Shown one piece after another: positions 1 to 64,000 of a stretch of DNA of 64,000 nucleotides (position 1 is its first letter; each line of letters starts with the position of its first letter). Both the position numbers and the translations under genes were made by a program. Source of the DNA: a bacterium (GTDB lineage: Bacteria; RBG-13-61-14; DATKZS01); contig CAXXFL010000002.1 of NCBI GenBank assembly GCA_963674965.2, forward strand, positions 480,001 through 544,000, in the 5' to 3' direction. Under the pieces are notes generated by a model. That model was not told the origin of the DNA. It saw nothing but the letters and a program-made list of their open reading frames with translations, and searched no databases.

Positions 1-705
1 TATTATGAATCACATATTGATGATTGCCTCGATATTGCAAAGGAGATGGATGATCAGACCAAAAAAGGGAAAGTGTATTATATCGCGGCGTCATCTAAGC
101 ATGCAAAATTGCATAAATTGTTCAAAAAAGCAGAGTCAAATAATGGCGATTACCGAGATTTAAGCAAAGCGGCGGATGAAGTGATTGCCCTTTACAATAA
201 GGCCTTGGAATGCGATTTAGATGCGGGCGCCAAGCTGGAAATTTGGGAAAGTAAATCATCTGCATACGCCTATAGATCGGAAGGCGACATGAAATATCTA
301 CCGGAGGTAGAACGAGAAAGTCTTAATTGCCGGCTTCATATATTACTATTGTCAATTACAAACCAAAAGGAAAATGAAATCATACAATATGAAAAATACC
401 CGATATGCTCTAAACCATATGGCCAAGTAGATTATTCTAAATGCTTTGAAACTTATGAAGAAAGGTCAAATTATGTAGAAGAACAAAATCGTATTATTGG
501 CGATCGATATTCTTACACTTTTGAATTTATTTCTTGTTGTCTTGACAATCGCCATGGCCAAAAGGAGAAGAGCAAAAATGATTGTCTAGAGTTGATCGAC
601 ACGTACGTTGTCGATCAAGAATTGAAGAATGAGTTAATTTACTACGTACGCGAGGAAACCGTTCCAAAAAAACTTGGCCACTTTGATATTCCTGAACTAA
701 AATAA
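1..705 (+). CDS. Cys-rich helical lipoprotein, array family C, copy 1 (5' end outside the window)
   Basis: Open frame from base 1; near-identical to 5866-6570, whose full-length ORF has a lipobox (HVGC); AT-rich. Confidence 0.8.
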   Translation, partial: YYESHIDDCLDIAKEMDDQTKKGKVYYIAASSKHAKLHKLFKKAESNNGDYRDLSKAADEVIALYNKALECDLDAGAKLEIWESKSSAYAYRSEGDMKYLPEVERESLNCRLHILLLSITNQKENEIIQYEKYPICSKPYGQVDYSKCFETYEERSNYVEEQNRIIGDRYSYTFEFISCCLDNRHGQKEKSKNDCLELIDTYVVDQELKNELIYYVREETVPKKLGHFDIPELK

Positions 706-812
706 CCAACCGTCCTTGCATTAGGAGGCTATCATGTTTCCGCAAAACAAAGTCAGATTACTCTCCACAGTAATTTTCATCCTTCTTTCATGCCGCGCTT
801 CCCTTGCCGAGG
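1..812 (+). repeat. Direct repeat R1 copy a (lipoprotein gene, intergenic and start of leader gene); copy b at 5866-6677
   Basis: Co-linear at offset 5865, e.g. tattatgaatcacat at 1 and 5866, and taaccaaccgtccttgcattaggaggctatcatgtttcc after both stop codons. Confidence 0.95.
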
Positions 813-1723
813 AAGGATTTAAGGCCCCTTCCGCCGGCGGCATTTTCAAAGTACCGATCGAAAACAAGGGCGAGGTCACCATTCACGGGAACGCTATCGA
901 CGTTTTCCGCCTCGAGGAAAACCCCTCGGATATCGTCACGGGCATAAGCTTCCAGCCTTTGCCCGGCGGCGATTTATTATCTGGCGAAACGGTTATTTTA
1001 ACCATCACTCCTTTGAACCTCGGAGAGATCGAGGACCGCGAGGCATGCGAGGCGTTTAAAAATCCCAAGGTTTACATCAAAACGGCCGCCGCCGAGCCTC
1101 TGGCCAATTACGAGGACATTATCGAAATACCGGTCGAGCCGGCGGGTTTCCACAATTTAAGCGTCGATTACGAAAACTGCGTTATTTACTGGAACTGGGA
1201 ATCCTGCAGCTGCTCGGTCGGCGGTTGCGGCTTCAGTTCGGGAAGCGACAGCCGCGAGATTCCCGGTTGCGAGTGGGCCAAACCGGACGACAACGAGATA
1301 CTCTCGACGGACATACCCGGCCGCCTTTCCGGCGACGACCCGCGAGCTCGAGTCGGAGTATTGGGCGCCCCTCTTTTCGAGGAGTACGCCGCGTCCTTTC
1401 TCGACTCGATCAACGTCGCCTCCCGGAGCGTCGATCCCTTCACGGACCTGGGACCCGATCTGTACGTTTCCGAGGGCGTCAGTGTCCTCGTCATCCCCTC
1501 GGCGTCGCTTTCGCCTTACGTAAATTCCGCGTCTTTCATCTCCAATCTGGACGAGTACGTCTCGGCTGGCGGCGTCGCCGTTGTTTTCTCACAGGCCACC
1601 GGGGATGACTGGTCCATCGTCCCCGGTTCTCCCGAGGCATTCGGTTATACTCAGGACGTTCTTTGCTATCGCGGCGGCGCCCGTCCCTCCGCCTATCATC
1701 TTTTGATATCCAGCGAGGCAAGC
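734..1723 (+). repeat. Direct repeat R2 copy a (990 bp of gene A); copy b at 4482-5471
   Basis: Co-linear at offset 3748; identity ends after ...atccagcgaggcaagc at 1723/5471. Confidence 0.95.
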
Positions 1724-1834
1724 GCGAAGTCCGACGTTCATACCGACGGGTCCTTCGTTAACCGATCAAGGGGGCCGGTTTTCTGGGGGCCTCGAATTTG
1801 CCGGCAATTTTGCCGCATGGGAATAATTTCTTGA
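734..1834 (+). CDS. Secreted protein, array family A, copy 1 (probably C-terminally truncated)
   Basis: RBS aggagg; signal peptide MFPQNKVRLLSTVIFILLSCRASLA; GC-rich; alpha/beta segment VLVIPSASL...LDEYVSAGGVAVVFSQ resembles a class-I glutamine-amidotransferase-like fold; the last ~25 aa look like read-through. Confidence 0.7.
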   Translation: MFPQNKVRLLSTVIFILLSCRASLAEEGFKAPSAGGIFKVPIENKGEVTIHGNAIDVFRLEENPSDIVTGISFQPLPGGDLLSGETVILTITPLNLGEIEDREACEAFKNPKVYIKTAAAEPLANYEDIIEIPVEPAGFHNLSVDYENCVIYWNWESCSCSVGGCGFSSGSDSREIPGCEWAKPDDNEILSTDIPGRLSGDDPRARVGVLGAPLFEEYAASFLDSINVASRSVDPFTDLGPDLYVSEGVSVLVIPSASLSPYVNSASFISNLDEYVSAGGVAVVFSQATGDDWSIVPGSPEAFGYTQDVLCYRGGARPSAYHLLISSEASAKSDVHTDGSFVNRSRGPVFWGPRICRQFCRMGIIS

Positions 1835-1859
1835 CACATTGATACGCAAATGTTATGTA
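1831..1859 (+). promoter_or_regulatory. Possible sigma70 promoter for the 549-aa gene
   Basis: TTGACA at 1831-1836, 17-bp spacer, weak -10 TATGTA. Confidence 0.3.
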
Positions 1860-1930
1860 CTGATGGATCAGGGGAAAATCGGATAATATCCAATCAGCCG
1901 AATCTATGGAGATCAAGGGGGTATTGATAG

Positions 1931-3580
1931 ATGGCCGGCAGAGCAAAGCCACTTATAATCGCGGTTGTGATATTGTTTACTTTTATGATTACAATAGCTT
2001 ACGGAATCGAGATAACAAGGGAGGAGCCGCTGGAGCGCGAGGCCATTTGGCTTGAACTGATCGAGCCGAAATTTACTCCGTATTACATTAATGTTTGGGA
2101 CTCTGACGGAGGAGTGACGGTTGCCGCTCGAACAAGTGAACCCATTTCATTCAGCGCACGAGACTCAGAAGACACGCAGCTTGATGAGCCAGAATTAGTC
2201 AGGAATTATGGCATTGTAAAAGCTCAGATTCATCCACTAAATACATCAGGGCATTATTCATTTAAAATAATCCCAGACTATCCGGAAAATCAATTCTCAA
2301 CCGACATTTCCAATCCTGGGACGGCAACGTTTAGGGCATCCGTACCCGGAAGCTATCGCATCGTACCTGAGTTTTACACTAGTGACGGCAAATTAATCGT
2401 GGTATCAAAAGGCCCTGAAGAACCAAATCAAGATGAGATGTTTGAGGCAAATTTAACGACATTTTCTATTAAAGTTAAAGATACCTGCAGAAGAAAAGTA
2501 TATCAAGTTGATTGTGAAAGCGAGGAAACAAATCAAAACTGTAAAAATATTTTTGGAGTGAATGAAATCGTAGAATTCAATATAATTATGGGAGATTCCT
2601 TATTACAGACATTTAGAGGCGATTGGACGCATAGCAATATAGACGCAGGTGACTTTGGATATAATGATGTCTATGCCGTTGATCCTGGTAGCACTAGTAT
2701 GGCTTACCCACGCGTTTTGGCTGAGGCCCATGAATACATCAATGATGCTATACCGATGTTTCAAGCCTCTACTACAGCAAATATTGCTGATACAATTACC
2801 GTAAAATTCAATAAGCGAGCAGGACATGATGGAGAGCCATTAATCGTAGCCAGACAAAAAGAGACATACAATTTCAAAATCTCTGAACCAAAATATTTTA
2901 TCCCAGTAGACTATGACCCGGCTATTCATCCCGATTATGTTCAACCTTGTAATAGCGGAGAGAGAGGAACGAAGTACTGCTCTGACTTGAATGCATATGG
3001 CCCGGAAGGAGACATTTCAACTGGGCAATCAATGGGAATTAATGCGGGATATTATCTCAAATTAGAGCCTTCTCAAGCTTGTTTCAGGAATATTCTTATT
3101 AGAGATAATTTCACAAACTGCGGAAATACATTAGGGCCAAACAACTGTATTAAATGGGTATGGCCAAATGGTGAAACTTACTGCCCTGCACTTGGAACAA
3201 CTGAAGGAGATACAAGCGGAACAATACCGATAGGTATTTGGGAGATGAATTTTGACAATATTTATAGGGATAAAGCAAAAACGGGCCTTTTCCCATTGCA
3301 ACTAATGAATGAGGTAGCGGAGATTTATAAATATCCTGTAAGAATCAAGATTGAATGGAAATCAACGTTATCTTCAGCGGGCTCTTGGAAAAATATTGGT
3401 CGATCAGGTTTTTGCGCGTATTTTCATCCAAATGGCCAAGCAAATGCGAGAAGAGTTGTCGACAGAATTGGTGATGGTGATACTCTCGGTTATCCGGAAA
3501 ATCCATGTAACAATAATATTGATGCCTTATATTACACTGAGTCTTCGCTCAAAGGTCCTTGGCTGAGACCATCGCACTAG
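1931..3580 (+). CDS. Secreted Cys-rich protein, array family B (549 aa, unknown function)
   Basis: N-terminal signal peptide; AT-rich; C-terminal motif W..IGRSGFCAYFHPNGQANARRV...LYYT..S.KGPW is shared with the tail of 4482-5696. Confidence 0.8.
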   Translation: MAGRAKPLIIAVVILFTFMITIAYGIEITREEPLEREAIWLELIEPKFTPYYINVWDSDGGVTVAARTSEPISFSARDSEDTQLDEPELVRNYGIVKAQIHPLNTSGHYSFKIIPDYPENQFSTDISNPGTATFRASVPGSYRIVPEFYTSDGKLIVVSKGPEEPNQDEMFEANLTTFSIKVKDTCRRKVYQVDCESEETNQNCKNIFGVNEIVEFNIIMGDSLLQTFRGDWTHSNIDAGDFGYNDVYAVDPGSTSMAYPRVLAEAHEYINDAIPMFQASTTANIADTITVKFNKRAGHDGEPLIVARQKETYNFKISEPKYFIPVDYDPAIHPDYVQPCNSGERGTKYCSDLNAYGPEGDISTGQSMGINAGYYLKLEPSQACFRNILIRDNFTNCGNTLGPNNCIKWVWPNGETYCPALGTTEGDTSGTIPIGIWEMNFDNIYRDKAKTGLFPLQLMNEVAEIYKYPVRIKIEWKSTLSSAGSWKNIGRSGFCAYFHPNGQANARRVVDRIGDGDTLGYPENPCNNNIDALYYTESSLKGPWLRPSH

Positions 3581-3618
3581 GCACAAATACCATGAATAAT
3601 TGAACAATTAGTAAGGAG

Positions 3619-4440
3619 ATGGTTATGAGTCGCGAGGTATCAATCATTATTATTGTTATATTAGGTTTGATCTACTCCATTACCGGATGTAAAAATAAGA
3701 ATATCCCAGAGGAAAAGTCCGATAGTCCAAATATTACAGATAACCAATGCTTATCCAATGATTTTGAAATTAGCGCAAACTCTTTCCAGCAATGCCTTAA
3801 TATTGCCAAGACAACTGATAATCCAGATAAAAAATGCCGTATCTATTTCAGAGCCGTATTATATAAAAGGCAGGAAATACTCAAATTGCCTCAAAGCACA
3901 GAAGATAAGGATTATAATTTCGAAAAGATAAGTGAATTGGTTAATGAGCTTATTAATTTCGCGGATAAATCTTTAAAATGTGATTTAGACTGGCGTACTG
4001 AACTAACAATTTATCAACAAAAGTCATGGGCTTATGGCATGAAAACTAATTACGGCCTTAACCAAGAGCCGGGTTTGGATGAAAATATAATTTACTGCGA
4101 TCTTCATATATTAAGGTTAACGGATGAAAAATTGATAGAAAAGGACGCCGTCAGATATACTGACTCTTTCCCGTTATGTTCTGAAGAATTCAGAAATAAA
4201 TCTCTTAAATGCTTTAATACAACCGGAGAGAGAAAAAATTATATTAATAACCAAAATAACCTCTACTTTAACAAGCGAAAGTTATTCTCCTTTTTACAAA
4301 GTCGATGTAGAAATACTACTAATAAAACGGATACATTTGGAGAATGTATGGAAATGATTGATACAATCATCGATGACAATGAACTTAGAGATGAGTTGCT
4401 TAGTTATATTGGACCTCCGCCTAATCCTTCACCACAATAG
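3619..4440 (+). CDS. Cys-rich helical lipoprotein, array family C, divergent paralog
   Basis: RBS aaggag; lipobox ITGC; blocks align with 5728-6570 (CLNIAK/CLDIAK, LKCDLD/LECDLD, CDLHIL/CRLHIL, KCFNT..ERKNY/KCFET..ERSNY, ECMEMIDT/DCLELIDT). Confidence 0.85.
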   Translation: MVMSREVSIIIIVILGLIYSITGCKNKNIPEEKSDSPNITDNQCLSNDFEISANSFQQCLNIAKTTDNPDKKCRIYFRAVLYKRQEILKLPQSTEDKDYNFEKISELVNELINFADKSLKCDLDWRTELTIYQQKSWAYGMKTNYGLNQEPGLDENIIYCDLHILRLTDEKLIEKDAVRYTDSFPLCSEEFRNKSLKCFNTTGERKNYINNQNNLYFNKRKLFSFLQSRCRNTTNKTDTFGECMEMIDTIIDDNELRDELLSYIGPPPNPSPQ

Positions 4441-4481
4441 AAACAATATAATTGCACTCTCTAAAATATCAGGAGTAGATC

Positions 4482-5696
4482 ATGTTTACGCAAAACAAAG
4501 TCAGAGTACTCTCCACAGTAATTTTCATTCTTCTTTCGTGCCGCGCTACCCTTGCCGAGGAAGGATTCAAGGCCCCTTCCGCCGGCGGTATTTTCAAAGT
4601 ACCGATCGAAAACAAGGGCGAGGTCACCATACACGGGAACGCCATCGACGTTTTCCGCCTCGAGGAAAACCCCTCGGATATCGTCACGGGCATAAGCTTC
4701 CAGCCTTTGCCCGGCGGCGATTTTTTATCGGGCGAAACGGTTATTTTAACCATCACTCCTTTGAACCTCGGAGAGATCGAGGACCGCGAGTCATGCGAGT
4801 CGTTTAAAAATCCCAAGGTTTACATCAAAACGGCCGCCGCCGAGCCTCTGGCCAATTACGAGGACATTATCGAAATACCGGTCGAGCCGGCGGGTTTCCA
4901 CAATTTAAGCGTCGATTACGAAAACTGCGTTATTTACTGGAACTGGGAATCCTGCAGCTGCTCGGTCGGCGGTTGCGGCTTCAGTTCGGGAAGCGACAGC
5001 CGCGAGATTCCCGGTTGCGAGTGGGCCAAACCGGACGACAACGAGATACTCTCGACGGACATACCCGGCCGCCTTTCCGGCGACGACCCGCGAGCTCGAG
5101 TCGGAGTATTGGGCGCCCCTCTTTTCGAGGAGTACGCCGCGTCCTTTCTCGACTCGATCAACGTCGCCTCCCGGAGCGTCGATCCCTTCACGGACCTGGG
5201 ACCCGATCTGTACGTTTCCGAGGGCGTCAGTGTCCTCGTCATCCCCTCGGCGTCGCTTTCGCCTTACGTAAATTCCGCGTCTTTCATCTCCAATCTGGAC
5301 GAGTACGTCTCGGCTGGCGGCGTCGCCGTTGTTTTCTCACAGGCCACCGGGGAGGACTGGTCCATCGTCCCCGGTTCTCCCGAGGCATTCGGTTATACTC
5401 AGGACGTTCTTTGCTATCGCGGCGGCGCCCGTCCCTCCGCCTATCATCTTTTGATATCCAGCGAGGCAAGCCCCGTCTGGAATGAACTAGGCAACTCTGG
5501 TTTTTGTGCCTATTTCTATCCAAATGGAAGCGCCAACGCAAGGAGAGTGATCGATAAGCTAAGTGAAAACGATTCTCCTGGCAATCCCGATGGTCCAACT
5601 TATCCATGCGCGGAGAATGGAAACTCATTGTATTACACTACAACTTCACCTAGAGGGCCTTGGGTGACTCAATCTAGTATTCCATTGCCAAATTAA
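4482..5696 (+). CDS. Chimeric secreted protein: family A N-terminus (330 aa) fused in-frame to a family B-type C-terminal module (~74 aa)
   Basis: First 990 nt near-identical to 734-1723, then an abrupt GC drop and PVWNELGNSGFCAYFYPNGSANARRVIDKL, homologous to the end of 1931-3580. Confidence 0.8.
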   Translation: MFTQNKVRVLSTVIFILLSCRATLAEEGFKAPSAGGIFKVPIENKGEVTIHGNAIDVFRLEENPSDIVTGISFQPLPGGDFLSGETVILTITPLNLGEIEDRESCESFKNPKVYIKTAAAEPLANYEDIIEIPVEPAGFHNLSVDYENCVIYWNWESCSCSVGGCGFSSGSDSREIPGCEWAKPDDNEILSTDIPGRLSGDDPRARVGVLGAPLFEEYAASFLDSINVASRSVDPFTDLGPDLYVSEGVSVLVIPSASLSPYVNSASFISNLDEYVSAGGVAVVFSQATGEDWSIVPGSPEAFGYTQDVLCYRGGARPSAYHLLISSEASPVWNELGNSGFCAYFYPNGSANARRVIDKLSENDSPGNPDGPTYPCAENGNSLYYTTTSPRGPWVTQSSIPLPN

Positions 5697-5727
5697 TGAT
5701 TTGCCTTTAAATTGAGAGGAGATTACT

Positions 5728-6570
5728 ATGGCTAAGAAAATATCTTTATCAGACATATGTGGCTTTCTATTTATTGCCGTTTTTTTACATGTTGGATGTA
5801 ATAATATCCCAAGTGAACCAGGCGAAAGCGTCACTCAGCAGAAATGCTTGCAAGGCAGTTTTAAATATTATGAATCACATATTAATGATTGCCTCGATAT
5901 TGCAAAGGAGATGGATGATCAAACCAAAAAAGGGAAAGTGTATTATATCGCGGCGTCGTCTAAACATGCAAAATTGGATGAATTGTTCAAAAAAGCATTG
6001 GGGAATGAGGGCGATTTCCGAGATTTAAGCAAAGCGGCGGATGAAGTGATTGCCCTTTACAATAAGGCCTTGGAATGTGATTTAGATGCGGGCGCCAAGC
6101 TGGAAATTTGGGAAAGTAAATCATCTGCATACGCCTATAGATCGGAAGGCGACATGAAATATCTACCGGAGGTAGAACGAGAAAGTCTTAATTGCCGGCT
6201 TCATATATTACTATTGTCAATTACAAACCAAAAGGAAAATGAAATCATACAATATGAAAAATACCCGATATGCTCTAAACCATATGGCCAAGTAGATTAT
6301 TCTAAATGCTTTGAAACTTATGAAGAAAGGTCAAATTATGTAGAAGAACAAAATCGTATTATTGGCGATCGATATTCTTACACTTTTGAATTTATTTCCC
6401 GTTGTATTGACAATCGCCATGGCCAAAAGGAGAAGAGTAAAAATGATTGTCTGGAGTTGATCGATACGTACGTTTTCGATCAAGAATTGAAGAATGAGTT
6501 AATTTACTACGTACGCGAGGAAACCGTTCCAAAAAAACTTGGCCACTTTGATATTCCTGAACTAAAATAA
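5728..6570 (+). CDS. Cys-rich helical lipoprotein, array family C, copy 2 (full length)
   Basis: RBS gaggag; signal peptide with lipobox FLHVGC; near-identical to 1-705. Confidence 0.85.
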   Translation: MAKKISLSDICGFLFIAVFLHVGCNNIPSEPGESVTQQKCLQGSFKYYESHINDCLDIAKEMDDQTKKGKVYYIAASSKHAKLDELFKKALGNEGDFRDLSKAADEVIALYNKALECDLDAGAKLEIWESKSSAYAYRSEGDMKYLPEVERESLNCRLHILLLSITNQKENEIIQYEKYPICSKPYGQVDYSKCFETYEERSNYVEEQNRIIGDRYSYTFEFISRCIDNRHGQKEKSKNDCLELIDTYVFDQELKNELIYYVREETVPKKLGHFDIPELK

Positions 6571-6598
6571 CCAACCGTCCTTGCATTAGGAGGCTATC

Positions 6599-6724
6599 AT
6601 GTTTCCACAAAACAAAGTCAGAGTACTCTCCACTTTAATTTTCATTCTTCTTTCGTGCCGCGCTACCCTTGCCGAGGCATGTCCACCCCGAGTCACCACC
6701 CTGGGAATATTAAATCCGGCGTAG
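6599..6724 (+). pseudogene. Third, truncated family A start (signal peptide only, 41-aa ORF)
   Basis: MFPQNKVRVLSTLIFILLSCRATLAE, then unrelated sequence from 6678; TAG at 6722-6724. Confidence 0.75.
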
Positions 6725-6886
6725 TGTTGCCATTAACCCAAGCCAAGCCTGTAACTCTTCAATAATGAAAAGGTTTGAAAAATAAAGCGTTGAAAAAAAG
6801 TTAAAACGGCGGAAAGATTTAAACCGCGTTGACCGATTGCTTGCCCCGCGGTGTTTTGCTAAATTCAGCGGGCTCGCTTCCCCTTC

Positions 6887-8266
6887 TCAGTCTTCGGCCT
6901 CTTTCTCGCGCTTTTTGAATTCCCACCATACCCAGGCGACGGCGAAGACGCCGCCCACCACGTGGGAGGAGGCGATGGCGACCCAGGCCCCGGCGGGACC
7001 GATCGAGTGGTGGAGGACGGTGACTAAAGGTATGGCCACGAAGATGAAGCGGGCGAGGGTAATGATGAGGGGAGGAAGGCCCTTGCCCAGTCCCTGGAAG
7101 GCCCCGCCCAGCACGAAGACCTGGGACACGAAGACGTAGGTGAAGCCCACTATGCCGATGTACTCGAGCCCGTAGCCCGAGATGACCTGGTATAGTACCG
7201 GGTCTTCGGTACGGTTGAAAAGGCCGATGAAGAACTCGGGGAAACATATAAAGACCATGCCCATGGCGCCCGAGAAGACGGCGGCGAAGAACCCGCCGGT
7301 CCAGGCCGAGCGCTTGGCCCGGGACAGGTTTCCGGCCCCGTAGTTCTGGCCCACCATGGACACGACCCCCAGCATGAGGCCTATCATGGGCAGCACCGCC
7401 AGCATGTCGAGCTGGGCGCCCATGCCGTAGGCGGCGGTGGCGCCCTCGTACTGGTTTAGCACCCTGAGGAAAATCATGGTCGCGAACCAGGCCGACATGT
7501 TGCGGCCCATCATGGGCACTCCGACCCGCAGTATCTCGATAACGTGGCGCGGATGCCAGTGGTAATTGCAAAAGGACAAGGTCCAGTTGGTCTTGCCCCG
7601 CTTCAAGTAAAATATCAGCAGGACGCAACCCACTCCCCGGCCGATGACCGTGGCCAGGGCCCCGCCCATTACGCCCATGCCCAGCCAGCCGAGGTGAAGA
7701 CCGAATATCCGGTCCTCCGGCCCGAAAATCAGGAGGGGGGCCAGGACGAGGTTGATCGAGAGACTGATGACGGCCAATACAAAGGGCGCCACCGAGTTGC
7801 CTTCCCCCCGCAGGATGTTGGCCCCGATCAGGCTGAACATGATGGTCACGTTGCCCACCAGGATGATCTTAATAAAGTCGTGGGCCGTTTCGATCATGGA
7901 CTCGTCCATTTTCAGGACCCTGAAATAATGGCGGTTCAAGGGAAGTAAAATCACGGTGGCGGAAATGGATAGTATGGCCATCAGAATAATGGCGTGCATG
8001 GCGGCGTTGTCGGCCTCGTTATATTCGCCCTTGCCGATCAGGCGGGCCACGTAGGAGGTCACGCCCGTGGCCAGTCCGGTCGCCATCATGATGATGAACA
8101 TCTGGAGATTGGCGGCGTTGACCACCGCTGAAAAGGCCTCGGGCCCGAGCTGGGCGATGAATACGCGGTCTAAAATTCCGAACAGGGGCTGGATGGCCAT
8201 CTGCCCGATAATCGGGGCGCTGAAGAGGAGCAGGACAACGGGGATGCTTCCCCTGGTAAGGTCCAT
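6887..8266 (-). CDS. MATE family efflux transporter
   Basis: MDLTRGSIPVVLLLFSAPII start, DRVFIAQLG, ILRGEGNS..P, GQNYGAGN, about 12 TM segments; start placed at ATG 8266. Confidence 0.92.
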   Translation of the reverse strand: MDLTRGSIPVVLLLFSAPIIGQMAIQPLFGILDRVFIAQLGPEAFSAVVNAANLQMFIIMMATGLATGVTSYVARLIGKGEYNEADNAAMHAIILMAILSISATVILLPLNRHYFRVLKMDESMIETAHDFIKIILVGNVTIMFSLIGANILRGEGNSVAPFVLAVISLSINLVLAPLLIFGPEDRIFGLHLGWLGMGVMGGALATVIGRGVGCVLLIFYLKRGKTNWTLSFCNYHWHPRHVIEILRVGVPMMGRNMSAWFATMIFLRVLNQYEGATAAYGMGAQLDMLAVLPMIGLMLGVVSMVGQNYGAGNLSRAKRSAWTGGFFAAVFSGAMGMVFICFPEFFIGLFNRTEDPVLYQVISGYGLEYIGIVGFTYVFVSQVFVLGGAFQGLGKGLPPLIITLARFIFVAIPLVTVLHHSIGPAGAWVAIASSHVVGGVFAVAWVWWEFKKREKEAED

Positions 8267-8758
8267 GCCCCGACCGCGGGGGGGAACGGCCTCGGCCGCC
8301 GGCGGCTCGGGACAGGCGACGCCATGGTCTATTCCGATATTTTTTTTCCCGTCTTCAAACAAAGGCTTTCCCAGGTCGGCCCAAGGGCGCGCACGCGAAG
8401 GCAACCCGCCGCCGGGCGTGAATCGGATATCGAGTATCAAGAGTACACGTAGTCTCATGAAAATGCACGCCAATCAAGAGAAGGAACATTTTTTACGCCT
8501 CATGAAAAAATCTTATATCGGCGGCAAAGCCGACTTGGAGCGGGAAATCTTTCGCTTCTGATCTGGAAACTCGATTCCGCAAGGAAAAGACGCGCGGAGG
8601 GTCCCTGGCTAATAAAAGTAGCTTTAAGCCAGCACGCTCCTGATCCTGATTTTTACAACAGCCTATTAAAAAAAGGTTTTTTCTATCTCGATATCAATCC
8701 GGGCTTTTCCGTTTTATTAGATCGCTCTAATTTTTTTATGGAGGAGGAAAATTTTTTC

Positions 8759-8807
8759 TTGACAAAGGATTTAAAAGAAACTAAAATGATTTTAAAGGAT
8801 TTAAAAG
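8759..8807 (+). promoter_or_regulatory. Sigma70 promoter with overlapping 14-bp direct repeats (candidate operator)
   Basis: TTGACA 8759-8764, 17-bp spacer, TAAAAT 8782-8787; AAAGGATTTAAAAG at 8764-8777 and 8794-8807. Confidence 0.75.
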
Positions 8808-8848
8808 TAGCTATGAGTAACATAAAGGACGATAAAGGAGCGAAGAAC

Positions 8849-9082
8849 ATGCCCTCGGAAATTCTTCTGACTCTTGAACAAGTGGCGGAAAGACTGGCCG
8901 TAAGCCGAAAGATGGTATTCGACTGGGTAAGAGCGGGCAAGATTCCCGGAGTTAAGCTCGGGCGCTTATGGAGGGTCAAGCAGAGCGCGCTTGACGAATT
9001 CATCAATTCCCTGGAGACGGTAGGACCCAACGACGACCAGCGCGGCCCCGACCGTGAGGAGGACGCGGATGAGGGCCGATAA
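8849..9082 (+). CDS. Excisionase-family (HTH_17/BldC-like) DNA-binding protein
   Basis: LLTLEQVAERLAVSRKMVFDWVRAGKIPGVKLGRLWRVKQSALDEF; RBS aaggag before ATG 8849. Confidence 0.9.
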   Translation: MPSEILLTLEQVAERLAVSRKMVFDWVRAGKIPGVKLGRLWRVKQSALDEFINSLETVGPNDDQRGPDREEDADEGR

Positions 9083-9186
9083 TTTAATCTCGGCCCTTAA
9101 GTTCGCCTTGGAGGTGTCAGGTCGCGTTTAACATATAAGACGCAGTGAGAGATAGCATCCATTCCAGGCGGAGGGAGGTCAGCGAA

Positions 9187-12100
9187 ATGGGACATCCTTA
9201 TCGGACGATGCCGGCCGAATCGGGTTCGGATAAAAAACTCAAGCGCAAAGCATATCTTGGTTACGCCCTCATCATTTTCAGCATATTCCTGTTAATTCTG
9301 ATGTATATATATCCTCCCTGGGTAGGGTACTATGAGCACGATAAGAAAGAAATCGGATACTATCTCTTAATGGATGATCAAAAAGCAAAGGAAGAAAATC
9401 AAGCCCTCGAGGTCGCGGTTGACATTGATCGCTTCTTGGGCCAGCTATTATTTATACTGGGACCGATCATCTGGAAGGCCCGCTCCTTGATAAGGGATTC
9501 CAGGGAGGAGACGGATTCGGAATATATATCGCGGGGACGAGAAGGAATCTTTGATAAATCCGCGATTGAAGAGTTTATTGAAGACGAACATGCCATCAGT
9601 GATCGGGATACCCTCTCCGGATTAAACCATAACCACAATCAATCCGGGTCATCGGGAATGGGTTCCTGCTTTGATAATAATGGAATCCAAGGTCCCTCGT
9701 CCAGTTCCGCGACTCAAAATCCTCGCTTGCCAATGGAATACGGAGTAAGAAGGTACTGGGACTCTGATGAAGATGGGCGCTTCATTGTGGAGCTATATGA
9801 AAATCTCGAGGAGATCGACCAGGATTTTATCAATAGTATCCGTAATGATCGAAGCCATGATGACGATTTATGGAAACTTGCCCGGGGCCTGGAGAACGGC
9901 GAGATTCAATATGAGAACGCGCTGAGCCATTACGTTTATTACCTTGGTCGGTGGAATTTATCGCGGGTCGCATGGGTCGTCTGCGGGGCCATGCTTCACG
10001 CCGCGACGGGAAATCCTAAAACGGCTGAAAAGCTGTTTGCCGAGGCCGAGGAAGCCGACCCGGAAAACGGGTTAATCTATTGCTTTCGCTTCCTTTGTCG
10101 CTGTGAGATGGGTGAGTTCACCGAAGCTTTAGAAGACCTTAATTCCCTTGTATCCACAGCTTCTGACTCACATTATTGGCCGAAATGGCAAAGTCTCTCG
10201 ACCAGGGGACGTTTTAAGCTCGAATATGTAAGCGCCGAGGAAGCCATTGAAGATTTTACCATACTGATAGATAACGGCTGGGAAGTGGGCGAGCATCTTT
10301 TCAATCGAGGCAAAGCCTATGCATCGCTGAAGAATTTTGAAAACGCCGTTTCCGATTTTACGGATGCCTTGCAGTCGGACCTCGTCGATCCCGGTCCCAT
10401 TCTCAGCGCAAGGGGCCAGGCCTTTTACGAAATGGGCCTGACCAACCTGGCGCTCGAGGATTTGGACGAAGCCATATCGATGGGCCTGCCCGAACACTCT
10501 TCGGAGGTATATTATTGCCGCGGCAAGATTGCCTTCGAGCGAGAGGATTTTCCCAAGGTGATCGAGTGCTTTCCCCAAACGAGTGCTTTCTGGGGTTATA
10601 ACTCGCGCACACATATCATGCGGGGCCTGTCCTATTGCCGCGTGGGTCAATTCGAACTCGCGCTAAAAGATATCAACTCCGCGTGCTCTGAAGAGGGGGC
10701 CATGCTCTCTTGGCGAAGCTACTGTCTTTGCAGGCTTAAAAGATATAAAGACGCCTTGAGCGACGTCGAACTGGTCAAGAAAAGGAATCTCGATGACGAG
10801 ACTATTTGCGAATGGGAGACAATAAGTCTTGCGGACTCGGAAGTACGTCTCGAATGGGGAAAGGCATATCTTCACGAGGGGGATTATTTTTCCGCCATCA
10901 AGGAATTCGGCATTGCCCTCGATGAAGACCACTGGATGGCCGAGTCCTACCTGGAGCGCGGCCGGGCCTATCTTTGTCTGGCCCAAGACGTGGGAAAGAA
11001 ACGAAAGAAAAAATCCGAGATTTTTATTGGAAGCTCGAGGGAATGCGATATTGTCATAAAGGGAGAAAAAGTCGCCCCCAGGCACGCCCGCGTTTTTCGC
11101 CAGGGCGCGGTCATAATGGTGGAGGACATGGGAAGCCCCCACGGGACCTACGCAGGCTATAATTTTAGACGACTGCCGGCGCACGTTCCCACCCCAATGG
11201 AGTTTTCCGGGGAGCTATTCCTGGGCGACCGCGCCTTCAACGTGCATCGTCTCAATGAGTTCGGTTTCTTCGATAGCGAGAACGGGAACGGAAGAAACTG
11301 CTATGACCGGGCGATCCAGGACCTTTCATGGGCGCTGGAATGCGACGCCGAGGACCTCGTGGCGCTCAGGCTTCGATCCGAGGCCTACTCGGGCAATCGA
11401 ATGCACGACGAGGCCATCGCCGACCTCACCGCCATCTTGCGGCTTCAGCCCCGCGACTTTGACGCCTTGGGGGCAAGGGCCGAAGCTTATCTGAATACCC
11501 AGCGTTACGAATTGGCCCTGAATGACTGCGACAAGGCCATTCATCTTCAACCCCACCAAGCGGACTTCCATCATCTTCGAGGTCGGGTCTACGCGAAAAG
11601 GGGCCAGATGGGCGCGGCCAGGAAAGACTATCAAAGGGCCCGGGAACTGGACCCGAAAAAATACACGATCAAGACCCGGCCCAAGAAAAGCACGGAGGCA
11701 AAGAGCGAGTTCAGACTGCCCGGCCGCTTCGAGCTGGAGAAATTCTTCAAGGACCATGTAATCGATATAGTCGAATCGCCCGAGCGATATGGTGAGATGG
11801 GTATAGACTTTCCCTATCCCATCGCGCTTCACGGACCGCCGGGATGCGGCAAGACCCACGCCGCCAACGTCCTGTTAAATTACCTTGGCTGGCCCAGCTT
11901 CACCATCAACTCCGGCTCGGTGGGCAACATGTACATCCACGAGACCCCCCGGCTGATCGCCGCGACCTTCGAGGAGGCCAAAGCCAAGGCGCCCGCGGTG
12001 GTCGTGATCGACGAGATGGACGCCTTCATGTGCAACCGCGATTATGAGAGGCGGGCTTTTCGCAACGAGGAGGTGGCGGAGTATCTGCGCAATCTTCAGG

Positions 12101-12447
12101 ACGCCTCGGAAAATCGCATCCTGATAATAGGCATGACCAACCAGATCGACATGATCGATCCGGCGCTGTTGCGGCGGGGCCGCTTCGATCACGTCATAAA
12201 AGTCGATTTTCCGTCAAGGGAAGAATTGAAGGAATGCCTGAGCGCTCTTCTTTCCGGTTACCCTTGCGTAAGGGGCCTTAACGTTAATTACGTGGCCGAC
12301 GCTTTGCGTTCGAGGCCATTGTCGGACGCGGGCTATATCGTGCGGGAGGCCGCCCGCCTCGCCTGCAAGTCGAAGAAGAAAAAAATAGACGACCTATGCC
12401 TGGTGAGCGCCCTCCAGGCGGCTATAAAGCAAAAGTCGTTCAACTGA
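9187..12447 (+). CDS. Membrane-anchored TPR / FHA / AAA+ ATPase multidomain protein
   Basis: N-terminal TM helix; many TPR motifs; FHA-like IFIGSSRECDIVI..VAPRHARV..VEDMGSPHGT; Walker A GPPGCGKT, Walker B VVVIDEMD, SRH TNQIDMIDPALLRRGRFD; RBS ggaggg before ATG 9187. Confidence 0.85.
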   Translation: MGHPYRTMPAESGSDKKLKRKAYLGYALIIFSIFLLILMYIYPPWVGYYEHDKKEIGYYLLMDDQKAKEENQALEVAVDIDRFLGQLLFILGPIIWKARSLIRDSREETDSEYISRGREGIFDKSAIEEFIEDEHAISDRDTLSGLNHNHNQSGSSGMGSCFDNNGIQGPSSSSATQNPRLPMEYGVRRYWDSDEDGRFIVELYENLEEIDQDFINSIRNDRSHDDDLWKLARGLENGEIQYENALSHYVYYLGRWNLSRVAWVVCGAMLHAATGNPKTAEKLFAEAEEADPENGLIYCFRFLCRCEMGEFTEALEDLNSLVSTASDSHYWPKWQSLSTRGRFKLEYVSAEEAIEDFTILIDNGWEVGEHLFNRGKAYASLKNFENAVSDFTDALQSDLVDPGPILSARGQAFYEMGLTNLALEDLDEAISMGLPEHSSEVYYCRGKIAFEREDFPKVIECFPQTSAFWGYNSRTHIMRGLSYCRVGQFELALKDINSACSEEGAMLSWRSYCLCRLKRYKDALSDVELVKKRNLDDETICEWETISLADSEVRLEWGKAYLHEGDYFSAIKEFGIALDEDHWMAESYLERGRAYLCLAQDVGKKRKKKSEIFIGSSRECDIVIKGEKVAPRHARVFRQGAVIMVEDMGSPHGTYAGYNFRRLPAHVPTPMEFSGELFLGDRAFNVHRLNEFGFFDSENGNGRNCYDRAIQDLSWALECDAEDLVALRLRSEAYSGNRMHDEAIADLTAILRLQPRDFDALGARAEAYLNTQRYELALNDCDKAIHLQPHQADFHHLRGRVYAKRGQMGAARKDYQRARELDPKKYTIKTRPKKSTEAKSEFRLPGRFELEKFFKDHVIDIVESPERYGEMGIDFPYPIALHGPPGCGKTHAANVLLNYLGWPSFTINSGSVGNMYIHETPRLIAATFEEAKAKAPAVVVIDEMDAFMCNRDYERRAFRNEEVAEYLRNLQDASENRILIIGMTNQIDMIDPALLRRGRFDHVIKVDFPSREELKECLSALLSGYPCVRGLNVNYVADALRSRPLSDAGYIVREAARLACKSKKKKIDDLCLVSALQAAIKQKSFN

Positions 12448-12568
12448 TCCGGCCATCGGTCAAACGCCCCTTCTTGGGCCGCGTAATAAATGGCGGCGTT
12501 GCGATCATGGGACTTTGCAGGCGCGCTGAGGAAAACTTGATATCAGGGTACGCCGCGGTCTCCAGGGT

Positions 12569-13258
12569 CTATTCCTCCTCCTTTTTTCCTCCCTTTTCCA
12601 GTTCGGGCATTTCCCTGAACCCGAGGAGCATGAAGGGGTTGACGGCGGTGGTGGATATGGTTTTCAAATGGGATGACACGCGCTTTAGGCTCCGCATGAC
12701 GATGGCCAGGGCCACGGCCTGGCTGGTGTCGATCTCCTTGTCCCGCATGATCTCTTCCAGGAACTTGTCGTAGGCCTTGGTGACTTTTAGATGTCCGTCC
12801 ATGGCCTCGCGCGCCATGGCCTCGTCGTCGTTAAAGAGGGCCTTGGCCGCCTTGGGAAAGTAGCTTTCCACCTGGTCGCGGATTGATTTGACCTCGGCCA
12901 GATATTTGGTCTCGGCCACCTGGCCGCCAAGTTTCCTGTACACGTCGTACATGTTCTTGGAGTGGTCGCCTATCCTCTCGATATTGTTGATCAAGGTGAT
13001 GAATATTAGCTCGGCGATGGGGTTTTTGGTCTGACTCACGCTGAGGTGCTCGACTATCCTTTTCCTGGTTTTGATCACGAGGTAGTTTATTTCCCGGTCC
13101 CGGGCGTAAAGGTCGAAGTCCACGGGCTTTCCGTCGATCACCGCCATGGAAGAAGCGTTGAATATCTCGTGGGCCGTCTCCATCATTTTCTTTACGTCCG
13201 ACTCGACCACGTTCATAAGCTTGTTTCTGCGCATGAGCTCTAAAATATAGGTTATCAT
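12569..13258 (-). CDS. PhoU-domain protein
   Basis: DREIN, NNIERIGDHSKN and RSLKRVSSHLKTI repeats typical of PhoU; follows the Na/Pi symporter. Confidence 0.85.
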   Translation of the reverse strand: MITYILELMRRNKLMNVVESDVKKMMETAHEIFNASSMAVIDGKPVDFDLYARDREINYLVIKTRKRIVEHLSVSQTKNPIAELIFITLINNIERIGDHSKNMYDVYRKLGGQVAETKYLAEVKSIRDQVESYFPKAAKALFNDDEAMAREAMDGHLKVTKAYDKFLEEIMRDKEIDTSQAVALAIVMRSLKRVSSHLKTISTTAVNPFMLLGFREMPELEKGGKKEEE

Positions 13259-13267
13259 CCGGGCCTC

Positions 13268-14398
13268 CTAAATCTCGAACAATAATAAAATTATACCAGG
13301 AATGGCGAAAAAGACTATCAGAATAAACAAAAGGGCCACCCATTTTCTCTTGGCCGTGGCTTTGCCCAGTTTTTTGGCGAGAGTGATGGGAACGACTTTC
13401 AGGGGAATCCATACAATAGTCCCGAAAACGTTGAAAAGAAAGTGGCAAAGAGCTATAACCACCGCCTCGTGGCTTCCCGTTACCAAAGACGCCATGATGG
13501 CCGTTATGGTAGTTCCGATGTTGGCTCCCACCATGTAGGGGAAGACCGCCTCGAGCCTGACTATTCCCGCGCCCAGAAGAGGTATTACGATGCTGGTGGT
13601 AACCGAACTCGACTGGACTATGGCCGTGACCACCGCGCCGATAACGATGGCCCTTATGGTTCCGGAAAAAAGGAAACGGTCCACTACCACCTCGAGCCGG
13701 TCGGCCATGGCTCCCCGCATGATCTTCACCATGCGAGAAAGGGAGAAAACCAAAATGGCAAGAGCCAGAACTAAAAGGATAACCGCCAGGGCCACGTTGT
13801 TGCTTATCAGGCCTTTGCCCATTTCGATAACCAGGTGGACCAGGGGTTTGACGATCATTTTAAGAGGACTGTCGAACTCGGCTCCCTGCATTCCACCCAA
13901 GGCGTGCTCGAGGAGACCGGCAGCTCTCCCAATGGGATGGAACAATATCTCGATGGGCAGGAAAAGGGCCACCGAGCAGAGATTGAAAAAGTCATGGACC
14001 GTGGCCCCGGAGTAAGCCCGTTCGAACTCGGAGGGCCTCGATATATGGCCCAATGACACGATGGTGGCGGTGATGGTCGTTCCGATATTCGCCCCCATAA
14101 CCATGGGGATGGCATTGTCGATGGTCAGAGTGCCCGTGGCCACCATGGTCACGATAATCGAGGTGGTGGACGAGGAACTCTGCATGAGGGACGTAGCTAA
14201 GAGGCCGATCAGCAGACCGGCGATGGGATTGTCCGTGACCCTCATGAGCCCCTCTGCGGCGGACTTCCCAAAGAGCTTGAAAGACGAGCCCATAAGCTCG
14301 ATGCAAAAGAAGAACAAATACAGAATCAATAGAAAATAAAGCACTTTAAGCAGCTTGATCGGCCAGGTGCTCTCGTTTTCCGAAATATTATCACCCAT
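13268..14398 (-). CDS. Na+/Pi cotransporter (NptA/NaPi-II family)
   Basis: Two repeats of QSSS.TTS and GANIGTT; start set at ATG 14398. Confidence 0.93.
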   Translation of the reverse strand: MGDNISENESTWPIKLLKVLYFLLILYLFFFCIELMGSSFKLFGKSAAEGLMRVTDNPIAGLLIGLLATSLMQSSSSTTSIIVTMVATGTLTIDNAIPMVMGANIGTTITATIVSLGHISRPSEFERAYSGATVHDFFNLCSVALFLPIEILFHPIGRAAGLLEHALGGMQGAEFDSPLKMIVKPLVHLVIEMGKGLISNNVALAVILLVLALAILVFSLSRMVKIMRGAMADRLEVVVDRFLFSGTIRAIVIGAVVTAIVQSSSVTTSIVIPLLGAGIVRLEAVFPYMVGANIGTTITAIMASLVTGSHEAVVIALCHFLFNVFGTIVWIPLKVVPITLAKKLGKATAKRKWVALLFILIVFFAIPGIILLLFEI

Positions 14399-14698
14399 CT
14401 GGTTTCTTTCCCGTTTTCCCTTCCGATTGACGACTATACTTCCCGAAGTCCGGAGGTTATGGCGGCAAAGAAAAACCCAACCGCCATAAGTTGGGACAAA
14501 GGGTAACACAACTGACAATGTAAGTAAAATATCAGAATTATGTTAGGATTGCGTTAGGCCGGCTAATATTTTTCCATGCCAATAAGCGGTTTGAATCTCC
14601 AACTACCCCATGGGCGTATTATGGTTTTTTCCACTTTATACCTGGGCCTATCCATGTTAATGTAGAAACTCGAATACTAAATCGAGGATTGTCATTAA

Positions 14699-15454
14699 AT
14701 GGAAAAACAGGAAAAAAGAATCAAAGTGGAAACCGTTCCGGCCAAGAAGAAAAAAACCTGGAAAAAGAAACTCAACCGCTGGCTGTCCATGAACGTCGTC
14801 CCGCCCTTCGCTCAATACTGGATGATCGTCTACGACTTCGCCACCCTGGCCCAGAAAGAAAAAAGGCTGACCAAGATAAATATCGATCCGTTCTACGAGG
14901 CCGTCTCCACCCACAAGGGAGTGATCATCGCCTTCTGGCATAACCGGCTCATGTTCGGACCCACCGCTTACCAGTACTGCAAGGGACGGACTATCTACGT
15001 CATGGTCTCGAGAAGCAGGGACGGCGACATGATCGCGGAGATTTTAAACCGCATGAAAAACTTCGAGGCCGTTCGCGGAGGCTCGGGCAAGGAAAAGGGA
15101 GGCCAGGAGGCCCTCCAGGATATGATAGAGTTGGGCAAGGCCAGGCAGGACATCGCCATCACTCCGGACGGTCCCCTCGGCCCCAGGTATAAAGTCAAGC
15201 GGGGCGTCATCGACCTGGCCAAGGCCACGGGCATGCCCATCTACCCGGCGGGTTGCTCCTCCTCGAAGTATTTCCAGATGAAAAGCTGGGACCGGACCCT
15301 GCTTCCGGTACCCGGCTCAAGGGTGATATACAAGGCGGGCGAGACCATGTATGTTCCCGCCGACGCCGACGAGGAGATGATCGAGCAGAAAAGAGCCGAG
15401 TTGGAAAAGCAACTTGTCGAGTTGACAGAGTTCTGCGACCATTATTTCGACTGA
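14699..15454 (+). CDS. DUF374 / lysophospholipid acyltransferase family protein
   Basis: AFWHNR, MVSRSRDGD, VRGGS, ITPDGPLGP, SWDR motifs. Confidence 0.88.
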   Translation: MEKQEKRIKVETVPAKKKKTWKKKLNRWLSMNVVPPFAQYWMIVYDFATLAQKEKRLTKINIDPFYEAVSTHKGVIIAFWHNRLMFGPTAYQYCKGRTIYVMVSRSRDGDMIAEILNRMKNFEAVRGGSGKEKGGQEALQDMIELGKARQDIAITPDGPLGPRYKVKRGVIDLAKATGMPIYPAGCSSSKYFQMKSWDRTLLPVPGSRVIYKAGETMYVPADADEEMIEQKRAELEKQLVELTEFCDHYFD

Positions 15455-15465
15455 GGCGTTCGCGC

Positions 15466-16548
15466 TCAGGTCTTCAGCAACTTATAAAAGCACCGGACCG
15501 TCTCTTCCTTCTCGTCGTCCCAAAGGTGCATCGAGTTGCCCTGGCAGCGTCTCCACTGGCCGCAGTCCAGGCACGGTCCTTTCCGCATCCAGTCCCGCTC
15601 ACGGAAGGGACCGAAGCGCTCCTCCCAGACCGTCCGCAGGTCGTCGGTCTTCACGTTGCCCTGGATAAGAGAACGGGAAACGTTGGGACAGGCCGAGATG
15701 GCGCCATCGGACAGGACCGAGCCGATGGCTATCCCGGCGCGGCAGAAATAGGGCTCGTCTCGGATGGCCCGGTCCACGTCGGCCGGGAAGTAGCCCTCGC
15801 AGCAGAAGTCCACGTGGAACCCGCTTCCCTTTAAGCGCCTCCTCGTCCGGGATATCCAGACGATGAGGTCACGAGTTTCACTAACCGATAAAATCAACTC
15901 CTCGTTTTTCGCCGCCCGGCCCTTGGGAAAAATAAGGAAAAGACGCCAGTAGGAAACCCCCTTGTCCATGAGAAAGGCCATTACCTGGTCAAGCTCGGGC
16001 AGGTTCCTCGGGTTGACGCAGGTCACCACGTCGAAAAGGGGAAAGCCCGCCTCGACGGCGCGCCCGATACCGGCGACCGCCCTCTTGAAGCTGCCCCTCC
16101 TCCCTCGCAGCCAGTCGTGGTTATCCTCCAGCCCGTCAAGGCTGATCGTCATGCTCGAGAGGCGGTCCTCCTTGAGCAGGCGAATGGCCGAGTCGTCAAG
16201 AAGGTAACCGTTCGTGACCATGCCCCATTTGAGGCCCTCATCCCTCAGCCCGGCCGCCACTTTCGCGAAGTCCGGACGGCAAAGAGGCTCTCCGCCCGTG
16301 ACCACCGCCATGAGTTTCTCGACGTCGAAGTTTTGTTTGACGTAATGGAAAAGGCCCAGCCAGTCTTTGAGAGTCAGTTCCTCGGAGCGGGGCGCGCTTC
16401 CGCAGTCGCTTCCGCAGTGGAGACAGTTGAGGTTGCACCGCTGGGTTATCTCGAGGAAGAGGTACCGTAAAGGATGAACGTCCGTTTCCAGGCGCCTGTA
16501 AATCGGATGAACGAGGCGCCGGAGCACGGGCCGGTCGAGAAAGGACAT
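15466..16548 (-). CDS. Radical SAM/SPASM enzyme of the rSAM-lipoprotein system type
   Basis: CNLNCLHC, TGGEPL, SPASM cysteines CRAG..ACPN..CLDC..RRCQG..C; 4 nt downstream of a C-YGPP lipoprotein gene. Confidence 0.9.
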   Translation of the reverse strand: MSFLDRPVLRRLVHPIYRRLETDVHPLRYLFLEITQRCNLNCLHCGSDCGSAPRSEELTLKDWLGLFHYVKQNFDVEKLMAVVTGGEPLCRPDFAKVAAGLRDEGLKWGMVTNGYLLDDSAIRLLKEDRLSSMTISLDGLEDNHDWLRGRRGSFKRAVAGIGRAVEAGFPLFDVVTCVNPRNLPELDQVMAFLMDKGVSYWRLFLIFPKGRAAKNEELILSVSETRDLIVWISRTRRRLKGSGFHVDFCCEGYFPADVDRAIRDEPYFCRAGIAIGSVLSDGAISACPNVSRSLIQGNVKTDDLRTVWEERFGPFRERDWMRKGPCLDCGQWRRCQGNSMHLWDDEKEETVRCFYKLLKT

Positions 16549-16552
16549 CCGG

Positions 16553-16945
16553 TCACTCGGCTTTATTCAGCTCCACCAGGCATTCCGCGGCAAGTTCCTC
16601 GCTCGGGACCGAGCGGGCGCCGTAGCGGCCGCCGTTGTCGCCCTCGTCCACGTCCGTGAAGGATAATGACTGGCAGGCCGGCATGTTCATGGTGCTGAAG
16701 GCCCCGTCCGCGCCGCTCACGGTCGAGCCGTACTCGGTCCCCTCCACCAGGCAGGACACGCGGATGCCGGGAATGCCCGACTTGGTCCCCGCGTCGATGA
16801 CCTTGCCCGACTTTAAATTAGGCGGGACCTGGTCGAGTTCCTGGTTCTCGTCGTAAACCTTCGAGGGCGGACCGTAACAGGCGGCCAGCACCACCGGAAA
16901 ACAAAAGGTTACGGCGCCCAATAAGGCCTTCTTGACTTTCTTCAT
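16553..16945 (-). CDS. Radical SAM-associated lipoprotein (lipobox LAAC followed by YGPP; carboxypeptidase-regulatory-like beta domain)
   Basis: MKKVKK..LAACYGPP; GKVIDAGTKSGIPGIRV; RBS aggagg. Confidence 0.8.
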   Translation of the reverse strand: MKKVKKALLGAVTFCFPVVLAACYGPPSKVYDENQELDQVPPNLKSGKVIDAGTKSGIPGIRVSCLVEGTEYGSTVSGADGAFSTMNMPACQSLSFTDVDEGDNGGRYGARSVPSEELAAECLVELNKAE

Positions 16946-17266
16946 TACCGGTCCTCCTTACTCGATTATTGTAGCACGGACAACAAGGATTGCTCCAATA
17001 AATACCTTCGTGTTTGTTCCTAAGGTAATTGGAACGTTCCCTATGCCCTTTTGTTCTGGATAGATGACGTTTTTTGGTGAATTTTCCACCGCCTACTCGC
17101 GAGCCCGGGATGCCTTTTTGGTTAAAAAGCCGTAAGAATAAGGGTTTTCGTTTAATAATCAATATATATGCCGGGCCACGTCATGGATGCACAAAGTGTT
17201 TGCATCCCGATCTTTCCTGCATCCACTCTTTTTTTTCCCGGGACGGCGTGCTATCATTGATTGAAA

Positions 17267-17327
17267 TGGGAGACGGCTCCCACGAAATATAGTAATTTAA
17301 TGCCGCTCGCCTTGGGCGGCTTTTCTT
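17267..17327 (+). promoter_or_regulatory. Hairpin with ACGG loop followed by an intrinsic-terminator-like hairpin
   Basis: TGGGAG-ACGG-CTCCCA at 17267-17282; GCCGCTC-GCCTT-GGGCGGC-TTTTCTT at 17302-17327; TGcTATCAT extended -10 at 17249-17257. Confidence 0.45.
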
Positions 17328-17342
17328 AACCTGAAACCCCGC

Positions 17343-17380
17343 GGGCGTCGGCCCTCGGGGTTTTCCAGATCGGGACGCCG
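17343..17380 (+). ncRNA. Candidate nhaA-I-like (Li+/monovalent cation) riboswitch variant
   Basis: GGGCGTC...CAGATCGGGACGCC resembles my recollection of the nhaA-I core (GGGUG...CAGGUCGGGCCGCC), ending 13 nt before the RBS of a DMT gene; not tested with a covariance model. Confidence 0.35.
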
Positions 17381-17404
17381 AGTCCTTTTTATGGAGTGAC
17401 CGCG

Positions 17405-17752
17405 ATGAGAATCGCGCCCATCGTGCTCCTTGTGTTCTCGAACCTTTTCATGACCTACGCCTGGTACGGGCATTTGAAGGACCTGCGCGCCAAGCCGCTT
17501 TTAATCGTCATACTGGTCAGTTGGGGCGTGGCCTTTTTCGAGTATTGCCTGCAGGTCCCCGCCAACCGCATCGGAGCGGGCTACTTCAGTCTGGCCCAGC
17601 TCAAGATCATCCAGGAGATTGTCACCATGTCCGTGTTCGCGGGCTTTTGCGTTTTCTATATGAAGGAGCAATTGACCTGGGACTTTCTTTGGGCCGGACT
17701 ATGCCTGGTGGGCGCTGCCTTCTTTATGTTCCGCCATCTCCAGATCGGCTAA
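17405..17752 (+). CDS. DMT family small membrane protein (DUF486-type)
   Basis: SNLFMTYAWYGHLK, SWGVAFFEYCLQVPANRIG, QLKIIQE. Confidence 0.92.
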   Translation: MRIAPIVLLVFSNLFMTYAWYGHLKDLRAKPLLIVILVSWGVAFFEYCLQVPANRIGAGYFSLAQLKIIQEIVTMSVFAGFCVFYMKEQLTWDFLWAGLCLVGAAFFMFRHLQIG

Positions 17753-18028
17753 AAGTGGATTCATAAGATTTCGGGGGGGCCAAGTGATTTTGTCTTTTAC
17801 CCCGGCGGGACTAAGGTCAGCCAAATCGCGGCGCCCGAGACTGAAGTATCCAAGTTAGTGTAACCGCCCGATTCGACTGCCGTTTTACCACTCAGTAAAA
17901 ATGTACTAAAAAATTGACCACTTGCGCAATTTTTCGAGAAATCTTGCCGATGATAAAATACATCATTTGGCCGCCATTGCCATGAAATTGGAATTCTCGA
18001 GGCGGTCGGCGTAAAAAGGGAGATTGAC

Positions 18029-19138
18029 ATGAGCGGAACATACTTTATTACCGGCGTTACGGGGTTCGTGGGCCAGGAGGTAATGAGCCTTCTTTGCGCC
18101 GACGGGGCGGAAAAGATATATTGCTTTGCCCGCGCCTCCAAGGACCTTCCGGCCGAGACGCGTCTCAAGCTGATCCTTTCCGATCTGGACATACCCGACG
18201 ACGGCCGCGTGGCGCTGGTCGAGGGTGACATCCGCAAAGAGCGCATGGGCATCGAAGACAAGCTCTACGAGGAGATTTGCGCGAGCGTGACGCACATCAT
18301 CCATTCGGCGGCGGACGTGAGGTTCAACCGGCCTCTTGAAAAGATGCGCCGCATCAACGTTGACGGCACGCGGCACGTTCTGCGCCTGGCCAAGGACTGC
18401 CTGAAGCGCAACCCGGATTTCTCGCACGTGTCCTACGTGAGCACCACCTTTGTGGCAGGCCGCCGCTCGGGAGTGGTCAAGGAGGACGAACTTAACGGTG
18501 AAGCCGGATTTAAGAACACCTACGAGTTGACCAAGTACGAGGCCGAGGTCATAGTCAGGAGCTGGATGGGCGAGATTCCCATTATCATCTATCGTCCCTC
18601 CATCGTGATGGGGGCCTCGGAGACGGGCCGGGCCAAGAAGAACAACGTGGTCTATCCCTTGCTGAGGCTCCTGACCAACTGGAACTGGCCGGTAATCTCG
18701 GTGAACAACCGCACCACCATGGACGTGGTCCCCGTCGATTTCGTGGCCAAGGCCATGCTCCACATATCCAAGGACCCGGAGAACTACGGCAAATGCTTCC
18801 ACCTCGCCGCCGGCACGCCTGGGGACATGCCCTTCCGGGAATTCTTCTCCATCGTGAAGGAAGTCTTCGGAAAGAGGGTGATAAATATTCCGCCCATTTT
18901 ATGGAGACTGGTGGTAAGGCCTCTTCTAATGACGTTCAAGCGCTCCTATTACGAGAAGAGCACGGGCATATTCCGGGCCTTCACTTCGTATATATGGGAG
19001 TACAACCCCCGCTTCAGCGTGGACGAGGCCAAGGAGGCACTGGCCGATTCGGGCGTCAAGCTCCCCGACACCACGGCCTTTCTTCGGGTTTGCTTCAAGC
19101 GCGCCATCGAGACGGACTTCGGACGCAAGGAGGAGTAG
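18029..19138 (+). CDS. Extended SDR oxidoreductase (fatty acyl-CoA reductase / NAD_binding_4 type)
   Basis: TGVTGFVG, HSAADVRF, NVDGT, YVST, YELTK, YRPSIV. Confidence 0.88.
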   Translation: MSGTYFITGVTGFVGQEVMSLLCADGAEKIYCFARASKDLPAETRLKLILSDLDIPDDGRVALVEGDIRKERMGIEDKLYEEICASVTHIIHSAADVRFNRPLEKMRRINVDGTRHVLRLAKDCLKRNPDFSHVSYVSTTFVAGRRSGVVKEDELNGEAGFKNTYELTKYEAEVIVRSWMGEIPIIIYRPSIVMGASETGRAKKNNVVYPLLRLLTNWNWPVISVNNRTTMDVVPVDFVAKAMLHISKDPENYGKCFHLAAGTPGDMPFREFFSIVKEVFGKRVINIPPILWRLVVRPLLMTFKRSYYEKSTGIFRAFTSYIWEYNPRFSVDEAKEALADSGVKLPDTTAFLRVCFKRAIETDFGRKEE

Positions 19139-19423
19139 CGCTAAGTTTGGTCTTTTATTTTTCGACCTCGGCCGACGCGGGACATGCGTTTCTTCGCGAG
19201 CTCATGAATAATTATCGCCATCAAATATTCAGTTCTCGTCGCGTAAGCGATAGAAATAAAAACGGCGATCCAACGGTTTCGCCGGCCTTAAAATAAAATC
19301 TCGAAGACGGCGAGGCGGCGCGGTCCGGCGCGGCGGCGATTGAGTCGGACCTCCACTATCCCACCGACGCTTCGCTTCCGTTAGTCCTTCTTGATCTTGC
19401 AAGCAGTATCGGATAATCTTTTC

Positions 19424-20605
19424 ATGATGGGCGAGGATAACAAGAACGCCAAAGACGGACGACTGGGAGACCTGTTAGTCGAGCGAAAGCTTATTACCGG
19501 CGAGCAGCTCGATCAGGCCGTCCAGTGCCAGGTTCTTTTCGGCGGCCGGCTGGGGGTCAACCTCCTCGAGTTGGGCTTCATCGAGGAGGATACCCTGCTC
19601 GACCTCCTCAAGACCAAGTACGGAGTGAAGTCCGCCACCCGGCGGGACCTTGACGACGTAAAAAAGGAAACCATCGCGCTGGTCCCGAGAAGGATCGCCG
19701 AGAAACATCTTGTCATCCCCGTAAAGCTGGAGGAGGAAGAACTCGAGATAGCCCTGCTCGATCCCTGGCGGGAAAGCTCGATCCGGGTCCTTACCGAGGT
19801 GTCCGGCCTCAAGATCAACCCGGTCATCGCCCTCGAGTTGGACGTGTACTGGGCGCTCGAGAAATACTACGGAGTTAAAAGGGACACCCGTTACGTGAAC
19901 CTCGACCGCTGGCTCGAGCACCGCAAGGCCTTGAAGCTCGAGCGGGAGGAGGCCAAAAGAACCATCGAGGAGAGGGCGGAAATTTACGACTCCGAGCCGC
20001 TTTTGCCCGATCCCAACAGCATCACCGCCCTGGAGGGCCAGCCCCGGGACTTGAACGACTTCTGGGACCGGGTGGGCAGGACGGGACATCCCGAGTTTCT
20101 TCTCGCCCGGGTGAAACAGGACCTGGAGAGGGCTATATCGAGGGACGAGGTGGCCATGGTGGTGCTCGACTTCGCTGCCATGAGCTTCAACCGCGCCGTC
20201 CTTTTCGTGGCCAACGACGACATGCTTTTCGGGTGGGACGCCAGGGGGGAAGGTCTGAACACCAGGGCCGCCCTCGCCCTCATGATCCCACTCTCGAGGC
20301 GGAGCATGTTCAAGACCGTCGTCGAGACCGGCGCCTATTTCCTGGGTCCGGTGCCCGACTCGCCCATCAACAAGAGGTTCCTCGCGGCCCTGGGACCGAC
20401 CGAGCCCAAGACGGTCCTCCTCCTTCCCGTGTTCGTGGCGGGCAAGGTGGTGGCCATATTATACGGGGACATGGGACACGACCAGAAAATCTCCGGCAAG
20501 CTGGCGCCCATCCAGAGCGCCGTGTCTCAAGCCGGCCTGGCCTTCGAGAGGATGATACTGTCCAAAAAACAGGCCCCGGCCACCCCGCCGAAGAAGGAAG
20601 AATAA
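19424..20605 (+). CDS. MshEN (GspE/PilB N-terminal) domain protein with GAF-like C-terminus, no ATPase
   Basis: Tandem RLGDLLVERKLITGEQLDQAVQCQ-x5-RLGVNLLELGFI; C-terminal LLLPVFVAGKVVAILYGD. Confidence 0.82.
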   Translation: MMGEDNKNAKDGRLGDLLVERKLITGEQLDQAVQCQVLFGGRLGVNLLELGFIEEDTLLDLLKTKYGVKSATRRDLDDVKKETIALVPRRIAEKHLVIPVKLEEEELEIALLDPWRESSIRVLTEVSGLKINPVIALELDVYWALEKYYGVKRDTRYVNLDRWLEHRKALKLEREEAKRTIEERAEIYDSEPLLPDPNSITALEGQPRDLNDFWDRVGRTGHPEFLLARVKQDLERAISRDEVAMVVLDFAAMSFNRAVLFVANDDMLFGWDARGEGLNTRAALALMIPLSRRSMFKTVVETGAYFLGPVPDSPINKRFLAALGPTEPKTVLLLPVFVAGKVVAILYGDMGHDQKISGKLAPIQSAVSQAGLAFERMILSKKQAPATPPKKEE

Positions 20606-20618
20606 TTCGCCTCCTTCC

Positions 20619-22343
20619 TTACTTTACTTTGAGAGTACGCATCCTGTTGATGGCCGCGGCGACCTCGAAGGCTCGAGGCTCGGCCAGGTTGCCCATGCCT
20701 CGCGGGTTGGCCGCCTCGAGTCCCTTCTCGGCAACGTCTCGCGCCATGGCCTCGACGCCGTCCTTCAAATCGACCCGCTCCTTTAAATATTTCGTCGAGT
20801 AGAGCCGGATCAACTCGCCTATCGCCCTGGTTTGGCTTTCGTCAACCAACTGGCCGAGGGCGGAAACGTCGATGGTCGTCTCGCCGTATTGAATGTGGCC
20901 AAGACCCCTGGCGACAATTTTGACTTCCCTTTTACCCTTCCTGGCGTCAAAGGACTCGGCCGCTGGGAAACGGGAAGAGTTATTCCGACTGAAGCCGCCG
21001 GACTCGGGGGCTCTTCCGGTGGGATATTGCCCGGCGACCCGGGCCGCCTTGTCCGTCACGTCCATGGGAGCGTACTCGTCCATCTGGATCACCGCGTCGG
21101 CCACGTCCAGGTAATCCCCCGATCCGCCCACCACGATAACGGTGGAGCAGCCCTTTTCCCGATAGATATCCCGGACCCTGTCGATGAACGGCGTGATCGG
21201 CTCTTTGCCCTTCTCGACCAGGACCTGCATCCTCCGGTCGCGGATCATGAAGTTGGTGGCCGAGGTGTCTTCATCGACCAGCAAAGCCTTGGCCCCCATC
21301 TCGAGGGCCTCCATGATGTTGGCGGCCTGGGAGGTCGAGCCCGAGGCGTTGTCCGTGCTGAACCTCTTCGTGTCCTTGCCAAAGGGGAGGTTGTCGATAA
21401 AGGGCGAGATGTCCACGGCCTCGACGCGTCTTCCGTCCTCCGCCCGAATCTTCACCGCGCCTCCGATGGTCGCCACCAACTCCCTGCCATCGCCCGGCAC
21501 GTGGGGGTAGACGCCAAGGGAAACGGCCTCGAGAAGGGTGCTCTTCCCGTGAAAGCCTCCTCCCACGATCAGCGTCACCCCCTCCGGAACGCCCATGCCC
21601 GCCACCTTCCTTCCCCCCGGCAGGGACATCTCGACGCGCAGTTGGGGCGGACTTTGAAACCTCACCGCGGAGGGTGAATTTAATGGACGCGGGTCCACGC
21701 CCGATCGTCTCGGGAGAAGCGAGCCGTCGGCGATAAAGGAGACGAGGTTTTTTCCGGCCAGCCCTTTTTGCAGCTCGGTCCAGTCCTCGACCGTCCGGGA
21801 GTGCTCGCCAAGGGCCGCCATGTCCAGGGCCCTCGCCGAGAGGGAGTCGGCCACGATCCTCGGGACCTCCTCGATCAGCATGGCCTCGGCTTGCCGGCCG
21901 AGAACGGTCCGTCCCCGGGCCGGGAGTCCCGCGGTGAACCTGACCTCGATACGATCGTCCGAAACGAAGACGGCCGTCCGCCTCAGTATCTCCTGGCCGC
22001 CGGAGTCGATCTCGATCAGGCCGCTCTTGCCCATGCCCCGCGGCCCGCTCCGGCTGGACTTGGTCTTTTTAATGGCGCGGGAGAAGGCGCGGGCGAGGAA
22101 GTCGGCCAGGGCCAGGCGGGTGGGGGCTTCGGCGTCAAGGCCGGGAGTGAAGCCGTTTCGTCTCCTGTCCACCTCGACGCGCAGCCTGGACGGAGACGCG
22201 AAGGGGTCTCCCTGCACGTGGTCCACGCGAAGGATGAAGCCGCCCATGTCGTAGGGACCGGCCAGGTCCTTGTAAGACCCGTAGCCTTTGCCGTCGATCC
22301 TACGGAGCTCGGCCGCCAATTGAGTTTTGTCTTTCATGGCCAT
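20619..22343 (-). CDS. ABC-class ATPase domain protein (COG3044-type)
   Basis: DHVQGDPFASPS, GGGFHGKST, STDNASGSTSQAA, LLVDEDTSATNFMIRD, AAINRMR. Confidence 0.92.
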   Translation of the reverse strand: MAMKDKTQLAAELRRIDGKGYGSYKDLAGPYDMGGFILRVDHVQGDPFASPSRLRVEVDRRRNGFTPGLDAEAPTRLALADFLARAFSRAIKKTKSSRSGPRGMGKSGLIEIDSGGQEILRRTAVFVSDDRIEVRFTAGLPARGRTVLGRQAEAMLIEEVPRIVADSLSARALDMAALGEHSRTVEDWTELQKGLAGKNLVSFIADGSLLPRRSGVDPRPLNSPSAVRFQSPPQLRVEMSLPGGRKVAGMGVPEGVTLIVGGGFHGKSTLLEAVSLGVYPHVPGDGRELVATIGGAVKIRAEDGRRVEAVDISPFIDNLPFGKDTKRFSTDNASGSTSQAANIMEALEMGAKALLVDEDTSATNFMIRDRRMQVLVEKGKEPITPFIDRVRDIYREKGCSTVIVVGGSGDYLDVADAVIQMDEYAPMDVTDKAARVAGQYPTGRAPESGGFSRNNSSRFPAAESFDARKGKREVKIVARGLGHIQYGETTIDVSALGQLVDESQTRAIGELIRLYSTKYLKERVDLKDGVEAMARDVAEKGLEAANPRGMGNLAEPRAFEVAAAINRMRTLKVK

Positions 22344-22404
22344 CCTTGCCCTGAGACGGCGGGGCCGCCTCTATCGCGCCTCGCCCGGGCAGGGGACGGG
22401 GACT

Positions 22405-23430
22405 TCAGTCGTCCCGGGTTTGAAAAGAGCTTTTCAAAAGGGGCGAGAGCATGGCGTTAATTATGCGCTTGATCGTGGCCTCGTCCAGGGCCGCGTCGTC
22501 GATAACGGTGTAAGGGAGCTTGTTGTCCCTGACGTAGCCGGGAAGGGCCGAGATCACCTCGCCGATCTGATCGGCCGTGAGGCCCAGGTCCTCCGGTTTC
22601 CAGGGCACGCGCAGCCAATGGAGGAACTGCTTGGCGGGCCTGCTCGATTTTCTTTGCAGTTCCATCATCAGGATTACGCCCATGCAGATAAGGGCCCCCC
22701 GCCTTGGCGAGACGCCCAGTTTCAGCTCCGCCAGGTCGGCGAAGAAGTGGGCCGATCCCTCGATGGGCCTTCTCGATCCCACTTTCCGGGCCAGTTCCTC
22801 GCGGGCGATCAAAAGCTCGACCAGGCGCCGTATGCCGCTTTCCGTCAGCTCGCCGATTTCGTCGGCCCAGTCGAACAACTCGCCCACCAGGTCCACCGCC
22901 CGCTCGGCCACGTTTTCGGTCAGCCCCTTCAGGCCCGCCAGATTGGCTATGCGGCAGTCCTCCACGGTGGGGGAGATGGCCAACAGCTCTCCAACTCCAG
23001 TCCTGGTCAGGGCCTCATGCTCGCCCCAAATGAGACCCGAGTCGACGATCAAAAGATCGGTTTCCTTCTCGCCGATTATCTTGGGCGCGCCCTTGTCCCT
23101 CTCGATAACGTCGCGCCTGACCGCGGACTCCCCGTCGATGGCGGTGGGTACCACCACCAGGTCGGCCCCCGAGGCGAGGGCGGCCCTCCGGGCTATCTCG
23201 ATAATCCTGCCATGTCCCGCGGCCAGCACCGTGCCCGCCTTTTCCGACTTCACTTTCTCGACGGTCGCCGACGACCCGACGCCGGCGGCGTCCACCACCA
23301 GGTCGACCCTGGCCGCCAGGCGGCCCTCCATCATTTTCCACCACTCGGGACCGGTCACGGCCAGAAGAGGGCCGGCGAAATTTTCCTCGCCCAGCGCCTC
23401 CAACAACTTTTGTCCAAACCTTGTTTCCAT
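22405..23430 (-). CDS. Glycerol-1-phosphate/glycerol dehydrogenase-like (Fe-ADH/DHQS superfamily) protein, degenerate motifs
   Basis: AAGHGRIIEIAR, VVPTAIDGE, TGVGELLA, EGSAHFF and PEDLGL align loosely with the family motifs. Confidence 0.6.
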   Translation of the reverse strand: METRFGQKLLEALGEENFAGPLLAVTGPEWWKMMEGRLAARVDLVVDAAGVGSSATVEKVKSEKAGTVLAAGHGRIIEIARRAALASGADLVVVPTAIDGESAVRRDVIERDKGAPKIIGEKETDLLIVDSGLIWGEHEALTRTGVGELLAISPTVEDCRIANLAGLKGLTENVAERAVDLVGELFDWADEIGELTESGIRRLVELLIAREELARKVGSRRPIEGSAHFFADLAELKLGVSPRRGALICMGVILMMELQRKSSRPAKQFLHWLRVPWKPEDLGLTADQIGEVISALPGYVRDNKLPYTVIDDAALDEATIKRIINAMLSPLLKSSFQTRDD

Positions 23431-23476
23431 ATTTTATTTACACCGCCAAAAAATATTTACATGGACGAGAAAAGGA

Positions 23477-23923
23477 TCACTCGTCCAGCATGTCAATCCT
23501 TTCCTTGTGCCGCCCGCCCTTGAAACGGGAGGACAGCCAGGACTCGAGGGCGTCGACCGCCACCGCGTCCCCAATTACGCGGGCGCCGAAAACGAGGACG
23601 TTGGCGTCGTTGTGCTCCCTGGCCATGCGGGCCGTAAAGGAGTCGTGGACCAAGGCGGCCCGGACCCCGCGAAAACGGTTGGCCGTCATGCTCATGCCGA
23701 TGCCGGTCCCGCAAATGAGGACGCCCAGATCGTACTCGCCCCCCGCCACGGCCTTGGCCACCTTCTTGCCGAAGTCCGGGTAGTTGACGCTCTTCCTGAC
23801 CTTGGGTCCCATGTCCTTGACCTCGTGTCCCCTTTGCCGGAGATAGTCGGCCAGGGTCTTTTTCAAATCGATCGCCGCGTGATCGCCCGCGATGGCGATG
23901 GTGGGAAGCCTGGATTTTTTCAT
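23477..23923 (-). CDS. rpiB: Ribose-5-phosphate isomerase B
   Basis: GDHA, NYPDF, CGTGIGMSMTANR, AREHNDANVL, FKGGRH. Confidence 0.96.
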   Translation of the reverse strand: MKKSRLPTIAIAGDHAAIDLKKTLADYLRQRGHEVKDMGPKVRKSVNYPDFGKKVAKAVAGGEYDLGVLICGTGIGMSMTANRFRGVRAALVHDSFTARMAREHNDANVLVFGARVIGDAVAVDALESWLSSRFKGGRHKERIDMLDE

Positions 23924-23982
23924 GGAGTCTCTCCTCACGGGTTTTTTCGTTGAATCGGCCCCGACAAAGGGGGACTAATCCA

Positions 23983-24687
23983 TTATTGGGCCTTTTTGCT
24001 CATGGACTCGGCCATGACCTTGAAGTACTTGTAAGTGTCGGGCAGGGTCTTGTCCATGGCGAAGGCGGTAAAGGGCCCGGTGGCCGGTATATCGAGGTCG
24101 ATGTGTATTTCATTGATGGCCAGCGTTTTGCCGCCCTCGGCGGGGCCCAGTTTCCAGCTTCCGTAATCCTCCTTGATGTTTCCCGCCAGTCTTTTCCAGG
24201 TCTGGAGCATTTCCTTGTCGTCGTGCGATATCTCGAGCAGGACCCACCGGTCGCTGACGGGCCAGGGGAAATCGTTTCTCTGATAGGAGTAGACCGTCCA
24301 CTTGCCGGGGGCCGGCTCTTTTTTGTATCCGGCCTTATTGTCCTTGAGAAGCTTCTCGACCTCGTCGGCGTCCACGTCCCCGGCCTCGACCACCTTGTCT
24401 TTAGTCTCCTCGTCGAGCAGGAGGCTGACCGTGGTCCTGTCCATATAGTCGTCGTAAAGCTCGAGCGACCCTATTACCTTCCACATGGTCTCGGGAGGAT
24501 AATCGAACAGCCCGGCGCTCCAGGCCCCGCTCTGGGTCCCTCCCTCCTTCTCGACGGCCTTCACTATCTCGCCCTTGTTAAGGGCCTTCCAGTCCTCGGC
24601 CGTCAGGTCCCGGCCCAGTCCGGCCGCGACGAAAGAGGCGGCCAGGAGGACCAGGATAAAAGCGGCGCCAATCACTCGGGTCTTCAT
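23983..24687 (-). CDS. Secreted START/SRPBCC-like lipid-binding protein
   Basis: Signal peptide MKTRVIGAAFILVLLAAS; PPETMWKVI..YDDYM, FPWPVSDRW, GNIKEDYGSWKL; ATGA overlap with the upstream gene. Confidence 0.65.
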   Translation of the reverse strand: MKTRVIGAAFILVLLAASFVAAGLGRDLTAEDWKALNKGEIVKAVEKEGGTQSGAWSAGLFDYPPETMWKVIGSLELYDDYMDRTTVSLLLDEETKDKVVEAGDVDADEVEKLLKDNKAGYKKEPAPGKWTVYSYQRNDFPWPVSDRWVLLEISHDDKEMLQTWKRLAGNIKEDYGSWKLGPAEGGKTLAINEIHIDLDIPATGPFTAFAMDKTLPDTYKYFKVMAESMSKKAQ

Positions 24688-25598
24688 TCCACCAGTTCTC
24701 CCTTGTTCTCCATTTCCTTTACGATCGTCTCGTACCTTTCCATGTCCAGCTCGTACTTGTTGCCCAGGAAGGCCCTGTCCCGGGCCTCGGCGTAAAGGCG
24801 GTGGCCGAAGTAACCCGAAAGCTCGTCGCAAAGGGACATGATCTGTTCGCCCGGCACCCATTTCTCGAGCTTGCCCTCAGTCGCGTTAAAGAGGCAGTCG
24901 TTGAAGATGGCGTGGGTCACGACGTAAAGGGGGTAATCGGAAAGGTCCCGCTGCATGGCCAGGAACTTGCCCTCGATCTCGGGGTTATAGAACCTGAACC
25001 AGCGCGAGTAAAAAAGCGCGCCGTGGTAGTGCTCGGGCACGTCCAGGACGCCGGTCCTTCCCGTTTCTTTAACCACCTCGCTGACGAGGGGGATAAAGTT
25101 CTGAAGGACGCCGAGACCCGGATACCGCTGATGGGGCAGGGCGGGCCTTTTGTCCTTGAATTCCTCCCTCGGGTTCTGCAGCATCATCCAGTCCACCAGG
25201 ATCATCGAGTGCGAGCCGATATACACGCCCTCCAGGAACTGCTCGCGCGGGGTAAAGGTCCCCTCCCGAAGCCGGAGCTCGATAAGGATGTGGTCGTAGT
25301 CCCTTACCCCCTCGTAAACGTAAAGCCGGTGGTTGAACACCTGGTTCATCCGCAACTCTACCTTTATGTCCTTAAACCCGAGTTCCTCGATCTGGCGCAT
25401 GATGCCGTACTTGTGAAGAAGCTCGGTGATGGCGTCGACGTCGTACTTGCCGAGAAAAAGATCGTTGGCCGGGGCCTTGGTGATCTCAGATAGAAGCTCG
25501 GCCTCGGAAAGGTTCATGGTTATGCCCTCGATGCGGTCGTGACCATCGAAGTCCATGTACGTCAGCTTTTGCAGTTTTCCTCGAAACTCCTCGAACAT
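24684..25598 (-). CDS. Conserved hypothetical protein (LPHQRYPGLG / PEHYHGA motifs)
   Basis: RBS ggaggt before ATG 25598; genome-typical codon use. Confidence 0.7.
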   Translation of the reverse strand: MFEEFRGKLQKLTYMDFDGHDRIEGITMNLSEAELLSEITKAPANDLFLGKYDVDAITELLHKYGIMRQIEELGFKDIKVELRMNQVFNHRLYVYEGVRDYDHILIELRLREGTFTPREQFLEGVYIGSHSMILVDWMMLQNPREEFKDKRPALPHQRYPGLGVLQNFIPLVSEVVKETGRTGVLDVPEHYHGALFYSRWFRFYNPEIEGKFLAMQRDLSDYPLYVVTHAIFNDCLFNATEGKLEKWVPGEQIMSLCDELSGYFGHRLYAEARDRAFLGNKYELDMERYETIVKEMENKGELVE

Positions 25599-25697
25599 GG
25601 GAAACCTCCAGTACCTCCATTTTGCCATGTACCGGCCAGGCGGGCAACTGTCATGAAAACCGTCAGGGAAAAAATCCAGCCGATCGGAAACCGGATG

Positions 25698-25726
25698 TTG
25701 ACTAACTCGCGGCCTCGTACTATTTT
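25698..25726 (+). promoter_or_regulatory. Possible sigma70 promoter
   Basis: TTGACT, 17 bp, TATTTT upstream of 25751. Confidence 0.4.
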
Positions 25727-25750
25727 TAACCAACTCCAAGGAGGAAGGCT

Positions 25751-26806
25751 ATGGATAAAGTGCGACTGGGGGTCATCGGATGCGGACGCATCTCCGACCT
25801 TAATATACTGGGATACCTGGACCATCCCCAATGCGAGATCGCCGCGGTCTGCGACCTGGACGAGAAGCTGGGAAGACGCCGTCAGAAGGAATGGAGCGCT
25901 GGCTACTACGCTCGGGACTATCGGGAGATATTCAAAGACCCCGAGGTTGACGCGGTCGAGATTCTGGCGCCCCACCGCTTTCATCATCCCATGGTCATCG
26001 AGGCGGCCAGGGCGGGCAAGCACGTGTCGGTCCAAAAGCCCATGTGCATAAGCCTTCGGGAGGCCGACGAGATGATCGCCGCCTGCCGCGAGGCGGGCGT
26101 GAAGCTGAAGGTTTTCGAAAATTTCGTTTTTTATCCTCCCTACCGCAAGGCCAAGGAACTGATCGAGGCGGGCGAGATAGGGGATCCTCTTTCAATCAAC
26201 ATTAAGCTGGGAGGCGGCGTGGGCGGATGGTGGGTCCCTCTCAAGACCTGGCTCTGGCGCCTGGACTACGAGGAGTGCGGCGGGGGCCCCAGCGTTTACG
26301 ACGACGGCTTCCACAAGCTCTCGATCGCGAGGTGGTTCCTCGGCGAGATAGACTCGGTCAAGGCCTGGATAGACTTCACCTTCGGCGTGATCGACATGCC
26401 GGCCATGATTACATGGCGCTACGCCGACGAGTCGAGGCTCGGTACGTGGGAGGTCAACAACTCGCCGGGCATGATGGTCCAGGGCAAATATTACACGGCG
26501 GACGAGCGCGTCGAGATCGTGGGCACAAAGGGGTATCTTTGGGTCACCCGATGCACGGCCAGGCTGAGCGAGATTCCTTCCCTTTACCTTTATCGAGACG
26601 GAGAGAGCCGGGCCTTTGACGGCATCCGGGACGACTGGGGCGACTCTTTCCATGACTCGGGCCGGGACTTTATCGACTGCCTCCTCGAGGACCGGCCGCC
26701 CTTTTTATCCGGCGAGGACGGAAAGGCCCTGATGAAGTTCTGGCTCGCCATCGAGCGGAGCGCGAACGAGGGACGCGAGGTGTCCCTCTCGGAGATGGAA
26801 CCATGA
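25751..26806 (+). CDS. Gfo/Idh/MocA family oxidoreductase
   Basis: GVIGCGRIS, DPEVDAV, AGKHVSVQKP, GGG..YDDGFH. Confidence 0.93.
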   Translation: MDKVRLGVIGCGRISDLNILGYLDHPQCEIAAVCDLDEKLGRRRQKEWSAGYYARDYREIFKDPEVDAVEILAPHRFHHPMVIEAARAGKHVSVQKPMCISLREADEMIAACREAGVKLKVFENFVFYPPYRKAKELIEAGEIGDPLSINIKLGGGVGGWWVPLKTWLWRLDYEECGGGPSVYDDGFHKLSIARWFLGEIDSVKAWIDFTFGVIDMPAMITWRYADESRLGTWEVNNSPGMMVQGKYYTADERVEIVGTKGYLWVTRCTARLSEIPSLYLYRDGESRAFDGIRDDWGDSFHDSGRDFIDCLLEDRPPFLSGEDGKALMKFWLAIERSANEGREVSLSEMEP

Positions 26807-27099
26807 AAAGCATCGCGGTAAAAATCGGCGCGGCGATTGGAGTGTGGCTTCTAAAGCTCCTTATTGGCCGTCTTCCCGACCTGGTTCTGGCTCGGCTTTT
26901 TCGGGGGGTCGAGCGGCTCGTATACGCGGCGACGGGAGACGAGGCGGCCGCGGGAGCGGCGGCGGAAGTGGCGGACATCTTCGAAAGCGGCCCTCCTTTC
27001 ACCGTCACCGTGAGAAAAATGGCGGCGGCGGCCGACCCCGAGCTGATCGCGGGGATTATGTCGTGTCTCTTCGCCAAGTCTCCCTACGGCGCGGCTTAG
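26803..27099 (+). CDS. Hypothetical protein, 98 aa
   Basis: ATGA overlap with the upstream stop; fills the operon gap. Confidence 0.55.
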   Translation: MKSIAVKIGAAIGVWLLKLLIGRLPDLVLARLFRGVERLVYAATGDEAAAGAAAEVADIFESGPPFTVTVRKMAAAADPELIAGIMSCLFAKSPYGAA

Positions 27100-27119
27100 A
27101 AGACGTCAAGGATAAAGAC

Positions 27120-28163
27120 ATGGGTTTCTGGAAAAGATTGAAGGGTGAGAAGGAAGCCGCAAAGCCGGCGGTCAAGGTCGCGGCGATCGGAGATGGAACC
27201 GAGGCGAAAAGGATGGCCGCTGCCCTCGAACTGGCCAGGGACGTCGATCTCGTGGGGTCCGAGATAGTCGAGCACGCCGACGGGCTAGTTCGCCGTCCGG
27301 TCCTTTCTCCTCCCTCGCTGGCGCGCTTCGAGGAAATAATCCGCGTTCCCGGACTCGCGGCCATCGAGATCGAGGCCCCGCCCGAGAAGCGCCTCGAGCT
27401 GGCCCAGGCCTCCATCAAGGCCGGGCTTTTCACCTCCATCGACCCGCCCGCAAGGGCCGGCGAGATCGAGGAGCTAAAGAAACTGGCCCGAGCCTACGGC
27501 GTTGGTTTTCGGGTCAGGCTGCTTCCCTTTTATTATCCTCCCTACCTGGAATTGATTCGGCTGGCCGATGAGGAGGCCCTGGGGCCGCCCACTTGCGTCA
27601 AGCTGGGCGTCAAAAGGGGGGGAGGACCCGCGCCGGCGGACCTCGACCCGGTCCGGTGGATTATCGAGAATGAAATCGGCTTTCTGGCCCTGGCCTCGAG
27701 GCTGTTGGGAAAGGTCTGCCTGGTCCATGCCCGGCTGGAGCGGGCCTCGACGAATAACAACCCCGCCAGCTCGGTCATATCGATGAAGTTCAAGGAACCG
27801 CGACGGTTCGGGTATTTCCAACTGGACTTCTGTCCCGACATGTTCATCAAGACCGAAACCGACCCGGTCCATAGGTTCATCGAGCTTACCTCGGCGGGCG
27901 GCGTGATCATGTCCACGCGGGGGGAAGGACAGACCTTAAAAATGCCGGCCCTTATAGTCAGAGGAAAATCGACCACCACGGCCTTCGAGATGATAAGGGA
28001 CGACTGGGTGGCCGTTTACGACAACCTGGCCCAGGAGACGGCCCCCTGGGTGAGAGGCAAGCGCGATCCCTCGCCCGTCACGGATTGCCTTATGGACGCC
28101 CTCTCCCTGATGGCCCTGGCCAAGGAGAGCGCGGAAAAAGGAGACGAGGTCAAAGCCGGATAG
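27120..28163 (+). CDS. Gfo/Idh/MocA-like protein with degenerate motifs
   Basis: KVAAIGDGTEA, FYYPPYLEL..LG.P and ...FIEL...GVI parallel the upstream gene; lacks GxGxxG and (E/Q)KP. Confidence 0.6.
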   Translation: MGFWKRLKGEKEAAKPAVKVAAIGDGTEAKRMAAALELARDVDLVGSEIVEHADGLVRRPVLSPPSLARFEEIIRVPGLAAIEIEAPPEKRLELAQASIKAGLFTSIDPPARAGEIEELKKLARAYGVGFRVRLLPFYYPPYLELIRLADEEALGPPTCVKLGVKRGGGPAPADLDPVRWIIENEIGFLALASRLLGKVCLVHARLERASTNNNPASSVISMKFKEPRRFGYFQLDFCPDMFIKTETDPVHRFIELTSAGGVIMSTRGEGQTLKMPALIVRGKSTTTAFEMIRDDWVAVYDNLAQETAPWVRGKRDPSPVTDCLMDALSLMALAKESAEKGDEVKAG

Positions 28164-28183
28164 CAGGGCGGGTGGCTGATTAT

Positions 28184-29221
28184 TCACCCCCCCCCTCGCG
28201 AGGACTCGGTCGAGAGTGGGGGATCGCAGTCCGGCCTGAACGACTCGGTTTCCATGTCCGATGCCGTCCAGGTAGCGGAGTTTCCGGGCTTCATGAATAT
28301 AACCAACTCGACCGGATCGAATACCAGCGACAGCCCCTCGTTTCCCGCCAAGGATATTTCCAGCGTCTCCGGCTTGTCATGCTTTTCGCAAAGCCCCGTC
28401 CTCGAGACTTCCCGGATGGCCAGGAGCGAGTCGGACTTGGACTTGCCCGGATAGCCGACGCAGCCCCTGGCGTTCATGGAGGCGACCGATCCCACTCGGC
28501 CGGGCAAGGTGATGGCCGCGACCTTGTGGGAGTCGCTCTGGTGATAAAAGATCAGCACCCAATTCGGCGCCTTGAACTTCGAGTCCTCCTCGCCGGACTC
28601 GATACTGGAGGCCCAGGCGGCGTCTTCGTTTTCCGGACCGCCATCAGTGGGCGGCTTTGACGCGCCGACTTCAAAGTCATCATAGATCGCGTTCAGCCAG
28701 GCCAACTCGTCGATCCCCACGCCCGAGCCCTCGGACATGCCCTTTAACTCCTCGCGGGCCCAGCCCGGCCAGATGGATTGATACTGAGCGACGGCCCGGG
28801 TCATCTCCATCATGTAGGCGGTTTTTCCCAGGCCCCTTCTCGTTCTTTCCCGGATCAGCCTTTGCCGGATTTCCTCTTTGAGCATGGCCCCGTGCTGGTG
28901 TCCCATCTCGAAGGGTGAGCCGTACAGATGAAGGATTGCAAGTTCATTAAAGGCCTCGAGGGTCCCTTCCCCAAAGTGCCCGTCCTTCATCACGATGCTC
29001 TTTCGAGTCACGGCCGGTTTTCGATCCAAGGGAGGGCACCGGTCGTAAATGGGCCGGACGGCCACATGGCCGGTCTCGGATGGAGAGGAAACTTCGCTTT
29101 CCGTCACCTGTCCGTTGGCGGGGGACGGGCAAAAAAAGAAAGCCGCGATCGCGGTCGCCAGTATGGCGGGCTTAAACAGATTAGAAAAACCGGCGCGGCC
29201 ACTCTTCAACGTTTTCTCCAA
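28184..29221 (-). CDS. Secreted protein with C45/Ntn-hydrolase-like segments
   Basis: Signal peptide; LHLYGSPFEMGHQHG, EELKGMSEGSG, LPGRVGSVASMNARG; start uncertain. Confidence 0.55.
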   Translation of the reverse strand: MEKTLKSGRAGFSNLFKPAILATAIAAFFFCPSPANGQVTESEVSSPSETGHVAVRPIYDRCPPLDRKPAVTRKSIVMKDGHFGEGTLEAFNELAILHLYGSPFEMGHQHGAMLKEEIRQRLIRERTRRGLGKTAYMMEMTRAVAQYQSIWPGWAREELKGMSEGSGVGIDELAWLNAIYDDFEVGASKPPTDGGPENEDAAWASSIESGEEDSKFKAPNWVLIFYHQSDSHKVAAITLPGRVGSVASMNARGCVGYPGKSKSDSLLAIREVSRTGLCEKHDKPETLEISLAGNEGLSLVFDPVELVIFMKPGNSATWTASDMETESFRPDCDPPLSTESSRGGG

Positions 29222-31308
29222 AAGTGATCATGGCTGGCTTTGGCTTGATCGAGGTCAGTCGCCGCTTTTTTCAGGATTTCCTCATTTTGTCCAAGTGCGG
29301 ACAAAAGCTCGAGTTCCTGTCTTGCTTTCTCGATCGAGCGTCCATCAAGGGAACCGTAAATGGCATAAACCTGGAAGAGCCCGTAGATGGCTCTGGCGTT
29401 TCTTATGTTTTGCCGCTTCATCATTTCGTACAACTGCCTCGCGTGCTCGAGGTATCCCGCGTTGTAATACTCGTCGGCCTTTTGAAGCATGGCCATGACG
29501 TTGGTGGGGTCCGATCCCAAGTCGGCCCTGATCGGTTTTCCTCCGACCTGGTAGAGGCTGAATAGCTTGTGGTACTTGGGATAGTAGCGGCGGTAAACCA
29601 GTGGAGCCCCGGGTAGAGGGTCGGGATCGGTCACCAGTTCCTTCAAGTCGGGCCGGTACCTTTGCACGGAAGTGCTGCCGATGAACACGTAGTCGCACTC
29701 TCCCCTTTGAACCTGCTCTCTTACTCCATCCACTGTGGGGGCTATATCCACATGGAGTCCGTCCAGGTAATAGGCGGCGTAGGGCTTTCGAGCGGCCACG
29801 CGTTTGCCAGCCGGTATGTCCAGTATCTTTCGGGCGTCCTCCATCGACTCGCGGTGGCCCGAGACGGTCTTGCCCGCGAAGTTCCTCATCGAGTAAAAAT
29901 AACGGGTAAAGGCCGCGTCCTTTGCGCCCTCGACGATGAAATATCCCGTCGCCGCCAAAACGGCCACAAGCGCCGCGCCCAGCGCGTAAGGTCCAATTTT
30001 TCCGGCCCGCCGGCCGGCCCAGGCGGGGGCCATGGCCGCTCCCCTTCCCGCCCAGAGCGTGGCCAGGGCCATGGCCTGGAGGTAATACCTGGCGTCGACC
30101 ACGTAGGGGGTGACGAGGGCGTAGGCGACCATCACGGACAGAACGAAGACGATAAGAGAAATCTCCTGAGGCATGCGGGGTTTTTCCCGGATGGGAATAA
30201 ATAACAACCCTAAAAGCGCGAGCGGATAAAACGTGAAGGGAACGAACTTGGACGCTTCCCGGTTGTAGTCGATTACTAAAGATATCGTCTTGGAAACGGT
30301 CTTGAACAAGCTGAAGCTCTCGCGCTCCCACTTGTCCTTGTCCGCTTGAGACGCGGCCTCCACGTCCCTTGGACCCGTGCCTTTTGCGTATCCCATGAGG
30401 TCCGCCTGGAAATACTCGACCATCCTGAGCGTGGGCCGAAGCTTTCCCGTGTGGACCTTGACGAAGACCCAGAAAGGGGCCGAGACCAGGACGAAGGCCA
30501 GTGCCGCCGCGCCCCCCGCGAGGCCGATCTTTTTCCATGACTCCTTTTCGGCGCCGTTATTGACGGCCCAATAAGCGGCGGCGGCCAGGGCGAGGAAGAT
30601 ATATCCGAATCCGACGTCCCGGGTCAAATAGGACAGGGCGCAAAGGGCGCCCACCGCCGCGCCCCTTGGCCAGGATGGCTTTTCCAGGAAATGAAAGAGC
30701 GAGAGCACGGTCAGGACGGTAAGGAAAGTATAAGCGTCCTCCGTAAGTATCTGTCCGGTGTAGCGCGTCGAGAGGGGAAGTATTCCGAAGAACAGGCAGG
30801 CGAACAGGGCGCACCATTTATTGCCCATTTTCAAGCCAAGGAGAAAAAGCGGGACCGCCGTCAGGCCGCCGAGCAATATGGAGACCCAGGTCCCGAAGTT
30901 CTCGGGGTCCGCCCCCATCTTGATACCGGCCGCGATCAGGGCCGGATATAAAGGGACCACGCGGCGGGAATTGATAAGGCCCTTGTCAAGGTCGAAGCCG
31001 CTCCTGAAATAGTCGCCCGAGGCGACGTCCTTGGCCAGCGCGAGGTATTGAAAGTTGTCCGGACCCTTGGCGTAAAAATGGGCGGAGTAATACCGAAGTC
31101 CCAGACAAAACAGAAGGCAAAGCAAGATAAGCGCCGCGGGATGGGCAAGGCGGTCGATTTTCGCCGCCAGTTTGGCAAGGGCCGGGTCCTGGCCGTCCGC
31201 CTTCGCGCCGGCGGCGGGAGCGTCCCGCTTCTTGCCCGCCTCCTTTACCTTGGACTTGGTCGGCGTTTTTTCGGGGCCTCCCTTTTTGCTCGCGGTTTTT
31301 CGCGTCAT
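29206..31308 (-). CDS. ArnT/PMT-like (GT39/GT83) membrane glycosyltransferase with C-terminal TPR
   Basis: PDNFQY, PLYPALIA, LTEDAY, YLTRDVG, DARYYL; multiple TM helices. Confidence 0.8.
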   Translation of the reverse strand: MTRKTASKKGGPEKTPTKSKVKEAGKKRDAPAAGAKADGQDPALAKLAAKIDRLAHPAALILLCLLFCLGLRYYSAHFYAKGPDNFQYLALAKDVASGDYFRSGFDLDKGLINSRRVVPLYPALIAAGIKMGADPENFGTWVSILLGGLTAVPLFLLGLKMGNKWCALFACLFFGILPLSTRYTGQILTEDAYTFLTVLTVLSLFHFLEKPSWPRGAAVGALCALSYLTRDVGFGYIFLALAAAAYWAVNNGAEKESWKKIGLAGGAAALAFVLVSAPFWVFVKVHTGKLRPTLRMVEYFQADLMGYAKGTGPRDVEAASQADKDKWERESFSLFKTVSKTISLVIDYNREASKFVPFTFYPLALLGLLFIPIREKPRMPQEISLIVFVLSVMVAYALVTPYVVDARYYLQAMALATLWAGRGAAMAPAWAGRRAGKIGPYALGAALVAVLAATGYFIVEGAKDAAFTRYFYSMRNFAGKTVSGHRESMEDARKILDIPAGKRVAARKPYAAYYLDGLHVDIAPTVDGVREQVQRGECDYVFIGSTSVQRYRPDLKELVTDPDPLPGAPLVYRRYYPKYHKLFSLYQVGGKPIRADLGSDPTNVMAMLQKADEYYNAGYLEHARQLYEMMKRQNIRNARAIYGLFQVYAIYGSLDGRSIEKARQELELLSALGQNEEILKKAATDLDQAKASHDHFWRKR

Positions 31309-31482
31309 AAGAAGACATATTATGGGGGCGGGAGGCCCAAGTCAAAGAATGGCGCCCCTGGCTCGCTGGATGGATTCCCGCGAAAAGAGGGGGAGGGGAC
31401 CTCGTCGAGGAATAGTCCCGGTTTGTCGCTAGGGTCCCAAGGGGATAAAATTTCCCCTAAGGAAACGAGGGAGGAGGAAAAA

Positions 31483-32232
31483 ATGGCAACGAGGAAAAAG
31501 GCGAAAAAAGGCGCGGGAAAAAAGGACGAGGTACTGATCGCCCCGTCCATTCTTTCCGCTGATTTCGGCCGCCTGGCCGAGGAGGTCAAGGCCGTGACCA
31601 AGGCCGGCGCCGACTGGATTCACGTCGACGTCATGGACGGGAGGTTCGTGCCCAACATCACCATCGGTCCCATGTTCGTCGAGGTGGTCCGCCGGGCCAC
31701 GGACCTTCCCATCGACGTGCATCTCATGATAGTCGAGCCCGAGAAGTACATCGACGACTTCGTGAGGGCCGGCGCGGACGTGATTACGGTCCACGTCGAG
31801 ACCTGTCCTCACCTCCACCGCGCCGTGCAGCAGATCAGGGAGGCCGGAGAGAAGCTTAAACCGCGGCGCAAGGTCAAGGCGGCCGTCACTCTCAATCCGC
31901 ACACCTCGCTTTCTGCCCTGGATTACATCCTGCCCGACGTGGACATGGTCCTGTTAATGAGCGTCAACCCCGGCTTCGGGGGGCAGAAGTTCATTCCCCA
32001 AATACTGGAGAAAACCTTCGACCTCAAATGGATTATTGACGACTTCGACTTGGACGTCGATATCCAGATCGACGGCGGAGTAAAAATCGACAACATCCGG
32101 GACTTGGCGGGGGCCGGGGCCAGGATTTTCGTGGCCGGCAGCGCCGTGTTCGGCCAGCCCGACTACGCGGCGGTAATCAGACAAATGAAGGAAAACGCGC
32201 GCGCGGGTATCGAGGAGTACCGGATCGATTAG
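31483..32232 (+). CDS. rpe: Ribulose-phosphate 3-epimerase
   Basis: IAPSILSADF, HVDVMDGRFVPN, DVHLM, MSVNPGFGGQKF, IDGG; RBS ggagga. Confidence 0.97.
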   Translation: MATRKKAKKGAGKKDEVLIAPSILSADFGRLAEEVKAVTKAGADWIHVDVMDGRFVPNITIGPMFVEVVRRATDLPIDVHLMIVEPEKYIDDFVRAGADVITVHVETCPHLHRAVQQIREAGEKLKPRRKVKAAVTLNPHTSLSALDYILPDVDMVLLMSVNPGFGGQKFIPQILEKTFDLKWIIDDFDLDVDIQIDGGVKIDNIRDLAGAGARIFVAGSAVFGQPDYAAVIRQMKENARAGIEEYRID

Positions 32233-32250
32233 TAAAGCGGAGGAAGAAAA

Positions 32251-33276
32251 ATGAAGCTGGCCGATTGCCTGGCCCTTTCCGATCTCGAGTACTTCGAGTT
32301 GAATGAAAAAGGAAAGCTCGTTCTCGCCGGCGGCGTGGCGGACAAGATCATCGACTTCCATACCCACGTGGGCATGAACTACCTTTTCGCTCCGCCCGTC
32401 GACCTTGACCGTTTCGACGACGAGATCGAGACGTTTTTTCCCTTGCGCGGCAACCCGGTTGACCTTGAGGTCTACTCGGCCCAGAGCTTCACCAAGGAGA
32501 ACGCGAGGATCGCGGAAAAGGAGACGGTCAAGCAGGGGCTTTTGAACGGCGGCTTCGCCAGGACCCACACGGCGCGAAACCTTATCGACGAGATGGACAG
32601 GATGAACGTGGTCAACTCGGTGATACTGGCCATCGATTTCCCGCTCGGGCCCTTCTCCCGCTCGAGCGAGCTTCACCTCGAGGCGGCGCGGAAATACCCC
32701 CGCCTCATACCCTTTATCTCGGTCCATCCCTATGCTCCGGGCATGGAAAAACGCGCGCGGCTTCTGAAGGAGATGGGAGGCGTGGGCATGAAGCTGCACC
32801 CGGCCATGGGCCTGTTTCGAGCCAATAACAAGCGGGCCGTAAAGGTCGCCGAACTGTGCGGGAAGCTGAACCTTCCCGTCCTGTGCCATACCGGCGGGTC
32901 GGACATCGCGCCCCAATGGCAGCAAGACCTTCCCCACGTGAAGTACTTCTGGGGGCCCGTCGAGGCCATGCCCGAGACGACCTTTATCTTCGGCCACGCG
33001 GGCATCCATTATTACCGGGAGGCCATCGAGCTGGCGCGGGAATTCGACAACGTCCATCTCGAGCTCTCGGGCCAGCCGCCCTCCCGGATACGGGAGATGC
33101 TCGAGGCGGGGATCGAGGACAAGCTCCTTTTCGGCTCGGACTTTCCCTATTACGTTTTGGCCCTGCCCCTGGCCAAGGTCCTCCTGGCCACAAAGGGGGC
33201 GCCCGAGGCGAGAAGGAAATTACTTTACGGGAACGCCGCCCGACTCCTGGATAAATTCGGCATCCACCATGATTAA
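32251..33276 (+). CDS. Amidohydrolase_2 family protein
   Basis: IIDFHTH, GMKLHP, LCHTG, FGHAG, LFGSDFP, GNAARL. Confidence 0.9.
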   Translation: MKLADCLALSDLEYFELNEKGKLVLAGGVADKIIDFHTHVGMNYLFAPPVDLDRFDDEIETFFPLRGNPVDLEVYSAQSFTKENARIAEKETVKQGLLNGGFARTHTARNLIDEMDRMNVVNSVILAIDFPLGPFSRSSELHLEAARKYPRLIPFISVHPYAPGMEKRARLLKEMGGVGMKLHPAMGLFRANNKRAVKVAELCGKLNLPVLCHTGGSDIAPQWQQDLPHVKYFWGPVEAMPETTFIFGHAGIHYYREAIELAREFDNVHLELSGQPPSRIREMLEAGIEDKLLFGSDFPYYVLALPLAKVLLATKGAPEARRKLLYGNAARLLDKFGIHHD

Positions 33277-33651
33277 TTGCCAGGGTGGTCCTTGCGGGAT
33301 TGTTTTAAATGGATGAATTACCCAGGGTTCAGGCCGCAAGCGGACCGCGCCCTGGGTTAAATCCTTGCCCTCGAGGCTTCGAACTTCCCGGTGGAAAGGC
33401 CCGCGGGGTTTTTTCAAAATCGACGCTCCCGTCTCTTTCTCTTGAATTTGCGACTGAAAAGGTGTTTTACTTATGTCGGGAATCGTACATCCGTCATAAT
33501 ATTTGCCATGGTCTTTGCGTTTTCGCCTTTGATTTGGGGTTGACAAGCCGTGATTTGGGGGGCAAGATATAGCGTTAAATATCGATCGTTATCTCGCCGG
33601 GAGGGGCCGGCGATAATCGTGGCGTGAAATCGGGAAGAGAAGGAGTAAAAC

Positions 33652-35316
<1,665 letters not shown>

Positions 35317-35397
35317 TAGGTAATGTAATCCCGGCGGTTTTTTCATATAATGGCGCTCGAGAGGATCAGCGCTCACGGTGAGTGAAAGGAGCTTTTC

Positions 35398-35796
35398 ATG
35401 GACGCGAAAGTAAGAGTTGTGGTGGCCAAGCCCGGTCTCGACGGCCACGACAGGGGGGCCAAGGTCATCGCCCGGGCGCTCCGCGACGCGGGTATGGAGG
35501 TAATATACACCGGCCTTCGGCAGACGCCCGAGCAGATAGTGTCGGCCGTGGTCCAGGAGGACGCCGACGTTTTGGGCCTGTCCATATTGTCCGGGGCCCA
35601 CGACTTCCTCTTTCCCAAGATCGTCGAGCTTTTGAAGAAGGAGGGACGCGAGGACGTTCTCATCCTGGCCGGCGGGATCATCCCGCGCGAGGACGTGGAC
35701 GGGCTCAAGAAGATCGGCATCTCCGAGATTTTCGGTCCCGGGGCCACCACCGACGACATCGTCGAGTATATAAAAAGCAAGGTAACCAAGAATTGA
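35398..35796 (+). CDS. Methylmalonyl-CoA mutase, cobalamin-binding subunit
   Basis: [30 protein letters not shown]. Confidence 0.96.
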
Positions 35797-35809
35797 CGGA
35801 GGCAATAAA

Positions 35810-36214
35810 ATGAAAATCCTTAAGATCGATCATCTGGGCGTGGCCGTTCCCAACCTGGAGGAGGCCCTTAAATTCTACGAGGGAGTTCTGGGCATCAAGT
35901 CCACCGATTCCGAGATAGTCGAGGAGCAGAAGGTCAAGGTGGCCTTTTTGCCCACGGGCGACTCGGAGATCGAGCTGCTCGAGAGCACGGACCATGACGG
36001 GCCCATCGCCCGGTACATCGACAAGAAAGGCGCGGGCATCCAGCACGTGGCCCTCAGGGTGGACGATATCGAGGCCGCCCTCGAGGAATGCCGGAAGGCC
36101 GGGATCAAGCTGATCGACGAGCAACCCCGTTACGGGGCCGGCGGGGCCAGGATAGCGTTCCTGCATCCCAAGTCCACGGGCGGAGTGCTGCTCGAGCTTT
36201 GCGAAAGGAAGTAA
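35810..36214 (+). CDS. mce: Methylmalonyl-CoA epimerase
   Basis: [33 protein letters not shown]. Confidence 0.95.
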
Positions 36215-36278
36215 TCGATCGCGTGGTCCCTTTCCCGTGAGCTTCGCGGGATGAAACGAAACCACCAAGGAGGACAAT

Positions 36279-37136
36279 ATGGAGGTCGGCAAAAAGGCCA
36301 TATTAACCGCGGCCGCCGCGTTGATCGCCACCACCGTTCTTTTCGCGGACGGATTTAAGGGTACCGAGAACCTCGCCTTTGACGGAAAGGGGAACCTCTA
36401 CGTCACCGACACCAACAACCTCTGGCGAGTGGACCCGGCCGGCGAGCTCGAGAAAATCTACGACCGGGACGAGGAAAAGGACGCCATCAGCCTGGGCGGC
36501 GTCAGCCTGGGGCCGGAGGGAAGAATCTATTTCTCGACCGGCAACAAAATAATGATTTACGATCCCGCCGACGGCTCGGTCGAGAAGTTCGTGGACGGGT
36601 TCGGGTTCGCCAACGGCAACTGCTTCGACGACTCGGGCAACTTTTATTTCGCCGAGTCGAATAAGAAGGTCATGTACGTCGTTCCCGCCGGGACCAGGGA
36701 GGTAAAGGCCCTCAAGGAGAAGGCCGGCTGGGTCAACGGCGTGGTGTACAGTCGAAACGACAATACGCTTTATTTCACCATAAGCTCTCCCGGCAGGGTG
36801 GGCGGCTACCGATTGGGACCTGGCCCGGTGGTGGAGGAGGAGATCACCGTCGCCAAGTTCCCTTTCGGTGGCCTCGACGACCTTACCATGGACGACTTCG
36901 GCAACTTCTACGTCTGCCTCTGGATGAACAAGAAGATCGTGCGGGTCACGCCCTCCGGTGAAAAGGAACTTTACGTTGACGACGTAGACGGCCCGTCGGC
37001 CGTGGCCTTCGGCCTGGGCGAGGACTCGCGCAAGCTCTTTATCTGCGTCAAGGGAGCCACCATGAAGTTTAAAGGCACCCAGGTGGTATACGCGGAAACG
37101 GACGCCAACGGCTACAAGCTTCCCTTTTTGCCGTAA
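36279..37136 (+). CDS. Secreted SMP-30/gluconolactonase-like beta-propeller protein
   Basis: Signal peptide; ENLAFDGKGNLYVTD, ANGNCFD, VNGVV, LDDLTMD. Confidence 0.85.
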   Translation: MEVGKKAILTAAAALIATTVLFADGFKGTENLAFDGKGNLYVTDTNNLWRVDPAGELEKIYDRDEEKDAISLGGVSLGPEGRIYFSTGNKIMIYDPADGSVEKFVDGFGFANGNCFDDSGNFYFAESNKKVMYVVPAGTREVKALKEKAGWVNGVVYSRNDNTLYFTISSPGRVGGYRLGPGPVVEEEITVAKFPFGGLDDLTMDDFGNFYVCLWMNKKIVRVTPSGEKELYVDDVDGPSAVAFGLGEDSRKLFICVKGATMKFKGTQVVYAETDANGYKLPFLP

Positions 37137-37178
37137 ACGGCGGGCCGAGGCTGAAAAACAAACGAAGGAGTGGTAATT

Positions 37179-38351
37179 TTGAATATCCATGAATTTCAGG
37201 CCAAGCAGGTATTGGACCATTTTGGAGTTCCGGTCCCCCGCGGGTCCATGACCGAGTCCGTCGAGGGCGCGAAAATTCTGGCCAAAAAGATGTTCGACGA
37301 CGGGGCCAAGGCCGTGGTGGTGAAGGCCCAGATACACGCGGGCGGCCGGGGCAAGGCCGGCGGGGTCAAGGTCTGCAAGGACCTGAAACGGGCGGGAGAG
37401 GCGGCCGGGGATATCCTGGGCAAGACCCTTGTCACGCCCCAGACCGGGCCCGGCGGCAAGCTGGTCAAGAAGCTCCTGGTGGAGGAGGGCACGGCCATAG
37501 CCCGCGAGATGTACGTCTCGGTCATCCTGGACCGGGTGGTCTCGAAGCCGGCCATCATAGTCAGCCAGGCCGGGGGCATGGAGATCGAGGAGGTCGCCAG
37601 GAAGACGCCCGAGAAGATCGTCACCGTCCGCGTCGACCCGGTGGCCGGCCTGCGCGATTACCAGCTTCGCGAGCTTAACTCGGCGCTGGGACTTAGCGGC
37701 GGCCTGGCCAAACAGGGCGGCGAGTTCTTCCTGAACCTCTTCCAGACCTTCATGGAAATGGACTGCTCCCAGGTCGAGATCAACCCCCTGGTGGTTACGG
37801 AGGATGAAAACCTCATCGCCCTTGACGCCAAGCTCAATTTCGACGACACGGCCCTTTTCCGTCATCAGGACATAGCGGACCTCCGCGACCTGGACGAGGA
37901 GGACCCCCTCGAGGTCGAGGCCGGAAAATTCAACCTCAACTATATCAAGCTCGACGGCAACGTGGGCTGCATGGTCAACGGGGCAGGCCTGGCCATGGCC
38001 ACCATGGACATGATCCAGACCGTGGGCCTTATGCCCGCCAACTTCCTGGACGTGGGGGGAGGGGCCAGCCAGGAGATGATCGAGAACGCCTTCCGCATAC
38101 TCCTTAGCGACGAGAACGTAAAGGGCGTGTTGATCAACATCTTCGGTGGCATCCTCCGTTGCGACGTCCTGGCCAACGGCATCGTGGCCGCGGCCAAGAA
38201 CCTCGATCTTAAAGTGCCCATGGTCATCAGGCTGGAGGGGACCAACGTCGAGCAGGGAAGACAAATCCTGGCCGAGAGCGGCCTGGATTTCACGGTGGCG
38301 AAAAACTTCAAGGACGCGGCGGAAAAGCTAAAAAAGGTTATGAAGAACTGA
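37179..38351 (+). CDS. sucC: Succinyl-CoA ligase (ADP-forming) beta subunit
   Basis: NIHEFQAK, KAQIHAGGRGKAGGV, EINPL, NGAGLAMATMD, NIFGGILRCD, RLEGTN; TTG start after aaggag. Confidence 0.96.
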   Translation: MNIHEFQAKQVLDHFGVPVPRGSMTESVEGAKILAKKMFDDGAKAVVVKAQIHAGGRGKAGGVKVCKDLKRAGEAAGDILGKTLVTPQTGPGGKLVKKLLVEEGTAIAREMYVSVILDRVVSKPAIIVSQAGGMEIEEVARKTPEKIVTVRVDPVAGLRDYQLRELNSALGLSGGLAKQGGEFFLNLFQTFMEMDCSQVEINPLVVTEDENLIALDAKLNFDDTALFRHQDIADLRDLDEEDPLEVEAGKFNLNYIKLDGNVGCMVNGAGLAMATMDMIQTVGLMPANFLDVGGGASQEMIENAFRILLSDENVKGVLINIFGGILRCDVLANGIVAAAKNLDLKVPMVIRLEGTNVEQGRQILAESGLDFTVAKNFKDAAEKLKKVMKN

Positions 38352-38355
38352 ATGC

Positions 38356-40176
38356 TTACTCGTCCTCGTCGTCGCCCGGGAGAAGTCCTTTCGGCGCCGA
38401 GGTTATTTCCTCCGGCCGGATATTGTAAAGATATATCCTGTAGTTGACAACGGCGTCGGGGGTCCGGCCTCGGAAAAAAGAGTAACATGCCGGGTCCTGG
38501 CCGCGCTTGGGACGCATGAGGTCACCAAGATGAAGAGCGTGCCAGCCCGGTCCCATGGGCTCGCAATCGAACTTGATATAGGGAATTCCGAAGGCGGCCG
38601 GGTCCTGGTTGGCGTGAGGACGGTAATAAATGGAATTTATCTCGTGTTCCTTGCAGTATTTCCCTAAGTCCTTGATGTCCTGACCCCAATCCTCGCCGAC
38701 TATGGAGTAGCGAAGGCCGCCTTCCTCGCCGCCTACGGCCGAGTTGAAGTGAGCCACGTAATAAGGATAGGAATATAAAGCGTTTCCAACGTGAAGGGCA
38801 ATAAGCGCCCAGGCCGCGACGGCAAGATAGCCGCCCCACTTCTTCAAGCTGACCAGTCGAGATATGTAAACGATCAAAAACGGATAAATCGGCAAAACGT
38901 GCCTGATCCCAAGGTTTAAGTTGCTGAGAAACATGAAGAAAAAAAGGACGCCTATAACCATTACCGCCCCCGTGACATAAGCCGCCCGGACCTCGGCCCC
39001 CGGCCTTTGCCAGGCGATTATGGAAAGAGCCAGAAGGGCCAGAAAAGCCAGCGGCTCCTTCATTAAAAATAAGAGGGGATAGTAGTACCAGGACCCTTTT
39101 TCGGAAATCTTGCCCAAGAAATAAAGAGGGTGGCTGTGACGGTGAGTGCGCATTATGGTCTTGGCAAGGCCGTAATAATATGTGCGAGGCGGCAGGGGAA
39201 CGTTTTCCAGCGTCTTGGCCGACAGGGTCTTGACGAAAAGTCCCGGTGAATCGAAAAAGGGCTTGAAATGCCTGTCCTCGAACTTGTGGATGGTCTTGGT
39301 CTCGAACCCGTATCCCGCCCAGATCACCAAGGCCCCCACCATCAGAATGGACGCCCAGCCGCCGAAACCGGTCAGGAAATCTTTTTCGCGGGGATCGAGG
39401 GCGAACATGCCCTTGATCCTGGCAAGAGCCGACCCTTGCTTGCATAAAAGGAAAATCACCGGGATAAGCGGCATGAGCAGGATGGCGGTAAACTTGGAAA
39501 GCTGCGCCAGGCCGTAGACCGCCCCGCAGACCGCGAGGCTTTTCCAGCTTGGGGTCTTGAGGTGCCAGGCGAGGCACATGGCGAAGAGCATGAAAAAAAG
39601 CGCGCACCCCAGGTCGGTGGTGCTTACCCGCGAGTGGGCGATGATGGTAGGAGACCCGCAGTATAAAAGAAGGGCCGCGAAACCGGCGGCCTCGCCGAAA
39701 AGCTTTTGGGCCGAGAAGTAAACTAAAAAGCCCAGGACCAGGCTCATAAGCATGATCGGAATTCTGCACCAGAATATTATGGCCCGCGGGTCGGGATTTA
39801 GAATCCAGAGGAAAAGCTTGGAGAACTTGGATTTGCGATACCCGGCGGGCATGTCCGGAGAGCGCCAGGACACGTCGTTAAAAGGGAGTCTCAGCTCGTC
39901 GAAAAAAAGAAGGGGCAGGGCCGAGGCCAGGTTGATCAGGGGAGGATGGGCCACGCTCATCCTGAAATCTCCCGAGAAGAGGGCCGAGGCCCCGCGCGAT
40001 ATATGAAAGGGCTCGTCCGATACCATGGATATGCGGTTGGCCGATCCAAGTAATAGTATGAAATAAAGGGCGAGAATGGTGAAGACGAGTCCCAGCCTTA
40101 TCAGGGAAGAGCGTTTCGAGCCGCCGCTTTTTTCTTCTGGAAGGGACCCTTGCAACATGGCTCGGTAGTAGACCAT
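38356..40176 (-). CDS. ArnT/PMT-like membrane glycosyltransferase
   Basis: SDEPFH, HPPL, HSRVSTTDLG, SKFTA, NLGIRHVLP, EDWGQD. Confidence 0.85.
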   Translation of the reverse strand: MVYYRAMLQGSLPEEKSGGSKRSSLIRLGLVFTILALYFILLLGSANRISMVSDEPFHISRGASALFSGDFRMSVAHPPLINLASALPLLFFDELRLPFNDVSWRSPDMPAGYRKSKFSKLFLWILNPDPRAIIFWCRIPIMLMSLVLGFLVYFSAQKLFGEAAGFAALLLYCGSPTIIAHSRVSTTDLGCALFFMLFAMCLAWHLKTPSWKSLAVCGAVYGLAQLSKFTAILLMPLIPVIFLLCKQGSALARIKGMFALDPREKDFLTGFGGWASILMVGALVIWAGYGFETKTIHKFEDRHFKPFFDSPGLFVKTLSAKTLENVPLPPRTYYYGLAKTIMRTHRHSHPLYFLGKISEKGSWYYYPLLFLMKEPLAFLALLALSIIAWQRPGAEVRAAYVTGAVMVIGVLFFFMFLSNLNLGIRHVLPIYPFLIVYISRLVSLKKWGGYLAVAAWALIALHVGNALYSYPYYVAHFNSAVGGEEGGLRYSIVGEDWGQDIKDLGKYCKEHEINSIYYRPHANQDPAAFGIPYIKFDCEPMGPGWHALHLGDLMRPKRGQDPACYSFFRGRTPDAVVNYRIYLYNIRPEEITSAPKGLLPGDDEDE

Positions 40177-40314
40177 AAGGAACGGAGCGGTGCAAACCGT
40201 CCGCGTTCCTTCGCGATGGCTGTTTCCCGGCCCTTGTCCCTCCGTCCGGCGAAGGGCGCCGCACCTTAATCGCCGTTTTTAAAAAAGAAAAAACTCCAAT
40301 CAAGAGGCGCTCGG

Positions 40315-40343
40315 TTGACATGCGGCGTCAGCGGAACTAATCT
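40315..40343 (+). promoter_or_regulatory. Possible sigma70 promoter
   Basis: TTGACA, 17 bp, TAATCT upstream of 40424. Confidence 0.5.
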
Positions 40344-40423
40344 AAGGGCTTGTATTGAAACGGCTCGCTTAAAAAACGTTTGATATTGGCAACGGGTCTG
40401 GCCTGAAAAGGAGAGTTTCATTC

Positions 40424-42199
40424 ATGAAGTCCTATGGACGGGCGACCGCTCGGGCGGTCTTTTGCCTGGTTTTCGTTGTAACTGTTATGGCCGTCGCTGG
40501 TTGGAGGGCCGAGTCCGGCTCGGGGCCGCCGCGGGTGGAGATAATCAATCCCGAGGACGTAAGGCCGGGCATGAAGGGATACGGCCTGAGCGTTTTCAGC
40601 GGGAGCGAGATAAAGCGCTTCGAGGTCGAGGTGGTTGACGTGGTGCCCAACTCGTTGCCCAAGCAGGACCTCATTTACGTGATGTGCTCGGGACAGGACC
40701 TGGAGAAATCCATGATCATCGCCGGCATGAGCGGCAGTCCCGTCTGGATCGAGGGCAAGCTGGCGGGGGCCGTGGCCTACGGCTACCAGTATTCGCTCGA
40801 TCCCCTGGCCGGCGTGACTCCCATCCGCAACATGCTTCAGGCCATGGACTCGACCGGCGACATACGGCCGGGAACGGCCTATGTTCCGTCTCCCTCGTGG
40901 ACCGGACTTCTGGCGGCGGCGGGGGGCGAGGACCGGGTCATGCGAAGAATATCCACTCCCCTTATCACCTCCGGATTCAGCGACGCGGGCATGGCCGAGG
41001 TGGAAAAAACCTTCGGCGAGTACGGACTCATGCCCCTGGCAGGAGGAGGCATGTCCTCCACCGACCTTGACTACGACGCCATGGACGAGATGCGGCCCGG
41101 GGCCCCGGTGGGCGCGGCCATGCTGACGGGCGACCTTTCCATGACCGCCATCGGCACCCTGACCTGGCGGGAGGGAGACAAGGTCGTCGGGTTCGGACAT
41201 CCCTTCTTGATGGGGGGACCCGTGTCCATGCCCCTGGTATCGGCCGAGATACACACGGTCGTCAACACCCAAAGGGTCAGCTTCAAGCTCGGCTCGCCCA
41301 CGGCGGTGGTGGGTGAACTGGTCCTGGACGAGCAGTCGTGCATCGTGGGCCACCTGGGCAAAAAACCCGAGATGATTCCCATCCGAGTGCGAGTAAAAAG
41401 AAAGCTCACGGGATTTGACGACGAGTTCCATTACGACTCGGCCGCCATACCCAAGCTGACCCCCGCCCTCCTCAACATAGCGGTCATGGAGAGCGTGCGC
41501 TCGGCGGCCCCCTCCATAGACAGTTCCTCCGCTCGAGCCCACACCACGCTCACCCTGGACAAGTACGGCAAGGTCGAGTACGAGGACCTGTACGCCATCA
41601 TGGAGGGCACCATCTCGAAGGGCTTCATGGAGCCGGTGGCCTTTTTCGCCTGGAACCCCTTCGAGATAGTCAAGATAAAGGCCATGGACATTGACGTGGA
41701 CGTCACCGACGAGTTGAATATCGCCTTTATCGACTCGGTCTGGACGGAGACGGACGAGGTCGATCCCGGCGAGAAGCTTCGCGTGTCCGTGGGCATAAGG
41801 CCCTTTGGCCGCGGACTCGAGGCCTATCATTTCGACGTGGACGTGCCCGACGACCCTTCCCTTCGCAAGTTGAGCATGAAGGTCACCGGGGGAAGCAGGA
41901 CCATTCCCGACGCCGCACCCCCCCGGGGCGTGGCCAACATGATCGATCTCATGGGCAAGGTCATCCCAAGCGATCATCTGGTGATCAGCTACAGGACGCC
42001 CGAGTCGGGTGTGGATATCGACGGAACGCGCATGAAAAACCTTCCGCCAAGCGTGAGCTCGGCGTTCCAGCCCAAGAACTCGGTCAACGCGAGACCCGTG
42101 TCGGACATGGTGATGCTGTCGGAAAAAACCCCTTACGTGATTATTGGGTCCACCGGGATCTCACTGGATATCAACAACGGCAAAAAGAAGAAGAGGTGA
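40424..42199 (+). CDS. SpoIVB peptidase S55 domain protein, secreted
   Basis: RPGMKGYGLSVF, AGMSGSPV, GAVAY, GTLT, GFGHPF. Confidence 0.9.
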   Translation: MKSYGRATARAVFCLVFVVTVMAVAGWRAESGSGPPRVEIINPEDVRPGMKGYGLSVFSGSEIKRFEVEVVDVVPNSLPKQDLIYVMCSGQDLEKSMIIAGMSGSPVWIEGKLAGAVAYGYQYSLDPLAGVTPIRNMLQAMDSTGDIRPGTAYVPSPSWTGLLAAAGGEDRVMRRISTPLITSGFSDAGMAEVEKTFGEYGLMPLAGGGMSSTDLDYDAMDEMRPGAPVGAAMLTGDLSMTAIGTLTWREGDKVVGFGHPFLMGGPVSMPLVSAEIHTVVNTQRVSFKLGSPTAVVGELVLDEQSCIVGHLGKKPEMIPIRVRVKRKLTGFDDEFHYDSAAIPKLTPALLNIAVMESVRSAAPSIDSSSARAHTTLTLDKYGKVEYEDLYAIMEGTISKGFMEPVAFFAWNPFEIVKIKAMDIDVDVTDELNIAFIDSVWTETDEVDPGEKLRVSVGIRPFGRGLEAYHFDVDVPDDPSLRKLSMKVTGGSRTIPDAAPPRGVANMIDLMGKVIPSDHLVISYRTPESGVDIDGTRMKNLPPSVSSAFQPKNSVNARPVSDMVMLSEKTPYVIIGSTGISLDINNGKKKKR

Positions 42200-42201
42200 T
42201 A

Positions 42202-44337
42202 ATGAAGTCGCGCTTTATCACGGCGGCGTTCGCGGCCGTTCTTTGGGGAGTGATACTGTCCTCGGCCGGGGCCGCGGATACGAACAGATGGGACATTGAC
42301 GGCTTCGAGCAATGGGACAAGGGCGAGGCCAACGGCGTCGAGATAGGATCGGACGGAAGGTTAAAGCCCGTCTGGTCGTCCGATCCCAAGGATGTAAAGG
42401 CGGATGGAGTATGGTCCCTCGCCTCCTCCGGGTCCAAAATCTACATGGGGACCGGGAACGGCGGCAAGCTCTTCGTCAAGCAAAACGGCGTTATCAGCGA
42501 GGCGGCCGACACGGGCCACGTGGCGATCACCAGGATCGTGGCCGACCGCTCGGGAGGCGCGTGGTTTTCGGCCATTCCCGGCGGGGTGATTTACCGTCTC
42601 AGGTCCGGCGAGCCCGAGAAGGTGGCCGAGGTGGGATCGGACTATATCTGGGACTTCATCGTTGACGGCGAAAGGATCGTCGCCGCCACCGGCCCGGGCG
42701 GGAAGATCGTCACCATGACCAAGTCCGGGAAGATTATTCAGACGATCGAAACCGGCGAGACGCACGTCATGTGCCTCCTGAAGGGCGGCGACGGCAAAAT
42801 TTACGCCGGGACCTCGGGGGACGGGCTGATACTCGAGGTCAACGACTCCGGGGAGTTCAGGGTCCTTATAGACTTCAAAGAGACGGAGGTCAGGAAGCTG
42901 GCCTGGGTGGGAGACGGAGAAAACGGGACGCTGGTGGCGGCCGTCAACAGCTCGGCCACCTCGAGGCTCTCGACTTCCTCGGGGTCCAGCTCGTGGCGCT
43001 CGGCCGACAAGGACGAAGACGAGGGTGACGATAACGGGGGCGACGACGGCGATGAAGAGGAACCCGAGCCGAAGGTTAAGCTCGATTCGAGCCCTGCCCC
43101 CCGCGGCGGAGGCAAGATAAGCGGCACGGTTTACGCCGTGACTTCCTCGGGCGGCGCCAGGAAGCTGGTGGACCTGCCGAAAAGGGCCGCCGTCGACATG
43201 GTCGCGGCCGGTCAGGACGTCTACGTGGCCACCGACCAGGGAGGCAAGGTCTATCGCTGCTCGGTCGATTCCTCCCAGTACGCCGTGTCCATCGACCTCG
43301 AGGCGGCCCAGGCCCTTTCCCTTTTAGCGGACGGAAACGAGCTCGAGTACGTCGGCTCCGGGTCGCCCGCGGGACTGATCAGGGCAAGGCGCGCGGGACT
43401 CGAGCCGTCCTCCTACGTAACCGAGGTCCTCGACGCCGGATACCCCGCTAAATGGGGCGCCATCGACGTCGAGGCGGACTCCAGGCTCCTCGTGTACACC
43501 AGAAGCGGAAACGTGGAGGACGTCGAGAGGGGATGGTCCGAATGGAAGCCGACCGACGTGGGCGCCCCCGCGGCCGTCAACAGCCCCGAGGCCAGGTATC
43601 TCCAGGTCAAGGTCGTATGGCCGGCGGGATCGAAGTCCTCCCTGTATTCCCTGTCCATACCCTATCGCGTCTACAACCAGATGCACTACGTGGACGCCGT
43701 GGTCATCGACTCCGTCGAGAAGGACGGCGATGAGGGAACGTCTACTCGGCGCCGTCCCGGCCAATCCAACTCGAAAAGCGGAGAGCCGGGGGAGCATAAA
43801 ACCACCCGCGTGATCAAGTGGAAAACGACCAACCCCGACGACGACGAGTTGGTTTACGAGCTTTATTTTCAGCCGAGCGGCTCCAAGCAGTGGATTCCAA
43901 TAAACGAGCCCGAGCCCATAACCAAGCCCGTTTACAAGTGGGAGACCGAGTCCATCGCCGACGGCTGGTACCGGCTCAAGGTCGTGGCCAAGGACAGCCC
44001 GTCCAACCCCGAGGACGAGACCCTCCAGTCCGAGGCCGTCTCGAGGAGGTTCCTGGTCGATAACCGCGCTCCCGAGATAAAGTCCCTCACCGTGGCGGGT
44101 GGAAGAGTAACCGGACGCGCTCGTGACGAGGCAAGCGCCGTCTCGGGGGTACAGTACTCGATCGATGGTGGAGAATGGGTCACCGTCGGGGCCGTCGACG
44201 GCGTGCTGGACTCGCCAACCGAGAAATTTTCCTTCGATCTTCCCGATGACGTCGCCTCGGGTCCCCATATCATCGCCGTCAGGGCCTGGGACAGGGCCTA
44301 TAACGTGGGCATAGAACAAAAGCAGTTCAGCCGCTAA
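42202..44337 (+). CDS. Secreted beta-propeller / Fn3-like protein, partner of the S55 peptidase
   Basis: Signal peptide; repeated GTG..G propeller blades; TRSGN..WSEW, ARYLQ, DPDDD-type and DGWYRLKVVAKD motifs. Confidence 0.8.
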   Translation: MKSRFITAAFAAVLWGVILSSAGAADTNRWDIDGFEQWDKGEANGVEIGSDGRLKPVWSSDPKDVKADGVWSLASSGSKIYMGTGNGGKLFVKQNGVISEAADTGHVAITRIVADRSGGAWFSAIPGGVIYRLRSGEPEKVAEVGSDYIWDFIVDGERIVAATGPGGKIVTMTKSGKIIQTIETGETHVMCLLKGGDGKIYAGTSGDGLILEVNDSGEFRVLIDFKETEVRKLAWVGDGENGTLVAAVNSSATSRLSTSSGSSSWRSADKDEDEGDDNGGDDGDEEEPEPKVKLDSSPAPRGGGKISGTVYAVTSSGGARKLVDLPKRAAVDMVAAGQDVYVATDQGGKVYRCSVDSSQYAVSIDLEAAQALSLLADGNELEYVGSGSPAGLIRARRAGLEPSSYVTEVLDAGYPAKWGAIDVEADSRLLVYTRSGNVEDVERGWSEWKPTDVGAPAAVNSPEARYLQVKVVWPAGSKSSLYSLSIPYRVYNQMHYVDAVVIDSVEKDGDEGTSTRRRPGQSNSKSGEPGEHKTTRVIKWKTTNPDDDELVYELYFQPSGSKQWIPINEPEPITKPVYKWETESIADGWYRLKVVAKDSPSNPEDETLQSEAVSRRFLVDNRAPEIKSLTVAGGRVTGRARDEASAVSGVQYSIDGGEWVTVGAVDGVLDSPTEKFSFDLPDDVASGPHIIAVRAWDRAYNVGIEQKQFSR

Positions 44338-44469
44338 GACGGAAAACGAATCCCGTCATTTTGGGCCTCCCCCGCGGAGGCCCGATTTGTTTTCCGAGCC
44401 GGGATGCAATTCGTTCCCAATAATACTAAGATGGGCCGGCGGGATACTTCGATATGGAAAGGGGAAAAG

Positions 44470-46263
44470 ATGGATTCCTGCATGGAAAAGCTGAAAGTTA
44501 AGCATGGCTCCGGCATATGGGCGGCTTTCGTCGCCGCTATAATATTGCCGGCTCTACTTATTTCATCCTGCGGCAAATGGCGTCCCGAAATGGCCTCATC
44601 CCCCAAGGTTGGTATAAACGGCATGGTTTCCTCCGCCCATCACCTGGCTAGCAAGGCCGGGGCCGACGTGCTGCGCGATGGGGGCAACGCGGTGGACGCG
44701 GCCGTCGCGACCGCCTTTGCCCTCTCAGTGGTCGAGCCTTACTCGTCGGGAATAGGCGGCGGCGGTTTCATGCTCATATACGGCGGGGAAGGAGACAAGG
44801 TCGAGGTTTTGGATTACCGGGAGGTCGCTCCCGCCCTGGCCGGCCGGGACATGTATTTAAAGGACGGGCGTCCCGTCCCCGGATTGTCGGTGTACGGCCC
44901 TTTGGCCAGCGGGGTCCCCGGGACCGCGGCCGGCTTGTGCGAGGCCCTGGAAAAGCGCGGGACCATGGACCGTAAGCGGGTGATGGCTCCAGCCATCGCC
45001 TTGGCGGAGGACGGGTTTAAAGTCGATCAGGCCCTGTATCAGCGAGTCCTCCTCATGTCCGGCCAACTCTGGAAGGACAAGACCATCAGGAAGATTTTTC
45101 TGAAGGGCGGCCTCCCGCCCATGCCCGGTACCGTGATCAAGCAGCCCGAGCTGGCCCGGACCTTGAGGTCTATCGCCGAGAAGGGTCCCTCCGTCTTTTA
45201 CGAGGGAGAGATAGCCCGAGCCATCGCGAGCGACATGGAGGCGAGGGGAGGGCTTATCAGCCTGGATGACCTGGCCGCCTATAAGCCCCGGTGGCGCGAG
45301 CCCCTGCGGGGAACGTACCGGGGGTGCGAGGTGGTTTCCATGCCTCCGCCCAGCTCGGGAGGGGCCGCGGTAATCGAGGTCCTGAATATACTCGAGGGCT
45401 ACGACCTCGCCTCCCTCGGCTATGGGTCGGTCGCCTCCGCGCATTACATGGCCGAGGCCATGCGCATGGCCTTCGCCGACCGGTCGGCTTACATGGGCGA
45501 TCCCGCCTTCGTGGACGTGCCGGTCGAGACCCTGACCTCCAAGGAGTACGCCCGATACGTCCGGGAGAAGATCGACTCGGAAAAGGCAACCCCCAGCCGG
45601 ATGGTCACCCCCGGCCAGGGGTACATCGATCCGCCACAGGCCGGGGAATGGGAAGCGCCTCTTTACGCCGCCGCCTCGGAGGGAAACCACACCACCCACC
45701 TGTCGGTGGTCGACAAGTCGGGCGGGGCCGTGAGCCTGACCCAGACCATCAACACCGTTTTCGGGGCCTGCTACGCTATCGAGGGGACCGGCATAGTGAT
45801 GAACAATGAAATGGACGACTTCGCGGCCGTGCCGGGCGAGCCCAACGCCTTCGGGCTGGTGCAGGGGGAGGCCAACGCCGTGGCCCCCGGCAAGATACCC
45901 TTAAGCTCGATGAGTCCCACCATGCTCTTCAAGGACGGAAGACTCTTCATGGTGATAGGCAGTCCGGGAGGGCCTCGCATTATCACGACGGTCATACAAA
46001 CCATCGTCAACGTGGTCGACTTCGGCATGGACGCCCAGGAGGCGGTCACGGCCCCGCGGCTTCACCATCAGTGGTTGCCGGACCAGTTGTACGTGGACCG
46101 CGGACTTTTACCTGTGGGCGGAAAAGCTAAACTAAGGGAAAGAGGACACGTGGTTAAAAACTACATCGTTCCCTGCAACGCCCAGATGGTCCTGATAGGG
46201 CCGGACGGAGAACTGGCCGGCGGGTCCGACCCGCGAGGGGTCGGGGAACCTGAGGGATACTGA
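44470..46263 (+). CDS. ggt: Gamma-glutamyltransferase (lipoprotein signal)
   Basis: GGNAVDAAVA, SGIGGGGF, PPPSSGG, HTTHLSVVD nucleophile, NNEMDDF, PLSSMSP, GSPGG; start uncertain. Confidence 0.95.
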   Translation: MDSCMEKLKVKHGSGIWAAFVAAIILPALLISSCGKWRPEMASSPKVGINGMVSSAHHLASKAGADVLRDGGNAVDAAVATAFALSVVEPYSSGIGGGGFMLIYGGEGDKVEVLDYREVAPALAGRDMYLKDGRPVPGLSVYGPLASGVPGTAAGLCEALEKRGTMDRKRVMAPAIALAEDGFKVDQALYQRVLLMSGQLWKDKTIRKIFLKGGLPPMPGTVIKQPELARTLRSIAEKGPSVFYEGEIARAIASDMEARGGLISLDDLAAYKPRWREPLRGTYRGCEVVSMPPPSSGGAAVIEVLNILEGYDLASLGYGSVASAHYMAEAMRMAFADRSAYMGDPAFVDVPVETLTSKEYARYVREKIDSEKATPSRMVTPGQGYIDPPQAGEWEAPLYAAASEGNHTTHLSVVDKSGGAVSLTQTINTVFGACYAIEGTGIVMNNEMDDFAAVPGEPNAFGLVQGEANAVAPGKIPLSSMSPTMLFKDGRLFMVIGSPGGPRIITTVIQTIVNVVDFGMDAQEAVTAPRLHHQWLPDQLYVDRGLLPVGGKAKLRERGHVVKNYIVPCNAQMVLIGPDGELAGGSDPRGVGEPEGY

Positions 46264-46295
46264 GCGAGCGGTTTCGAGACTGAAACTTTGGCGAT

Positions 46296-46775
46296 ATGAA
46301 AGACAAGTATCGGCCCATAGGAGAGGTTATCGATGGTCTTCTAAAAAACATGGGAGCGGACCGCCTGGGCAAGGAGCGGCTGGTCTTCGACGTTTGGAAG
46401 GAGGCCCTGGGCGAGCCTTTGGCCTCGAATATAAAGCCCACTTTCGTCGGGGGGGGGACCCTGGTGATCGCGGTCCGCGACAGCGCCTGGATGCAGGAGC
46501 TTCAATTCATGAAGCCCGAGATAAAGAGGAAATTAAACGGCGCCATAGGGGGCCGGGTCATAAGTAACATAAGGTTTAAACTTGGCTCCTGGAACGAGGA
46601 GGAAGAAAGGGAAGACGAGGAGGAGAAAGAGGGCCCCGAGCCTGATCCCGAAACCGTTCGCAGGGCAAGGGAGGCGGCGGAGATCATCGAGGACCCCAAA
46701 TTGAGAGAGCAGGCCGTAAAGACGCTGCTCGCGGCCGCGAGGAGGACGGAGGAAAATGATGAAGACGACGATTGA
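46296..46775 (+). CDS. dciA: DUF721 / DciA family replicative-helicase loader
   Basis: WKEALG, LVIAVRDSAWMQELQF..EI..KLN, IRF. Confidence 0.8.
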   Translation: MKDKYRPIGEVIDGLLKNMGADRLGKERLVFDVWKEALGEPLASNIKPTFVGGGTLVIAVRDSAWMQELQFMKPEIKRKLNGAIGGRVISNIRFKLGSWNEEEEREDEEEKEGPEPDPETVRRAREAAEIIEDPKLREQAVKTLLAAARRTEENDEDDD

Positions 46776-46806
46776 CGGCTTTCGCGGTCCCTTCGGATAC
46801 TGACCC

Positions 46807-47562
46807 ATGTCCGAGTCCAAAGACGGCGCCATTTTAAAGGCGGCGGCCTTGTCCGCCATTTTAATCCTGCTCTTTTTTATCGCCGCTTATTATAGCGTGG
46901 GCGACATGACCCATATCCCGGGGAAACTGGGCATTCTGAGCAGGACCCAGGTAATGTCCCTCGAGGCCGACGTGTGGCGACTGACCATGTCATTGGTTTT
47001 TGTCGGCTATGTTTTTTTCATTCCCCTGGTTCTGGGGGCGAGCGAGGCCATGCGGGGGGCGCGCTCGCTTGGAAAAGTAGCCTTTTCCGCCGGGCTGATC
47101 GGCGCGGCCATGCAGGCCTATTCCCAGTTCATGCAGGCCACCCTGGTGACGAGGGCCGCCGATGAGATGGTGCACTTCCCATTCAAGGAAAACCACGTCG
47201 AGAGAGTCAAGTCCGCCTACCTGGCGCAATCGGTGCAGTGGAACGTCTTCTACCCTTTTTCCACGGCCTTCGCGGCGGATATTCTTGCCCAGTCCTTTAT
47301 CGCCGTTATGTTCGCCTGTCTTGGATATCACTGGATACGCCAAAAAGGCATTAAAACCGTCACCGCTCTTTTGCTTTTCGCCGAGGCCATTATCCAGTTC
47401 TACGCGCTGGTGACTTATATGGCCGGCATGGACGGCGAGCCGGAAAGGGCCTCCATGTATTTCGGTCTCATCCTTATCTTCGTTCTGCCTCTATTGGCCA
47501 TCGTTTTCTTTCTGGAATCAAGGTCCGGAAACAACGAGGAGCAAGATCGTGAAGAAACTTAG
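46807..47562 (+). CDS. Hypothetical integral membrane protein
   Basis: About six hydrophobic segments; in operon. Confidence 0.65.
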   Translation: MSESKDGAILKAAALSAILILLFFIAAYYSVGDMTHIPGKLGILSRTQVMSLEADVWRLTMSLVFVGYVFFIPLVLGASEAMRGARSLGKVAFSAGLIGAAMQAYSQFMQATLVTRAADEMVHFPFKENHVERVKSAYLAQSVQWNVFYPFSTAFAADILAQSFIAVMFACLGYHWIRQKGIKTVTALLLFAEAIIQFYALVTYMAGMDGEPERASMYFGLILIFVLPLLAIVFFLESRSGNNEEQDREET

Positions 47563-48346
47563 TCCCCTCGCGGCCGTCATATTCGTTTTGCTGGCCCTTG
47601 GCTTTTCAAGCTTGAGGGCCAAGAGCGGCCCTAGGCATGTCCACGTAATAGTGGCCCTTTGCGACAACGAGTACCAGGGAATAGTGCCGGTGTCCGAGTC
47701 CCTGGGAAACGGCGATGACCCGGCAAGCAATCTTTACTGGGGCGCTTTGTACGGCGTTAAGACCCATCTTAAAAAAAGCGCGAAGTGGGAGTTGATCCAT
47801 ACCCTTCCATCCCCCAAGAACGAGGTGCTCGAGCGCGTGGTCTTCAGGCATGAAAGCGGCGGAGCTTACCTTATCGCCGACGCCTACAGGGGACGTGAGA
47901 TCAAGGAGGCCACCGTTGACTTCCTCCGTTTCGCCTCTGGAAACGGCGGGGTGACGGAGAGCTTCGAGGCAAAGGGAAACAAGTATGCCCTAAAGACGGG
48001 AGGAGCGGCCGATCTTATCGCCTACGTGGGTCACGACGGTCTTATGGATTTTCGTCTCTCGAGCTATCCGGCGGAAAAAGACGGCGGCGGGAAAGATGTC
48101 ATCATCCTGGCGTGCGCTTCCCGGCCGTATTTTTCCGAGGCGATCAAGGAAGCCGGGGCCAAGCCGCTCGTATGGACCACCGGCCTCATGGCGCCCGAGG
48201 CTTATACCCTCGAGGCCGCGCTCGAGGGATGGGTAAAGGGCGAGTCGGACCAGTCCGTAAGGGAGAGGGCCGCCGGGGCATACGCGAAGTATCAGAAGTG
48301 CGGCCTGAAATCGGCCATGCGCCTCCTGGTGAGCGGGTGGGAATAG
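47549..48346 (+). CDS. Conserved secreted hypothetical protein
   Basis: Signal peptide; VALCDNEYQGIVPV, NLYWG, GHDGLMDF, ILAC, TTGLMAPEAY; GTG start. Confidence 0.8.
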   Translation: MKKLSPLAAVIFVLLALGFSSLRAKSGPRHVHVIVALCDNEYQGIVPVSESLGNGDDPASNLYWGALYGVKTHLKKSAKWELIHTLPSPKNEVLERVVFRHESGGAYLIADAYRGREIKEATVDFLRFASGNGGVTESFEAKGNKYALKTGGAADLIAYVGHDGLMDFRLSSYPAEKDGGGKDVIILACASRPYFSEAIKEAGAKPLVWTTGLMAPEAYTLEAALEGWVKGESDQSVRERAAGAYAKYQKCGLKSAMRLLVSGWE

Positions 48347-48372
48347 GCAAGAAACCGGGGCGCCATATCGAA

Positions 48373-48401
48373 TTGAACGGTAAAACCGAATGTTGTAAGA
48401 T
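48373..48401 (+). promoter_or_regulatory. Possible sigma70 promoter of the cyclase cluster
   Basis: TTGAAC, 17 bp, TAAGAT. Confidence 0.45.
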
Positions 48402-48451
48402 AAGCGGGGCTTTGCCCATAAACTAGCTTTGCGTAAAAGGAAGAAGGTGGA

Positions 48452-50902
48452 ATGAAATTCATTCGAAAACTGGTCAATTGGATTTTCCGACTTAACGGTT
48501 TCCGTATCAGCATCTTGTTGATGTTCACCTTCCTCTTTCTTTATATTTTGGCCTTTAGGGGAAAGATTGAGACCTTCGCGCTTGTCGAGCTAAAGGCTTA
48601 TGATCTGAGATTTCAGGCTACCAATCGGATGTCCAAACTGGGCCTGATAGGGAAGTACTTCAAGCAAAAGCCGTCGGACAAAATAGTCATAGCCGAGATC
48701 GACGACCGGGCGGTTGACTACCTGGACTGGCCTTTTCCCCGGGGCAAATGGGGGGCGTTCATCGACCGTATGAACGAGTACGGCGCGGCCGTGGTCGCCT
48801 TCGACGTGGTGTTCGACAAGCCCGGAGAATACGCTGGCTTCGACTACATCGAGGCCATCGAGAAAAAATACGCGGACCTGGGAGTAACCGAGTATCTGAA
48901 CAAAGAGGATAACGGAGTGCCCGACGACTTCGCGCGGCTTCTGCGCGATTATGAGGACTTCGTCAAGGCCAAGAGACTCGAGGTGGACCAGGACCTCATT
49001 TTCGCCAAATCTCTGGAGAAATCCCAAATAAAGGTGGTGCTGGGCTGGTTCGGTTATCTTCAAGAAAAGGAGGCCAAGGCCCTAAAGCAAAAGGACTTCA
49101 GCGCCGAGGCCGAGATGCTGAAGCCCTCGAGCCTCTCGGTTTCTCTTAATGAAACGCCTTGGGAAAGAATGCTCCGAACGCTGGGGTCGAATAAGATAAT
49201 GGGCATTACCCCACCGATAGCGCTGTTGGGGGAAAAGTCGGAATACTTCGGTTTTTTCACCTCCAAGCCAGAGTCCCTGGACGGGACCCTCAGAAAGGCG
49301 CCCATGGTTTGCTTCTTTACCACCGACGAGAACAACCCCACCGGCATGAACACCTTTGTATATCCTTCCCTGTCCCTGGCCGCGCTGGCCGCTTATTATA
49401 GCGAGAAGCCCTTGGTGTCGATACAATCGATAAACGCGAAAGCCATAATCAAAAGCATCAAGATAGGAAAAGTAGAGGTCCCCACCGATGAGGCGGGTTC
49501 TTTTCTGATTAACTGGATGGGGAACAACAAAGTTGACCATATATACGATACCTACTCGGTTTACGATATAATCACCGGGTTCACTAACCTGAAAGAGGGG
49601 GCGAAAAAGATAGACCCCAAAAAGGCCTTCAAGGGCAAGATAGTCATGGTGGGAAGCTCGGCCATTGGGGCCCACGACATGAGGACCACGCCCTTCGGCA
49701 CGGCGCCCGGCGTGGAGATGCACGTCAACATGATCAGCAACATCTTAGAGGGCAACTCCCTCCGGACCAAGCAATGGTTCAAGATGTTCGACCTGCTATT
49801 CATTCTGATAGTCGGCGTGCTGTTCGGGCTTATCCTGCCTCGAGTGTCGGCCGTTTGGGGCGGCATCGTGACCTTGATTTTTTTCCTGGGCTACATCGCG
49901 ACGAACATCTATCTTTTCCTGGTCATGCACTACCCCTTTACCATCGTCTTTCCCCTGGCCGAGATACTGTTTATTTTCATCGCGGTCACGATCTTCCGTT
50001 ACGCCACCGAGGAAAGGGAGAAGCGCTTCATTAAAGGGGCCTTCGAGCATTACCTTTCTCCCGAGGTCATCAGCGACCTGATGAAGGACACCTCGAAGCT
50101 GAAGCTGGGGGGGGACGACAAGGTGCTGACGGCCTTTTTCTCCGACATCCAGGGGTTCTCGAGCTTCAGCGAGAACATGAAGACCCAGGACCTGGTCCAT
50201 TTCCTCAACATCTACCTTACCGAGATGTGCGACATCATCCTCGATTACGCCGGCACCATCGACAAGTTCGAGGGCGACGCCATCATCGCTTTCTTCGGGG
50301 CGCCGGTGGACATGCCCGACCACGCGGCCAAGGCCTGCCTTTGCTCGGCGGAAATCCAGAAGAAGATGAACGTGCTCCGGACCCAGTGGATGGAGGAGGG
50401 ATGGCCCGAGGTCCACATGCGCATCGGGCTCAACACTGGTCAGATGATGGTGGGCAACATGGGCAGCCGTGACCGCATGGACTACACCATCATGGGCGAC
50501 TCGGTTAACCTGGCGGCCAGGCTCGAGGGCGCCGGCAAGCAGTACAAGGTCTACTCCATGATAGGGGAGGACACCAAGAAGGCGGCGGGCGACGTGGTCG
50601 AGTACCGCGAGCTGGACATGATCCGGGTCAAGGGCAAGAAAAAGCCGGTCACGGTTTACGAGATACTGGGCAAGACCGGCGAGGTGGACCAGAAGAAGCT
50701 CGAGGTGGCCCGGATATTCGAGAAGGGACTCGAGCAGTACAGGCAGAGGTATTGGATGGAGGCCAGGGCCCTTTTCGAGAAGGCCCTCGAGCTTGACCCC
50801 TCGGACGGCCCGTCCATCGTCTTCCTGGCCAGGTGCGAGGAATACTCCGACAATCCGCCCAGCTCGGGATGGGACGGGGTCTACACCATGACGACCAAGT
50901 AA
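48452..50902 (+). CDS. CHASE2-domain class III adenylate cyclase
   Basis: IDD..WPFPR, DGTLR, PGVEMH, 3 TM helices; FSDIQGFS, IDKFEGDA, DYTIMGDSVNLAARLEG (Lys/Asp adenine-specifying residues); C-terminal TPR. Confidence 0.94.
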   Translation: MKFIRKLVNWIFRLNGFRISILLMFTFLFLYILAFRGKIETFALVELKAYDLRFQATNRMSKLGLIGKYFKQKPSDKIVIAEIDDRAVDYLDWPFPRGKWGAFIDRMNEYGAAVVAFDVVFDKPGEYAGFDYIEAIEKKYADLGVTEYLNKEDNGVPDDFARLLRDYEDFVKAKRLEVDQDLIFAKSLEKSQIKVVLGWFGYLQEKEAKALKQKDFSAEAEMLKPSSLSVSLNETPWERMLRTLGSNKIMGITPPIALLGEKSEYFGFFTSKPESLDGTLRKAPMVCFFTTDENNPTGMNTFVYPSLSLAALAAYYSEKPLVSIQSINAKAIIKSIKIGKVEVPTDEAGSFLINWMGNNKVDHIYDTYSVYDIITGFTNLKEGAKKIDPKKAFKGKIVMVGSSAIGAHDMRTTPFGTAPGVEMHVNMISNILEGNSLRTKQWFKMFDLLFILIVGVLFGLILPRVSAVWGGIVTLIFFLGYIATNIYLFLVMHYPFTIVFPLAEILFIFIAVTIFRYATEEREKRFIKGAFEHYLSPEVISDLMKDTSKLKLGGDDKVLTAFFSDIQGFSSFSENMKTQDLVHFLNIYLTEMCDIILDYAGTIDKFEGDAIIAFFGAPVDMPDHAAKACLCSAEIQKKMNVLRTQWMEEGWPEVHMRIGLNTGQMMVGNMGSRDRMDYTIMGDSVNLAARLEGAGKQYKVYSMIGEDTKKAAGDVVEYRELDMIRVKGKKKPVTVYEILGKTGEVDQKKLEVARIFEKGLEQYRQRYWMEARALFEKALELDPSDGPSIVFLARCEEYSDNPPSSGWDGVYTMTTK

Positions 50903-50947
50903 CGGGCCTTAAATGGGCCGAAGAATAATCAAGAAAGGTTAGGGCAA

Positions 50948-52825
50948 ATGGCGCGGAAACCGAACCCGGGAAAGATAAAGGACAAGGCGAGGAAATACCT
51001 CAAAAGAGGGAAGCTCGATTTGGCGCTCGAGGCCTACGAGGAATTGGAGAAGGTTTCCTCCGATGACCTTCGGGTGCCTCAGAAGATAGCCGAGATTTTG
51101 TTTCGCATGGGCAAGAAGAAAAGCGCCATCGAGAAATACAAGGACTCGGCTCAAAAGTACCACGAGAGGGGTTTTCTCATTCAGTCGATAGCCATCTGGA
51201 AGGTGGTGCTGGACCTGGACCCCGAGGACAAGCAGGCCATCGAGATGATTCAGGCCCTGTCGGAGGAGCGCTCGGGTCCGATACTCAAGAAGAAGCCCGC
51301 GCCGCTAAAACCCAAGAGCGCCGCTCCGGCCCAGGAGGAAGAGACCGAGGAGGAGATCGAGGAGGAGATTGAGGAGGAGATCGAGGAGGAAGAAATTCCC
51401 GAGGAAGACGACTTGGACGATGACCTGGATGAGGATATGGACGATGATCTGGATGACGACCTTGACGAGGACGACGATGAGGACCTGCAAGAGGATGATG
51501 ACACCATAGCCCTCGAGATGCCCGACGGTAACGAGGTGGAGATACCGGTCGAGGCGGAAGAGGACGAGACGGAATACGGGGAACCCGCCGATCTTGATGC
51601 TCTCGAGTCCCTCGACGGCAGCGTGCCCCTCGAGATGATTGAAAGCGAGAGGCCGGAGAGCGGCCTTGAGTACGACCTCGGTGAAGACGAGGACGAGGAG
51701 GACCTGGGCGACGCGGGTTTCTCCATGGTCCCCGCGGATAATGATGACGCTCCATCCGCGCCGGCCGATGACGTGGACCAGGAGGCGGAAATGGACGACG
51801 CCGGTTTCTCCTTGATGCCCGCCCCTCCATCCAAGGGCAAAGACGAGCCCATCGACGCGGAGGAGGCCGGTTTGAAAATCGAGCCCCTGGAGGATGACGA
51901 GCTCGAGGAGGACGGCGCTCCCCTTCAGGGAGTGGGCGACGAGGGCATCGACGCGGTCCTCGACATTCTTCCCCTCGAGGAGGAAGAGGAACTTCCTCCC
52001 GTGCCTCCCGAGCATACGCCCCTTTTCTCGGACCTCGGGCCCGGGGAGTTCGACCGGGTCTTCGAGCTTTTGCAAAGCCGGGTCCTGGACGAGGGTACCG
52101 TGATAGTCAAGGAGGGAGATGAAGGAACGGCGCTCTTCATCATAGCCCGCGGCCAACTGGGCGTATACCGGAAAGGCGCCGACGAAAAGGAAGTCAGAGT
52201 GGCCACCCTGGGACCGGGTAGCTTCTTCGGCGAGATCGGTTATTTCCACGGCAAGCGCATGGCCACGGTAACGGTCGAGAAAAAGAGCCACATCCTCGAG
52301 ATAGCCAAGTCGGACCTGGACCAGGTGGCGGAGGAATTTCCCCGCGTGCGCGAGGTGCTAAACGAGTTCTACCGGGAAAGGGTGCTGGACAACCTGATCA
52401 GCGACTCACCCCTGTTCGATTCCCTGACCCCGGAGGAGCGGGTGCATTTCCGCCAGAAGTTCGTCATCCGGCGCTTCGGGGACGGCGAGGCGATAGTCAG
52501 GGAGGGTGACCCGGGCGACTCCATGTTCCTCATCAAGTTCGGCAACGTGAGCGTCAGGGGCAAGCACCCCATAACCGGCGAGGAGGTCGAGTTGGCCAAG
52601 CTCGAGCCCACCAATTTCTTCGGCGAGGTGAGCCTCATCAAGAACAAGCCTCGGACCGCCACCATCGTGGCGGAGGGCGAGGTCGAGGTCATGGAGCTTT
52701 CCCGCGATTCCTTCGAGGAAATCAGGGCCTCGCACCCGGAAATAGGGGAATCGGTCGAGCACACCATCGAGCGCAGGGTCGAGGAAACCATCAAGAAAAT
52801 GGTGGACTTGATAGACGACGATTGA
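50948..52825 (+). CDS. TPR - acidic linker - tandem cNMP-binding protein
   Basis: N-terminal TPR; long D/E-rich linker; FFGEIGYFHGKRMATV and FFGEVSLIKNKPRTATI cassettes. Confidence 0.9.
   Translation: MARKPNPGKIKDKARKYLKRGKLDLALEAYEELEKVSSDDLRVPQKIAEILFRMGKKKSAIEKYKDSAQKYHERGFLIQSIAIWKVVLDLDPEDKQAIEMIQALSEERSGPILKKKPAPLKPKSAAPAQEEETEEEIEEEIEEEIEEEEIPEEDDLDDDLDEDMDDDLDDDLDEDDDEDLQEDDDTIALEMPDGNEVEIPVEAEEDETEYGEPADLDALESLDGSVPLEMIESERPESGLEYDLGEDEDEEDLGDAGFSMVPADNDDAPSAPADDVDQEAEMDDAGFSLMPAPPSKGKDEPIDAEEAGLKIEPLEDDELEEDGAPLQGVGDEGIDAVLDILPLEEEEELPPVPPEHTPLFSDLGPGEFDRVFELLQSRVLDEGTVIVKEGDEGTALFIIARGQLGVYRKGADEKEVRVATLGPGSFFGEIGYFHGKRMATVTVEKKSHILEIAKSDLDQVAEEFPRVREVLNEFYRERVLDNLISDSPLFDSLTPEERVHFRQKFVIRRFGDGEAIVREGDPGDSMFLIKFGNVSVRGKHPITGEEVELAKLEPTNFFGEVSLIKNKPRTATIVAEGEVEVMELSRDSFEEIRASHPEIGESVEHTIERRVEETIKKMVDLIDDD
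51335..51500 (+). repeat. 12-nt period coding repeats (EEEI)n and (DDDL)n
   Basis: gaggaggagatc/gaggaggagatt units followed by gacgatgacctg-type units. Confidence 0.8.
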
Positions 52826-52993
52826 TCGTTGGATTTATTGCATGGGGAATCTTCGCTCTGGAATAGGGGGCGCGACCTCGGAGCGGAAGAGCAATTTAAA
52901 GCGAGCCTTTCGTTGATTGGCGGCATGCAACCGCGGTCCGCTGGGCGTATTGCCAGGGAAAGGTTCGCGGACGGTAAAGCGGCGGAGGTATAA

Positions 52994-54784
52994 ATGGCTG
53001 GCGGCAAAAAGAAGGTATCGGCGGCCAAGGCAAGGGCCGGCGGAGCGGGGGACCTTGGAAAGGTCCGGGCCGAACTCGAGCGGGTCCGGGCGAAATGCGA
53101 AAAGCTCTCCCGCAAGGAAAAGCTCTATAAAGAGATCACGAGCATTACCAGCAAGAAGTTCAACCTCGACGCGTTCCTGGACAGGCTGATGGAAAGCGTG
53201 ATGGAGGCCACGGAAACCGAGAGCGCTTCCCTCTTGCTCCTGGACGAGTCCGGCCTCGAGCTCGAGTTCAAGGTGGTAAAAGGCCCGGGCGCGAAAAAGC
53301 TCTCGGGCTCCAGGATTCCGGCGGACGAGGGCATAGCCGGCAAGGTGATTATCGAGAGGAAGGCCCACTGCGCCAACGACGTGGCCAAGGACCCGGCCTG
53401 GAGCCCCCGAGTGGCCAAGTCCATCGGCCACAAGACCATGAACATCCTGGCGGCCCCCCTCCGTATCGGCGGAAAAATCGCCGGCGTGGTCGAGATCATC
53501 AATAAAAAGGGCGGGCAGGAATTTACCTCTCAGGACCTGGCCATCCTCAAGACCTTGACGGCCGAGACGGCCCTCGGGATCGAGACGGCCAACCTGCTCC
53601 TCGAGGCCAGGAGGAGGGCCGATCAGTTCGCCACCCTGGCCAAGTTGTCGGCCATTCTCAACTCGAGCCTCAACCAGAAGGAGGTAAGGAAAAGGGCCAT
53701 GGAGGCGGCCGTCGAGTTGCTCCATTGCGAGACCGGGTCCCTGTACCTTATCGACAAGGAGAAAGGCGAGCTTTACTTCGAGGTTGCCCTGGGCGAGAAG
53801 GGCGAGGCGGTCAAGGAAATCCGGCTGAAAATAGGGGAGGGCGTGGCCGGATGGGTGGCCAAGAAGGGAAAGAGCGATTTTGTTCCCGATACCTCCCGGG
53901 ACCCCCGCTGGGCCAGCAAGGTGGACAAGAAAAGCAAGTTCAAGACCCGGAACATGGTAACCGTTCCCGTCAAGGCCAAGGGAGAAGTAATCGGGGTGCT
54001 TCAGGCCCTCAACAAGCTTGACGGGCAAAAGTTCGACAAGGCCGACTTAAAGCTTCTCGAGACCCTGGCCGACCAGGTGGCCATCGCCCTCGAGAACGCC
54101 AGGCTCTACGCGGAGCAAAAGGTGATGTTCATGGAAACCGCCGAGGCCCTGGCCACGGCCATTGAAAAACGAGACCCCTACACGGGCGGCCACACCAAGA
54201 GGGTAAGGGACTTCAGTATGGCCACCGCCAAGTATATGGACCTTGACGACGAGCAGATGGAGTGGCTCGAGTTGGCTGCCATTTTGCACGACGCGGGCAA
54301 AATCGGGGTCGACGACGAGATACTTCGCAAGCCGGGCAGGCTGACCGATGAGGAATTCGAGAAAATGAAGGCCCATCCTGGCTATGGTTTCGAGATACTA
54401 AGGCACGTCACCCAGCTTGCTCGGGCCATACCGGGCATGAAGTACCACCATGAGCGTTACGACGGCAAGGGTTATCCCGACGGCCTGGCGGACGGGGAAA
54501 TCCCGCTTTTGGCCCGGATCATCACCGTGGCCGACACTTGGGACGCCATGACCTCGGACAGGCCCTACCGGAAGGGATTGCCTCACAAGGTGGCCAATGA
54601 CGAACTGATCAAATTCTCCGGAATACAGTTCGATCCGGACGTGGTGAAGGCGTTTTTAAAGGCTTATAAAGAGGGCGAGATAGCTCCTCTTGCCCAGAGC
54701 GGAGCGCCGGCCGCCGCTTTGAAAGTTGAAAAAAAGAGTAAAACCGGCAAAAAAAACAATAAAGAGGTTTCAGGGTCGATTTAA
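52994..54784 (+). CDS. GAF-GAF-HD-GYP phosphodiesterase
   Basis: Two GAF repeats (EGIAGKV, EGVAGWV); RDPYTGGH, LHDAGKIG, HHERYDGKGYP, AMTSDRPYR. Confidence 0.94.
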   Translation: MAGGKKKVSAAKARAGGAGDLGKVRAELERVRAKCEKLSRKEKLYKEITSITSKKFNLDAFLDRLMESVMEATETESASLLLLDESGLELEFKVVKGPGAKKLSGSRIPADEGIAGKVIIERKAHCANDVAKDPAWSPRVAKSIGHKTMNILAAPLRIGGKIAGVVEIINKKGGQEFTSQDLAILKTLTAETALGIETANLLLEARRRADQFATLAKLSAILNSSLNQKEVRKRAMEAAVELLHCETGSLYLIDKEKGELYFEVALGEKGEAVKEIRLKIGEGVAGWVAKKGKSDFVPDTSRDPRWASKVDKKSKFKTRNMVTVPVKAKGEVIGVLQALNKLDGQKFDKADLKLLETLADQVAIALENARLYAEQKVMFMETAEALATAIEKRDPYTGGHTKRVRDFSMATAKYMDLDDEQMEWLELAAILHDAGKIGVDDEILRKPGRLTDEEFEKMKAHPGYGFEILRHVTQLARAIPGMKYHHERYDGKGYPDGLADGEIPLLARIITVADTWDAMTSDRPYRKGLPHKVANDELIKFSGIQFDPDVVKAFLKAYKEGEIAPLAQSGAPAAALKVEKKSKTGKKNNKEVSGSI

Positions 54785-54895
54785 CGCATTATGCGATAGT
54801 TATTGAAAAAATTTTCAAATAGTATACATTTATGGTAGAATTTTATTGATTTTATCGTCCGTTATTAATTGATAGTTTCACAAAGGAGGATTCCT

Positions 54896-55546
54896 ATGGG
54901 GGTGGAGGACGTTCTATTCCAGCGGTTGGGCAAAACATTTCCGTCGGGCACGGTTTTATTTCGCGACGGCGAGCGCGGCAAAGAGATGTACGTCATACAA
55001 AGCGGCGAGGTTAAGATCACCAAGGAGGTGAGGGGAGAGGTCCAGACCCTGGCCACCATCGGGGCGGGAGAGTTCTTCGGCGAAATGGCGATCCTCAACA
55101 ACAAGCCCAGGTCGGCCAGCGCCGAGACCGTATCCGAGGCCAAGATGCTGGTTATCGACCCCAAGACCTTCGAGGCCATGATCAAGGGCAACACCGAGAT
55201 CGCGGTCCGGATGATCAAGAAACTGGCCCAGCGCCTCGAGGAGGCGGACCACCAGATCGAGAGCCTCATGCTCAAGGACTCGAACAGCAGGGTGGTCCAT
55301 ACCCTGGCCCGGCTGGCCGACGCGCAGGGAAAGCAGACCCCCGAGGGAATCAAGATAGACATGGACATGCAGAGTCTCGCCGGCAAATGCGGCCTCGAGA
55401 CCGGCCAGGTCCAGGAGATCGTGAACAAGATCGCCAACGCCAAGCTGCTCAAGGCGGAGCCCGACTCGATAACGATAGTCAACGTGGACAAGCTAAGAAA
55501 ATATCTCGAGTACCTCACCATGAAAGAGCAGTTCGGAGACCTGTAA
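54896..55546 (+). CDS. Crp/Fnr family transcriptional regulator
   Basis: FFGEMAILNNKPRSASA cNMP cassette, C-terminal HTH; RBS aggagg. Confidence 0.92.
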   Translation: MGVEDVLFQRLGKTFPSGTVLFRDGERGKEMYVIQSGEVKITKEVRGEVQTLATIGAGEFFGEMAILNNKPRSASAETVSEAKMLVIDPKTFEAMIKGNTEIAVRMIKKLAQRLEEADHQIESLMLKDSNSRVVHTLARLADAQGKQTPEGIKIDMDMQSLAGKCGLETGQVQEIVNKIANAKLLKAEPDSITIVNVDKLRKYLEYLTMKEQFGDL

Positions 55547-55565
55547 TTTAAGGGAGCCAACGGTC

Positions 55566-56327
55566 ATGGAAATAAGGGTCCTGGGTTGCTATGGCGGTGA
55601 AATGCCGGGTCATAAGACCACGTGCTTTATGGTCAACGAAAACGTGGTCATCGACGCCGGCGCGCTTACCGGGTCCCTTGCCATCGAGGACCAGGAAAAG
55701 GTCGATTCCATTATTCTTACTCACTCGCACATCGACCACATTCGGGACATACCCTTCCTGGCGGACAACATTTTCGGGAAAAAGGACAGGCCGGTCATGA
55801 TCCACGGCCTGCCCGAGACCATAGAGAACCTGCGCGAGCACATCCTCAATTTCTCCGTTTGGCCCGATTTCACGGTCCTGCCCGACCCGGACAACCCCAT
55901 CGTCGCCTATCACGAGCTCGAGGAGGGGGCCGAGACGGAGATCGAGGAGTTGACCATCACCCCGATCAAGGTCAATCACACCGTGCCCACCGCCGGTTAT
56001 ATCGTGCAGAACGGCGACCGGTCCTTCGCCTTCTCGGGCGACACCGGCCCCACGGAGAAGCTGTGGGAGGCCGTCCGGGAGATCAAATCCATGACGACCC
56101 TGTTCATCGAGGTCAGCTTTCCAAACCGTCTGGCCTCATTGGCGGCGGCCAGCGGACACCTGACCCCCGAGATGGCCGTCAAGGAACTGGAAAAAATTCA
56201 GCGCCCGGACCTCAAGATTTACGTCCAGCACATGAAGCCGCAGTACTTGACCGAGATCGTCAAGGAAATCGAGTCGTGTGACGCCAACCTCAAGGTGATC
56301 CGCCAGGAAGACAGAATCGAGATTTGA
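55566..56327 (+). CDS. Class II 3',5'-cyclic-nucleotide phosphodiesterase (MBL fold)
   Basis: VLGCYGG, THSHIDHI, FSVWPDF, VNHTVP, SGDTGPT, EVSFPN, GHLTP, HMKP. Confidence 0.9.
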   Translation: MEIRVLGCYGGEMPGHKTTCFMVNENVVIDAGALTGSLAIEDQEKVDSIILTHSHIDHIRDIPFLADNIFGKKDRPVMIHGLPETIENLREHILNFSVWPDFTVLPDPDNPIVAYHELEEGAETEIEELTITPIKVNHTVPTAGYIVQNGDRSFAFSGDTGPTEKLWEAVREIKSMTTLFIEVSFPNRLASLAAASGHLTPEMAVKELEKIQRPDLKIYVQHMKPQYLTEIVKEIESCDANLKVIRQEDRIEI

Positions 56328-56334
56328 TTCCCTG

Positions 56335-58587
56335 ATGGCCGAAAAGAAGAAAAAGCTTTGCTTGCCGCCGCTCCCGGCCGGAGCGGCTTGTTTCGTCATC
56401 GCTCTCGCGCTCGTAGTTCTCTACCCCTTCCATTGCCCGGCTCAGCTCAAGACCTTTTCCCTGCCCCCCGCCGAGGCGGGAAAGCCCATAATCATCACGG
56501 CCGACGAGTTGACCTGGCTTCGGGTCGAGAACCTGGTCCAGTTCGAGGGCAACGTAAGGATCGAGCACCCCACCTACGTCATAACGGCCGACCGCGTCCA
56601 GTCCGACGTTGACAGGAGGATTATTCGGGCCTATGGCAACGTGGTCGTGACCCGGATCGAGAAGGAGGGCGCTAGGGAGATTCTTCGGGCCGAGGAAGTC
56701 GAGTTGAACGTGGACAAGGAAACGGGATGGATGCTTCATTCGAGGATCGAGGTCCCGGCCGACGACCTGACCATCAAGTTCGAGGGCAAAAGACTGACCA
56801 AGATCGACGATCACACTTACCTCATCGAGGACGGGTCCTTTACCTGGTGCCAATGCGGGGAGGGCAAGGCCCCGGACTGGAAGATCGAGGCCGACGACAT
56901 CAACGCCGACCTGGAAAAGGACGCCTCGGCGAGAGGGGCCCAGATTAAGCTCCGAGACAGGCGCTTCGGGGGCAAGGTCCCGAAGTTCACCTATCCCATC
57001 TCCAACGAGAGAAGGACGGGAGTGCTCATGCCCGAGATCCAGGTTTCCAGCGCCGACGGCTTCCAGATCGAGCTCCCCTTTTATTTCGTGCTCTCCCGGA
57101 GCGCGGACGCCACTTTCGCGCCCCGCTACATCGCCGAGCGGGGGATGGACCTCGGCGGCGAGTTCCGATACAACTACGGTCCCCTTGGCAAGGGTGACGT
57201 CCACGGTTTCGGCATCTCCGACGCCAAGGAGGACGAGCCCAGGGGGGGCATCCGGCTAATCCACCGTACCGACCTGGTCGACGAGTTCAGCCTGGCGGCG
57301 GACGTGTCCTTTATTTCCGACAACGAGGTCCTGTACGACTTCGACCACAGGAACCTGGGAAACGAGAACCAGAGGGCCCTCGAGTCCAGGGTCTACGCCT
57401 CCTATCATTGGGACTACATGAACCTGACCGGGGAATTCGCCACCTTCGACGACCTCATGGGCGGCGATATAAGGGAAAGCGACTTTGGAAGCGACGCGGA
57501 CGGCATGATGGTGCAAAGGCTGCCGGCCGTCAGGTACACCATGCTCACCCGGCCGGTGATGGGGCCCGTCATGTTCGACCTTTCAACCTACGGGGCCAAC
57601 TATTACCGTCAGGACATGGACGGCGGACAGATGATCACCCTCCTGCCCAGGTTCTCGACTCCCCTCCGCGTATTGGACGCGGCCGACTTCTGGTTCGCCG
57701 TGGGTTACAGGGAATGGCTCCTTATCCCCGGCGACGAGTATAACTCCGACTCGTCCTTCATCGGGAGGCCCGAGTCGGAGCTGTCCGTCTCAGCCCAGTG
57801 GGAAAGAATTTACGAGGGAGATGAAAACGTCTTCCGCCACTCGATCAGGCCCGAGCTGGTGGGCGTATACGCGGCCGCGCCGGAGGACGACCCGGACGAT
57901 CCCTTCTTCGGTCCCTTCAACCCGGCCTCGGGAAACACCGAGTACGCCCAGGCGGGGATAGAAATAGTGCCCCGCTCCGACGTCGAGCTGCTTGGCGTGC
58001 ACCTCGACACCCGGCTGTGGTCCAGGCCCCGGGACGAGAAGGCCCCCCAGATATCCGAGACGGCCAAGGTCGAGATCACCCAGCTTTACGACTTCGAGAA
58101 CAAGCTTTGGCGCGACGTGAGGCTGGAGGGGTCCCTTGGCGAGCCCACTCCATGGAGGATAAGCCTCGACTCCTACTATAGCTGGGAGGAAACGGAATGG
58201 AGCAGGTTCATCTCGTCAGTGGCCTATAAGTTCGGCGAGGTGGCCGAGGTCAAGGCCGGATACCGCTACGACTCGGGCGAGGTTCGGTCCCCCTATTTCG
58301 AGTTCGAGGCCGAGGAGGACGAGTCCATAAACGGCGGATTTAAGGTCTGGCCCAACGATCGCAACCAGGTCCGGTACCAGATCGATTATTCCCTGGCCTA
58401 CGACCAGGTCGTACGGCAGGAATTCGAGTGGGACTTCCTGGCCAAACAAAGGTGCTGGGGATTCAACCTTAAGGTCTCGGACCGCCTTAATCCCTCCGAC
58501 GCCGACGAGGACCACGACCTCAGCGCGACCTTCAACTTCAAGATCACCGAGCCGGACCTCTCCAAAATCGCCCTGGAACCGGAATAA
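56335..58587 (+). CDS. lptD: LPS-assembly protein LptD
   Basis: Jelly-roll ITADEL..GNV; FTWCQC..PDW.I.A; RRTGVLMP; DATFAPRY..RG; beta-barrel ending QRCWG. Confidence 0.88.
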   Translation: MAEKKKKLCLPPLPAGAACFVIALALVVLYPFHCPAQLKTFSLPPAEAGKPIIITADELTWLRVENLVQFEGNVRIEHPTYVITADRVQSDVDRRIIRAYGNVVVTRIEKEGAREILRAEEVELNVDKETGWMLHSRIEVPADDLTIKFEGKRLTKIDDHTYLIEDGSFTWCQCGEGKAPDWKIEADDINADLEKDASARGAQIKLRDRRFGGKVPKFTYPISNERRTGVLMPEIQVSSADGFQIELPFYFVLSRSADATFAPRYIAERGMDLGGEFRYNYGPLGKGDVHGFGISDAKEDEPRGGIRLIHRTDLVDEFSLAADVSFISDNEVLYDFDHRNLGNENQRALESRVYASYHWDYMNLTGEFATFDDLMGGDIRESDFGSDADGMMVQRLPAVRYTMLTRPVMGPVMFDLSTYGANYYRQDMDGGQMITLLPRFSTPLRVLDAADFWFAVGYREWLLIPGDEYNSDSSFIGRPESELSVSAQWERIYEGDENVFRHSIRPELVGVYAAAPEDDPDDPFFGPFNPASGNTEYAQAGIEIVPRSDVELLGVHLDTRLWSRPRDEKAPQISETAKVEITQLYDFENKLWRDVRLEGSLGEPTPWRISLDSYYSWEETEWSRFISSVAYKFGEVAEVKAGYRYDSGEVRSPYFEFEAEEDESINGGFKVWPNDRNQVRYQIDYSLAYDQVVRQEFEWDFLAKQRCWGFNLKVSDRLNPSDADEDHDLSATFNFKITEPDLSKIALEPE

Positions 58588-58599
58588 TTTTTCGCTCGC

Positions 58600-59988
58600 C
58601 TATTTCCTCATGGCCGCCTTGTGAAGGGCCAGGCCAAAGGAGTCGGCCGCCGCCTCCATGACCATTTCCGACAGGGTGGGGTGAGCGTGAATGACCTCGG
58701 CCAGCTCGTGAACGGTCACCCCCAACTGGACCGCCGCCGACAGCTCGGCGATAAGGTCGGAGGCGTGGGCCCCTATGATGGACCCGCCAAGAATCCTGCC
58801 GGTACCCGGGTCGGCGACCACCTTGACGAAGCCCTCCGTCTCTCCCATGCATTGGGCCTTACCTGCGGCGGCGTAGCCGAACCTTCCCACCTTGATCGGG
58901 ATTTTTTCCTCCCGGGCCTTGTCCTCCCCCAGTCCGACGGCGGCTATCTCGGGACGAGTGAAGGTCACCCACGGTATGGCGTCGAGCTTGAACTCCCGGT
59001 GCTTGCCTATAAGGTTGTCGATCACCACCTCCATTTCATGCGCGGCGACGTGGGCCAGCATGGGGGGGCCGATCGCGTCACCCGCGGCCCATATCCCGGG
59101 CGCCGACGTGGCCCCCCGGCCGTCTACCTTGACGGCGCCGTTGGCGGTCTCCACGCCGGCCTCCTCGAGTCCCAGCCCGCCGATGGCTGGACGCCTGCCC
59201 ACGCTGACTATCATCTTGTCGGCCGAGACGGTCTCTCCATTGTCGAGGGCGCATTTAACCTCGGGGCCCACCTCGAGGTCCTCAACCGTCGCGCCGAGCA
59301 TGAACTTGATCCCCGATTTTTCCAGGGCCTTTTGTACGACCTTGGCCGAGGCCCTGTCCTCATTCATCAGCACGCGGGGAAGGGCCTCGACCACCGTGAC
59401 CCTCGAGCCGAAGGTAGCGAATATGTCGGCGAACTCGAGGCCGATGACGCCGGCGCCGATTATTATCAGGCTGCCGGGCGCGTGGTCCAGGCTAAGCGCT
59501 CCCTCCGACGAGAGGGTCGTCTCCTCGTCTATCGGGACGTTGGGCAGGTCGGACGGCCTCGATCCGGAGGCGATGACGATATCCAGGCACTCGATATCAA
59601 CCCTTCCCTCGGCCGAATCTACCGTGACCAGGCCCGGCTTCACTATTTTGCCTGGGCCTTGAACCAGCTTCACCTTGGCCGCCTTGATAAGGCCGGACAC
59701 TCCCTTGACCAGGCTCGCCGTTACCTCGTCGCGGAACTCGGCGGCCCTGGCGTAATCGAAGGAAGGCTCGCCGCCAAGGACCACGCCGAAACGTCCCGAG
59801 CCGCGAGCGGCGACCAGGGAGTCGGCGCACTGGCGCAGGGCCTTGGTCGGAATACAGCCTCGGTTCAGACAGGTCCCGCCCGGCTTGTCGCGCTCGACGA
59901 GAGCGACCGTTTTGCCCTCCCTGGCGGCCTTGAGCGCTCCCGAGTACCCGGCGGGCCCCGCTCCGATAATACAAACGTCGTACTTCAT
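58600..59988 (-). CDS. lpdA: Dihydrolipoamide dehydrogenase
   Basis: GAGPAG, GGTCLNRGCIPTK, GAGVIGLE, MLAHVA, HAHPTLSE. Confidence 0.96.
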   Translation of the reverse strand: MKYDVCIIGAGPAGYSGALKAAREGKTVALVERDKPGGTCLNRGCIPTKALRQCADSLVAARGSGRFGVVLGGEPSFDYARAAEFRDEVTASLVKGVSGLIKAAKVKLVQGPGKIVKPGLVTVDSAEGRVDIECLDIVIASGSRPSDLPNVPIDEETTLSSEGALSLDHAPGSLIIIGAGVIGLEFADIFATFGSRVTVVEALPRVLMNEDRASAKVVQKALEKSGIKFMLGATVEDLEVGPEVKCALDNGETVSADKMIVSVGRRPAIGGLGLEEAGVETANGAVKVDGRGATSAPGIWAAGDAIGPPMLAHVAAHEMEVVIDNLIGKHREFKLDAIPWVTFTRPEIAAVGLGEDKAREEKIPIKVGRFGYAAAGKAQCMGETEGFVKVVADPGTGRILGGSIIGAHASDLIAELSAAVQLGVTVHELAEVIHAHPTLSEMVMEAAADSFGLALHKAAMRK

Positions 59989-60040
59989 GCGTTTATCCTT
60001 TCGATGACATTATGGCACGGATTAAAGGAAGTTTGGAGAA

Positions 60041-61003
60041 TTACTCTAAAAAGGGCAGGGCCTGGACCTCGCGGACGCACGCGGCCCCCGCGTGGAGCAT
60101 GGCCAGCCTGTCGAGACCGACGGCCACGCCGGCACATTCGGGCAGGCCGAGCTCCGTAAGGTCGCGGAGAAATTCCAGGGGTGGAGGCGGGACCTCTCTT
60201 TCTAGGGTCCGCCTTAACTCCAGGTCGGCCTCGATGCGCCGGCGGTGCTCGGCCGGGTCCGTAAGCTCCGAGCACCCGTTGGCGATCTCGATGCCTCCCA
60301 TGTACAGCTCGAAGCGCTCGGCGGCAGGCCTCGGGCCCCGGCTGACTTTGGCGAGCAGGGCCGACCTGGCCGGAAAAGAAGTAAGGAAAGCGGCCGGGTA
60401 CGACGCCATCGCGGGATCGATATAGTCCACCACGGCGCGCTGAAAGGTCTGCCTGTACTCGAGGTCGGACAATCCCTCCCATTCATCGGCTTTCAGCCCC
60501 AGTTCGGAGGCGAGATCGAAAAAGGAAACCCGGGGGAAAGGAGTGATCAACTCGAGGCGTTGTCCGTTCAAGAAGGCCCTTCCTTCCAGCGCCTCCATGA
60601 CCACTTCCTCCACCTCGGCCATCAACTCGGTCCAGCCATATCCCGTCCGGTACCACTCGGCCATGGTGAACTCGGGGGAGTGGAGGGGCCCAAGCTCCCC
60701 CTGCCTGAAGGTCTGGCATATCTGGTATATGTCCCGCATGCCCCGGCAAAGAAGGCGCTTCATGGCGAACTCGGGCGACGAGTGCAAAAAGACGTCTTTG
60801 GGGGGAACGCTCCGCTCCATCATGGGCCGGTAGAAGGATTTGAAGACCTCGATGTCCGTGTCCGCTCCCGGTGAGGGCATGAGCGTGGAGGTGGTGACTT
60901 CCCCGTAGCCTTTTTTTTCCAGGGCCAGACGGAGCCTGGACTGGAGCTCCATTCTCTTGACGAAAAGGGAAATCTCGGGGTTTACAGGTACTCGCACTCC
61001 CAT
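60041..61003 (-). CDS. epmA: EF-P lysine aminoacylase
   Basis: LHSSPEFAMKRLL, FRQGE..LHSPEFTMAEWYR, AERFELY..GIEIANG.SELTD, GVAVGLDRL; start uncertain. Confidence 0.92.
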   Translation of the reverse strand: MGVRVPVNPEISLFVKRMELQSRLRLALEKKGYGEVTTSTLMPSPGADTDIEVFKSFYRPMMERSVPPKDVFLHSSPEFAMKRLLCRGMRDIYQICQTFRQGELGPLHSPEFTMAEWYRTGYGWTELMAEVEEVVMEALEGRAFLNGQRLELITPFPRVSFFDLASELGLKADEWEGLSDLEYRQTFQRAVVDYIDPAMASYPAAFLTSFPARSALLAKVSRGPRPAAERFELYMGGIEIANGCSELTDPAEHRRRIEADLELRRTLEREVPPPPLEFLRDLTELGLPECAGVAVGLDRLAMLHAGAACVREVQALPFLE

Positions 61004-61524
61004 TCCCTCATGCGGCACAGGTCGTTAAGCCTCGATCTCATGACGGATGGGCCGACGCCGAAGACCTCCGCCATCCTCGCCGTTCTGGCGCGGAACTCGC
61101 TTTGGTCCATGCCCTCGATATCGGGAGCGAGACGGTTAACGACGGGGAGGGGCGTCAGCAACTCGGAGGAAAAAAAATCCGCCTCCCACTCCCTGGGGTT
61201 TTTGGCGGGGGGGCAGAATATACTGAAGGACTGGCTGGCCAGGCATTGAAACTCCTCGTCCTCGTGGAGAAAGGCGTGGCCGATCTCGTGTCCGATGACG
61301 AAGCGGTTAACGCTCGCGGGGGACCCGGTCCTGTACCTGATAAGGTTCTGGTTTCCCTTTTTAAGGAGTTCGCCGTTGAACCCCCTGGGAAGGTCTCCGG
61401 GCATAAGCTCGAATTGAGGGAACCTTTCCAGGAAGTCCATCAATGAAAACGGCGGATCTCGAAAGCCGGTCCGTTTATGGATGAAGGTCACGATCGAGAT
61501 AATCTCATTTTCTCGGTCGGGCAT
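60982..61524 (-). CDS. ImmA/IrrE family zinc metallopeptidase
   Basis: RFVIGHEIGHAFLH, EWEADFFSSELLTP, AEVFGV...RL. Confidence 0.9.
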   Translation of the reverse strand: MPDRENEIISIVTFIHKRTGFRDPPFSLMDFLERFPQFELMPGDLPRGFNGELLKKGNQNLIRYRTGSPASVNRFVIGHEIGHAFLHEDEEFQCLASQSFSIFCPPAKNPREWEADFFSSELLTPLPVVNRLAPDIEGMDQSEFRARTARMAEVFGVGPSVMRSRLNDLCRMREWECEYL

Positions 61525-61954
61525 TCTCCTCGAACCTCAGGTAGCGGTAATAGTCGAGAATTTTTCTCATCCGCTTTTTATCCGCGTAGCAGTCCTTCAT
61601 CATGATGATGAAATCGTCCCCGTCGGGCGCCTTGGCGTCCCTGAGGTATCCGCCCGCCACGTCTACCAGTTCATCCTTGCTCATGCCCTTGGTGGTCTTG
61701 GCCGCCACCCTCTTGACCTGGCCCGGCTGGGGAGGCGTAAGGGTGTCGGCGCCGGTCAGAAGCCACTCTATGCTTCTGCCGGAAAACTGCCCGATCCGGA
61801 GCAGGATGCGGGGGGAGGGCGTCTCCTTGTCAGCCTCGTAACGGCTGATCATCGCCTGCTTGATGCGAAGGATGTCCGCGAATTCCGATTGGGTCAGGTC
61901 TCCCCTGAGCTGCCTGATCCTGCCGCCTAAACTTTTCGGTTCCTTTTTTTTCAT
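61505..61954 (-). CDS. XRE/Cro-C1 helix-turn-helix regulator
   Basis: LGGRIRQLR.DLTQSEFADIL.IKQAMISRYE..KETP...SIEWLLTG. Confidence 0.92.
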   Translation of the reverse strand: MKKKEPKSLGGRIRQLRGDLTQSEFADILRIKQAMISRYEADKETPSPRILLRIGQFSGRSIEWLLTGADTLTPPQPGQVKRVAAKTTKGMSKDELVDVAGGYLRDAKAPDGDDFIIMMKDCYADKKRMRKILDYYRYLRFEENARPRK

Positions 61955-62100
61955 GGCCTTTCCTCACGTAAAATTTTTTTGCCGCTTCAAATACCGGCCC
62001 GATTGAGCGGAAACGCCTTGTAACCTCGCCGGGTTTTAACTTGCTCTTTTTCGCCGCGGTGGCTTGGATACTATTTAAGTAAATTCAACTCACCCTTCCA

Positions 62101-62129
62101 AGTATAACAGTATTCGTCTTATCTTGCAA
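62101..62129 (-). promoter_or_regulatory. Sigma70 promoter for the XRE-immA-epmA-lpdA operon
   Basis: Minus strand TTGCAA, 17 bp, TATACT with an extended TGn. Confidence 0.6.
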
Positions 62130-62646
62130 GGACCGCTATATATATTCTTTGCACATGAAGCATAAAATTGCAAGTCAAAATTCAAAAAAAGATAAATTCA
62201 TTTTCCGGACATTTTGGCGCTAAAGGATAATTGCTCAAAACAAGGGCGGTCTCAGGGGGAAAAAGCATAACGTTTCGACCCGGAAAGAATATGGAAAGCG
62301 CTATTTTTATGAATGGTTATAAAGCAAGGGAAAATTTATTTCATCGGCAGCCAATCGGTGGACCAGATCAAACGTCGGCCTATAATACCGTCGGCCGGCT
62401 TATGACAACGAAAAATTATATCCCATAGCGCGATTGGAAATATTCATTTTTAAAATGATTGGGGATGGGGCCATCTTGAGTGACGCCCTCTTTTTTTTTA
62501 CGGACAGTAAATAACGGCAAGTCGAAAGATTACAATATTAGGCAATGTCTGACGGTATTACCGCGCGGTATGTACCAAAAATGAGAAAGCATCGCCCGCC
62601 GGACGAAACTGGAAGTATAAGAACAAGCGAAGCGTGGCAGGAGGCT

Positions 62647-62676
62647 TTGCAACCGATTTGATTTAAAAGCTAAAAT
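62647..62676 (+). promoter_or_regulatory. Possible promoter of the DUF4190-pilin gene
   Basis: TTGCAA, 18 bp, TAAAAT. Confidence 0.4.
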
Positions 62677-62715
62677 GAAATATTACTTTGGTATGCGATT
62701 TCAAGGAGCAAACCA

Positions 62716-63564
62716 ATGAATTGGTGTCCCTTTTGCGGCAGGAACGTCAACCAGGGGGCGAGGGTATGCCCTCATTGCAAAAGAGACCTGGGCTCCATTT
62801 TCAATCCGGGAGGCGGGACCTCCGGGGCGGACGCCCCTTTCGCGCCACCGGACTCAAGGGAGACGCCTCAAGTGCGGACCGATCCCGCCGCTCCCTTTCC
62901 ACCTCCGCCGCCTCCCCCGAGGCCGCAGACGCTTAACTCCGCTTTTCCCGCCGGCTTCGCGCAAAATCATTTGGCCCCTCCCCCGGCCAAGAACGAGACC
63001 CTGGCCATGGTCTCGCTTATCCTGGGGATTCTGGGGTTCTGCACTTACGTCACTGGAGCCATAGCCATCATTACCGGCCTTATGGCCCTTTCCAGGATTA
63101 AAAACTCGGATGGGCGCCTTTTGGGCCGCGGTTTCGCCATAGCCGGCGTCTCCTGCGGGTCCATTTCGTTCCTTCTTTATACCGCTGGAGTGATCGCAAG
63201 TCTCGCCGTTCCCCAATACCTTCATCATAAGTTCAACGCCGCCGAGCGGGAGGCGGCGGGCAATCTCCAGGAGATATACGAGGAGCAGGCGCACTTCGAG
63301 GTCATGAACGGAAGGTACGCCAATTCCTTTACCGAGTTGGACTGGTACCCGGAAGGGTCCACCAGGTACGCCTATTTCCTGGTTACCGAACAGTTCCAGC
63401 CCGACTCGGGGGGACCCTACGAGCTTCCCTGGGACGTGGACACCTACGCCCGTGACAAGGCCTTCAGGGCGGTGGCGGTGGCCAATCTGGACGACGACCC
63501 CGACTTGGACGTTTGGATCGTGGACGAGGAGGGGGTCCCCAAGCACATCGACGTCGACCAGTAG
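62716..63564 (+). CDS. Zinc-ribbon / Pro-rich / DUF4190 / type IV pilin-like fusion protein
   Basis: CPFC..CPHC; LAMVSLILGILG..GRGFAIAG; LAVPQY..EREAAGNLQEIY..RYANSFTELDWYPEGSTRYAY; FRAVAVANLDDDPDLDVW. Confidence 0.8.
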   Translation: MNWCPFCGRNVNQGARVCPHCKRDLGSIFNPGGGTSGADAPFAPPDSRETPQVRTDPAAPFPPPPPPPRPQTLNSAFPAGFAQNHLAPPPAKNETLAMVSLILGILGFCTYVTGAIAIITGLMALSRIKNSDGRLLGRGFAIAGVSCGSISFLLYTAGVIASLAVPQYLHHKFNAAEREAAGNLQEIYEEQAHFEVMNGRYANSFTELDWYPEGSTRYAYFLVTEQFQPDSGGPYELPWDVDTYARDKAFRAVAVANLDDDPDLDVWIVDEEGVPKHIDVDQ

Positions 63565-63570
63565 GATATC

Positions 63571-64000
63571 ATGTCATATATATCATCAGACGATTGGGAA
63601 AAATGTACCGAGTGCGGAGAATGCCTCGCGCGTTGCCCCGTTCTGAATCTGGACGGGGCGGAGGCCTCCAGACAGATAGGTCTTCTCCGGAAAGGCGAGC
63701 CGGCCCCCCTGGTGTTCGATTCCTGCGCCTTGTGTTTCAACTGCAACGTCTATTGCCCGGAGGGCCTTCATCCACACGAGCTTATCCTCGAGCGTCTCTC
63801 CGAGAGGGATGACCATGGAAAAGACCTGCCCGCCATGGTCCCGTACTTTTTCAACGGCCTGCCGGGCAAAAACCTTTTTCAGGATCTTTACCTGGGTTTA
63901 TCGAAAAAGGAGCGGGCCATCATCGAGCGCTGGTCGGACCCGCCCTCGGCAAAGGACGTCCTTTTCATCGGCTGCGTGGGCAAGCTCTTTTGCGAGGACC
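63571..64000 (+). CDS. (Fe-S)-binding oxidoreductase, HdrC/GlpC-like (runs off the window)
   Basis: Not in the ORF track; translates MSYISSDDWEKCTECGECLARCP..CALCFNCNVYCP..VLFIGC. Confidence 0.85.
   Translation, partial: MSYISSDDWEKCTECGECLARCPVLNLDGAEASRQIGLLRKGEPAPLVFDSCALCFNCNVYCPEGLHPHELILERLSERDDHGKDLPAMVPYFFNGLPGKNLFQDLYLGLSKKERAIIERWSDPPSAKDVLFIGCVGKLFCED

Follow-up and report, generated by a model that had tools for sequence, protein, structure and literature searches.

The closest described systems are polymorphic toxin loci. In those of the Rhs and CDI type, a giant exported carrier has an exchangeable toxic tip and an adjacent partner, and in arrays of orphan modules each keeps part of the conserved core, through which it can recombine (PMC3150448, PMC3482391). 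Subclass II WHIX effectors of the T6SS carry variable N-terminal envelope-targeting domains (M23, NlpC/P60) and have an upstream immunity gene with a signal peptide, proven experimentally for Awe1/AwiU. They are T6SS cargo, shorter than 900 aa (Awe1), and bear a second, C-terminal toxin (PLoS Biol 2025, PMC12135965). WHIX proteins are a T6SS precedent for N-terminal toxins with upstream immunity. The array described here fills the beginning of the window (the whole stretch of 64,000 nt). We consider it fairly probable that it belongs to an N-terminally tipped polymorphic effector/immunity system, in which the pair B-C is a putative free-effector variant and orphan C genes serve as spare immunity.

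All genes of the array lie on the + strand, in the order C1-A1-B-C'-A2::B-tail-C2-A3 stub that the earlier note had read. C1 (1-705) encodes a 280-aa lipoprotein and starts at position 479863 of contig C2 of this genome (G000), 138 nt ahead of the window. It is a whole gene preceded only by the 3' end of an unrelated gene, with no B upstream, and is therefore an orphan partner gene. A1, a copy of the type A' (734-1834), consists of the first 342 codons of the giant gene G2, 24 read-through codons and a stop. The conserved junction and the region 5' of B (1761-1930) are 97-99% identical to the unit on contig C6. B (1931-3580) encodes a stand-alone secreted protein of 549 aa, beta-rich and Cys-rich, which is the candidate effector. 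Its presumed partner C' (3625-4440) is a 271-aa lipoprotein with the lipobox ITGC. In A2::B-tail (4482-5696), codon 330 of A continues in-frame into the final 74 residues encoded by a gene of B0 type; the junction lies at 5467-5471 and arose by deletion at an imperfect microhomology of 5 nt. The C2 gene (5728-6570) encodes a 280-aa lipoprotein with the lipobox VGC, and its B is deleted save for the tail. The A3 stub (6599-6724; 41 aa) contains 26 A codons, with homology up to 6677, and forms the right border. Downstream of each B-type C-terminus comes a C gene, and downstream of each C gene an A start. A B-type C-terminus stands in front of C' and of the C2 gene, but not of C1. Positions 720-1723 and 4468-5471 are 98.2% identical, and 1-812 and 5866-6677 are 96.4% identical. 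The GC content is 0.56 for A1, 0.41 for B, 0.33 for C' and 0.37 for the C2 gene (genome 0.58), which agrees with the near-identical GC-rich A copies and AT-rich B and C noticed at first reading. A perfect TTGACA at 1831-1836 with a weak -10 is seen upstream of B by eye only; it is absent from the consensus-scan listing, and the promoter and terminator scan is at chance level (18 vs 13.3 +/- 3.8). Rfam gives no match in 5 loci.

Misassembly of the array was considered and rejected. A unique 2507-nt contig spans the body of B, C' and the start of A2 with 0 differences and at single-copy depth (17.7 and 16.3; flanks 15.5-19.2), in two runs from one sample, which may be the source sample. The A region is 4-5x deeper in run X1, as five A copies predict. 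The B-tail of A2::B-tail is at ~2x single-copy depth; its junction with A2 is outside the pieces shown, and no single listed piece covers the entire array.

The window array contains no giant and is a satellite of the larger array on contig C6, which IS elements have damaged. The order there is partner-G1-(IS, deletion)-B0-C0-A'-B1-C-A'-B2-C-G2, and the repeated unit is promoter-B-C-A'. IS elements or deletion have disrupted G1, G2, B0 and B2 (IS in the case of both giants), and a deletion at an IS removed the G1/B0 junction. Window positions 5467-6677 are 95.5% identical to contig C6:783646-782436, and C1 is 93-96% identical to the C2 gene and to C0. The flanks of the satellite have no second occurrence in the genome. 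No empty site is readable: in G003, the gene orthologous to that on the left flank shows no synteny. Contig C4 carries partner-only copies, namely a C bounded from ribosome site to ribosome site and G1's upstream lipoprotein. Further copies, whose search the earlier note had suggested, are found for A, B and C on contig C6 and for C also on contig C4; the core domain of A occurs in 40 metagenome loci.

Compared with the contig C6 unit, the window array is 93-100% identical over A', the promoter and the 5' part of B, and 49-68% identical from the B body through C to the next A. The first ~57 codons of B are near-identical among copies, and the remainder is 48-51% identical to the contig C6 paralogues. 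B and C diverge together: where B is 95-96% identical C is 84%, where B is 70% C is 45-48%, and where B is 48-51% C is 31%. A stays constant at 96-98% identity, so C does not track A. Between these near-identical arms the modules are at or near synonymous saturation, a pattern that simple duplication cannot explain. This comparison of sequences shows the B body and C to be one module that is swapped between two conserved arms; the left arm is A'-promoter-B5' and the right arm is A. The arms also bear out the earlier description of a recombining array. No positive selection is seen. B and C are found in none of 12 other genomes of the phylum, and the core domain in none of the 5 closest genomes.

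Segment A is the duplicated 5' kilobase of G2, which lies on contig C6 and not on the window contig. A1 is 96% identical to G2 across 343 aa and includes the signal peptide, a small N-domain, a Cys-rich linker and most of the conserved core domain. The A' junction (after base 1760) is identical in 3/3 A' copies. A1 closes with its own stop and B starts with its own signal peptide; A1 and B are therefore separate genes. A is N-terminal to B in no intact gene, and the sole A::B fusion is the deletion scar A2::B-tail. For these reasons, and from the gene order on contig C6, A as leader of B was rejected. The 'conserved leader, variable tips' of the earlier note does not stand: A is the 5' end of a giant, and in relatives the variable part precedes the conserved domain. 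The giant carriers have 2800-4700 aa of Ig, MG2 and FG-GAP domains and, like B, open with signal peptides of Sec type as judged by eye, in line with the export proposed earlier. Pfam identifies only FG-GAP, MG2 and MAM in G1 and G2, nothing in A, B and C, and no RHS/YD or haemagglutinin repeats in any of the five, so the absence of known motifs from A, B and C noted at first reading is upheld. At contig C6:824-830 kb lies a homologue of the tail of the giants; tried as the rest of G2, it proves to be a separate 7101-aa giant with the core absent. A PLC motif aligns to the G1 tip, and hhalign gives E 4e-4 (35%, 22 columns); the tip has no Pfam, PDB or PLC tip-profile match. We tentatively assign this tip to zinc phospholipase C and, equally tentatively, relate G1's upstream partner to the transthyretin-like family (E 0.18).

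The core domain in A is uncatalogued and is located near the giants' N-terminus. Its 40 metagenome loci come from 44/262 candidate stretches; it also occurs in 1 genome contig, 7 giants and 3/6 genomes of another phylum. The variable part that precedes it in relatives is a zinc phospholipase C, M23, amidase or HExxH peptidase domain, or none. Tips include M23 (2), Amidase_6 (1) and transglutaminase (1), with HExxH motifs in others. The phospholipase C tips (PF00882) combine a profile match with conserved His/Asp metal ligands. The profile of 9 such tips matches a solved PLC at E 1.2e-9, and Pfam matches 5/9 (best 5.8e-5); the direct Pfam search identifies 1/8 PLC-like tips at E<=0.01. In 20 tip/upstream-gene pairs, hand-picked, with kin sharing labels and several loci being near-duplicates, both sets cluster congruently, each class of tip being matched by a particular class of membrane-targeted gene immediately upstream. 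An N-terminal hydrophobic stretch is present in 19/20 upstream genes, the 20th being cut by the contig. There is no clear upstream partner at the thioredoxin/Cys-rich-tipped L046 and L049-L052, nor at L043/L045. Within the clade of G1 and G2 (support 100/100) the tips are none, NlpC-like or of two PLC types. Truncated tip-plus-core cassettes are found upstream of a further core gene in three other lineages, at L020-L022, L048/L057 and G062. The likeness to polymorphic toxin loci drawn in the earlier note and its pairing of B-type proteins with C lipoproteins are supported. Its observations are confirmed and its interpretation is partly supported. Locus L022 copies the window layout, with a secreted 504-aa gene, a lipoprotein and a tipless giant with an N-terminus sharing 28% identity with that of A (E 2e-20). 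Homology of this pair to B and C is not demonstrable (hhalign 1% and 0.1%), and B and C profiles match 0/1395 ORFs of 42 related loci, so the analogy is positional. In the fused relatives the partner gene comes before the tip, the opposite of the B-then-C order.

B is homologous end to end among its copies, unlike a conserved stalk with unrelated tips. It has no matches in Pfam, NCBIfam, PHROGs or PDB sequences and no recognisable toxin domain or catalytic motif. One outside homologue, P0012, is 44% identical. Word-based homologue searches returned just B and C' themselves, and the metagenome scan with B gave 0/441 candidates. ESM Atlas matches do not exceed 0.86 (B) and 0.90 (C). The structural model of B is poor (pLDDT 34.6) and unusable, so its Foldseek rows (TM <=0.15) are leads only. 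The predicted B-C' complex scores 0.21 against a mark of 0.32, with controls not folded, and speaks neither for nor against the pair. C' is 31% identical to the C2 gene product and ~31% to every other C copy, and 8 cysteines are invariant across 7 C copies, as expected from the divergent paralogs with conserved cysteines described earlier. The C2 lipoprotein model (pLDDT 84.6) is a helical TPR/MIT-like solenoid; the best Foldseek E is 3.4e-3, and VIA gives Z <=10.2 over 76 residues, rmsd 2.1, to an MIT bundle. Pfam shows no TPR match in C.

These features of B and C would also suit a surface role. B would then be a non-toxic variable part, such as an adhesin tip or the receptor-binding subunit of a giant fibre, with C as its dedicated lipoprotein chaperone or anchor, and the array would vary the surface, e.g. 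against phage or predators, in a family with enzyme-bearing members. B is beta-rich with weak Ig/cadherin/fimbrillin-like look-alikes, its N-domain profile matches repeats in two giant proteins, one of which has adhesin-type MBG/YDG repeats, and C resembles a TPR-like binding scaffold; a chaperone would likewise co-diverge with its client. We nevertheless regard this as unlikely. A chaperone role leaves unexplained that 3/7 C genes have no intact own-type B upstream and that these orphan copies are under purifying selection (dN/dS ~0.3-0.5), and a HExxH domain is present in the gene at B's position in two other tipless lineages, L032 and L048/L057.

The tips identified are envelope- or protein-type hydrolases, and giant surface proteins of predators are tied to cell-wall degradation (bioRxiv 10.1101/2023.11.21.568195). 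Tips and B could accordingly be lytic or nutrient-scavenging enzymes directed against prey or dead biomass rather than kin, with partners for maturation or self-protection and exchange tuning the substrate range. This is quite improbable in our view, as kin conflict is a better fit for partners that are class-specific, for partners that are orphans and for the stacking of orphan cassettes (PMC3150448, PMC5361080). We give very little weight to a neutral by-product, in which a B-C-giant operon, once acquired horizontally, was duplicated and decayed through IS elements, with no functional exchange. Such a history would agree with the broken G1, G2, B0 and B2, with the one junction common to all A' copies and with the absence of the array from the 12 other genomes searched. 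It does not account for near-saturated modules between arms of 96-98% identity, nor for the same architecture in other lineages.

Tipless carriers, as here, have stand-alone secreted proteins upstream in place of a fused tip. In the effector/immunity system that we favor, B would be a free effector with an extracytoplasmic site of action, probably presented together with the giant, and C a putative membrane-anchored immunity protein against B. We infer that the C-only copies (C1, the C2 gene and the lone contig C4 copy) are kept as spare immunity. Exchange may occur by 'N-terminal displacement': a new module would enter beside the full-length giant via homology in A, and the older module would be pushed upstream with a dead A' behind it. 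A single founding junction would have been copied later by homologous recombination. Truncated 5' ends of the giant do remain in the upstream arrays. Because the window has no giant and both contig C6 giants are IS-broken, the locus in this strain is probably mainly an immunity and cassette store. A bolder proposal, possible although we would not yet call it probable, is a new cross-phylum class of Sec-exported giant 'spear' proteins. Their N-terminal antibacterial enzymes, or free effectors such as B loaded in trans, would be stacked upstream by N-terminal displacement as immunity-tip-core cassettes; B would be a new effector type, C a new immunity family, and the core would mark, and may release or dock, the payload. 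Because polymorphic-toxin searches are built to find variable C-termini with immunity genes downstream, they would by their very design overlook a system of reversed polarity. We found no description of such reversed loci in the literature covered, nor a look-alike in the sequence index searched; supplements and the end of PMC3482391 are outside this scope and may list them. The core domain is a marker for gathering these loci. Predicted toxin-immunity pairs are PLC with HEAT-repeat or transthyretin-like partners, the NlpC-like tip with its own partner, and B with C; coming from uncultured lineages, they could yield new families of antibacterial enzymes and of inhibitors.

The giants of predatory Omnitrophota are likewise very large exported multi-domain proteins linked to attack on the cell envelope, but the part of the preprint considered here mentions neither partner genes nor an exchange of tips nor arrays of cassettes; the word 'recombination' does not occur in it, and 'immunity' appears in a reference only (bioRxiv 10.1101/2023.11.21.568195). 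WHIX effectors resemble the fused relatives in their variable N-terminal hydrolase and upstream exported partner, whereas the order of B and C is opposite. The carriers here also differ in their Sec-type signal peptides, mostly PLC tips and upstream truncated-core arrays, and the genome's 4 Phage_base_V matches are >100 kb away from the loci or on other contigs. In Vibrio cholerae, T6SS effector-immunity modules arrive serially by homologous recombination without a dedicated recombinase, and old immunity genes are retained (Kirchberger et al. 2017, PMC5361080). Our loci share this pattern without T6SS genes, and the old modules are located upstream, each with a truncated carrier 5' end. Rhs, CDI and MafB systems have a conserved N-terminal trafficking region followed by a variable C-terminal toxin, an arrangement not present here. 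In comparison with Rhs and CDI, the tip is N-terminal, the partner is upstream, the orphans lie upstream with the carrier 5' end, the variable gene of the window is unfused to the carrier, and RHS/YD and haemagglutinin repeats are missing. The orphan modules of Rhs and CDI that keep a piece of the core nevertheless have their mirror image in this genome and at L020-L022, L048/L057 and G062.

The array consists of seven elements, C1, A1, B, C', A2::B-tail, C2 and an A3 stub, all on the plus strand and at the positions the earlier note had assigned to them. B encodes a secreted protein and the C genes encode lipoproteins. The A copies share 98.2% identity across 1004 nt, and C1 and C2, each taken with the next A start, share 96.4% across 812 nt. 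C1 starts 138 nt 5' of the window, directly after an unrelated gene. At the other end a MATE gene (window 6887-8473) borders the array, and just past it (8738-12447) lie an HTH_17 gene and then the gene of an 1100-aa membrane-TPR-FHA-AAA protein. The source genome measures 6.5 Mb in seven contigs, of which C2 carries the window at 480001-544000, and the collection includes 13 genomes of its phylum. Contigs of public runs, which may come from the source sample, support the assembly piecewise, none of those listed spanning the whole array: in two runs of a single sample, a unique 2507-nt contig with single-copy depth spans the body of B, C' and the beginning of A2, and the depth over A in run X1 is 4-5-fold.

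A larger related locus lies on the minus strand of contig C6. It runs from an ankyrin lipoprotein gene through G1, B0, C0 and A', and onward through B1, C, A', B2 (interrupted by an insertion sequence, IS), C and G2. G1 and G2 are giant exported Ig/FG-GAP proteins; G1 runs for 3315 aa up to IS110, beyond which lie a 546-aa fragment, another IS and a deletion, and G2 (2840 aa) is cut by an IS. The A sequence is the start of G2, so A' corresponds to the first 342 codons of G2. All three A' copies depart from G2 at one identical base and are followed by the same B upstream region. The repeated unit is promoter-B-C-A', and the leader-tip-immunity unit previously proposed was not borne out, A' being the 5' part of G2. 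A2::B-tail is a deletion scar: codon 330 of A is fused to the terminal part of a gene of B0 type at a 5-nt imperfect microhomology, and from this junction through the A3 stub the sequence matches the C6 array at 95.5% identity. The B-C' pair of the window has no close copy on contig C6, and the window array, a satellite of that locus, is therefore not a plain duplicate.

Other large genes and repeats are present in this genome. A 1.66-kb insertion sequence occurs in more than 20 near-identical copies over many contigs, often at contig ends. One giant of 7101 aa, helical-repeat at its N-terminus (C6:824495-858328, minus strand), has tail domains in common with G1 and G2 and lacks their core domain; upstream of it are an Rhs-like gene of 2900 aa, small genes rich in AT and a fragment with YD repeats, the labels in this region being assigned by eye. 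At three places, C6:752000-763775, C6:881384-896813 and C2:63000-75000, an RHS-repeat protein is paired with a giant of TSP3-like repeats; the pairs are paralogous, with about 71-73% identity, and one of them immediately follows the IS that cuts G2.

The window and C6 units are 93-100% identical over A', the promoter region and about the first 57 codons of B, while identity drops to 49-68% through the rest of B and through C, as far as the following A. Synonymous divergence is 0.03-0.05 among A copies, whereas B types differ by 0.6 up to saturation and C types by at least 1.4. With arms so little diverged and modules so different, simple duplication cannot produce the pattern; the arms are undergoing homogenisation or were copied recently, while the modules differ. 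The identities of B and C fall in step (B 95-96% with C 84%, 70% with 45-48%, and 48-51% with 31%), which over four pairs is a pattern, not a statistic. A dN/dS above 1 was seen in no comparison.

Searches of Pfam, NCBIfam and PHROGs place neither B nor C in a family (sub-threshold rows only), and B has no match among PDB sequences. An exhaustive profile search with B gives seven matches: five come from loci of this genome or are the single full-length homologue outside it, P0012 (525 aa, 44% identity), and the other two are giants matched over a short stretch only. The predicted model of B is unusable, while that of C is a confident helical solenoid, TPR/MIT-like, with fold matches below significance. 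An intact B of the same type is missing upstream of three of the seven C genes: C1, C2 and an isolated copy on contig C4, bounded on one side by its own ribosome site and on the other by that of A. The ankyrin lipoprotein gene upstream of G1 is also copied alone onto contig C4, with 98.7% identity and a different signal peptide. This copy (L006:6088-9379) is flanked by two other secreted genes, possibly as a cluster of spare partner genes. Partner genes spreading without clients would behave like orphan immunity genes (compare PMC5361080).

The core domain, most of which lies in A, has no match in Pfam, NCBIfam or PDB, and the scan's index contains nothing similar to it. It is found in seven giants of 2788-4244 aa, on one Acidobacteriota contig, in 40 metagenome loci and in three of six genomes of another phylum. 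The part in front of it, the tip, varies among 49 core-bearing ORFs from 42 loci. The commonest tip is zinc phospholipase C-like (PLC; nine-tip profile against a solved PLC, E 1.2e-9). Others are M23, Amidase_6, transglutaminase, thioredoxin with a Cys-rich part, and HExxH domains on transthyretin-like stalks; some ORFs have a signal peptide and linker alone. Motif reading gives an NlpC/P60-like tip (by eye; no Pfam match), a GH25-like tip in protein P0007 and a lipase-like tip in P0009 (weak Pfam row). In a tree of 35 cores, with 12 duplicates or edge-cut rows excluded, G1 and G2 join the cores of loci L020-L022 with support 100/100, in a clade with four tip states; the G2 branch is long and its exact placement unsure. 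L046, L050, L051 and L052 form a separate clade, whose giants have N-termini of thioredoxin plus Cys-rich or of helical type, and L050 carries two such giants in tandem. No clear upstream partner was seen at L046, L049-L052, L043 or L045.

Truncated cassettes are stacked in three lineages besides the source genome, near-duplicates counted once. L020 reads HEAT gene, PLC orphan, HEAT gene, PLC with truncated core, another membrane gene, NlpC-like tip with truncated core, HEAT gene, PLC and contig end. L022 has a truncated core, a secreted 504-aa gene, a 213-aa lipoprotein gene and a tipless giant. This giant is homologous to A at its N-terminus (28%, E 2e-20) and 39-43% identical to G2 in its body, so L022 has the window layout with another pair; homology of that pair to B-C was not demonstrable. 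Stacks also occur in L048/L057 and in genome G062. Cassettes of these loci start with a promoter-like site and a conserved leader of about 170 nt (L020:3924-4088, 12096-12263 and 16069-16238, L021:2509-2674 and L022:2030-2198), which closes in a terminator-like hairpin showing compensatory changes. These leaders match nothing in Rfam, in the source genome or in the other loci compared, and are candidates for attenuation or antitermination. In 20 hand-picked pairs, each a tip of hydrolase type with an upstream ORF on the same strand (near-duplicates were excluded, as were tipless, transglutaminase, thioredoxin and Cys-rich loci), tip clusters are congruent with upstream-gene clusters: four pairs have HEAT partners, four a second family and six transthyretin-like partners, and the rest are single except one upstream-gene pair joining at a looser cut-off. 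An N-terminal hydrophobic stretch is present in 19 of the 20 upstream genes.

What the sequences show is the architecture, the arms, the co-divergence, the variable N-terminal hydrolase tips and the upstream cassettes. We consider it rather probable that B acts as an effector and C as its immunity protein, with the effector displayed on or with the giant. By N-terminal displacement, an incoming promoter-partner-tip-core piece would recombine into the resident giant, and the previous module would stay behind upstream, carrying a dead 5' stub. That B and C are a non-toxic adhesin and its chaperone seems unlikely. For B as effector, the best positional hint comes from L032 and L048/L057, where the free-standing gene in front of a tipless giant has a C-terminal HExxH domain. 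A feeding role is improbable, and neutral decay of the locus very improbable indeed. Under the effector and immunity reading, the strain may mostly retain immunity, since both C6 giants are broken. Two secretins and four VgrG-like matches occur in the genome, none at these loci.

The polymorphic-toxin-like architecture suggested by the earlier note holds in part. Polymorphic toxin systems are characterised by C-terminal toxin diversity in Zhang et al. 2012 (PMC3482391), where toxin peptidases are stated always to be C-terminal; orphan CT/immunity modules are defined in Poole et al. 2011 (PMC3150448). The locus appears to work alike but falls outside the C-terminal-toxin definition. In the literature, supplements being outside the scope, no published account of such a carrier or of upstream truncated-core arrays was found. 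According to the relevant section of the lipocone paper (PMC12419801), immunity proteins of envelope-acting toxins are of membrane or lipoprotein type. WHIX effectors, as outlined in part of PMC12135965, combine N-terminal toxic domains with upstream immunity and provide a precedent for this arrangement, although theirs is T6SS-borne.

Follow-up and report, generated by a model that had tools for sequence, protein, structure and literature searches.

An in-frame gene chimera in a bacterial cassette array, probably left behind by a deletion

The window analyzed here is a stretch of 64,000 nucleotides of bacterial DNA, and its first 6.7 kb form one gene array with all genes on the plus strand (Table 1). 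The genes are designated A, B, and C after their types, and the ORF under study, A2, starts like an A copy and ends like a B gene. The left edge of the array lies 25 nt before the start codon of C1, with the ribosome-binding site retained. Beyond the stub at the right edge, the next gene lies on the minus strand and was named by eye as efflux-type. The A stretches have a G+C content of about 0.60, like the genome (0.57-0.60 per contig), and the values for the B and C stretches are about 0.30-0.43.

Table 1. Features of the gene array at the beginning of the window.
Feature	Positions	Strand	Description
C1	to 705	+	lipoprotein gene, 3' part; starts 137 nt before the window; first gene of the array; 95.7% aa identity to C2
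A1 (A' copy)	734-1834	+	366 aa; first 342 residues of the giant gene followed by 24 unrelated residues
B (window copy)	1931-3580	+	549 aa; N-terminal membrane helix, then a beta-rich, Cys-rich body of no known family
C'	3619-4440	+	273 aa; diverged lipoprotein paralog of C, about 30% aa identity
A2 (chimera)	4482-5696	+	404 aa; open frame in the ORF list of the window
A-derived part of A2	4482-5471	+	signal peptide and residues 1-330 of the giant-gene N-terminus; predicted to end within a glutamine-amidotransferase-like domain
Joint in A2	5467-5472	+	A-type identity up to 5471; B'-type sequence exact from 5471, 4/5 bases over 5467-5471
B' tail of A2	5472-5696	+	final 74 codons and stop codon (5694-5696) of a B paralog, cassette type 'a'
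C2	5728-6570	+	280 aa; lipoprotein, cassette partner of the B' tail
A3 stub	6599-6724	+	41-aa ORF; A homology ends at 6677, just past the signal peptide, then unrelated DNA; right edge of the array

Scanning positions 1-7000 for promoters and terminators was uninformative, with 18 promoter-like sites against 12.5 ± 3.3 in shuffled sequence and 11 terminator-like sites against 7.5 ± 3.0. The end codons of A' together with the A'-B spacer (1835-1930) harbor the hexamers TTGACA and TATGTA, separated by 17 nt; the scan missed this pair because the last base of the second hexamer is not T. This stretch is 99% identical in all three units and missing from A2. A search for inverted repeats of at least 30 nt (seed 12) yielded 0 pairs in window 1-9000. 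No recombinase gene was evident by eye in the ORF list for 1-8500, the family libraries having covered five cassette proteins only. To the right of the array, at 8764-8823, four overlapping copies of an A+T-rich 30-nt unit with a spacing of 10 nt lie at the start of an excisionase-like ORF (8738-9082). This ORF is followed by a 1100-aa ORF with TPR-like, FHA-like, and AAA ATPase motifs (all assigned by eye).

The first part of A2 was nearly identical to the other A copies. Window 4468-5471 showed 98.2% DNA identity over 1004 nt to the A1 copy at 720-1723, and the A copies were 97-98% identical to A2 over 1004 nt; all of these alignments ended at 5471. Codon 330 (AGC, Ser) closes at base 5471 and codon 331 (CCC, Pro) opens the tail, so that the two parts meet exactly between codons. 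The sequence around the joint reads GGCAAGC/GCGAAG in A1, CCAAAC/CCCGTCTGG in the related B' gene on contig C6, and GGCAAGC/CCCGTCTGG in the chimera. The initial annotation had stated that identity with A1 stops at 5471 and that the frame runs on from there, and both the genome alignment and the joint letters bore this out. The G+C content falls at the joint from about 0.60 to 0.43. The sequence AGGAG lies 8 nt 5' of the A2 ATG, and the signal peptide is intact. A2 was the single A::B' fusion in the organism's own 6.5-Mb genome. The chimera, both parental types, and the joint were thus seen directly, and A2 is confirmed as a real ORF that joins the truncated front of a giant gene to a B-type end. 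Microhomology at the joint, which the initial annotation had proposed looking for, amounted to 1 exact base common to the parents (C at 5471), or to 4 of 5 bases over 5467-5471. We found no repeat or recombinase site at the joint, and no IS remnant.

With the tail of A2 as the query in a tblastn search of the own 6.5-Mb genome, the end of the B gene of the window (3386-3565/3574) was matched with 52% identity over 63 aa and an E-value of 1.5e-18. The reverse search with B as the query returned the A2 tail with 51.5% identity over 66 aa (E 2e-15). Because these E-values are far beyond chance, the tail is a homolog of the B end; it is also diverged from it, as had been noted from the sequence at the outset. 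A much closer relative was present on contig C6 (783641-783420), where 73/74 aa (98.6%) are identical to the tail. At the DNA level, 4/225 bases differ between the A2 tail and the C6 B' tail, one of them within the stop codon. The similarity extends beyond the tail: C6:783646-782436, which carries B'-C-A, shows 95.5% identity to window 5467-6677 with the tail, C2, and the first part of A3. The initial annotation had proposed looking upstream of C1 for an intact B paralog with exactly this tail. Upstream of C1 lies a radical-SAM-like ORF (by eye), and the paralog was found on contig C6 instead. It is longer than the tail, but its start has been lost beside an IS and its tail differs by 1 aa.

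The larger array on contig C6 also indicates what A is. The last A copy on C6 opens an ORF of 2840 aa with FG-GAP, MAM, and MG2 domains, here called the giant gene. ORFs of the A1 type track this gene up to nt 1027 (residue 342), and A2 tracks it up to residue 330. Past nt 1027/1028, 3/3 full A' copies depart from the giant gene at the identical base and have in common what follows, namely 24 unrelated codons and a 96-nt spacer ahead of B. We therefore assume one old duplication joint, which subsequently was amplified together with the B-C cassettes. When A2 was used for an exhaustive, profile-free search, 271 proteins were returned at E ≤ 0.001, most of them very long and matching residues ~157-357. 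Like the giant gene, the best long homologs, P0004 and P0005, continue past the points at which A1 and A2 stop.

We modeled the first 450 residues of the giant protein with AlphaFold, using an alignment of 46 rows. Residues 201-410 formed an alpha/beta structure with block-mean pLDDT values of 84-97. In Foldseek searches, residues ~200-405 resembled class I glutamine amidotransferase subunits, the GH42 trimerization domain, and ThuA-like proteins, with E-values from 7e-8 to 1e-5. The target-normalized TM-scores were 0.54-0.74 (glutamine amidotransferase subunits, ThuA-like proteins) at a sequence identity of 6-14%. C311 is a nearly invariant Cys in the alignment of this domain. Pfam gave no match for the glutamine-amidotransferase-like domain, and a PDB sequence search with the giant N-terminus gave 0 matches at E up to 1. 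Among 15 genomes, the giant N-terminus was found in one, the organism's own, and in 0/14 relatives. Past residue 330, the model contains strands at 340-343, 349-354, 360-367, and 370-375 and helices at 379-384 and 390-404. The complete fold (model residues ~200-405) is present in the giant protein and absent from A2 and A1, which fall short of 3-4 strands and 2 helices. Because the cuts at residues 342 (A1) and 330 (A2) fall within the modeled domain, both proteins end inside a folded domain and carry a truncated, incomplete version of it. The initial annotation had spoken of a leader A. A is a repeated, truncated 5' fragment of the 2840-aa giant surface-protein gene, which ends within a folded domain, and not a gene of its own.

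On contig C6, the array (764987-784880, minus strand; loci L002-L005, L007, and L008) has the order B'-C-A'-B-C-A'-B-C, followed by the giant gene. Its cassettes have a G+C content of 0.30-0.47 and its A pieces of 0.60-0.62. The first 1027 nt of the giant gene have been copied at least four times, each copy together with low-G+C B-C cassettes. The first B' of this array lacks about 57 N-terminal residues and abuts a truncated copy of a 1.66-kb IS, and the third B is split by the same IS. Only 2/5 B loci are intact; at the others, the start is lost beside the truncated IS, the gene is split by the IS, or, as in A2, only the tail is present. The element of about 1662 nt is IS3-like (family assigned by eye from two ORFs), with 24 near-full-length copies of 98-100% identity among 32 HSPs genome-wide. 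Copies lie at the starts of contigs (e.g., contig C2:1-910 and contig C7:1-995) and also at contig C5:529-2191; several contigs begin within such a copy, and the assembly therefore breaks at this IS. Together, the broken B loci, the IS-rich genome, and the signal-peptide-only stub at the end of the window array point to a setting of decay.

Some further copies were seen outside the arrays. A lone C copy on contig C4 (257115-257954; locus L009, 2146-2997, minus strand) is 91% identical to C2 at the amino acid level and is interrupted by a premature stop, 11 codons short of its end. A copy of the 1.66-kb IS is located about 170 nt away, and the left edge of this C copy cuts in at the ribosome-binding site. 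A second giant ORF of 3315 aa (C6:789174-799121, minus strand) lies 4 kb upstream of the C6 array and has a copy of the glutamine-amidotransferase-like domain with 34-39% identity. An IS110-like transposase ORF (by eye) and a low-G+C ORF of 546 aa lie between this ORF and the C6 array.

A chimera in a repeat array could also be an artefact, namely a misjoin of the assembly between repeat copies that are 95-98% identical and include five A copies. We inspected Logan short-read contigs from three runs of one study (X1-X3). These runs may be the source of the assembly itself, so that their support is not independent of the sample. The initial annotation had proposed counting reads that span 5471. 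Among the pieces listed for X1-X3, no contig extends at least 31 letters to both sides of 5471, and 5518-5691 is covered by a single contig, which has the letters of the C6 version, as a misjoin would predict. The missing letters of the window version are no evidence of absence, because contigs drop minor variants. Other features of the same contigs argued for the joint. An A contig ends exactly at 5471 in X2, and a tail contig starts exactly at 5471 in X1 and X2. Loose contig ends carry B' context before 5471 and A1 context after it. The tail had a depth of 41.3 in X1 and 28.1 in X2, compared with 19.2 and 16.5 for the adjoining single-copy contig, a ratio of about two, and the depth of A was 97.3 and 63.6, about 4-5 times the single-copy depth. 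The breaks and the doubled depth fit two tail copies with two left-hand contexts, i.e., a real joint. In addition, misjoins form within sequence that both sides have in common, which at this joint amounts to 1 base. We consider an artefact extremely improbable. In X3, a second sample of the same study, the only tail contig (5467-5585) runs in from B'-type sequence without a break at 5471, at a depth of 7 that is too low to call the fusion absent. The same run contains the right edge of the window array (6608-6781) without differences.

To judge what the tail contributes to A2, the B family itself has to be considered. The intact B genes encode 525 and 549 aa. In an alignment of four B proteins and two fragments, conservation begins at about residue 320 and extends to the C-terminus, with 47/264 invariant columns over residues 57-320, 44/163 over 321-483, and 21/66 over 484-549. 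By these counts, the tail appears slightly more conserved than the rest of the C-terminal region of B and not set apart from it as a separate unit. The most conserved block of B follows an indel-prone stretch, and the tail starts directly past this stretch, 2 residues ahead of the first residue in the block that is invariant. Because of this position, the tail could form a subdomain of B. It also contains two invariant Cys residues, which could pair with each other. An AlphaFold model of B from a 4-row alignment reached a mean pLDDT of 32. The family layout consists of an N-terminal membrane helix, a body of about 480 aa, and a conserved C-terminal block. Only the last 74 of ~525-549 aa are present in A2, which thus carries a B fragment and is not a B protein.

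Of the 149 non-self matches listed for A2, three (P0003, P0001, and P0131) have their best stretch confined to the tail. In all three, two of which come from the own genome, the tail corresponds to the C-terminal end of a B-type protein or fragment, and among the matches listed the tail did not occur outside B-type proteins. P0131, a metagenome protein of 525 aa on a contig of 2796 nt, was the sole outside homolog of B that we saw. B was found in 1/41 genomes searched, which was the own genome, and in 0/40 relatives. When 5.8 billion proteins were searched by a word index within the near length range, B alone was recovered among 6285 candidates. Metagenome contigs yielded no B-related loci when searched with the B alignment or with P0131. 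One locus on a genome contig (L010) matched B with 38% identity over 51 residues (E 2e-4, relative to the candidates only) and was judged spurious. None of A1, B, C', A2, and C2 reached the cut-off of a Pfam or NCBIfam family, and PADLOC gave nothing credible for A, B, and C. In the ESM Atlas, the scores were ≤0.82 for B (fimbrillin or PKD-like leads) and ≤0.90 for C2 (lipoprotein or TPR-like leads), both below a useful level.

The coding regions were then compared for signs of selection. Among the five A copies, which differ by 11-24 positions per pair, pN/pS was 0.19-0.51 in 10/10 pairs, and the C copies showed ratios of 0.27-0.53. Changes private to the four truncated A' copies were 7 synonymous and 8 non-synonymous, compared with about 3:1 non-synonymous expected without constraint; changes private to the giant gene were 3 synonymous and 5 non-synonymous. 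Variants common to several A copies group the copies in conflicting ways. This mosaic pattern speaks for gene conversion among the A copies. Because conversion with the intact gene gives the same pattern, the mild constraint on the A copies may be borrowed from the giant gene. Homogenization is not restricted to A: a conserved tract at window 1-2101, comprising the C 3' end, A', the spacer, and the first 170 nt of B (1931-2101), is 96.8% identical to C6:783247-781147. Beyond this tract, protein identity drops to 41-51% for the rest of B and to about 30% for C'.

These data bear on the suggestion of the initial annotation that A2 arose by a selected exchange of tips and gives a secreted A with a new tip. 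The expressed hybrid would then display the conserved C-terminal block of B on the signal peptide and scaffold of A and work together with the lipoprotein C2. The fusion is indeed in frame at a codon boundary, and the AGGAG motif, resembling a ribosome-binding site, and the signal peptide have been kept. The tail begins just ahead of the most conserved block of B, past the indel-prone stretch, and the A copies are without obvious decay. Between the tail and its C6 counterpart there are 2 synonymous changes and 1 non-synonymous change, a ratio that might be taken as a sign of selection, but three substitutions are too few to weigh and have no power to show it. Against a tip exchange, the joint removes 4 strands and 2 helices from a confidently modeled A fold and shows neither homology nor a recombination site. 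Moreover, the genome contains a single fusion of this type, the matches listed show the tail in B-type proteins only, and the locus ends in stubs. The suggestion was thus left without support, and we consider such an exchange quite improbable.

The other possibility raised by the initial annotation, a deletion that kept the frame, fits the data: the parents were identified, and the joint lacks usable homology and cuts both the A domain and the C-terminal region of B. In the history that we propose, an old tandem duplication would at first have produced a second copy of B-C and of nt 1-1027 of the giant gene. This unit would then have been amplified and part of the array copied to the window locus, where the C 3' end, A', and the first 170 nt of B would have been homogenized, while the B and C cores would have stayed only 30-50% identical. 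Finally, one non-homologous deletion, in a genome that is rich in IS copies and has broken B genes, would have generated A2. It would have removed the last 111 nt of A', the 96-nt spacer, and approximately the first 450-480 codons of B' (~1350-1450 nt). The total of ~1.55-1.65 kb was deduced from the lengths of the intact B proteins (525 and 549 aa). Codon 330 of A' would thereby have been joined to the last 74 codons of B', with the frame kept by chance (1 in 3). The predicted product starts with the signal peptide, continues with about two thirds of the alpha/beta domain, and closes with the last part of the conserved region at the C-terminus of B.

As the undeleted A'-B'-C2 parent was not seen anywhere, the deletion is an event that we infer. 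A2 is probably the scar of an illegitimate deletion of ~1.55-1.65 kb within one A'-B'-C unit, and we assign this reading a probability of roughly two thirds (0.68). The A2 product is most likely a non-functional remnant, which may still be translated. The in-frame joint at a codon boundary counts against a remnant, as do the retained AGGAG motif and signal peptide and the constraint on the A copies.

Alternatively, a 1.2-kb fragment with the B' tail, C, and the first 79 nt of A could have been copied from a C6-type array, and template switching or end joining could have attached it to a broken A'. Segment 5472-6677 has abrupt, non-homologous borders on both sides (A nt 990 against the tail, and A nt 79 against unique DNA), as expected for an inserted patch. 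Other joints of this kind occur in the genome, at the lone C on contig C4 and where the truncated IS abuts the truncated B' on contig C6. However, two independent illegitimate joints would have been needed instead of the one that a deletion requires, and the order A'-(B')-C-A is the regular order of units in the array. We therefore regard an inserted patch as unlikely and prefer the deletion.

Fusions of neighboring genes made by deletion resemble A2 in that two adjacent ORFs on the same strand are joined, the intervening DNA is lost, and the joint has 1 exact shared base and no repeat or recombinase site. Unlike in such fusions, both partners of A2 stem from a repeat array, and the 5' partner was already a truncated copy. 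Because both partners belong to the array, the parental forms survive as paralogs elsewhere in the genome.

In Rhs and CDI systems, a full-length delivery gene comes first, and orphan cassettes of C-terminal tips and immunity genes follow downstream. The arrays described here are similar in having low-G+C variable cassettes beside a very large secreted-protein gene, a conserved stretch of that gene repeated at each cassette, and a small partner gene after each variable protein. Unlike in those systems, it is the 5' end of the giant gene that is repeated as the handle, with the cassettes located upstream of this gene (on C6, B-C-A'-B-C-A'-B-C-giant gene), so that the polarity is reversed. B also has its own start codon and a membrane helix. 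No toxin domain or immunity family was found in the cassette proteins with the known families of Pfam, NCBIfam, and PADLOC. Tip exchange in Rhs and CDI systems by homologous recombination within the conserved stretch was not matched either: the A2 joint lies outside the shared handle and has 1 exact base (4/5) in common. Orphan toxin-immunity cassettes and displaced C-terminal tips of Rhs and CdiA proteins are described in PMC3150448, PMC3967940, and PMC3482391.

Chimeras of conserved N-terminal paralogs have also been described for the MBA locus of Ureaplasma, where, according to PMC3047005, they are formed by site-specific DNA inversion. A2 has in common with them that a conserved N-terminal paralog is combined with another C-terminal part, resulting in a chimeric surface protein. 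In contrast to these chimeras, which form reversibly at inverted repeats, window 1-9000 has 0 inverted repeats of at least 30 nt, and its array genes lie on one strand.

The fusion in A2 would by itself be an ordinary scar of genome decay. It also advises caution: paralogs that are joined in frame should be taken as a case of module exchange only after both partners have been shown to be whole folding units. The arrays around A2 are more unusual than the fusion, with copies of the 5' end of a giant gene traveling with B-C cassettes of no known family. A bolder reading, which we hold to be doubtful, takes the A'-B-C units as a type of cassette array that has not been described so far. Gene conversion would keep the G+C-rich 5' kb of the giant gene, along with the neighboring 3' end of C and the initial 170 nt of B, 95-98% identical. 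This stretch would act both as a leader and as a portable homology handle for pairs of a lipoprotein C and a membrane-anchored, Cys-rich B protein, which are low in G+C and diverge fast. The A2::B' fusion would then be one expressed outcome of such shuffling, a hybrid led by a signal peptide that exports the conserved end of B. If the arrays were indeed a working system of variation, they would be the mirror image of the tip-cassette arrays of polymorphic toxins.
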